Source: Campylobacterota bacterium (GTDB taxonomy: Bacteria; Campylobacterota; Campylobacteria; Campylobacterales; Sulfurimonadaceae). From it: DNA of 20,379 nucleotides. The notes under the pieces are model-generated. The model saw nothing but the letters and a program-made list of their open reading frames with translations, was not told the DNA's origin and searched no databases. The position numbers and the translations under genes were made by a program. This document shows, piece by piece, positions 1 to 20,379 of the stretch; the first letter of the stretch is position 1, and each line of letters starts with the position of its first letter. Location: contig JAYEMF010000037.1 in assembly GCA_034717975.1 (NCBI GenBank), positions 1 through 20,379 on the forward strand, in the 5' to 3' direction.

Positions 1-100
1 TTCAAAAAAGGGAAGAGGATGTATGGCTTTAACGATAGGAATTCCTAGAGAGGTGCATACCGGAGAGAGACGTGTCGCAGCAACACCTGAAACTTCAGAA
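1..100 (+). repeat. Direct repeat copy 1 of the pntA RBS and first 26 codons (partner 2420..2519); may extend beyond the window edge
   Basis: Ungapped alignment at offset 2419 gives 94/100 identity (ttcaaaaaagggaagagga[t/c]gtATGGCTTTAAC...TCAGAA). Confidence 0.95.
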
Positions 101-145
101 AAACAGGAAAAAGGAGAAGTGTTATGTTTAAAATACAGACGTTAA
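23..145 (+). pseudogene. Truncated pntA 5' fragment forming a 40-aa mini-ORF ([40 protein letters not shown]) overlapping the serA start
   Basis: First 26 aa match PntA at 25/26 positions; same RBS; TAA at 143-145 overlaps serA by 22 nt. Confidence 0.75.
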
Positions 146-1296
146 ACAAAATCTCACCCAAAGGTTTGGAGCTGTTTTCTCATGAAGATTATGAAGTAGC
201 GAGCGAAATCAAACATCCTGAAGCCGTTGTATTGCGCAGTTTTTCGATGCATGAGATGGTTCTGCCTGAGACGTTGCATGCTGTTGCCAGAGCGGGTGCC
301 GGGACTAATAATATCCCTATCGAGGAGTGTTCCGAAAAAGGCATCGTAGTGTTTAATACGCCTGGAGCCAACGCCAATGGTGTAACAGAGCTGGTGCTCA
401 CCGGTATGCTGCTGGCTTCACGTGATATTATGGAGGGTGTTGCATGGGTACATGGGTTAAAAGAAGAGGGGGAGAAGATCCCGGCGCTTGTTGAAAAAGG
501 GAAGTCGCAATTTGCAGGCCAGGAGATCAAAGGTAAAAAACTTGGGGTCGTCGGCTTAGGCGCCATCGGCGTGATCGTAGCTAATGATGCGCTTGCATTG
601 GGAATGGAAGTTGTCGGCTATGACCCTTTCCTCTCCGTAGAGTCTGCATGGGAACTCTCAAGGGATGTACAAAAAGCGACGGGACTTGAAACGCTTCTTG
701 GTGATGTTGACTATCTAACCATACATATTCCGCTTATGGAAAGTACAAAAGGGATGTTTGACAGTGAAAAGTTTGGCATGATGAAAGAGGGTATTAAAAT
801 AATGAATTTTGCGCGAGGCGGTCTGGTTAATAATGATGATCTCAAAAGCGCTATTGCATCCGGAAAAGTCTCGGCGTATGTGACGGACTTTCCCGATGCC
901 GACCTGCTTGATATTAAACAGGTGATCCCCATACCTCACCTGGGAGCGTCAACGGGCGAATCAGAAGACAACTGTGCGATAATGGCCTGTCAGCAGGTAA
1001 AGCATTTCCTTGAAACGGGAAATATTAAAAATTCTGTGAACTTTCCTAACTGTGAGCAGCCAAAAATTGCAGGTAAAAAAAGAGTTGTAATTGCCAATAA
1101 AAACATCCCGAATATGATTGGCGAGATCACCTCTTTGCTGGCCAGGCACAAGATTAATATTGCCGACATGCTCAATAAAAGTAAAGGCGATCTTGCTTAC
1201 AACATCATAGATATAGAAGACGGCGATTTCTCTGAAATAACAATCCATCAATTGCGTGCAATCAAGGGTGTTATTATGGTCAGAACCATTGCATAA
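124..1296 (+). CDS. serA: D-3-phosphoglycerate dehydrogenase, 390 aa, with C-terminal ACT domain
   Basis: RAGAGTNNI, NTPGANANGV, GLGAIG...YDP, NFARG and PHLGAST.E motifs; ACT-like tail (NKNIPNMIGEIT..LA...INIADM); AAGGAG RBS. Confidence 0.9.
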   Translation: MFKIQTLNKISPKGLELFSHEDYEVASEIKHPEAVVLRSFSMHEMVLPETLHAVARAGAGTNNIPIEECSEKGIVVFNTPGANANGVTELVLTGMLLASRDIMEGVAWVHGLKEEGEKIPALVEKGKSQFAGQEIKGKKLGVVGLGAIGVIVANDALALGMEVVGYDPFLSVESAWELSRDVQKATGLETLLGDVDYLTIHIPLMESTKGMFDSEKFGMMKEGIKIMNFARGGLVNNDDLKSAIASGKVSAYVTDFPDADLLDIKQVIPIPHLGASTGESEDNCAIMACQQVKHFLETGNIKNSVNFPNCEQPKIAGKKRVVIANKNIPNMIGEITSLLARHKINIADMLNKSKGDLAYNIIDIEDGDFSEITIHQLRAIKGVIMVRTIA

Positions 1297-1335
1297 AGAG
1301 CATCTTCAAATTTTATTACTATCAAAGAGTTGCTG

Positions 1336-2271
1336 ATGAAATATTTTGTTATGCTTGGAACACTCTATTTTATGTTTACACGAAGCGCTCTTTTGGGTCA
1401 AACGGATGCTGTTTTAGAACTTGTCGAGGAACGCAAGATTTACAAACTGTTTAAGGGCTTTGACAAGGAGAGCCGTTTTGAAGCCAGCGGGATAACAGCA
1501 ACACCGGAACATTTTTATATTGTGTTTGACAACAAGGATTCGATCGCAAAAATCAGTTCTAGGAAGCTTGAACAAAGCAAGTATAACCGCTTGATCGGAA
1601 AAGGTGCCAAAGGCTTTGAAGGCATTACCTACAACCCGTATCATAACTCTTTTTATCTCCTTGTCGAGTCTGAAAAGCAGCAGGGAAAACACCGTGGTAA
1701 AATTTACGAATATACAACCGAAATGAAGCTTCTGGACCATCATGTGCCTGACCTTGTTTTCAAAAAAGCAAACAAGGGTTTTGAAGGTATTGTCTACTTT
1801 CAAAATGATACGCGGGAGTATTTGCTGTTATTGTGTGAAGGCAATCGTTGTAAAAGCGGCAAAAAAGGTACAACTCCCGGTTACGGAAGAATCACGGTCT
1901 ATGAAAAAAAGAGAGGAAAATTCAGCTACATCGAGACAGTGAAACTACCTGACACCCTTCATTTTACTGACTATTCCGGAATGGATTTCAAAGAGGGGAG
2001 ACTGGCCGTTGTCTCTCAGGAGTCTTCCCGACTCTGGATTGGAAGACTCGATACAAACAGATGGAAAATTCAGGGAAAAGGGAAACAGTATGATTTCCCC
2101 CGAACGGGAAAAGGCAATATAAAATACTGCAACATTGAAGGGGTGGCCTGGCTGTTATCCGACACAGTTGTGACAGTAAGTGACAAACGGAAAAAGAAAC
2201 AGCCTGAGCGCTGTGTTAAAAAAGACCAATCTATTCATATTTTTAAATTGCATAACAGGTCGTTGTTGTAG
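1336..2271 (+). CDS. Hypothetical secreted protein, probable beta-propeller (SdiA-regulated/YjiK-like)
   Basis: ORF open from TTG 1330, ATG at 1336 preferred; signal-peptide-like N-terminus; recurring blade motifs FEASGIT, FEGITY, FEGIVY, YSGMDF, IEGVAW. Confidence 0.6.
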   Translation: MKYFVMLGTLYFMFTRSALLGQTDAVLELVEERKIYKLFKGFDKESRFEASGITATPEHFYIVFDNKDSIAKISSRKLEQSKYNRLIGKGAKGFEGITYNPYHNSFYLLVESEKQQGKHRGKIYEYTTEMKLLDHHVPDLVFKKANKGFEGIVYFQNDTREYLLLLCEGNRCKSGKKGTTPGYGRITVYEKKRGKFSYIETVKLPDTLHFTDYSGMDFKEGRLAVVSQESSRLWIGRLDTNRWKIQGKGKQYDFPRTGKGNIKYCNIEGVAWLLSDTVVTVSDKRKKKQPERCVKKDQSIHIFKLHNRSLL

Positions 2272-2385
2272 TTTCTGCATGCTGGTATCCAAAAAATAGA
2301 GTTGTTTAGGAACTGGTTTTGTTTTAGCTCTTCTGAGATGGAATGTATAAGCTGAGCCTTTAATAAAAATAGCGCAAATGTTAAG

Positions 2386-2401
2386 AGTATACATGTATAC
2401 T
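2386..2401. promoter_or_regulatory. Perfect 16-bp palindrome AGTATACATGTATACT overlapping a candidate -10 (TATACT, 2396-2401) of pntAB
   Basis: Sequence equals its own reverse complement; ends 40 bp upstream of the pntA ATG. Confidence 0.55.
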
Positions 2402-2419
2402 AAAAACAGAAATTAAGTG

Positions 2420-2519
2420 TTCAAAAAAGGGAAGAGGACGTATGGCTTTAACAATAGGAATTCCCAGAGAGGTGCATAGCGGAGAGAGACGTGTCGCAGC
2501 AACCCCTGAAACATCAGAA
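2420..2519 (+). repeat. Direct repeat copy 2 (native pntA leader and 5' end)
   Basis: 94/100 identical to 1..100. Confidence 0.95.
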
Positions 2520-4016
2520 GAGCTGCAAAAGCTTGGGTTTAGTGTGCTGCTTGAAACCGATGCCGGGGAGAGTGCCAGTTTTCCTGATGATCTCTACCGG
2601 GAAGTGGGTGTTGAGATTATCAGTGATACAAAAACACTATGGAAAAGATCAGATATTATTCTGAAAGTTCGCGCGCCTGAAGTACATCCTCAGCTTGGCA
2701 TACATGAGGCAGAGCTTTTGGAGGAGGGAGCGTATCTGCTCAGCTTCATCTGGCCGGCACAAAACCCGGATCTGATGGAGAGACTGGCTGAGCGTAAAGC
2801 AACTGTACTGGCCATGGACAGCGTTCCGCGAATATCCAGGGCGCAAAAGCTTGATGCACTCAGTTCGATGGCCAACATTGCCGGATACCGTGCAGTAGTG
2901 GAAGCGGCCAGTCAGTTTGGACGGTTCTTGACCGGGCAGATCACTGCAGCCGGAAAAGTGGCTCCGGCCAAAGTCCTGGTGATTGGTGCCGGTGTAGCAG
3001 GTCTGGCCGCTGTAGGAACTGCGAACTCCATGGGAGCCATTGTACGTGCTTTTGATACCCGTCCCGAAGTCAAAGAGCAGGTAGAGAGTATGGGTGCAGA
3101 GTTCCTGGAACTCGACTTTGAGGAAGATGCCGAGGGTACGGGCGGTTATGCCAAAGTTATGAGCCCTGAGTTTATCAAGGCTGAGATGGAGCTCTTCGCC
3201 AATCAGGCGATGGAGGTCGATATTATCATTACTACGGCATTGATCCCGGGCAGACCGGCACCGGAACTGATTACCGAGGGAATGGTCGAGTCCATGCGCG
3301 AGGGAAGTGTCATTGTAGATCTTGCCGCTGAAAACGGGGGTAACTGTACCTTGACCGAACCGGGTGAAGTGGTAGTCAAACACGGTGTGACGCTGATCGG
3401 TTACACTGACCTTCCAAGCCGACTTCCCACCCAGTCGAGCCAGCTCTACGGAACCAATCTTCGGCATATGCTCAGTGACCTCTGCAAAGAGAGAGATGGA
3501 GAGATGACGATAGATATGGATGATGAGGTTATCCGCGGTACTACTGTTATCAGGGAGGGTGTTGTTACCTGGCCGCCTCCCGCGATAAAGGTTCCTGCCG
3601 CTCCCAAGCCGCAGGAGACCTTGAGTGAAACTGTAATGAAAACTGAAGAGAAGAAGAGCAGCAGATACGGAACTGCACTGCTTATGATCTTCGGTATTGC
3701 TGCAATGGCGGGACTCGGCTATGTCTCACCCCCGGACTTTCTGGCCCATTTTACGGTCTTTGTATTGGCCTGTTTTGTAGGTTATCAGGTGGTCTGGAAT
3801 GTAACACCTGCCTTGCATACACCGCTGATGAGCGTAACGAATGCCATAAGCGGCATCATCGTCCTGGGTGCACTGGTACAGTTCTCCGCAGAGTCCTCGA
3901 CTACAATTATGCTCTTGTCCCTGGTGGCGATTCTGGTTTCGGCTATCAATATCAGCGGTGGTTTCCTTGTAACCCATCGTATGTTGAAGATGTTTCAAAA
4001 AGATGAGGAGAAGTGA
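2442..4016 (+). CDS. pntA: NAD(P)+ transhydrogenase (Re/Si) subunit alpha, single-chain type
   Basis: [34 protein letters not shown]...FDTR, GGYAK loop, C-terminal TM part with [13 protein letters not shown]. Confidence 0.98.
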
Positions 4017-5410
4017 TGAGTGAAGGTTTACTGACTGTTGCATATATTATTGCCAGTGTTCTATTCATCTTGAGCCTCAGAGGATTGAGTCATCAGGAGA
4101 GTGCCCGCCGTGGTAATATCTATGGTATGTACGGTATGCTTATTGCCATTGCGGCCACTGTTTTGGGTGGTGAATCAGCCGGCGTGGAAGGAGTGCTTGC
4201 TGCGATGATCGTCGGTGGCATCATCGGGGCCGTCGTTGCAACAAGGGTCGAGATGACCGGGATGCCTCAACTGGTTGCCATGTTACACAGTTTTGTAGGG
4301 TTGGCGGCAGTGCTGGTAGGTTATGCCAATTACCTGGATCCGGAAGCTGCTTTGCACTTCAGCGGGGTGGGAAAAACGATTCACGATGTGGAGATTTACC
4401 TTGGAATTTTGATCGGTGCGGTGACGTTTACCGGCTCGCTGATCGCTTTTGGGAAACTGCAGGGTGTTATCGGCAGCAATCCTCTGCTTCTGCCGGCCCG
4501 TCATTGGCTCAACCTGGGACTTGGAGTGGCAACTGTCTGGCTAGGTGCCCAGTTTGTCAATGCGGATACGGTTTCTGAAGGAGCAACGCTTCTGGCGATC
4601 ATGACGCTGATCGCATTGGCTTTTGGTGTGCATATGGTAATGGCCATCGGCGGAGCAGATATGCCAGTAGTAGTTTCAATGCTTAACAGCTATTCGGGCT
4701 GGGCCGCTGCGGCGACAGGTTTTATGCTTTCGAATGACCTGCTGATCATTACGGGTGCATTGGTCGGAAGCAGCGGTGCTATTCTTTCGTACATTATGAG
4801 CCGTGCTATGAACCGCAGTTTTATCAGTGTCATTGCCGGAGGTTTTGGTACTGTTTCAGGAGAGGCTTCTGCCTCTGCAGTAGATGGTGAAACCATCTCC
4901 ATCGCCGCAGAGGAGACGGCAGAACTCTTAAGAGACGCGAAGCGGGTGATCATCGTTCCCGGTTACGGTATGGCGGTAGCCCAGGCCCAGCATCCCCTTG
5001 CGGAAATCACTAAAAAACTTCGAAACAGCGGGGTTGATGTACGTTTTGGTATTCACCCTGTTGCCGGACGGCTTCCGGGGCATATGAACGTGCTGCTCGC
5101 AGAGGCAAGAGTTCCTTATGATATTGTCCTTGAAATGGATGAGATCAATGCAGATTTTTCAGATACGGATGTGGTCCTGGTCATTGGTGCCAACGATACC
5201 GTAAACCCCTCTGCCATGGAAGACCCCTCAAGCCCAATTGCGGGAATGCCGGTTTTGGAAGTGTGGAAAGCAAAGAGTGTGGTAGTGATGAAACGGAGTA
5301 TGGCATCTGGTTATGCCGGTGTCGCAAACCCTCTCTTTTTCAAGGCCAATACCAGTATGCTGTTCGGCGATGCAAAAACGGGAGTTGATACCATACTTGG
5401 CAAGCTGTAG
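4016..5410 (+). CDS. pntB: NAD(P)+ transhydrogenase subunit beta
   Basis: [77 protein letters not shown] overlap with pntA and GAGGAG RBS (GTG 4013 is an alternative start). Confidence 0.98.
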
Positions 5411-5452
5411 AACAGCATGACTTCAGGACTCCTTCAACTTCTGGGGTCTAAT

Positions 5453-5824
5453 TTATGATGCAGTCGATCCATGGGGCCAGAAACGGATCGCATTGCGTAC
5501 CTTTTCCACCCCCAGTTTTATACCGCTGTGACGCATGATCTTTGCTACTTTTTTCCACATTGGGCGTTCATAGCATGGGTTGGGGCATGCCCGGCATTTT
5601 GGTTTGTCGTCAAACGGGCATCCCTGAAGTCTGGCCATCCCGTATGCCACGGTTTCGGCACACTCCTCGCAAAGCAGCGCTTCAAGAGGTTCGGTACGTT
5701 CACCGGCGTACTTCAGCGTAATAGAATGGTTTTTTGTGGGAACATCCGTATGCTTGTCAGCACAATAGTGTGAAACAAACGTCGTTAATGTCGTCACTTC
5801 CTGAGTATATTTTTCAAATGTCAT
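5453..5824 (-). CDS. YgbA-family ('nitrous oxide-stimulated promoter') Cys-rich protein
   Basis: YC..KH, LCEEC, Y...RL..CPF..KPKC..CP.PCY......V.KIMRHSG signature. Confidence 0.85.
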   Translation of the reverse strand: MTFEKYTQEVTTLTTFVSHYCADKHTDVPTKNHSITLKYAGERTEPLEALLCEECAETVAYGMARLQGCPFDDKPKCRACPNPCYERPMWKKVAKIMRHSGIKLGVEKVRNAIRFWPHGSTAS

Positions 5825-5849
5825 AATTACAATCCAAGTTCTTATTCGG

Positions 5850-5891
5850 ATTATAAACCAAAAATCATCTTTCCCTCTTGATGATAATCAA
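5850..5891 (-). promoter_or_regulatory. Class II CRP/FNR-family promoter: TTGAT-GATA-ATCAA (5878-5891) plus -10 TATAAT (5855-5850)
   Basis: Perfect FNR consensus TTGAT-N4-ATCAA centred at 5884.5, i.e. -41.5 if the TATAAT is -12..-7. Confidence 0.8.
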
Positions 5892-5943
5892 TTTCAGGCC
5901 TTTATCTGACATTTTCTCAAATATATGCTCCAGTTACCCATTA

Positions 5944-5952
5944 GGGGGGGGG
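5944..5952 (+). repeat. G9 homopolymer in the nhaD/ygbA-like intergenic region
   Basis: tta-ggggggggg-atc read directly. Confidence 0.9.
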
Positions 5953-5981
5953 ATCTCAGTTCTAAAAAGTAGCTTCTCGTA

Positions 5982-7292
5982 TTATTTTGATAAGTGAAAT
6001 CCAAATATTTCAAATTGAAGATAAAATACTCCAACAGAAATCATATATCCAAAAGCTATTGTCCAGGCATATTTCATATGCGTTCCAACGGTATAAATAC
6101 CCCGCAATCTCCCCATGACACCGACACCGGCAGCCGATCCAAAACTTATGAGCGATCCACCGATGCCTGCGGTTAATGTTATGAGCATCCAATGTGTTGC
6201 ATCCATTGCCGGATTGGCTTTGAGTACGGCAAACATAAGGGGTACATTGTCAATGATTGCAGATATGACACCAATCAGAACATTGACCCAGAAAGGGTCC
6301 AGCATATCATAAATATTGGCTGCAATGGCAATATAACCGATATAGGCCAGTCCGGACACCGCTGCCAAAAGTCCGAAGAAAAAGAGCAGTGTATCATTTT
6401 CAATTTCCGCCATTCGGCGATAAAGCCATATGCGCTCTTTGAACTTTATTTTCAGATAACTGGAGTAAAAACCAAACAGTCCAAGCCCCATCATCATGCC
6501 CCAGAAAGCCGGCAAATGCAATATCTGGTGCATTGAGACGGCCATAATAATAGTCGCTATGCCAAGAAAGACGATGCCTACTCCCCCTTTTTTTATTTTT
6601 GCGTTTTCCGGTCTTTTGCATGCACCTGTATTATCCATGTCTGTTGGAGAGCCGCAAGGCAAATAGTTCGATAGCAGATACGCTGTCACAACCCAACCGA
6701 TAAAACTGGCGGGAAACAGAAACAGGAATTCAGCAAAAGTACCTTTTCCCGCCGTCCAGACCATCAGTGTGGTGATATCTCCAAAAGGGGACCAGGCACC
6801 CCCGGCATTGGCGGCAACGACAATATTGATAGCTCCTAAAATCAAAAACTGCCTGTTGTGGTGTTCGAGTGTCAGCAAGACCGTTGATAAAACCAGGGCC
6901 GTTGTTAAATTGTCTGCGACCGGACTTAAAAAAAATGCTATAAAACCTGTCACCCAAAAAAGTTTCTTATAGTTGTATCCCTTTTGCAGCAATTTGAATT
7001 TCAATGCTTCAAAAACACCTCTTTCTATCAGTGATTCTATATAGGTCATCGCGACGAATAAAAAGAAATAGATAGAGGCTATCTCAACGATTAAATGATG
7101 TATATTCTCTTGCAACGGGGCGATATCAAGCCCATAAAAAATGTAGTGCCCTGCAATTAAAACATAGATCAGCGTACCGGCCAAAAGTGCCGGTTTTGCT
7201 TTATTGACTGCAATTTTTTCTTCAAATGCAATCATTAGATAGGCGATTATAAAGAGTAAGACAGAGGCGTATCCGACAAATGAATCAACCAC
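5982..7292 (-). CDS. nhaD: Na+/H+ antiporter NhaD
   Basis: FFLSPVADNLTTAL, AANAGGAWSPFGDITTLM, SAIIDNVP, GIGGSLISFGSAAGV motifs; GTG at 7292 lies 6 nt after GGAG (ORF track start TTG 7298). Confidence 0.92.
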   Translation of the reverse strand: MVDSFVGYASVLLFIIAYLMIAFEEKIAVNKAKPALLAGTLIYVLIAGHYIFYGLDIAPLQENIHHLIVEIASIYFFLFVAMTYIESLIERGVFEALKFKLLQKGYNYKKLFWVTGFIAFFLSPVADNLTTALVLSTVLLTLEHHNRQFLILGAINIVVAANAGGAWSPFGDITTLMVWTAGKGTFAEFLFLFPASFIGWVVTAYLLSNYLPCGSPTDMDNTGACKRPENAKIKKGGVGIVFLGIATIIMAVSMHQILHLPAFWGMMMGLGLFGFYSSYLKIKFKERIWLYRRMAEIENDTLLFFFGLLAAVSGLAYIGYIAIAANIYDMLDPFWVNVLIGVISAIIDNVPLMFAVLKANPAMDATHWMLITLTAGIGGSLISFGSAAGVGVMGRLRGIYTVGTHMKYAWTIAFGYMISVGVFYLQFEIFGFHLSK

Positions 7293-7307
7293 AGGCAACT
7301 CCAGACT

Positions 7308-8315
7308 TTAGTAATTGTTATCTACGATATAGGCATCCGGCTCAATAGCAAGATGGACCCTTTTGAGCTCTTTTTTTGCTTTTTCGTTATTTGGAAACGG
7401 ACCGATCAATACTCTTGTCAACTTTTCCCCATCATAGATGATTTCATTGAACGTATATCTATAGCCACTGAGCAAGATGTTTTCCAGCTGTTTTTTTTCG
7501 GGAGGATACTTGCTGAACGTGTAGATGTTTATGTAATAACCTGATCGTATCGATCTCTGTTTAACGCTCTTTTTCTTTGGAACAGCTGCCTGCTGTGGCG
7601 CGATTATTTGAATGTTCTCATCCATATCTTTGGATGCCAGATCGGCTATGCCGTTTATGCCCATGATAAGGTGGAATGCGTGAGGAGTCTGCTCTCTGAC
7701 ACATATAACATGCAGAGCCCTTTCAATGGAAAGATCACTATTGTCCCATTTGGCAGTTTCGGGAGTAGCGCCGAAACGGATATAGGAGACCTCTTCACTC
7801 TTTTGAAGCTTTACAGGCGGGTTTGATGCTATCAAGGTCATCTCTTTGGTGGCTTCGGAAAAAGGCACCTTGTATAACTCCTGAACGTTTGGAAGCTTCC
7901 AGTCGCTGTGACCGCCAAATGTAGCTTGTTGACACGCTTTCATCGCCTGATGGTAGGTCATCTCTATCGGTTGAAGCAGCACACCGTCTTTATATCTTTC
8001 AAAGGTGTATAGATATCCTTCTGTGTTCCATAGCTTTTTTGTATGAATTTTGCCGGATCTATAGATGGTCTCAGACTCTTTTTGACCATTCTCATACCAT
8101 TGACTCCCTTCACCTGTCGCTTTGCCGTTATGAAAAAAGAGTTCAGCTTTTTTCTGCCCATCCGGATGGAGTTGTATGACGCAACCCTCAAACGGAGTCG
8201 CACTGTTGAATGTGTAGAGTACCCCCTCTTTTAATTCTGTCTGATATTGCGGGATACACGACGCTGTGAGGGTTAGGGGTAAAAGAAGGGTGAACAATAA
8301 AAGTTTGTAAAACAT
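7308..8315 (-). CDS. Exported protein with MORN-variant repeats, a DUF1566-like domain and a C-terminal SPOR domain
   Basis: Signal peptide; HPDGQKKAE/YENGQKESE repeats; MTYHQAMKAC...GGHSDWKLPNVQEL...VICVR; GYYINI.TFS...RVLIGPF...AKKEL...IEPDAYIV. Confidence 0.7.
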   Translation of the reverse strand: MFYKLLLFTLLLPLTLTASCIPQYQTELKEGVLYTFNSATPFEGCVIQLHPDGQKKAELFFHNGKATGEGSQWYENGQKESETIYRSGKIHTKKLWNTEGYLYTFERYKDGVLLQPIEMTYHQAMKACQQATFGGHSDWKLPNVQELYKVPFSEATKEMTLIASNPPVKLQKSEEVSYIRFGATPETAKWDNSDLSIERALHVICVREQTPHAFHLIMGINGIADLASKDMDENIQIIAPQQAAVPKKKSVKQRSIRSGYYINIYTFSKYPPEKKQLENILLSGYRYTFNEIIYDGEKLTRVLIGPFPNNEKAKKELKRVHLAIEPDAYIVDNNY

Positions 8316-8343
8316 CTGCAGCCTTTCGCAAGAGGTCTAATGA

Positions 8344-8352
8344 ATTATATCA
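8344..8352 (-). promoter_or_regulatory. Extended -10 promoter TGATATAAT for the SPOR protein-nhaD unit
   Basis: Plus strand ATTATATCA, 28 bp upstream of the ATG at 8315; AAAGG RBS in between. Confidence 0.65.
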
Positions 8353-8462
8353 AAAGTCAAGGATTGAGTACTCTGGTTTCTTAAAAAATTTCCCATTAAA
8401 AAATAATCAGTATAACAAAGCTGTAGGTTTTGTAAAATATAGACTCACAGGAGGAGTCGTGT

Positions 8463-9482
8463 ATGCTTACTGAAAAGATGTTTGAAATGACAGGTATTGT
8501 TCAAAGGTTTTTTTCACATTTTTCCAAAAGATATCTGGATGACAGAAAGGCTCTGCTTGAAGCAGTCCGCAAAGACGGAAAAGCTTTGAAATATACCAGT
8601 GCAATACTGCAGGCAGATAGAGATATTGTACTTGAAGCCGTTAAAAATGATGGATCTGCATTGAAGTATGCAAGCAAAGAACTGCGTGCCGATAAAGAGG
8701 TGGTCCTCGAAGCCTATAGAAACGATTCCCAGGCATTCGAATACGCCGATAAAACGCTACAGGAAGATAAAGCACTTATTATCAAAGCCGTTAAAAATCA
8801 TTGCAATGTTCTGAATTTCGTAAACAAGGAAGTCGAAGGTGACAGGAATGTTATTCTTGAAGCTGTCAGGAACAACTGCGTGGGTATGGAATATGTCAAT
8901 CCTGTTTTTCGTTCAGATAAAGAGATCATCCTTGCGGCTGTTAAAAATTCTGTCACTGAATTCAGGTATGCCAGCACAGAACTGCGTTCTGATAAAGAGG
9001 TGGTGCTAGAAGCAGTCAGCCATTTCGGTGCTGCATTAAAGAGTGCGGACAAAGTGCTGCAAGCAGACAAAGAGGTGGTACTTGCGGCTGTGAAAAATAA
9101 CGGCTACGCATTGGAATTCGCCGATAAAGCATTGCAAGCGGATAAAGAGGTTGTTATGGAAGCCCTCAGACACGCCGGTTTGGCATTGGAGTTTGCCAGT
9201 GAAGCGCTAAAAGCAGACAGAGAAGTGGTTGTGATGGCAGTCAAAACACATCATGGCCGTGCTCTGGAGTTTGCCGACAAAGCACTTCAGAAAGATAAGG
9301 TGATAGTATGCGACGCAATTAAAAACAGCGGTTTGAAACTCGAATTTGTACATTCTGAACTAACAGCAGACAAAGAGGTGGTGCGTGAAGCCGTTAAAAT
9401 CGATAGCCAGGCATTAAGATATGCAAGCAAAGCACTGCAAGAAGACAAGTCCCTGATCGCTCTGGCCGCCGGGAGAAATTAG
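8463..9482 (+). CDS. DUF4116 repeat (helical solenoid) protein
   Basis: Twelve full 25-aa units (one of 26) plus a half unit, consensus ADKEVVLEAVKNxGxALEYAskxLq; AGGAGG RBS. Confidence 0.88.
   Translation: MLTEKMFEMTGIVQRFFSHFSKRYLDDRKALLEAVRKDGKALKYTSAILQADRDIVLEAVKNDGSALKYASKELRADKEVVLEAYRNDSQAFEYADKTLQEDKALIIKAVKNHCNVLNFVNKEVEGDRNVILEAVRNNCVGMEYVNPVFRSDKEIILAAVKNSVTEFRYASTELRSDKEVVLEAVSHFGAALKSADKVLQADKEVVLAAVKNNGYALEFADKALQADKEVVMEALRHAGLALEFASEALKADREVVVMAVKTHHGRALEFADKALQKDKVIVCDAIKNSGLKLEFVHSELTADKEVVREAVKIDSQALRYASKALQEDKSLIALAAGRN
8538..9479 (+). repeat. Degenerate 75-bp coding tandem repeat (~12.5 units)
   Basis: Recurring GC(A/C/G)GA(T/C)AAAGAGGT(G/T)GT-like words at 75-nt multiples, matching the protein repeat. 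Confidence 0.85.
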
Positions 9483-9491
9483 GGTTTTGAG

Positions 9492-11024
9492 ATGGATATA
9501 AAAGAGCATGGTATTTTTACCCAAAATCTTCTGAGGTCTCTGGGAACAGATGAGAAGACGCAGCTTATCGAAACTCATATCTCTACGATAATTTTGAGTG
9601 GTGATCTGGCATACAAGCTGAAAAAACCGGTCGATTTCGGTTTTTTGGACTACTCGACACTGGAGAAACGGTACAAAAACTCTCTTGAAGAGGTGCGCAT
9701 CAATGAAGGTTTTGCACCAGAACTCTATCTGGGCGTGATACCGATAACCGGTTCGATCGAAGATCCCCGGATAGATGGTGAAGGCAGAGTGTTGGATCAT
9801 GCTGTGAAAATGCGCCGTTTCGAGCAAAATTGTCAGCTGGACAATATGGTCGATGAAGGCAGACTCGATATGGACTTAATGGACAAGGCTGCGCAGATGA
9901 TAGCCGCCTTCCATAAGAGAACAGAAGCAGCAGCTCCTCAAAGTGAATTTGGAGCGCCTGTGCGGGTGCTTGCGCCGATGGAAGAAAACTTTGAACTTCT
10001 TAAAGCAGTGGGATCTTTTCAGGCAAAGATCGATGTAGTCGAACGTTGGACTTACGATGGTTATAAGAGGTTTAAACCGCTGCTGAAATCTCGCAAAGAG
10101 AACGGCTTTATCCGCGAGTGCCACGGTGATATGCATCTTCACAATATGGCAATGTTTGAGGGTAAACTGATCATGTTCGACGCGATCGAGTTCAATCCCT
10201 ATCTCAATCATATAGATGTTATCAGTGATCTTGCATTTTTGCTGATGGATCTCGAGTATCGCAGCCTGCATCAACTAAGCCGCCGTGTTTTAAACCGCTA
10301 TCTTGAACTGACCGGTGATTACGAAGGGGTCAGAGTGCTTGACTTCTATAAAACCTACCGTGCTATGGTCAGGGCCAAAGTAGCCGCACTCAGAGCATCA
10401 CAGGATATGCTAGAGAGTGAGCGTCAGAGCGTAATGGATGAAGTCGAAAGATATATTGATCTGGCACTGAGCTATACCCGGGAAAAAGAGCCCTTTATGG
10501 CCATTACGCATGGCTGTTCCGGATCGGGTAAAAGCACCTTTGCCCAGATGCTGGTTGAAACACATGGTGCTCTGCGCATCCGTTCGGATGCGGAACGGAT
10601 GCGGATGTTTGAGAGAAGTGATGAGAGTGGTTTGGAGGAAGGCATATACACCCCTGATACGACCAAAGCAACGTATGAGCGTCTTCTTGAACTGGCTGTC
10701 TCTGTTTATGAAGCCGGATATTCTGTCATTGTGGATGCAACATTTTTGAAGCAGTGGCAGCGCCGGCTCTTTATTGAACACGCTTCGACGGCTGAGGCTC
10801 CCTTCTGTCTTTTCACGATGGCGTGTGATCATGAAGTGATGCGAAGCAGGGTAGAGCACCGTTCAGAAGAGGGTTCGGATATCTCAGAAGCGGACCTGGA
10901 AGTACTGCAGCTGCAGATTAAAAGTGCCGAACCGCTTTCGGAGAGTGAAAGAGAGGTCGAAGTGACAATCGACTGCTCCTCAACAGCATCGATGCGTCAA
11001 TCGGCTGCAAGAATAATGCAATGA
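9492..11024 (+). CDS. Bifunctional APH/kinase-like plus AAA_33 (gluconate kinase-like) P-loop protein, Rv2004c-like
   Basis: IETHIS, AYKLKKPV.FGFLDYST, RECHGDMHL.N, FDAIEFN, ID..SD.AFL.MDL; Walker A GCSGSGKST, RSDAER, VDATFL, SDISEA. Confidence 0.88.
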   Translation: MDIKEHGIFTQNLLRSLGTDEKTQLIETHISTIILSGDLAYKLKKPVDFGFLDYSTLEKRYKNSLEEVRINEGFAPELYLGVIPITGSIEDPRIDGEGRVLDHAVKMRRFEQNCQLDNMVDEGRLDMDLMDKAAQMIAAFHKRTEAAAPQSEFGAPVRVLAPMEENFELLKAVGSFQAKIDVVERWTYDGYKRFKPLLKSRKENGFIRECHGDMHLHNMAMFEGKLIMFDAIEFNPYLNHIDVISDLAFLLMDLEYRSLHQLSRRVLNRYLELTGDYEGVRVLDFYKTYRAMVRAKVAALRASQDMLESERQSVMDEVERYIDLALSYTREKEPFMAITHGCSGSGKSTFAQMLVETHGALRIRSDAERMRMFERSDESGLEEGIYTPDTTKATYERLLELAVSVYEAGYSVIVDATFLKQWQRRLFIEHASTAEAPFCLFTMACDHEVMRSRVEHRSEEGSDISEADLEVLQLQIKSAEPLSESEREVEVTIDCSSTASMRQSAARIMQ

Positions 11025-11058
11025 ACAATTTATCTCTTTTTGGGCAGACCGATAAACC

Positions 11059-11301
11059 TCACTGCCGTTCAGAGAAATAGTCCGCCATATGTTCCAGTGT
11101 ATCTACCTTGCCGTAGTCGGCCTCGGGGACTTCCACACCAAGATGTTCATTCAGGGCGGTAAGCACTTTTAAAAAATCGAAGGAGTCGATCTCCAGAGAG
11201 CGCTGAAGGTTCTCATTCGGCTCGATCTCCTCTTCTTCGATCTCCGGGGCGATCTCCAGAATCTGTTCGATGATGGTGTTCTTGATCTCTTCTTTGGTCA
11301 T
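11059..11301 (-). CDS. Acyl carrier protein (phosphopantetheine site Ser40)
   Basis: 80 aa, very acidic, LEIDSFDF motif, GVEVPEADY; ATGA overlap with E2. Confidence 0.9.
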   Translation of the reverse strand: MTKEEIKNTIIEQILEIAPEIEEEEIEPNENLQRSLEIDSFDFLKVLTALNEHLGVEVPEADYGKVDTLEHMADYFSERQ

Positions 11302-12458
11302 AGTAGTTCCTCCGGTTTTTGTAGAAAGTTGTTCAGTCTGTCCAGAAACAGTGCTCCGGTGCGGCCATCAGTGGCACGGTGATCACCGGCGATAGTCGCC
11401 TGCATAACTTTGCGTACACTCAGTGCATCGCCCTCGGCCCATGGGGTATCGCTAATACGGCCCAGTCCCACAATCGCAACTTGGGGAGGGTAGATGACAC
11501 CATAGACGCGTTCCACACCCAGGTCACCCAAATTGGTGATAGTCACGGTCTGCTGCGTCATCTCGCTGCCACGCAGTTTGCCGGAGCGGGTGCGGGTGAT
11601 CAGGTCGCCCAGTGAGTGCATGGTCTCATCGAGGTTCATCTGCTGTGCATTGAGCAGTGCCGGGGTGATCAGCCCTCCCTTGCGAAGTACGATGGCAATA
11701 CCGGGATTGACCGCTTCGCTTACACGATGCGTATCTTCCTGCCAAAAGCCATTGAGCTCCGGTACTTCCTCCAATGTCCGTACAACGGCACGGATCAACA
11801 AGGCGGCGGGCAGAATACGATCTTTGATACTGCGTTTGCCATTGAGTGCTGCAAGCCACTCCAGGGCCGGTGTCATATTGATCGAGGTGGAGAGATAATA
11901 GTGGGGGATCTCGGCATTGGAGCGGCTCATGGCTCTGGCAATAGCCTGGCGTATGCCGTCTGATTCAGGGATTTTGTGCAGAGTTGCCGCTGCAGCCTCT
12001 ACCTTGCTGAGCTGTATGGTTCCGCCTGTTCCAGATGCAAGTTCAGCCAGGTCAACACCCAGTTCACGGGCTTTTCTCCGTGCTGCCGGCGAGGCTTTGA
12101 CCCTCTCTCTGGAAGAGAGCTCATTGGCGGGCATTAGTGCAGGCTCTTTTGAAGGTTCCGGCTCTAAAGGTTTCGCTTCCGGTTCCGGGAAAGTGTCGGC
12201 AGCCGACTCTTCCAACTCTTCGTTTTCAGAACGGATCAGGGCCAGCGGCATACCCACGGCACACTCGGTCTCCTCTTCGACGAGAATCTTCTCCACAATA
12301 CCATCTTCGAATACCTCGATCTCGATGACCCCTTTGCTTGTCTCCACTTCGGCGATCACCTGACCCTTTGTTACATGGTCACCCTCTTTGACCATCCACT
12401 CCATCAAAACGGCCGACTCCATGTCAGCCCCAAGGCTCGGCATTTTAAATTCGCTCAT
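11298..12458 (-). CDS. pdhC: 2-oxoacid dehydrogenase E2 (dihydrolipoamide acyltransferase), single lipoyl domain
   Basis: Lipoyl domain EVETSK42[32 protein letters not shown] and catalytic DHRATDG. Confidence 0.9.
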
Positions 12459-13438
12459 GCTTCCTCCATCAGTTGACGTGCCGTGGCAACGATCTTTTCG
12501 GGCTGCGGAATGGCGGCGTCCTCGAGATGTTTGGCGTAGGGGAGAGGGACTTCGGCGGTGCAGACTCTTCGCATAGGAGCATCAAGTTCAAAAAAGGCCT
12601 GCTCGTTGATGCGTGCCATGATTTCGGCGGAGATACTGCCTGACTTCCATCCCTCATCGACGATCATTACCCGGTGTGTTTTCCTGAGGGACTCCATGAT
12701 AGCCGCATCATCAAGCGGTCGCAGGGATCGCAGGTCGATCACTTCGGCGTCAATACCCTCTTCTGAGAGTGTCTCAGCCGCTTCCAGCGCTTTAAAGAGG
12801 TTGATACCGTAGGCGAGAATCGTCAGATCTCTGCCCGACCGATGGAGCAGGGATTTTCCGATAGGCAGGGGTGTGGCTGAGGTGTCGAGCGTCCCTTTGG
12901 CGTTATAGAGCAGGGAGTTTTCGAAGATCAGTACCGGATCAGGATCGGCCAGTGCCAGACCAACCATATCGTAGGCATCCTGTACGGTTGCAGGGGTAAG
13001 CACTTTGAGACCCGGAATGTGGGCATACCACCCCTCAAGGCTGTGTGAGTGCTGGGCGGCCAGCTGTTTGCCGCCGCCGGTCGCCATGCGGATTACCAGA
13101 GGAACATTGAACTGGCCGCCAGACATATGGAGCAAGGTGGCGGCGTTGTTCATGATCTGATCGAGGGCCAGCAGGCTGAAATTTACCGTCATGATCTCCA
13201 CGATGGGGCGCATACCGTTCATGGCGGCACCGATACCCGCACCGGTAAACGCTGATTCAGAGAGTGGCGTATCGATGATCCGTTCAGCTCCAAACTCTTC
13301 TTGAAGTCCCATACTCACGGCGAAACAGCCGCCGTAACGGCCGACATCTTCTCCCATCAGAAAGACCCGTTCATCTTTTTGCATCGCTTCACGGATACTT
13401 TGGCGAACCGCTTCGCGGTAGGTACTGTTCTCACCCAT
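12455..13438 (-). CDS. pdhB: Pyruvate dehydrogenase E1 beta subunit (327 aa)
   Basis: [44 protein letters not shown] 13438 with GAGGAGG RBS preferred over the ORF-track start 13507. Confidence 0.92.
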
Positions 13439-14408
13439 TGTGCACCTCCTCAGAGTAGACGAATTTTTCAAGATCAGTGACGGGCTCCAGTGTGCCGTTT
13501 TCGGCAAATTTCACCGCCTCGTTAATGATCTCTGCGATCTCATCTTCGATCTCATCGCGATTGATCTTTGACCAGAGGTCCATCGCTTCAAGCCTGTTCT
13601 GAAATAGTACCAGAGGACCTTTCTTCTTCCACTCTTCGACTTCCGCTTTTTCACGGTAGAGTTCAGCATCAAACAGAGAGTGGGCGCGGAAACGGTAGGT
13701 AAGGCATTCGAGAAAGCGAGGGCCCTTTCCGGCGCGGATCTCTGCCACTGCTTCTTCAGCTGCCTCGGCAACATCGACGACACTCATCCCATCTACCTGT
13801 TTGGAACCAAGCTTATAAGCTGCTGCTTTGCGGGCGATATTTGTCTCCGACTCAGAGAACTCCAGGGCAGTTCCCATGCCGTAGCGGTTGTTTTCACAAA
13901 TAAAGAGCACCGGCAGTTGCCACAGAGCGGCGAGGTTTAAAGATTCGTGAAACTCTCCTTCGGCCACAGCGCCATCGCCAAAGAGGCAGACCGTGACCCG
14001 GTTGCGTTTCATCATCTTGTCTGCCATTGCCATCCCGACGGCCAGTGGCAGAGCGCCGCCGACAATGGCGCTGCCGCCGTAAAAGCGTGTTGCGGCATCA
14101 AAAAGATGCATGGAACCGCCCCGTCCGCGGGAGCATCCCTCCACCTTTCCGTACATTTCGGCCATGATGCTTTTGGCAGAGATCCCGCGTGCAAGAGCCT
14201 GTCCATGTTCTCGGTAGGTGGCAAGTACGGCATCTTCAGGGCTCAGTGCATGCATAACGCCCACCGCTATCGCTTCCTCTCCGATGTAGAGATGCAAAAA
14301 GCCCCGAATCTTCTCGCTGCTGTAGAGCTCTACGCACTTCTCTTCAAAGCGCCGGATCAATAGCATCTGCCGGTAAAATTCCCGGGCCAGTGTCAAATCT
14401 AAATCCAT
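13431..14408 (-). CDS. pdhA: Pyruvate dehydrogenase E1 alpha subunit
   Basis: [29 protein letters not shown] motif GDGA...[20 protein letters not shown]. Confidence 0.92.
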
Positions 14409-14419
14409 AGTTGCTCCTT

Positions 14420-16171
14420 TTAATCTTCCAAGGTGGAAATGTCACCCTCGGGCAGTCCCATCTCCCGTGCTTTAAGCAGCCGGCGCATGATCTTGCCGCT
14501 TCGGGTCTTTGGCAGGTTTTCCTGGAACTCGATCTCTTTGGGTGCGACTGCAGCTCCCAGCTTCTTGCGTCCGAAGCCGATCAGTTCGCGTCTGAGCTCC
14601 TCTGTGGCCTCAAAACCGGTTTTGAGCGAGACAAAGGCTTTGACCAGCTGGCCGATGATCGGGTCTGGCTTGCCGATAACACCGGCTTCTGTCACCGCCG
14701 GGTGTTCCATCAGGGCACTTTCTACTTCGAAAGGGCCTACCATATGGCCGGAGGTCTTGATGATATCATCGGAGCGTCCGACAAACCAGAAATAGCCCGC
14801 TTCATCCCTGTAGGCAAGGTCGCCGGAGATATACCACTCTCCGACAAAACTTTTTTTGTATTTCTCTTCATTATGAAGGTAGGCCCGGAACATGGAGGGC
14901 CAGCCAGCTTTCAGTGCCAGATCTCCCTCCTTGCCCGCTTCAGTGACCTCTGTAACGGTGCCATCATCATTTTGATGTACGATTGCAGCTTCAATGCCGG
15001 GAAGGGGCCTGCCCATAGAACCGGGACGTATGGTCTGAGAGATCAGGTTGGTGATCATGATCCCGCCTGTCTCTGTCTGCCACCAGTTATCGTGGATCGG
15101 CAATTTGAGTTTCTTCGCTCCCCAGACTACCGCTTCGGGATTGAGCGGTTCGCCGACGCTCTGGATCAGGCGCAGTCGGGAGAGGTCATACTCTTTCGTC
15201 GGTTCGGAGTCGATGCGCATCAGGCGTCGGATCGCCGTGGGAGCGGTATACCAGATACTGACCTGCTCATCCTGCAAAACACCGTACCACCGCTCGGCAT
15301 TGAACTCCGCTTCATCCACAACGTTAGTGACACCATGAATCCAGGGGGTGATGATGCCGTATGAGGTGCCGGTGACCCAACCCGGGTCGGCAGTACACCA
15401 GTAGATGTCATCGCTATGGAGGTCGAGTACGTATTGGCCGGTCATCCAGTGGGTGTAGACGGCTTTATGTACATGCACCACTCCCTTTGGCATTCCGGTG
15501 GTGCCGCTGGTGAAGTGGAGTATCGACATATCTTCAGGATCGGTGGGCGGAATCTCAAAGGTGTCAGAGGCCTTTTCCATCAGGCGGGGGAGGGAGAGAA
15601 CCTGTTCGCTCTCATCTTCTTCGGCATCGATCAGCAGGACATAACGAAGTTCCGGCAGCTGCTCGAGCAGGGGGCGTATCTTTTTTTTGAAGAGTCTCTG
15701 TGTCGTCAAGAGGGCTCTTGCATCGCCCCGCTGCATGCGCTGCAGTATGGGCTCGGGGCCGAACTGGGAGAAGAGCGGGCAGATGACGCTGCGGTTTTTC
15801 AGGATGCCCATGGCGGCGATGTAGAGTTCGGGCAGACGTGTAGAGAGGGTGAAGATACGATCGCCCTTTGAGAGCCCAAGTGATTGGATCACATTGGCGA
15901 ACCTGGCGCTCTCCTTTTTCATCTCGGAAAAGGTGTATCTTCTTTTTTTACCACTCTCTCCAAGCCATAACAGAGCGGTTTTGTCTGCGAGGGGACCATT
16001 GGCATGGCGGTCGATCGCTTCGTGGGCGATATTGAGCCCGCCTGAGGGCAGTCCCTCGAACACTTGGGCCACCGCTTCCCAGCTAAAGGCTTCACGTTCC
16101 TGATCATAGTCCGTCAGGTTCGGCTGAACTGGAAAATCCTCTGCTCTTTTTTCGATCCACTTCTCTTCCAT
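14420..16171 (-). CDS. acsA: Acetate--CoA ligase (AMP-forming), Bacillus AcsA-like, 583 aa
   Basis: [54 protein letters not shown] 16171 with AAAGGA RBS preferred over 16240. Confidence 0.92.
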
Positions 16172-16199
16172 CTTGCATCCTTTAAAAAGTCTGTTTTCA

Positions 16200-16237
16200 G
16201 GTTTTAAGGTAAAACCAATAATAACATATAATATAAT
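16200..16237. promoter_or_regulatory. Divergent promoter region: palindrome GGTTTTA-AGG-TAAAACC (16200-16216) and overlapping TATAAT hexamers (16227-16237, plus strand)
   Basis: Read directly in the 120-bp AT-rich spacer between acsA and the lipoylation operon. Confidence 0.5.
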
Positions 16238-16291
16238 CAAAAGAGATGTAATTGGTGTCTTTTTTGAATGCTTGTCCGATAACAGGAGGTC

Positions 16292-17074
16292 ATGATCAAA
16301 GCAAAAACGTGGCGGCTTATCGAAAGCGGGATTGGGCCTGCTGACTGGAATATGGCGCTGGACGAGGCGCTGCTGAACGGCTTCAGAGAGGGTGACCAGC
16401 CGATTCTTCGGCTCTATGGATGGGAACCGGCCCTGAGTCTGGGACGGTTTTCAAGTGTTCACAAGAGTGTGGATATGGAGAGGCTGGAGCAACAGCAACT
16501 TTCCTGCGTACGCCGTATGACCGGAGGAGGAGTACTGGTGCATGGCGGGGATCTCTCCTATGCGCTGGTCCTGCCCCGTAAATCCCTAAAGGACAGAGGG
16601 GTGCGAGAGAGTTACCGTTACCTGTGCCGGTTTCTCATCCGCCTCTATGAAAAGCTGGGCCAAAATGCCCATTTTGCCCGTGATCTGCAGCTCGAGGGCG
16701 GAAGGTCCGATATCTGTCTGGCTGATAATGAGGCCTATGATATTGTAATCGAAGGCAGAAAAATGGGTGGTAATGCCCAGCGTCATACCCGCCACATTCT
16801 GTTTCAGCACGGTAGTATCCCTATGAACGTGGATGAGTCACGCTTCAAACCACTTTTTTTGGGGGATTCCGGATTGGAGCGTGCGGCAACGCTTCAGCGG
16901 CTGGGAAACGAGGTGGCCTATGAAGAGCTTGCAGGCTTGCTGAGAGAGTCGTTCAGTGAAACGTTTGATGTGAATGTCGCGGAGGAGAATCTGCGTCCGT
17001 CGGAAGAGGAGCGTGCCATGGAGCTCTTGACGCAAAAATACAGCCGGCAAAGGTGGAACATCAATGGAGAATAG
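16292..17074 (+). CDS. lipM: Single-domain LplA-family protein, LipM-like octanoyltransferase
   Basis: [26 protein letters not shown]142...GRK157MGGNAQ, QHGSI; Cys-Lys spacing of 15 as in B. subtilis LipM; no LplA C-terminal domain; AGGAGG RBS. Confidence 0.7.
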
Positions 17075-17921
17075 AATTATGCGTAAACCGGAGTGGCTGC
17101 GTAAAAAGATCACACCGAGCGACCACAAAGCGATGGAGACCCTGTTGGCCGAAGGGCGACTCCATACGGTCTGTGAGGAGGCGATGTGTCCCAATATCAG
17201 TGAATGTTTTCGCCAGAAGCAGGCAACGTTTCTGATACTGGGCAATATCTGTACCCGCGCCTGCAGTTTCTGTGCCCTCAGCAGGGGAAGGCTTATGGCG
17301 CCGGACTCCGATGAGCCTGGAAATGTGGCTCAAACAGTCAGGCGGCTTGGACTGCGGCACGTGGTCATTACCAGCTCCACGCGCGATGATCTGAGTGACG
17401 GCGGTGCCGGGCACTTTTGTGAGACGGTACACGCCATTAAAGCCATCGATGACGCCATTACCGTAGAGCTGTTGATCCCCGATATGCAAGAAAACGAGGA
17501 GACACTCGCATTGGTAGCCAAGAGCGGAGCCGAGATTGTCGGGCATAATCTGGAGACGGTACCGCGCCTCTATCATGTGCGGAAGGGAGCGGAGTATGAA
17601 CGCTCACTGCGGGTACTGAAGATGCTCTCCTCTGTCAATCCCTCGATCGCGACCAAAAGCGGTATCATGCTCGGTTTTGGTGAACGTGACGACGAAGTGA
17701 TGAATTTGATGCAGGACCTTCTGGATGTGGGATGCGGGTATCTCAGTATCGGTCAGTACCTGGCTCCTTCGCACAATCATGCCGCGGTTGTGGAGTATGT
17801 AAAACCGGAGCGGTTTGAGTTGTTCAGAAAGCGCGGGATGGAGATGGGGTTTAAGTACATTAAAAGTTCACCCTATACGCGCAGCAGTTATATGGCGCAC
17901 GAATATCTGGAGGCAAGATGA
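17064..17921 (+). CDS. lipA: Lipoyl synthase (radical SAM)
   Basis: KPEWL, CEEAMCPNISEC (CX4CX5C), CTRACSFC (CX3CX2C), RDDL, HNLETV, GQYL.P, RSSY; alternative ATG at 17079. Confidence 0.97.
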   Translation: MENRIMRKPEWLRKKITPSDHKAMETLLAEGRLHTVCEEAMCPNISECFRQKQATFLILGNICTRACSFCALSRGRLMAPDSDEPGNVAQTVRRLGLRHVVITSSTRDDLSDGGAGHFCETVHAIKAIDDAITVELLIPDMQENEETLALVAKSGAEIVGHNLETVPRLYHVRKGAEYERSLRVLKMLSSVNPSIATKSGIMLGFGERDDEVMNLMQDLLDVGCGYLSIGQYLAPSHNHAAVVEYVKPERFELFRKRGMEMGFKYIKSSPYTRSSYMAHEYLEAR

Positions 17922-19264
17922 AAAAGTACGAAGCAGTGGTGATCGGGGCAGGTCCCGGAGGTTATGAAGCCGCATTGAAGTTGGCTGAAGCAGGTGTGAA
18001 GACCTTGCTGATCGATCGAAACAAAGAGCGTCTCGGCGGAACGTGCCTGAACGAGGGATGCATCTCTGCCAAAGCCTATCTTCAGAGTGCGGAGTATGTC
18101 TCAAAAGCCTCCCATTTCAGTGAGTGCGGTGTGGCGCTGGAAGTCAAGGGGTTGGACATGGCGCGTCTTGCAGAGAAAACAGTGTCGCTGAAGAATGAGA
18201 TCCGCTCGGGTGTCGTATGGCTGCTCGAACAGGCAGGGGTTGAGACGCTCTACGGCTCTGCATGTTTTATCGATGCCAACAGTGTTGAGGTCTCAGGCGA
18301 GAGGATCGGTTTTGAGAAGTGCATTATCGCAACGGGATCAGCAGTCCGGGAGATGCCGCAGCTGCCGCTCGAGGGCAAGCGCATTATCTCCAGTAAAGAG
18401 GTGTTTGAACTGGAGTCTCTGCCTGCCTCGATTACCATTGTCGGAGGAGGACCCATCGCGTGCGAATTTGCCACCTTTTTCACTGCTTTCGGCGTGGAGG
18501 TGACGATGATAGTACGTGGTTTACAGCTTCTCTCTGCAGAAGATAAGGATGTTGCCAAGGCGTTGTTGCGGGCCTTTAAAAAACGAAATATCAAAGTAAT
18601 CACCTCTGCCGCTGTTCAAAAGGCTGAAGTGAATGGGGAGGGCGTCGAGTTACTCATCGAGGCAGGGAGCCAGGAGCGTATCCGGAGTGAACTGCTGCTC
18701 TGTGCAAGCGGCCGTATCCCCTATACCGATGGTCTCCAGAGTGAAAATGCCGGAGTGGAGAAAAACGAAAAGGGCTTTATTGCGGTCGATGCATCGTTTC
18801 AGACGACCCGAAATCATATCTATGCCGTCGGGGATTGCATCGATACGCCGGCCTTTGCGCACACGGCGTATGCCGAAGCGAGGATCGCCGTGCAAAATAT
18901 TGTCAGCGGCGGAGCAGCCACCAACACCCATATTACCCCTTCCACCATCTACAGCGATCCTGCTGTCGCAAGCTGCGGCCTGAGAGAGAAGGAAGCCAAA
19001 GCGCAGGGGCGTGCCGTCGAAGTCAAAAAAGCCTTTTTCAAGGCCAATGCAAAGGCGAAGATCGAGGGGGATGACTCCGGATTTGCGAAGATGATCGTCT
19101 GCGCGGAGAGCGGTGTGGTCCTGGGCGCTTCAATCATCGGGGTCGAAGCAACGGAGATCATTCACGAAATGGTACTCTCTGTTGAGAAAAAGCTGACGGC
19201 TGAGGATCTTAAAGGGATGATCCACGCACACCCGAGCGTATCGGAGATTGTCAGTTGTCTATAG
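17918..19264 (+). CDS. lpdA: Dihydrolipoamide dehydrogenase (E3) with an NADP-type dinucleotide fold
   Basis: GAGPGG, GGTCLNEGCI redox disulfide, ATGS, YAVGD, ANAKA, HAHPSVSE; ATGA overlap with lipA. Confidence 0.9.
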   Translation: MKKYEAVVIGAGPGGYEAALKLAEAGVKTLLIDRNKERLGGTCLNEGCISAKAYLQSAEYVSKASHFSECGVALEVKGLDMARLAEKTVSLKNEIRSGVVWLLEQAGVETLYGSACFIDANSVEVSGERIGFEKCIIATGSAVREMPQLPLEGKRIISSKEVFELESLPASITIVGGGPIACEFATFFTAFGVEVTMIVRGLQLLSAEDKDVAKALLRAFKKRNIKVITSAAVQKAEVNGEGVELLIEAGSQERIRSELLLCASGRIPYTDGLQSENAGVEKNEKGFIAVDASFQTTRNHIYAVGDCIDTPAFAHTAYAEARIAVQNIVSGGAATNTHITPSTIYSDPAVASCGLREKEAKAQGRAVEVKKAFFKANAKAKIEGDDSGFAKMIVCAESGVVLGASIIGVEATEIIHEMVLSVEKKLTAEDLKGMIHAHPSVSEIVSCL

Positions 19265-20368
19265 TAGTGTTTCGAGTGCTTTCGACTCCAGGCCGAGTGC
19301 CTTGGCAACGGCAGGGTTGGTAACCGACCCGTTAAAGATATTGACACCAAGTGCGAGGGAAGAGTCATTTTTAATGGCATCGGGACACCCCTCATTGGCC
19401 AGTTTTCGTATATAGGGGAGTGTGGCATTGGTCAGAGCGACCGTAGCGGTTTTCGGGTACGCTCCGGGCATATTGGCCACGCAGTAGTGAAGCACCTCCT
19501 CCTCTATAAAAATCGGGTCGGTGTGGGTCGTCGGCCGCGAGGTTTCGGAGATGCCGCCCTGATCGATCGTAATATCGACCAGAACACTTCCTTTTTTCAT
19601 CTTCCGCAGCATATCGCGTGTTATCAGTTTTGGCGTCGTGGCACCTCCATGGATCAACACCGTACTGATGACAACATCCGAATCCGGCAGCAGTTCACGA
19701 AGCATTTCCGGAGAGTAGAGGGCTGTTTTAGCGGAAGGAAGTACTTTTTGCAGCTGTTCCAGTTTTGGTGCTGAACGGTTCAGTACGGTCACGTCCGCAC
19801 CCATACCGATGGCTATTTTAGCCGCGTTAAACCCGGCATTGCCGGCACCGATGATCAGGACATTCGCCGGTGCCACCCCGACAGCACCGCCTATGAGGAT
19901 ACCTTCACCGCCCTGGTAACGGCTGAGATGACAAGCCGCAACCGACGGCGCCATCTTACCGGCTATCTCGCTCATCGGTTTTAGCAGTGGAAGCAGGTTG
20001 TCAGATGCGACGGTCTCGTAGGCGATGGCGCAGACTCTTTTTTCGATGAGAACAGAGACCAGCTCCGGCAGCGGTGCGAGGTGCAGGTAGCAAAAGAGGG
20101 TATGGCGTTCACTTAAAAGGTCATACTCGGATGGCTGCGGCTCTTTCACCTTGACGATCAGTGTCGCCCGGGCATAGAGTGTTTCGGCACTTGTTAGTAC
20201 TTCTGCACCGGCATTGCGGTATTGCGCATCACTGAAACCGCTCCCCTCTCCGGCACCGCGCTGCACTAAAACGGTGTGGCCGTCCTCAATGAGCTGTGCC
20301 ACATTGAAGGGTGTGGCACCAACGCGAAACTCATCTGTTTTCACCTCTTTGGGAATACCGAGTGTCAT
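19259..20368 (-). CDS. ald: Alanine dehydrogenase, with N-R-S replacing the NAD-determining Asp
   Basis: GIPKEVK..EFRV..TP, KVKEP, YLHLA, IAYETV, LPLL.PMSEIAG, DITIDQGG..ETSRPTTH, HYCVANMPGA; AGGAG RBS at the window end. Confidence 0.95.
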   Translation of the reverse strand: MTLGIPKEVKTDEFRVGATPFNVAQLIEDGHTVLVQRGAGEGSGFSDAQYRNAGAEVLTSAETLYARATLIVKVKEPQPSEYDLLSERHTLFCYLHLAPLPELVSVLIEKRVCAIAYETVASDNLLPLLKPMSEIAGKMAPSVAACHLSRYQGGEGILIGGAVGVAPANVLIIGAGNAGFNAAKIAIGMGADVTVLNRSAPKLEQLQKVLPSAKTALYSPEMLRELLPDSDVVISTVLIHGGATTPKLITRDMLRKMKKGSVLVDITIDQGGISETSRPTTHTDPIFIEEEVLHYCVANMPGAYPKTATVALTNATLPYIRKLANEGCPDAIKNDSSLALGVNIFNGSVTNPAVAKALGLESKALETLL

Positions 20369-20379
20369 CTTTTTCTCCT

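Follow-up and report, generated by a model that had tools for sequence, protein, structure and literature searches.

The 20,379-nucleotide stretch of DNA analysed here (the window), from a sulfur-oxidising Sulfurimonas-like bacterium, is read as carrying a horizontally spread, self-sufficient pyruvate dehydrogenase (PDH) cassette with an NADP-type dihydrolipoyl dehydrogenase (E3), together with an independent accessory alanine dehydrogenase (Ald); for this account as a whole the probability is put at roughly 0.55. Profile searches of the window recovered all nine contiguous genes that a first-pass annotation had reported, at the positions it had given and with both cofactor motifs (Table 1). 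The transhydrogenase genes pntAB, which had been placed about 6 kb from the cluster, were measured to lie 5.6 kb from the ACP gene.

Table 1. Features of the cassette and its surroundings in the window
Feature	Position	Strand	Basis
ACP of 80 aa with Ser in LEIDSFDFL; 4-bp overlap of its start with the E2 stop	11059..11301	-	PF00550 40.4 bits
E2 dihydrolipoyl acyltransferase	11298..12458	-	PF00364, PF02817, PF00198
E1 beta	12455..13438 (ORF extends to 13507)	-	NF006667 406.8 bits, cut-off 321, aligned from residue 29 onward
E1 alpha, pyruvate dehydrogenase type	13431..14408	-	TIGR03182 435.5 bits, cut-off 393.85
AcsA-type acetate-CoA ligase	14420..16171 (ORF from TTG at 16240)	-	NF003313 936 bits, cut-off 729
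Divergent intergenic region, A+T-rich, between ligase operon and lipoylation/E3 operon	16172..16291		sequence
LplA/LipM-like protein of 260 aa, lipoate or octanoyl transferase	16292..17074	+	PF21948 121.5 bits
Lipoyl synthase LipA	17064..17921	+	NF004019 371.9 (cut-off 203), TIGR00510 333 (cut-off 310.25)
E3 dihydrolipoyl dehydrogenase, V199-R200, GGGPIA (A181)	17918..19264	+	TIGR01350 422 bits, cut-off 408.8
Alanine dehydrogenase (Ald), N-R clade, N200-R201	19259..20368	-	TIGR00518 438, cut-off 391.85
PntA-PntB proton-translocating transhydrogenase, context outside the cluster	2442..5410	+	NF006942 837 bits, NF006974 743.6 bits

The genes are tightly packed, the ORF coordinates giving 4-bp overlaps at the ACP/E2, E2/E1 beta and LipA/E3 junctions. 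E1 beta probably starts near 13438, as suggested by the 327-aa homologues in loci L004 and L006 and by the profile match, and the ligase probably starts with the ATG at 16171 (MEEKW); relatives of the ligase align only from residues 20-29 onward. A promoter search of the region between the two divergent operons yielded one weak promoter-like site (16194-16222), which did not rise above shuffled sequences. The G+C content was 52-56% (about 54%) across 11-20 kb versus 39-52% (mean about 46%) across 1-11 kb. Because contigs from all four public runs, which belong to one study, bridged the step at about 11.04 kb, a chimeric join is excluded.

The core of the cassette, i.e. ligase, E1 alpha, E1 beta, E2 and ACP, is widespread and fixed across phyla. 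Relatives of the ligase with 58-83% identity were found in 80 loci from many phyla, and in the window and the compared loci the five genes kept one order, with ACP last and coupled to E2. The arrangement E3<LipA<LplA< >ligase>E1a>E1b>E2>ACP was common to the window and to L004, L006 and L009; the cyanobacterial locus L012 consisted of ligase-E1a-E1b-E2-ACP alone, and ACP was kept 3′ of E2 in all four. Both E1 subunits scored above pyruvate-specific NCBIfam cut-offs (TIGR03182, NF006667). E2 has a lipoyl domain, an E3/E1-binding domain and a catalytic domain with DHRATDG; its lipoyl motif reads ETSKG in place of DKA, and its scores stayed below the cut-offs of all NCBIfam E2 equivalog models (229.9 versus 445). 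ACP reached the cut-off of none of the NCBIfam ACP models (best 38.4 versus 66) and so does not classify as a housekeeping AcpP, and the LplA/LipM-like protein gave no equivalog-level match (best NCBIfam score 101 versus 480), matching only the catalytic-domain Pfam PF21948. Since E2, ACP and the LplA-like protein are all under NCBIfam cut-offs, the substrate of E2 and the acceptor are assigned tentatively. The ligase is, by its residues, a true AcsA type with every mark of a CoA-forming AcsA. It matched the solved 572-aa acetyl-CoA synthetase 9g79 at 595 bits and retains NWWQTETGG and SGKIMRR; we take WWQTETGG to be the acetate-pocket region and the Lys of SGKIxRR to be the catalytic, acetylated residue.

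These features bear on a reading that overlaps with the preferred one, in which the private ACP would receive acetyl groups from the lipoyl arm of E2, or be loaded with acetate by the ligase, and would feed an acylation or biosynthetic step while E3 merely re-oxidises the lipoyl arm. The invariable last place of ACP and its translational coupling to E2 from Campylobacterota to cyanobacteria, the divergence of E2, and the need of reductive lipid synthesis, as we infer it, for both NADPH and acetyl units speak for such a carrier-protein system, and the lipoyl-to-ACP transfer of QncN/QncL/QncM offers a precedent by analogy. However, the cassette has no conserved neighbour that encodes a ketosynthase, an acyltransferase or a thioesterase (a 4HBT thioesterase was seen in L009 only), and the CoA-forming marks of the ligase speak against this reading too. 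We consider it a possibility to be kept in mind, with the odds leaning against it.

In Campylobacterota the cassette is accompanied by its own predicted lipoylation genes (LplA/LipM-like and LipA) and by its own E3. LipA scored above the cut-offs of the lipoyl synthase models TIGR00510 and NF004019. The E2 of the window is the sole lipoyl-domain protein of its genome (G000); the other Biotin_lipoyl matches there were OadA and two HlyD proteins, and a search of the genome for GcvH found none. Among 121 sampled Sulfurimonadaceae genomes from 23 genera, the ligase was present in 20 genomes and eight genera, and E3 of the clade type in 19 genomes, including 17 of the 20 with the ligase (the three misses are 86-89% complete). 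Cluster-type LipA (at least 63% identity) was found in 20 genomes and as a contig-end fragment in G070, and 91 of the 121 genomes had no LipA at E<=1e-40. The cluster, patchily distributed, is probably imported and horizontally spread. The ligase loci outside the Campylobacterota showed no match to three E3 active-site patterns except in L006, a count that is a lower bound for an own E3. As the cassette in other phyla must use a host E3, presumably of NAD type, the cassette as such does not entail NADP use.

PDH complexes are classically NAD-dependent, and the only NADP-reducing ones known to us came out of protein engineering or laboratory evolution. The E3 of the window retains the redox disulfide CLNEGC and the C-terminal His-Glu pair in HAHPSVSE, and the second-strand region of its NAD fold reads VEVTMIVRGLQLLS. 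In alignments to the solved NAD-dependent enzymes 1ebd, 6aon and 2eq7, V199 took the place of the conserved Glu that ends this strand and R200 followed, a signature known from sequence only. The clade was sharply separate in a representative search, where one full-length clade representative scored 689 bits and the next match 369 bits at 42% identity. In each of the 11 clade members whose residues were read one by one, Arg came directly after V, A, G, C or L, and this Arg was at least 90% conserved among the 120 nearest E3 relatives; the nearest outgroup representatives were acidic in 18 of 18 cases (Glu in 17, Asp in one) where the clade has V/L. By these comparisons the V/A/G/C/L-Arg pair is a derived, clade-wide NADP-type signature. 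The clade is specific to Campylobacterota.

The fingerprint that had been claimed for E3 is thus borne out, and it matches changes that open the Escherichia coli enzyme, Lpd, to NADP. According to PMC8406311, wild-type Lpd has no NADP+ activity and E205A or E205G alone confers it; these single variants are dual, with a ratio of 0.6-1.9, and loss of the Glu lowers NAD+ efficiency from 830 to 12.8 or 5.4 per s per mM, i.e. about 65-fold or more. The combination E205V M206R F207K D208H P212R is given there, and in PMC5817062, as one that prefers NADP. E3 has two of these five changes, and the second Arg six residues on was absent from the clade members read, except P0012. For this reason dual specificity appears as likely as NADP preference. 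Motif-based cofactor calls can fail; the clade is predicted to reduce NADP+ no less well than NAD+.

The motifs of E3 and Ald might also be without physiological meaning, both enzymes being NAD-linked or promiscuous and the cluster an ordinary aerobic-type PDH acquired for life with more oxygen or on organic acids. This would agree with PMC11800652, which takes pdhABCD in one Sulfurimonas genome simply to indicate a greater tolerance of oxygen, and also with the count of two engineered changes and the dual behaviour of the single Lpd variants. It is nevertheless thought unlikely, since an acidic residue found in 18/18 outgroup and 0/11 clade sequences, with a near-invariant Arg gained, points to purifying selection on a changed site, and since wild-type Lpd has no NADP+ activity. 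Given the loss of NAD+ efficiency in Lpd described in PMC8406311, an E3 lacking this Glu would probably not be an efficient enzyme with NAD alone.

Ald matched the solved alanine dehydrogenase 8hyh at 373 bits and passed the TIGR00518 cut-off. Its sequence at the NAD-ribose site reads ADVTVLNRSAPKL, and in alignments to 8hyh, 2eez and 2voe the place of the Asp that binds the NAD ribose was taken by N200, with R201 next; the usual pattern at these positions is Asp-[ILV]. Each of the two residues was at least 90% conserved in the 120 nearest Alds. N-R was found in nine of nine window-type enzymes versus D-I in both common-type enzymes read, which are two of about 47 lower-identity Alds. On these residues the N-R Ald is a clade apart from the usual D-I enzyme of Sulfurimonadaceae. 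Four genomes (G030, G055, G082 and G036) had two Ald matches each, one of either type, as expected of paralogues with different roles. PMC5817062 describes NADPH use by Bacillus subtilis AlaDH D196A L197R and an NADPH-accepting D198A variant of the Shewanella enzyme. The NADP-type fingerprint previously reported for Ald matches these changes and proved real and clade-wide, and the NAD-type motifs named as internal controls, VVGYDP in the SerA-like protein and RAFDTR in PntA, were both confirmed. The N-R Ald is predicted to be NADPH-linked and to act most likely towards alanine (pyruvate + NH4+ + NADPH), although its Asn could yet hold the NAD ribose.

The membership of ald in the module did not hold up. 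The gene lies tail-to-tail with the E3 gene, overlapping it by 6 bp, and adjoins the cluster in three related genomes only (G000, G007 and G070); its motif was sought in the 80 ligase loci and found in none. E1 alpha is lacking in four of the ten genomes with an N-R Ald, and 17 of 23 cluster-bearing genomes are without this Ald, which occurred in 6/23 of them versus 4/98 of the other sampled genomes (kin, not independent). Elsewhere its neighbours were genes for an alpha/beta hydrolase, Memo/AMMECR1, GDPD, PCMT and a radical SAM protein, with no PDH genes. The first-pass annotation had named lack of synteny elsewhere as grounds for giving up its proposal, and the outcome came close to that. 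Thus ald is an independent accessory gene and no conserved part of the cluster, and the convergent layout lends no support to co-regulation with E3.

That proposal was a catabolic module leading from alanine through pyruvate to an acetyl thioester and yielding two NADPH, suited to a host centred on NADPH in which PntAB keeps the pools in balance. What stands of it are the NADP-type motifs in both enzymes and PntAB, which is an uncommon accessory gene of Sulfurimonadaceae (PntB in 5/121 genomes, four of the five with cluster parts); the adjacency in three genomes and the unequal, kin-affected occurrence of the N-R Ald also lean its way. Its synteny failed as described, and its premise of such a host was contradicted by the presence of nuoD-nuoE-nuoF-nuoG and of four unambiguous 2-oxoacid:ferredoxin oxidoreductases of the POR_N type, including one of 1206 aa. 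With NuoEF in the host, nothing forces NADP use. NADPH-linked amino-acid dehydrogenases usually serve anabolic, reductive roles, which argues against the catabolic direction of Ald, and the proposal as a whole is now rather improbable. A second idea, that acetate is converted via an acetyl thioester to pyruvate and alanine by PDH running in reverse with NADPH, has the gene list in its favour. It is hardly conceivable, since the couple pyruvate/acetyl-CoA + CO2 lies at about -500 mV versus -320 mV for NADPH, so that low-potential ferredoxin would be required, and it is needless, as the four ferredoxin-dependent enzymes already serve the step from acetyl to pyruvate.

The preferred account, that of a mobile and self-sufficient cassette, would run as follows. 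Most Campylobacterota genomes are without lipoate metabolism, and the cassette would bring along the divergent operon for octanoyl or lipoyl attachment (LplA/LipM-like), sulfur insertion (LipA) and an E3 of its own; with these, complete lipoate-dependent pyruvate oxidation becomes possible in a host that relies on ferredoxin oxidoreductases. Pyruvate oxidation would yield NADPH and an acetyl thioester, the acceptor being CoA and/or, by analogy with glycolyl-ACP systems, the private ACP. If Ald is NADPH-linked, it most likely runs towards alanine and not away from it, and where E3 and Ald are both present, as in the window, the two could close an NADP(H) loop in which two pyruvate become alanine, CO2 and an acetyl thioester, while PntAB would connect the NAD and NADP pools. 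A bolder version appears quite doubtful to us, namely that an NADP-specific PDH and an NADPH-specific Ald form a loop insulated from the NAD pool, which dismutates pyruvate to alanine and acetyl thioester (on ACP or CoA) and yields ATP by AcsA working backwards, letting a chemolithoautotroph survive without an electron acceptor.

Among the open papers and preprints searched, none was found that describes the E3 clade or the N-R Ald clade. If the account is right, the E3 clade would be a natural template for NADPH-generating pyruvate oxidation in rTCA-cycle autotrophs, and the mobile, self-lipoylating PDH-ACP island would give a handle on the role of the widespread ligase-E1-E2-ACP cassette; the D-I/N-R Ald pairs amount to a clean natural experiment on how cofactor use switches.

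The closest known system is the PDH complex with heterotetrameric E1 of alphaproteobacteria, mitochondria and Gram-positives. As there, E1 alpha and E1 beta pass PDH models, the lipoyl, subunit-binding and catalytic domains are all present in E2, and E3 passes the lipoamide dehydrogenase model; unlike it, the cassette has a private ACP and an AcsA-type ligase in the operon, lipoylation genes of its own, an E2 under the equivalog cut-offs with the lipoyl motif ETSKG, and an E3 with Arg adjoining the site of the lost NAD-binding Glu. Compared with the ligase-E1-E2-ACP cassette of other phyla, Campylobacterota add the LplA-like protein, LipA and the clade-specific E3. QncN/QncL/QncM form glycolyl-ACP in tetrahydroisoquinoline antibiotic pathways and are similar in that an ACP is encoded together with a thiamine enzyme and an E2-like protein that bears lipoyl, but here E1 belongs to the pyruvate type, and the surroundings lack non-ribosomal peptide genes. 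With the engineered and evolved E. coli Lpd, E3 shares replacement of the same Glu (by V, A or G, among others) and, with the engineered form, the Arg that follows; its signature is, however, natural, clade-wide and free of the other three engineered changes. Likewise, Ald is changed at the same two positions as B. subtilis D196A L197R, with Arg at the second, but unlike the Bacillus and Shewanella variants it belongs to a natural clade, carries Asn instead of Ala and, in some genomes, occurs beside a D-I paralogue.

All nine genes claimed in the first-pass annotation were found in the ORF listing and in profile searches (table). E1alpha, E1beta, the ligase, LipA, E3 and Ald passed the curated NCBIfam cut-offs, and E2, ACP and the LplA-like protein scored below them and were recognized at the level of Pfam domains only. 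The ligase matched a solved 572-residue acetyl-CoA synthetase with 595 bits and kept the motifs NWWQTETGG and SGKIMRR; judged by its sequence, it is a true AcsA. E2 showed a lipoyl domain, with ETSKG in place of the usual DKA, a subunit-binding domain and the motif DHRATDG. The window is the whole of contig C37 (20379 bp), part of a genome of 2.52 Mb in 149 contigs, rated 99.9% complete; the best matches to its genes come from entries labelled Sulfurimonas, Sulfurimonadaceae or Sulfuricurvum. Promoter and terminator scans gave no more hits than shuffled sequences yield. Among the remaining genes, the YgbA-type protein lies between PntB and NhaD and just exceeded its NCBIfam cut-off (149.5 against 148); the 510-aa protein ends in an AAA_33/zeta-toxin-like kinase domain, its N-terminal part of 330 residues being without assignment.

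Features of the window, with positions, strand or arrangement, and basis
Feature	Position	Strand or arrangement	Basis or remark
PntAB transhydrogenase	2442-5410		raised G+C, 52%
YgbA-type 'nitrous oxide-stimulated promoter' family protein	5453-5824		profile match
339-aa protein of seven DUF4116 repeats, then 510-aa protein	8463-11024		
ligase, E1alpha, E1beta, E2, ACP	16240 down to 11059	minus	ORF listing, profile searches
LplA/LipM-like, LipA, E3	16292-19264	plus	ORF listing, profile searches
ald	19259-20368	tail-to-tail after E3	ORF listing, profile searches

The cluster thus holds a complete PDH-type gene set with its own lipoylation genes, AcsA and a private ACP. E2 is the sole lipoyl-domain protein of the window genome (G000), the other Biotin_lipoyl matches being an oxaloacetate decarboxylase alpha subunit and two HlyD-type proteins, and therefore the lipoylation genes and E3 serve E2 alone; GcvH was not found in this genome. 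Relatives of the ligase (58-83% identity in 80 extracted loci, from 597 confirmed candidates) occur in Campylobacterota, Chloroflexota, cyanobacteria, Desulfobacterota, Verrucomicrobiota, Planctomycetota, Acidobacteriota, Alpha- and Betaproteobacteria and others. The order ligase-E1alpha-E1beta-E2-ACP was kept in all four annotated loci. LplA-like, LipA and E3 genes divergently precede the cassette in the window and in loci of Sulfurimonadaceae (L004), Arcobacteraceae (L009) and a genome labelled Pseudomonadota (L006). None of these three genes was present within 10 kb in the cyanobacterial locus L012, where 13 of the 19 ORFs of at least 150 aa were scanned. Two overlapping ORFs, of 195 and 439 aa, make up the ligase of L012 (10001-11751, from a complete Egbenema sp. 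chromosome), a split due to a frameshift or sequencing error.

Of the 121 Sulfurimonadaceae genomes sampled, 20, from eight of 23 genera, carry the ligase. The clade-type E3 was present in 19 genomes, including 17 of the 20 with the ligase; the three misses are 86-89% complete. LipA of at least 63% identity occurred in 20 genomes, plus a fragment at a contig end in G070. A LipA at E<=1e-40 is lacking in 91 of the 121 genomes, and 99 have nothing related to E3 at E<=1e-60. Among the ligase loci, degenerate E3 patterns overlook some true E3 genes (e.g. no match in locus L008), and counts obtained with them are lower bounds. The clade-type E3 of G114 (G114:C7:507724-509053) matched as two pieces covering residues 1-287 and 281-443, and its gene is probably frameshifted. 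Ten genomes (G001, G026, G049, G054, G067, G075, G081, G044, G033 and G032) have a second type of LipA, distant from the first at 42-62% identity, and some of them also have a distant E3 (34-43%), indicating that part of the Sulfurimonadaceae carries another lipoate-dependent system. The G+C content is about 54% in the cluster and about 46% in the remaining contig, and the step near 11.04 kb is crossed by contigs from all four public runs, which belong to one study. Both its patchy distribution and its composition suggest that the cluster spread laterally. A plasmid collection gave no match to it. The Burkholderia lxa low-oxygen locus was considered as a carrier of such PDH genes, but none is named in the text and Table 4 of PMC3721108 as far as available. 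A literature search found no paper that connects ACP, acetyl-CoA synthetase and PDH with a host attachment protein. The form of the cassette bearing E3 and lipoylation genes appears to be new, as do two natural clades of enzymes with NADP-type signatures.

The first of these clades is that of E3, for which, as for Ald, an NADP-type fingerprint had been claimed. HMMER alignments bore this out: V199 aligned with the Glu of three solved NAD-dependent dihydrolipoyl dehydrogenases and is followed by R200, and the internal controls (GYDP in the SerA-like protein, FDTR in PntA) were read correctly. A search of 1.84 billion representatives returned the E3 clade as one full-length representative (689 bits) and fragments, the next match having 369 bits and 42% identity. 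All of the 18 next representatives have an acidic residue (Glu in 17, Asp in one) at the position of the clade's V or L, the one that precedes the Arg. Eleven of 11 clade members read residue by residue have V, A, G, C or L and then Arg; in the 120 nearest E3 proteins (61-86% identity), conservation of the Arg reaches 90% or more, with no majority residue at the position before it. Named Sulfurimonas isolates are among the carriers of this clade. Because the outgroup is acidic and the Arg is conserved within the clade, the change is derived and maintained. The window E3 also reads GGGPIA (residue 181), a GxGxxA fingerprint of its own against the Gly present there in at least 90% of the clade, G007 and G070 included. 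In glutathione reductase, a GxGxxA motif is associated with NADP.

The Ald motif was likewise confirmed by HMMER alignment, N200 matching the Asp of three solved alanine dehydrogenases and R201 following. Ald occurs in 57 of the 121 genomes; ten, G000 among them, have an Ald at least 61% identical to that of the window, and the remaining Alds reach 50-56%. All nine aligned window-type Alds have N-R and both aligned common-type Alds have D-I, the Ald of G103 being omitted from the alignment for an in-frame stop. N200 and R201 are at least 90% conserved among the 120 nearest Alds, some of which come from named isolates, for example Sulfurimonas gotlandica GD1. Two Ald matches each were obtained in G030, G055, G082 and G036, as would be expected of paralogues with different roles.

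The proposal that ald belongs to the module was mostly not borne out. N-R Ald is enriched with the cluster, in six of 23 cluster-bearing genomes (ligase, E3 or LipA present) against four of 98 others, these counts being uncorrected for kinship among the genomes, but most cluster genomes lack it. A motif invariant in both Ald clades was absent from all 80 ligase loci, although it may overlook Alds of other phyla. Ald stands tail-to-tail with E3 in G000, G007 and G070, whose Alds are 85% identical, and this adjacency is one lineage-level event. It rests on the window, G007 and G070, the E3/Ald junction (19259-19264) being bridged by none of the 32 listed contig pieces, out of 162, that map to the window. 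A 13.7-kb contig of run X3 ends at window positions 19326-20379, so that past ald the genome continues for about 12.7 kb beyond the end of the window. On that side, G007 and G070 carry a gene for an alpha/beta hydrolase and one with DUF434/DUF5616. Elsewhere, the neighbours of N-R Ald are alpha/beta hydrolase (also in G082 and G030), Memo and AMMECR1 (G082, G030), or GDPD, PCMT and a radical SAM gene (G086, G120); the recurrent neighbourhoods (L107, L108, L110, L112, L105, L106) resemble an AmmeMemoRadiSam set. The cassette, too, has PCMT and a radical SAM gene at its flanks in L004 and L006, which places both N-R Ald and the cassette in one pool of accessory, stress-island-like genes. Ald is thus mostly not part of the module.

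The host had been pictured as NADPH-centred and devoid of NuoEF, the NADH-oxidising module that is, to our knowledge, missing in Campylobacter and Helicobacter. G000 has a row nuoD-nuoE-nuoF-nuoG, the last gene being nuoG-like (G000:C67, L091 2-3496, minus strand), and therefore this picture does not apply. The genome also encodes four clear POR_N-type oxidoreductases, including a protein of 1206 aa, as expected in a reverse-TCA autotroph. PntAB is a rare accessory trait in the family: PntB occurs in five of the 121 genomes (that of the window, G008, G034, G100 and G114), and four of these have cluster parts, which hints weakly at a connection with NADP(H) balance. In PMC11800652, pdhABCD of one Sulfurimonas genome is read as indicating oxygen tolerance.

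The observation underlying the first-pass annotation was therefore sound, and its interpretation stood in part only. In the working that we propose, E1 would oxidise pyruvate, the acetyl group would move via the E2 lipoyl arm to CoA and/or ACP, and E3 would hand the electrons to NADP+ or to both cofactors. An NADPH-linked Ald would run towards alanine, so that E3 and Ald could balance each other in the window lineage, two pyruvate and ammonium giving alanine, an acetyl thioester and CO2. A catabolic module in which alanine and pyruvate yield NADPH is possible but less likely, and reductive use with the PDH step reversed was rejected.

Engineered enzymes offer a comparison for both clades. In AlaDH, D196A L197R (B. 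subtilis) or D198A (Shewanella) led to a preference for NADPH (PMC5817062). Wild-type E. coli Lpd has no NADP+ activity; E205A or E205G alone gave NADP+/NAD+ efficiency ratios of 0.6-1.9 and enabled PDH and OGDH to supply NADPH in vivo (PMC8406311). Clade E3 very likely accepts NADP+, as judged from its motif. The changes E205V M206R F207K D208H P212R turned E. coli Lpd to NADP preference (PMC5817062). Of these five changes, the first two are present in the natural E3 clade.

Follow-up and report, generated by a model that had tools for sequence, protein, structure and literature searches.

Pyruvate dehydrogenase (PDH) and 2-oxo acid dehydrogenase complexes are taken as NAD+-linked in textbooks, annotations and metabolic models. 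The locus analysed here, from a Campylobacterota bacterium of the family Sulfurimonadaceae, raises the question of which nicotinamide cofactor its dihydrolipoyl dehydrogenase (E3) reduces. The window, i.e. the whole stretch of DNA that was analysed, comprises 20,379 nucleotides. Its lpd product, P0002, is the genuine E3 of a PDH complex, and its host is a sulfur-oxidising bacterium (Table 1). The complex may yield NADPH rather than NADH, as the cofactor pocket of its E3 has lost the residue that normally enforces NAD+ and has gained an Arg typical of NADP enzymes.

Table 1. Positions in the window of the genes of the PDH island and of the features of its E3
Feature	Position	Strand	Basis
E2, dihydrolipoyl acetyltransferase	11298..12458	-	Pfam domains, PDB PDH E2
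pdhB, E1beta	12455..13507	-	NF006667, 406.8 bits (cut-off 321)
pdhA, E1alpha	13431..14408	-	TIGR03182, 435.5 bits (cut-off 393.85)
acs, acetate--CoA ligase, first gene of the divergent operon	14420..16240	-	NF003313, 936 bits (cut-off 729)
LplA/LipB-family lipoate (octanoyl) protein ligase/transferase	16292..17074	+	Pfam LplA-B_cat, E = 5.9e-35
lipA, lipoyl synthase	17064..17921	+	TIGR00510, 333 bits (cut-off 310)
lpd, dihydrolipoyl dehydrogenase (E3), P0002, 448 aa	17918..19264	+	TIGR01350, PDB, Foldseek
Redox-active disulfide C43-L-N-E-G-C48	18044..18061	+	Aligned with Lpd CLNVGC
NAD(P)-binding beta-alpha-beta fingerprint, residues 176-206	18443..18535	+	Exact translation GGGPIACEFATFFTAFGVEVTMIVRGLQLLS
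A181, third position of GXGXXG/A (here GXGXXA)	18458..18460	+	Alignment
V199-R200-G201 cofactor-specificity switch, equivalent to Lpd E205-M206-F207	18512..18520	+	Clade conservation, tree
C-terminal catalytic dyad His438...Glu443 (HAHPSVSE)	19229..19246	+	Aligned with E. coli Lpd HAHPTLHE
ald, alanine dehydrogenase, convergent with lpd	19259..20368	-	TIGR00518, 438 bits (cut-off 391.85)

Residues of the NAD(P)-binding fingerprint

The fingerprint of P0002 aligns without gaps to both E. coli Lpd and E. coli glutathione reductase (Gor). Translation returned exactly the 31 residues quoted in the sequence-only reading, and the gapless match to Lpd claimed there was found as well. The annotated record of E. 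coli K-12 MG1655 (locus L021) served as the Lpd reference. With the initial Met counted as residue 1, A181, A185, V199 and R200 of P0002 correspond to G187, G191, E205 and M206 of Lpd, and G201, L202 and S206 correspond to F207, D208 and P212. The labels G185, G189, E203, M204, F205, D206 and P210 designate the same Lpd residues in an older numbering, with an offset of 2. The seven columns hold A, A, V, R, K, H and R in Gor. As stated in the sequence-only reading, P0002 matches the first four and differs at the last three, its G201, L202 and S206 occupying the columns of the extra basic residues K, H and R of the Gor-type site.

In ordinary E3s, the Glu at the end of beta2 bonds the hydroxyls of the adenosine ribose and repels the 2'-phosphate of NADP+. 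P0002 has no acidic NAD+ specificity residue at the C-terminal end of beta2. Like the glutathione reductases (Gor, with its A, V and R, and the PDB entries 4dna and 3o0h), it combines a GXGXXA motif with a non-acidic residue and an Arg at that position. In the AlphaFold model of P0002 (mean pLDDT 96.4), the second Rossmann unit is made up of beta1 (171-175), a helix (179-190) and beta2 (194-198). Since the modelled beta2 spans residues 194-198, V199 and R200 are predicted to lie exactly at its C-terminal end.

A PDB search restricted to the NAD(P) domain (residues 150-280) placed the glutathione reductases 4dna (73.5 bits) and 3o0h (65.8 bits) and the mercuric reductase 5x1y (61.0 bits) above every E3, of which 6uzi (60.2 bits) and 1ebd (59.3 bits) came highest; 4dna exceeds 6uzi by a modest margin.

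Conservation and origin of the switch

We compared P0002 with a clade of 120 relatives (query included, 57-100% identity) and with 145 cluster representatives (50% identity), the closest ones that do not belong to the clade. Position 199 is non-acidic in 119/120 clade members and position 200 is an Arg in 119/120, and 113/120 have Gly or Ser at position 201. The replacement of the NAD-specifying Glu by Val and then Arg, as in NADPH-dependent glutathione reductase, had been noticed in P0002 alone; it proved to be fixed clade-wide in its essentials, with residue 199 varying (Ala in 49 members, Val in 42, Gly in 16, and others). The commonest motifs at positions 199-201 are ARG (45 members) and VRG (39 members). 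In contrast, 141 of the 145 non-clade, E3-like representatives have Glu or Asp in the 199 column, which argues that the loss of the acid is not neutral drift. Among TIGR01350 members, three other lineages without the acid were also noticed. A near-constant Arg200 preceded by a residue that drifts among non-acids is the pattern expected if the Arg were functionally needed and tolerated any non-acid in front of it.

The other components of the fingerprint behave differently. In a scan of the clade against an outgroup, no position of the fingerprint other than Arg200 was clade-specific. Of the four Gor-type matches that had been proposed to signal NADP use, V199 and R200 carry the weight and the two Ala residues little. 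Ala185 was discarded as an NADP marker, as Ala is found in this column in 114/138 ordinary E3-like cluster representatives of that outgroup. Residue 181 is Ala in 6/120 clade members and Gly in 114/120. The members with A181 are 64-78% identical to the query, and the GXGXXA motif requires at least four changes on the clade tree, i.e. it arose repeatedly inside the clade. Lys, Arg or His residues are found in five of the 120 members at position 201, two at 202, nine at 203, one at 206 and five at 207. Ser206 was also discarded as a component of the switch, as P0069, which carries the Glu, has Ser there too. From these alignments, the decisive feature is the end of beta2, with a non-acid at 199 and Arg200.

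P0069 is the single Glu-bearing clade member, with E-Y-L at the three positions. Within the clade tree, it lies on the outgroup side, as the earliest-branching member. In a phylogeny of 69 rows (quick IQ-TREE run, SH-aLRT support only, some long outgroup branches), the clade (support 100) has a Glu-bearing Campylobacterota sister group (support 100), to which the Arcobacter-type E3 P0123 belongs, and lies among Glu-bearing E3-like representatives, and E. coli Gor, RclA, MerA and SthA branch elsewhere. A tree against Lpd, Gor, MerA, RclA and SthA had been suggested as a check, and in it the clade groups among the E3s. The acid-to-non-acid change and the change to Arg each map to one event on the tree. 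Thus, the switch has one origin within a Campylobacterota E3 lineage. E3s of this clade were found in 38 of 201 Sulfurimonadaceae genomes, in 7 of 23 genera.

Comparison with known enzymes and cofactor preference

P0002 resembles ordinary E3s (EC 1.8.1.4; 1ebd of Geobacillus stearothermophilus, 4jdr of E. coli Lpd) in full-length homology and fold (TM 0.95-0.97), and it shares with them the CxxxxC disulfide, the His-Glu dyad and an E2 partner with lipoyl and E3-binding domains. It differs from E. coli Lpd by the replacements of Glu205 by Val, of the following Met by Arg, of the next Phe by Gly and of the third Gly of GXGXXG by Ala.

An NADP+-accepting E. coli Lpd was reportedly engineered by Bocanegra, Scrutton and Perham in 1993. 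A review lists the engineered NADP-preferring enzyme as E205V M206R F207K D208H P212R (PMC5817062), and 'seven amino acid mutations' are stated elsewhere (PMC7730738). NADP+-accepting forms of Lpd were also obtained by laboratory evolution (Bouzon et al. 2021; PMC8406311). In that work, the NADP+ activity of wild-type Lpd is undetectable, and E205G or E205A alone gives NADP+ reduction, with NADP+/NAD+ ratios of kcat/KM of 0.6-1.9. This agrees with the claim that the Glu excludes the 2'-phosphate, as its loss alone admits NADP+ in E. coli Lpd (PMC8406311). However, a good NADP enzyme requires more than the loss of the Glu, because the NADP+-accepting single-site variants, at 7.8 and 6.5 s-1 mM-1 against 830 s-1 mM-1 for the wild type with NAD+, are ~100-fold less efficient (PMC8406311). 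The clade lacks the same Glu as these enzymes (E205V; E205G/A) and has an Arg at the M206 position, as in M206R. Unlike the engineered Lpd, its members have Gly or Ser in place of the Lys and are devoid of the His and the second Arg, and their switch is natural and kept in 119/120 relatives.

The Gly that follows the Arg in P0002 is also found in the glutathione reductases 4dna (I-Y-R-G) and 3o0h (L-H-R-G). P0002 differs from this family by its score with the glutathione reductase model NF004776 (277.7 bits, cut-off 480), its branch separate from that of Gor, the lack of the downstream Arg/Lys residues and the genetic context of lpd, which is that of PDH and lipoate synthesis rather than glutathione metabolism. 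Two further glutathione reductase models gave 243.4 bits (TIGR01424, cut-off 606) and 213.1 bits (TIGR01421, cut-off 556).

These comparisons suggest how the enzyme might work. The E3 would use C43-C48, FAD and the His438-Glu443 pair to re-oxidise the dihydrolipoyl arm carried by the only E2, and would then pass the hydride to the nicotinamide cofactor in the second Rossmann unit. In the Sulfurimonadaceae clade, the presence of Val, Ala or Gly instead of the Glu, next to the near-invariant Arg and then Gly or Ser, amounts to the same local solution (V/A-R-G) as the x-R-G motif of NADPH-dependent glutathione and trypanothione reductases. NADP+ would thereby be accepted, either together with NAD+ or preferentially, and pyruvate oxidation in these reverse-TCA-cycle chemolithoautotrophs would deliver NADPH. 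On the strength of these residues, P0002 is rather likely to be dual-specific or NADP-preferring.

The main alternative is that P0002 is an ordinary NAD+-preferring E3 devoid of physiologically relevant NADP+ use, in which the loss of the Glu and the gain of the Arg tune the affinity for NAD+/NADH or product inhibition, or in which Arg200 has a structural function or stacks on the adenine. The loop harbours a single basic residue, the second and third of the Gor-type site being missing, and the E. coli variants with a single change perform poorly with NAD+ and NADP+ alike (PMC8406311), which are both in line with this possibility. The Sulfurimonas genome papers also call the complex NADH-forming, at the level of annotation (PMC3958643, PMC7952632). 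We nevertheless consider it somewhat unlikely, given an Arg200 that persists at 57-100% identity next to a drifting non-acid, an x-R-G motif common to NADPH-dependent reductases, the repeated rise of GXGXXA inside the clade and the retention of the acid by the neighbouring E3-like representatives.

Type-II (E1alpha/beta) PDH has been described as patchy in Sulfurimonas-like genomes of vent Epsilonproteobacteria and is thought to have been acquired (PMC3958643). The system described here is of the same type and similarly patchy, judging from the distribution of the clade E3. The sections on PDH in PMC3958643 and PMC7952632 treat its product as NADH and do not discuss the cofactor fingerprint of the E3. 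PMC3519856 and PMC5264521 contain nothing on E3 cofactor use, and the 'NADP+-dependent pyruvate dehydrogenase' of PMC5264521 is a mere gene label in an expression figure. Within the literature that we searched, no PDH complex with a naturally NADP+-dependent E3 came up. Around 1989-1990, Andreesen's group is said to have found lipoamide dehydrogenase activities that use NADP(H) in glycine-fermenting anaerobes.

The PDH complex, its E3 and their possible product

The PDH island is self-contained, with the genes of E2, E1beta, E1alpha and Acs on one strand and those of LplA, LipA and E3 on the other. Its subunits identify the complex as a predicted mitochondrial-type (E1alpha/beta) PDH, of which the E3 encoded alongside is a component; the assignment of the E3 to PDH in the sequence-only reading is thus borne out by the E1alpha, E1beta and E2 genes next to lpd. 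E1alpha and E1beta both score above the cut-offs of PDH models, and E2 harbours the three domains Biotin_lipoyl (3-75), E3_binding (120-147) and 2-oxoacid_dh (167-386). The listed TTG start of pdhB overlaps pdhA, and residue 29 is the first one covered by the family match. Similarly, the true start of acs is probably downstream of its listed TTG, as the NF003313 match begins at residue 31.

The arrangement of the island is conserved, and the island accompanies the switch. The stop codon of lipA overlaps the start of lpd, indicating translational coupling, and among the 15 related loci with a full cluster, 13 have lipA immediately upstream of the E3 gene. Wherever the flank was sufficient (15 loci, all in agreement), the acs gene lies between those of E1alpha and LplA. 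The LplA/LipB-family protein is below the cut-offs of all NCBIfam LplA models, and the position of its gene is conserved in related loci. The alanine dehydrogenase encoded by ald would be a pyruvate-supplying neighbour and adjoins the E3 only in the closest relatives (L030, L041 and L004). A scan of positions 11000-20379 for promoters and terminators gave counts no higher than those of shuffled sequence. A search of sequencing runs listed four DNA entries, all from one study, and no RNA entry.

It is improbable, and would be compatible with a dual-specific or NADP-preferring E3, that the substrate of the complex is acetoin or another 2-oxo acid. Acetoin dehydrogenase E1 and E2 are close relatives of those of type-II PDH, E2 reaches no NCBIfam equivalog cut-off (229.9 bits with TIGR01349, cut-off 445), and the match of the acetoin E2 model NF011457 is confined to the lipoyl domain of E2. 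This protein is encoded 5.5 kb from the E3 and represents the sole 2-oxoacid_dh match in the genome. However, its top PDB matches are PDH E2s. In addition, E1alpha passes the PDH-specific TIGR03182 and E1beta passes NF006667, the best PDB match of E1alpha is human PDH E1alpha (252 bits, compared with 172 for a Thermus 2-oxo acid dehydrogenase and 128 for BCKDH), and the adjacent alanine dehydrogenase of the closest relatives makes pyruvate.

The identity of P0002 as an E3 is supported by several lines of evidence. It passes TIGR01350 (NCBIfam lipoamide_DH) by a slim margin (422 bits, cut-off 408.8), with 447-450 bits for the clade members P0054, P0069 and P0116. The models of SthA (315.5 bits, cut-off 465), MerA (299.9, cut-off 454) and RclA (232.8, cut-off 740) remain below their cut-offs. 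In a PDB search with the whole sequence, the top 36 matches are E3s without exception (284 bits for 1ebd, against 200 for the best glutathione reductase), and all Foldseek matches of the model listed to rank 49 are E3s, with TM scores of 0.94-0.97. The identity with E. coli Lpd is 33%. C43 is invariant in the alignment of Lpd, Gor, SthA, RclA and P0002 and is present in 120/120 clade members, and C48 in 119/120. H438 and E443 are found in 120/120 members and show no variation across the 83 rows of alignment A2. The genome (99.9% complete) also encodes a lipoylated partner, and P0002 is its one class-I disulfide reductase and its sole TIGR01350 match above the cut-off, the next one scoring 40.8 bits. 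Family scores, PDB matches, tree and Foldseek thus agree with the earlier view that P0002 is a true E3 rather than a protein of the Gor, MerA, RclA or SthA type. The missing acid at position 199 does not call this family membership into question; it touches the cofactor ('NAD+') named under EC 1.8.1.4.

It is very improbable that P0002 is an E3-like, NADPH-dependent disulfide reductase not bound to the complex (e.g. a free lipoamide or thiol reductase in oxidative stress), as might be suggested by a cofactor loop like those of glutathione reductase and MerA and a TIGR01350 score just 13 bits above the cut-off, because this would leave the PDH island without a true E3 in a genome devoid of other candidates, and because lpd is coupled to lipA and always adjoins the E1/E2 operon, E2 has an E3-binding domain, the tree, fold and catalytic dyad are of the E3 type, and the models of the other reductases are far from their cut-offs.

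Regarding the metabolic setting, GcvH and glucose-6-phosphate dehydrogenase (zwf) have no match in the genome, and POR-type oxidoreductases have four. ATP-citrate lyase is present in the genome, and pntAB is located within the window. The findings on zwf, ATP-citrate lyase and pntAB would fit a demand for NADPH but do not constitute evidence for the cofactor of the E3. The idea that NADH would be useless to a complex I devoid of an NADH module was abandoned, as the genome has a Complex1_51K (NuoF-type) match.

An NADPH-forming PDH has been sought through protein engineering and laboratory evolution, as it links the provision of acetyl-CoA with that of reducing power for biosynthesis (PMC8406311, PMC7730738). 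It is possible, and we put it forward tentatively from the sequence comparisons, that the Sulfurimonadaceae E3 clade is naturally NADP+-preferring and was made once by a three-residue swap at the end of beta2, in which the E-Y-L that P0069 has would have given way to A/V-R-G. In that case, the NADP-dependent PDH complex pursued by engineers since 1993 would have its first natural counterpart here, with a solution simpler than the engineered one, and E3 cofactor switching would be shown to occur in nature. A natural clade with a loop optimised by selection would provide a ready template, and comparison of P0069 with the other members would point to the minimal natural switch. If the clade is indeed NADP+-preferring, the attached PDH would be devoted to NADPH production in sulfur oxidisers that run the reverse TCA cycle, and the redox-balance models of these widespread bacteria would change.

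Identity of P0002 and its PDH complex

Several independent lines of evidence (family models, PDB sequence matches, fold, catalytic residues and phylogeny) identify P0002 as a true E3 (dihydrolipoyl dehydrogenase). It scores 422 bits with the NCBIfam equivalog TIGR01350, a slim margin over the cut-off of 408.8, and falls far under every cut-off of the SthA, MerA, glutathione reductase, mycothione reductase and RclA models. A PDB sequence search with the whole protein returned lipoamide dehydrogenases as the best 36 matches (1ebd, 284 bits), ahead of the first non-E3, a mercuric reductase at 208 bits, and the top glutathione reductase (200 bits). The Foldseek matches listed through rank 49 are likewise all E3s, with TM scores of 0.94-0.97.

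We then analysed the 120 top-ranking relatives in the database, counting the query (57-100% identity), hereafter the clade. At 50% identity they form one cluster, whose next neighbours are 42% identical. The clade members P0054, P0069 and P0116 score 447-450 bits with TIGR01350. The redox-active C43 and C48 are kept in 120/120 and 119/120 members, respectively, and both residues of the H438/E443 dyad in all 120. In a quick IQ-TREE phylogeny of 69 rows, with SH-aLRT as the only support measure, the clade is supported at 100%. Its sister group (100%) comprises Glu-bearing proteins of other Campylobacterota (P0123, whose cluster includes Arcobacter and Campylobacteraceae records, P0124, P0139, L005 and L006), and both groups are nested within Glu-bearing E3-like representatives. 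The sequence-only reading had proposed a tree as a check on true E3 status; E. coli Gor, RclA and SthA and plasmid MerA indeed branch elsewhere. Some outgroup branches are long and their exact placement is unsure, with none near the clade.

P0002 is almost certainly the E3 of the adjoining PDH complex. E1alpha and E1beta both pass PDH-specific models, and E1alpha scores 252 bits against human PDH E1alpha vs 128 bits against branched-chain E1alpha. The source genome (99.91% complete) has a single protein above the E3 cut-off and four matches to POR-type 2-oxoacid:ferredoxin oxidoreductases. Since it contains one E2 catalytic domain, inside the window, and yielded no GcvH, this E2 is the only visible client of P0002. 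The lipoyl-lysine motif of E2 (residues 39-43) is E-T-S-K-G, the third residue being S or N in all 14 E2s aligned (alignment A3); the usual motif is D-K-A. Its subunit-binding domain is devoid of the usual G-R-I-x-K-x-D tail.

The island was compared across 23 related loci, L004 and 22 others drawn from the species-genome collection. Upstream flank is sufficient in 15, and each of these carries E2-E1beta-E1alpha-Acs and, on the opposite strand, LplA-(LipA)-E3; in L038 and L046, no LipA separates LplA from E3. Of the remaining eight, which are shorter, L030 and L032 are nearly without upstream sequence, and the other six have LipA, LplA or both directly upstream. In the window, the E3 gene start overlaps the lipA stop, and the LplA-family gene precedes lipA; its product presumably loads octanoate or lipoate directly onto the single E2. 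The acs gene heads the E1alpha-E1beta-E2 operon in the same 15 loci (L031, L034-L036, L038-L042, L044-L046, L048, L049 and L051), so that the island holds two routes to acetyl-CoA, one starting from acetate and one from pyruvate, along with lipoylation genes of its own. The family matches of E1beta and Acs begin at residues 29 and 31; their listed TTG starts are probably too far upstream, and the E1beta ORF from its TTG would overlap E1alpha by 77 bases. The island is patchily distributed: 38/201 family genomes searched, from 7/23 genera, gave a clade E3 (E <= 1e-120), and the search of two congeners gave none.

Coordinates of features in the window
Feature	Position	Strand	Observation
pntA, pntB	2442-5410	+	Proton-translocating NAD(P) transhydrogenase; both above equivalog cut-offs
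335-aa protein	7308-8315	-	C-terminal SPOR domain, weak MORN_2 and Lcl_C matches; probably secreted or lipid-anchored
339-aa protein	8463-9482	+	Almost wholly DUF4116 repeats (7 stretches, 333 bits)
510-aa ORF	9492-11024	+	C-terminal third (residues 336-482) an AAA_33/zeta-toxin-like P-loop kinase domain; no NCBIfam match; N-terminal 330 residues without Pfam match
E2	11298-12458	-	Lipoyl, E3-binding and catalytic domains
E1beta	12455-13507	-
Acs	14420-16240	-	AMP-forming acetate--CoA ligase
LplA-family protein	16292-17074	+	Adjoins LipA; below the cut-off of every NCBIfam LplA model
E3 (P0002)	17918-19264	+	448 aa
Fingerprint	18443-18535	+	Residues 176-206 of P0002
A181	18458-18460		Also in clade members P0013, P0014, P0039, P0111 and P0118

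The cofactor loop in P0002 and its clade

Translation of the fingerprint exactly reproduced the residues of the sequence-only reading, and its ungapped alignment with Lpd was borne out using the lpd, gor, sthA and rclA entries of the annotated E. coli K-12 MG1655 record. A181, A185, V199 and R200 correspond to Lpd G187, G191, E205 and M206, and G201, L202 and S206 to F207, D208 and P212 (Met = 1; the residue numbers cited earlier are 2 lower, following an older scheme). In these columns Gor reads A, A, V, R, K, H and R, so that the claimed match to four of seven engineered substitutions is literally correct. As an NADP signal, the match holds for V199/R200, and the two alanines carry little weight. 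Ala185 was rejected as a marker, being Ala in 114/138 outgroup proteins; Ser206 was rejected as part of the switch, as the Glu-bearing P0069 has it too.

In the AlphaFold model (mean pLDDT 96.4, pTM 0.93), beta1 spans residues 171-175, the glycine-rich helix 179-190 and beta2 194-198. V199 and R200 thus lie exactly at the C-terminal end of modelled beta2, the spot where NAD-specific Rossmann units bear their acid. Position 199 is non-acidic in 119/120 clade members (A 49, V 42, G 16, S 4, Q 3, L 2, I 2, C 1). Arg occupies position 200 in 119/120, with Gly or Ser at 201 in 113/120. Outside the clade, 141/145 aligned representatives have Glu or Asp in the 199 column. A clade-versus-outgroup scan gave 17 clade-specific positions, with Arg200 the only one within the fingerprint. 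Ala181 (GXGXXA) is found in 6/120 members, yet requires at least four changes on the tree; the third glycine of GXGXXG was thus replaced repeatedly on the Arg background, which is always T-M-x-(V/I)-R-G.

The sole clade member with an NAD-type loop, E-Y-L-P, is P0069, which belongs to a cluster of two, shares 73% identity with its nearest relative in the clade and diverges at the clade base. In a 123-row FastTree, in principle unrooted, one change each suffices for the acid/non-acid and Arg states. Most simply, E-Y-L would have changed once to (A/V/G)-R-(G/S), following the divergence of P0069; as the tree is in principle unrooted, P0069 may instead represent a reversion to the acid.

The NAD(P) domain alone (residues 150-280), searched against solved structures, reversed the match order of the whole protein. 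The glutathione reductases 4dna (73.5 bits) and 3o0h (65.8) come first, followed by mercuric reductase 5x1y (61.0), and the best E3s, 6uzi (60.2) and 1ebd (59.3), lie below them by a modest margin. In the alignments, I-Y-R-G of 4dna and L-H-R-G of 3o0h face I-V-R-G of P0002. Judged from sequence, the cofactor pocket of P0002 has been remodelled in the NADP direction, and under selection, because Arg200 is kept, position 199 is free among non-acids and GXGXXA has arisen repeatedly.

Cofactor use and its setting

In the excerpts of Bouzon et al. 2021 (PMC8406311), NADP+ activity was undetectable for wild-type E. coli Lpd, whereas single E205G and E205A variants reach NADP+ kcat/KM values of 7.8 and 6.5 s-1 mM-1, with NADP+/NAD+ ratios of 0.6-1.9, and support growth of an NADPH auxotroph. 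Experiment thus shows that loss of the Glu is enough for an enzyme of this family to accept NADP+. The best engineered Lpd (E205V plus four further changes) prefers NADP+ 100-fold (PMC8406311, Discussion); passages elsewhere give E205V M206R F207K D208H P212R (review PMC5817062) or seven mutations (PMC7730738). The Arg after the Glu position was one change used for efficiency, and P0002 has R200. The K, H and R of Gor, in contrast, are replaced by G201, L202 and S206, and downstream basic residues of this kind are rare across the clade, too. Sulfurimonas genome papers, in the sections seen, mention the PDH complex as NADH-forming (PMC3958643, PMC7952632). The literature searches for NADP-type E3s yielded only engineered or laboratory-evolved enzymes and pyruvate:NADP+ oxidoreductase labels.

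On balance, we favour, with modest confidence, physiologically relevant NADP+ reduction by P0002, as a dual-specificity or NADP+-preferring enzyme; a clear NADP+ preference is a tentative proposition within this reading. That P0002 still prefers NAD+ is the less likely alternative. The physiological setting is compatible with NADP+ use, not probative: the genome has ATP-citrate lyase and POR-type enzymes and no match to zwf. The distance from pntAB to the PDH island is 12 kb, and the flanks of related loci showed no pntAB.

The non-acid + Arg loop is not unique to this clade, since P0154, P0178 and P0264, 50%-identity cluster representatives outside it that pass TIGR01350 (498-511 bits), share it (V-R-S, H-R-S and Y-R-G). 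NADP-type loops may thus have several origins among E3-like proteins. For the clade E3, the NADP-type reading is directly testable, with P0069 as a naturally occurring control for the switch in cofactor.

Follow-up and report, generated by a model that had tools for sequence, protein, structure and literature searches.

The window analysed here, a stretch of 20,379 nucleotides from a sulfur-oxidising Campylobacterota bacterium of the Sulfurimonadaceae, closes with ald, whose start codon lies 11 bases short of the window end and which is the last gene of the stretch (Table 1). Its product, Ald, carries the Pfam domains AlaDh_PNT_N (PF05222, the N-terminal substrate domain) and AlaDh_PNT_C (PF01262, the C-terminal Rossmann domain) and scores 438 bits against TIGR00518, the NCBIfam equivalog for alanine dehydrogenase (AlaDH; cut-off 391.85), a model against which its relatives in the clade described below score 420-441 bits. 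Solved AlaDHs are the best phmmer matches of Ald among PDB sequences (E 1.6e-110 to 2e-92), and an AF2 model built from a 97-sequence alignment (A1) has a mean pLDDT of 97.4 and finds the holo enzyme of M. tuberculosis as its top Foldseek match (2vhw_E; TM 0.98, rmsd 1.0, 371 columns). PDB entries 9vae and 9wns were rejected as AlaDHs, being the non-catalytic Thermus AlaDH-like protein. The closest named homologues among the matches listed come from Sulfurimonas and other Sulfurimonadaceae, and Ald is the only AlaDH above the TIGR00518 cut-off in its source genome (2.52 Mb, 149 contigs, 99.9% complete).

Table 1. Features of ald and comparators in the window (window positions)
Feature	Position	Strand	Evidence or remark
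ald, 369-aa L-alanine dehydrogenase, AlaDH/PNT family	19259..20368	-	TIGR00518, Pfam, AF2 model, Foldseek
Catalytic K75 (KVKEP)	20144..20146	-	Invariant in A1 and in 120/120 clade members
Catalytic H96 (YLHLA)	20081..20083	-	Invariant in A1 and in the clade
K130 in L-L-K-P-M-S-E	19979..19981	-	Glu in the sister D-type clade; adjoins S133
Glycine-rich loop G174-A-G-N-A-G179	19832..19849	-	GAGNAG in 120/124 tips; G-G-G-V-A-G in the sister D-type clade
N197-R198-S199, last residue of Rossmann strand beta-2 and the next two	19772..19780	-	Replaces Asp-x-x; sequence, alignment, model
Y218, directly after beta-3	19715..19717	-	Ser in 77/114 Asp/Glu-type sequences
Loop I239-H240-G241-G242-A-T-T-P246 after beta-4	19631..19654	-	Canonical form I-P-G-A-K-A-P; alignments
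D269 of DQGG (Mtb D270)	19562..19564	-	Invariant in A1 and in the clade
lpd (dihydrolipoyl dehydrogenase), convergent neighbour of ald	17918..19264	+	6-base overlap with ald at its 3' end
pntA, NAD(H)-binding AlaDH relative, internal comparator	2442..4016	+	Asp at the aligned position, no loop insertion

The catalytic motifs KVKEP, YLHLA and DQGG, described as intact in a preliminary description of this DNA, are all found. R15, K75, H96 and D269 are invariant in alignment A1, and these four residues together with E118, S133, Q270, N299, M300 and P301 are unchanged in all 120 clade sequences examined. By family score, modelled fold and invariant catalytic residues, the gene is predicted to encode a catalytically intact L-alanine dehydrogenase, which would interconvert pyruvate, NH4+ and NAD(P)H with L-alanine.

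On the contig, ald and lpd are convergent where a pyruvate dehydrogenase (PDH) and lipoylation cluster ends. This PDH-type cluster (11298-19264) is complete, with E1 alpha, E1 beta and E2 on the minus strand and lpd on the plus strand, and is accompanied by an acetate--CoA ligase (14420-16240, minus strand), a lipoate-protein ligase-like gene (16292-17074) and lipoyl synthase (17064-17921); relatives in Sulfurimonas are usually described as rTCA autotrophs. A conserved Ald-PDH module was considered and rejected, as L009 and L048, the two nearest relatives at about 85% identity, alone retain the lpd/PDH adjacency, which is absent from seven other loci (L010-L013, L150, L152, L153). In L048 a divergent alpha/beta hydrolase gene lies upstream of ald, and other relatives have housekeeping genes beside ald, for instance those for RNase Z and an AmmeMemoRadiSam system; the neighbourhoods of relatives that we examined offer no functional clue. 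Farther along the same contig, about 14 kb from ald, pntA and pntB (2442-5410) encode the membrane transhydrogenase, which converts NADH and NADPH into each other, and we found no sign of a functional link between this pair and ald. The window also holds a protein of seven DUF4116 repeats (8463-9482), followed by a 510-residue protein with an AAA_33/zeta-toxin-like kinase domain (9492-11024), and a small minus-strand gene (5453-5824) that matches the 'nitrous oxide-stimulated promoter family protein' model at 149.5 bits (cut-off 148) and adjoins an NhaD-type antiporter gene (5982-7298, minus strand).

The cofactor-discriminating site of Ald

The last residue of strand beta-2 is the classical cofactor-discriminating position of Rossmann folds. 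In Ald the stretch '...GAGNAGFNAAKIAIGMGADVTVLNRSAPKL...' begins at G174 (codon 19849-19847), and the minus-strand codons AAC CGT TCA at 19780-19772 encode N197, R198 and S199; the modelled strand beta-2 spans residues 192-197, which makes N197 its final residue. In the phmmer alignments N197 is paired with the Asp of 8hyh (..TIIDLN..), of the Thermus enzyme 2eez (..TILDVN..) and of the M. tuberculosis enzyme 2voe/2vhw (..TVLDIN.., D198). Ald therefore lacks the Asp that in this family ends beta-2, binds the hydroxyls of the adenine ribose and underlies NAD specificity, and has the features of an NADP(H)-type site, namely a non-acidic beta-2 end (N197) followed by a basic and a hydroxyl residue (R198-S199). 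The sections available of PMC4691113 count Asp198 among the NAD contacts of MtAlaDH, and those of a preprint on the AlaDH-like protein (bioRxiv 10.1101/2025.10.31.685773) describe its Asp as forming hydrogen bonds with both hydroxyls (2'- and 3'-OH) of the adenine-side ribose 'in a similar manner to MtAlaDH'; V239 and the residue after the Asp pack against the adenine, and A240 touches the ribose through its main chain.

On these points the preliminary description holds up. Its coordinates, codons and text for N-R-S in place of the conserved Asp are exact on re-reading, as is its placement of GAGNAG from G174, and its statement that NAD-dependent AlaDHs carry an Asp that binds the adenosine ribose agrees with the alignment to the solved enzymes and with the portions of the literature cited above. 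It had named NRS in characterised NAD-dependent AlaDHs as evidence against its reading, and we find NRS in none of the solved AlaDHs aligned. Its reasoning from the whole N-R-S triplet survives in part. D-R-S is common among Asp-type AlaDHs in the sampled loci (Shewanella, Aeromonas, roseobacters and others), and in the tree set Arg at +1 and Ser at +2 each occur in 22 of 114 Asp/Glu-type sequences. Since Arg and Ser so often follow the Asp in ordinary enzymes, the discriminating change is the replacement of Asp by Asn and not the R-S that follows.

Two other enzymes of the source genome provide comparators for this region. The shikimate dehydrogenase AroE (TIGR00507, 212.6 bits, cut-off 200.2) has G-A-G followed by ...T-V-L-N-R-S, which bears out the earlier remark that N-R-S/T is also an AroE motif, and the glutamyl-tRNA reductase HemA (TIGR01035, 366 bits) has G-A-G followed by ...T-I-I-N-R-T; the spacing from G-A-G to N-R-S/T is identical in AroE, HemA and Ald (...T-V-L-N-R-S in Ald). 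The AroE and HemA families are NADP(H)-dependent, and the AroE residues corresponding to R198 and S199 bind the 2'-phosphate. The Pfam model Shikimate_DH (PF01488) matches Ald over residues 167-267 with 41.7 bits. Its scores are 39.8-44.4 bits for four clade members, 28.6 and 34.9 bits for two Asp-bearing clade members and 19.9-23.8 bits for four of seven D-type AlaDHs, the other three having no listed match; the higher scores in the clade are weak, circumstantial evidence favouring an NADP-type site.

A Sulfurimonadaceae clade and its surroundings

We placed Ald in a FastTree phylogeny (LG+gamma) of 253 sequences, comprising 119 of the 120 best homologues (one sequence of 331 residues was left out for length), full-length cluster representatives with K[VI]KEP and DQGG, and 29 loci from Campylobacterota with 11 from elsewhere, and was given three H. 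pylori-type paralogues as the outgroup. Nearly all of the best 120 homologues (68-100% identity) read N-R-S or N-R-T, and the 119 included here join five genome loci in one clade of 124 tips (support 0.991), where N-R-[S/T/G] is found in 121 (NRS 95, NRT 25, NRG 1) and the other tips read DCS, DRS and DSY, once each. A survey of Ald homologues for NRS, which the preliminary description had proposed as a check, thus finds the motif clade-wide, and sharing on this scale means that it is neither chance nor a read error. The branch next outward is a single sequence with NRT (P0121, support 1.0), and beyond it stand 13 AlaDHs of the same bacterial family that carry D-I-N (E-L-N in one), G-G-G-V-A-G and I-P-G-A (support 0.806). 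The position of these D-I-N relatives just outside the clade indicates that the N-R-[S/T/G] type arose inside Campylobacterota from AlaDHs of the ordinary D type. The DCS, DRS and DSY members are nested deep in the clade, where they combine Asp with G-A-G-N-A-G, H-G-G and K130, and may be reversions; because they keep the rest of the package, that package is compatible with Asp and need not concern NADP.

Beyond what the preliminary description reported, the change from Asp to Asn is accompanied by G-A-G-N-A-G, the I-H-G-G insertion, Y218, S235, P201 and K130. Taking as clade-specific any residue shared by at least 85% of the clade and present in no more than 10% of the 125 sequences outside it, we find nine such positions: C113, K130, S149, N197, P201, Y218, S235, H240 and the inserted G241. 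Six of them (197, 201, 218, 235, 240 and 241) lie in the AF2 model at the C-terminal ends of strands beta-2, beta-3 (214-217) and beta-4 (232-235); in Rossmann folds the adenosine half of the cofactor sits at the C-terminal strand ends. The loop from I239 to P246 differs from the canonical form by one inserted Gly and by His for Pro; G241 occurs in every clade sequence (100%), and 98% of the other sequences have a gap there. Its counterparts in the solved AlaDH-like protein are V239 and A240, the residues that contact adenine and ribose. K130 adjoins S133, whose equivalent Ser binds pyrophosphate according to the sections available of the preprint on the AlaDH-like protein (bioRxiv 10.1101/2025.10.31.685773).

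The three clade-specific residues away from these strand ends, C113, K130 and S149, would also fit a protein with a role in vivo other than that of an alanine dehydrogenase, one that acts on another 2-oxo acid or amino acid or serves as a non-catalytic nucleotide sensor, and the same preprint does describe, in the sections available, such a homologue in Thermus, the catalytically dead ADLP that senses NAD+ (bioRxiv 10.1101/2025.10.31.685773). We nevertheless hold such a role for Ald to be very improbable, as the clade shows no substitution at any of the catalytic and substrate-site residues checked, the TIGR00518 score exceeds the equivalog cut-off and the model superposes closely on the holo enzyme.

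Wider sampling puts the clade in perspective. Eighty AlaDH loci were drawn from one-genome-per-species contigs of many phyla, a broad sample of mostly distant AlaDHs rather than of clade members, and among the matches listed the beta-2 site is Asp or Glu in 76. The four non-acidic loci among those listed are N-R-S in a close Sulfurimonadaceae relative (L048), N-R-G in a Thermodesulfovibrionia MAG (L052), S-K-G in a Nitrospiraceae MAG (L053) and A-R-N in a Sulfurovum MAG (L065). The representatives of 50%-identity clusters (the best 150 of about 6900 homologues at E <= 1e-10) give 128 acidic, 19 non-acidic and 3 gapped sites, and several of the 19 non-acidic representatives within this best 150 also lack catalytic motifs. 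In the tree set, 11 Asp-less sequences fall outside the clade; they are not all independent of one another, and Arg stands at +1 in 8 of the 11, as against 22 of the 114 Asp/Glu types, while the G-G-G glycine loop is found in none of them as against 59 of the 114.

Such conservation bears on the reading of Ald as an ordinary NAD-specific AlaDH in which the motif is neutral, lineage-specific drift. The equivalog score of Ald agrees with that reading, but the prevalence of an acidic residue in the sampled loci listed implies that the site is under constraint, the replacement has itself been kept in nearly all tips of the clade together with co-located changes, and Asp-less mutants lose their NAD preference in the table of PMC5817062. 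We regard neutral drift as improbable.

Two further groups were noticed in passing. A second Asp-less lineage in the Campylobacterota, formed by L018 (G289:C69) and the Sulfurovum MAG locus L065, has G/A-R-N at the beta-2 end and a G-S-G-x-V-A loop and branches beside a Hydrogenimonas D-type enzyme. Separately, an AlaDH-family paralogue (L038-L044, from genus g21 and relatives, e.g. G050:C1:10641-11956) reads V-K-C-K-E-P, Y-L-D-L and C-D-L-G-G, has neither His96 nor Gln270 and shows 33-40% identity by blastp; judged by these residues it probably lacks standard AlaDH chemistry. In the phylum search it was matched at 35-38% identity in 40 of the 41 genomes of g21, a genus with 1.6-Mb genomes.

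Within the same family, an AlaDH match at E <= 1e-60 occurs in 104 of 201 sampled genomes and a match of at least 61% identity in 19, all of which carry N-R-S/T with H/Q-G-G. Four of these 19 genomes (G422, G439, G461 and G426) have a second copy with D-I-N and I-P-G-A at 51-52% identity by blastp. One genus (g8) contains genomes with the new type only, with the D type only, with both and with no match; the N-R-S/T-type ald is therefore an accessory, patchily distributed gene. In G461, which has both AlaDH types, the D-type ald (L151, G461:C1:2678200-2691500; 6071-7174, minus strand) lies about 1.8 kb from the nitrogenase gene nifK (8976-10547, minus strand).

Cofactor preference and its possible meaning

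AlaDH usually counts as an NAD enzyme, and we know of no EC entry for an NADP-linked L-alanine dehydrogenase. Biocatalysis groups have reportedly engineered NADPH use into the B. subtilis enzyme to couple it with NADPH-dependent alcohol dehydrogenases and transaminases. Our search of open-access full-text literature for a natural NADP(H)-dependent AlaDH returned engineered enzymes or unrelated papers only, and the available portions of PMC10401832, PMC5534079, PMC10976568 and PMC13276030 contain no natural NADP-type AlaDH. The same search yielded neither an assay of any clade member nor a characterised enzyme from the other Asp-less lineages.

Two engineered AlaDHs are listed in Table 1 of a review (PMC5817062). 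The B. subtilis double mutant D196A/L197R (Lerchner et al. 2016) has a ratio (kcat/Km)NADP/(kcat/Km)NAD of 18 at 0.90 of wild-type efficiency; the preliminary description had cited it as shifted towards NADP(H), and the table indeed gives its preference as reversed. Shewanella D198A (Ashida et al. 2004) retains 0.11 of the wild-type efficiency, and its ratio is 14. The Shewanella AlaDH in our sample (L116) reads D-R-S at the site, from which it follows that D198A would yield A-R-S, near to the natural N-R-S, and by its sequence this mutant is the closest published precedent for the clade.

On the evidence above, we put the probability at roughly 60% that Ald prefers NADPH to NADH, its adenosine pocket having been remodelled to accept the 2'-phosphate of NADP(H). 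As a plausible mechanism, loss of the carboxylate would end the repulsion of the 2'-phosphate, and R198 and S199 would bind it in the manner of the corresponding AroE residues; the widened loop and K130 would add room and positive charge, and H240 could make a further contact with the phosphate. By analogy with the NADP- and NAD-linked glutamate dehydrogenases (NADP-GDH and NAD-GDH), an NADP-linked Ald would be poised towards alanine synthesis in the cell.

Asn is still able to hydrogen-bond the ribose diol of NAD. This capacity, and the fact that other AlaDHs combine Asp with Arg and Ser at the next two positions, would suit dual specificity, in which both cofactors are used, NADH as well as NADPH or better, and Asn merely lifts the discrimination against NADP; the Drosophila ADH mutant D39N, changed at the equivalent site, has an NADP/NAD ratio of only 0.65, roughly dual use, in the table of PMC5817062. 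Removal of the Asp from two AlaDHs in that same table, however, sufficed to reverse the preference 14- and 18-fold, the clade has further conserved changes in the pocket, and the retention of a D-type paralogue in four genomes would be less expected if Ald served NAD well. Dual specificity appears to us a possible but rather unlikely account, and a pocket favouring NADPH remains the reading that we prefer.

If this preferred reading is true, some sulfur-oxidising Campylobacterota could spend NADPH to build alanine from pyruvate and ammonium, separately from a catabolic NAD enzyme. The source genome also encodes GDH, GOGAT and GS, so that an assimilatory AlaDH is possible but not required, and because these enzymes are present and the gene neighbourhood gives no clue, a role of Ald in ammonia assimilation is speculative. 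A wider proposal, which we consider unlikely on balance and put forward tentatively, is that the Asp-less AlaDHs of Sulfurimonadaceae, Sulfurovum and the Thermodesulfovibrionia and Nitrospiraceae MAGs form a recurrent, unrecognised class of anabolic NADPH-linked 'alanine synthases' of independent origins, fixing ammonium onto pyruvate beside a catabolic NAD-type paralogue. Were it true, it would be the AlaDH counterpart of the split between NADP-GDH and NAD-GDH and would give these bacteria a third primary route of ammonium assimilation. For biocatalysis, a natural, evolutionarily optimised clade of NADPH-type AlaDHs would, if confirmed, offer ready-made catalysts; it would equally be a natural experiment on cofactor switching, with one residue, loop remodelling and apparent reversions.

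Comparison with known systems

The AlaDH family and engineered mutants that use NADPH are already known; what is new is a natural AlaDH clade with an NADP-type motif, as far as motifs can define it. Ald resembles the NAD-dependent AlaDHs (EC 1.4.1.1, TIGR00518; M. tuberculosis Rv2780, 2vhw/2vhx/2voe; Thermus 2eez) in its two-domain fold, in 46-48% identity and in the catalytic residues, and differs from them in Asn for the beta-2-end Asp, the G-A-G-N-A-G loop and the extra residue of I-H-G-G, as well as in Y218, S235, P201 and K130. It shares with the engineered B. subtilis D196A/L197R and Shewanella D198A enzymes the loss of the carboxylate at the same site and an Arg at +1, but those enzymes were made in the laboratory by point mutation of D-type scaffolds and have Ala at the site, whereas the clade is natural, has Asn and shows additional loop remodelling.

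The other Asp-less lineages (N-R-G in L052 and P0126, S-K-G in L053, A/G-R-N in L065 and L018, N-R-S in P0138) are similar in having a non-acidic site, mostly with Arg at +1, in lacking G-G-G and, in most cases, in retaining the catalytic motifs, yet they form separate branches with neither the I-H-G-G insertion nor Y218. With the NADP(H)-type Rossmann domains of AroE and HemA, Ald has in common the G-A-G followed by N-R-S/T at the end of beta-2; that resemblance is confined to the dinucleotide-binding region, whereas the catalytic domain and the predicted chemistry of Ald are those of an alanine dehydrogenase.
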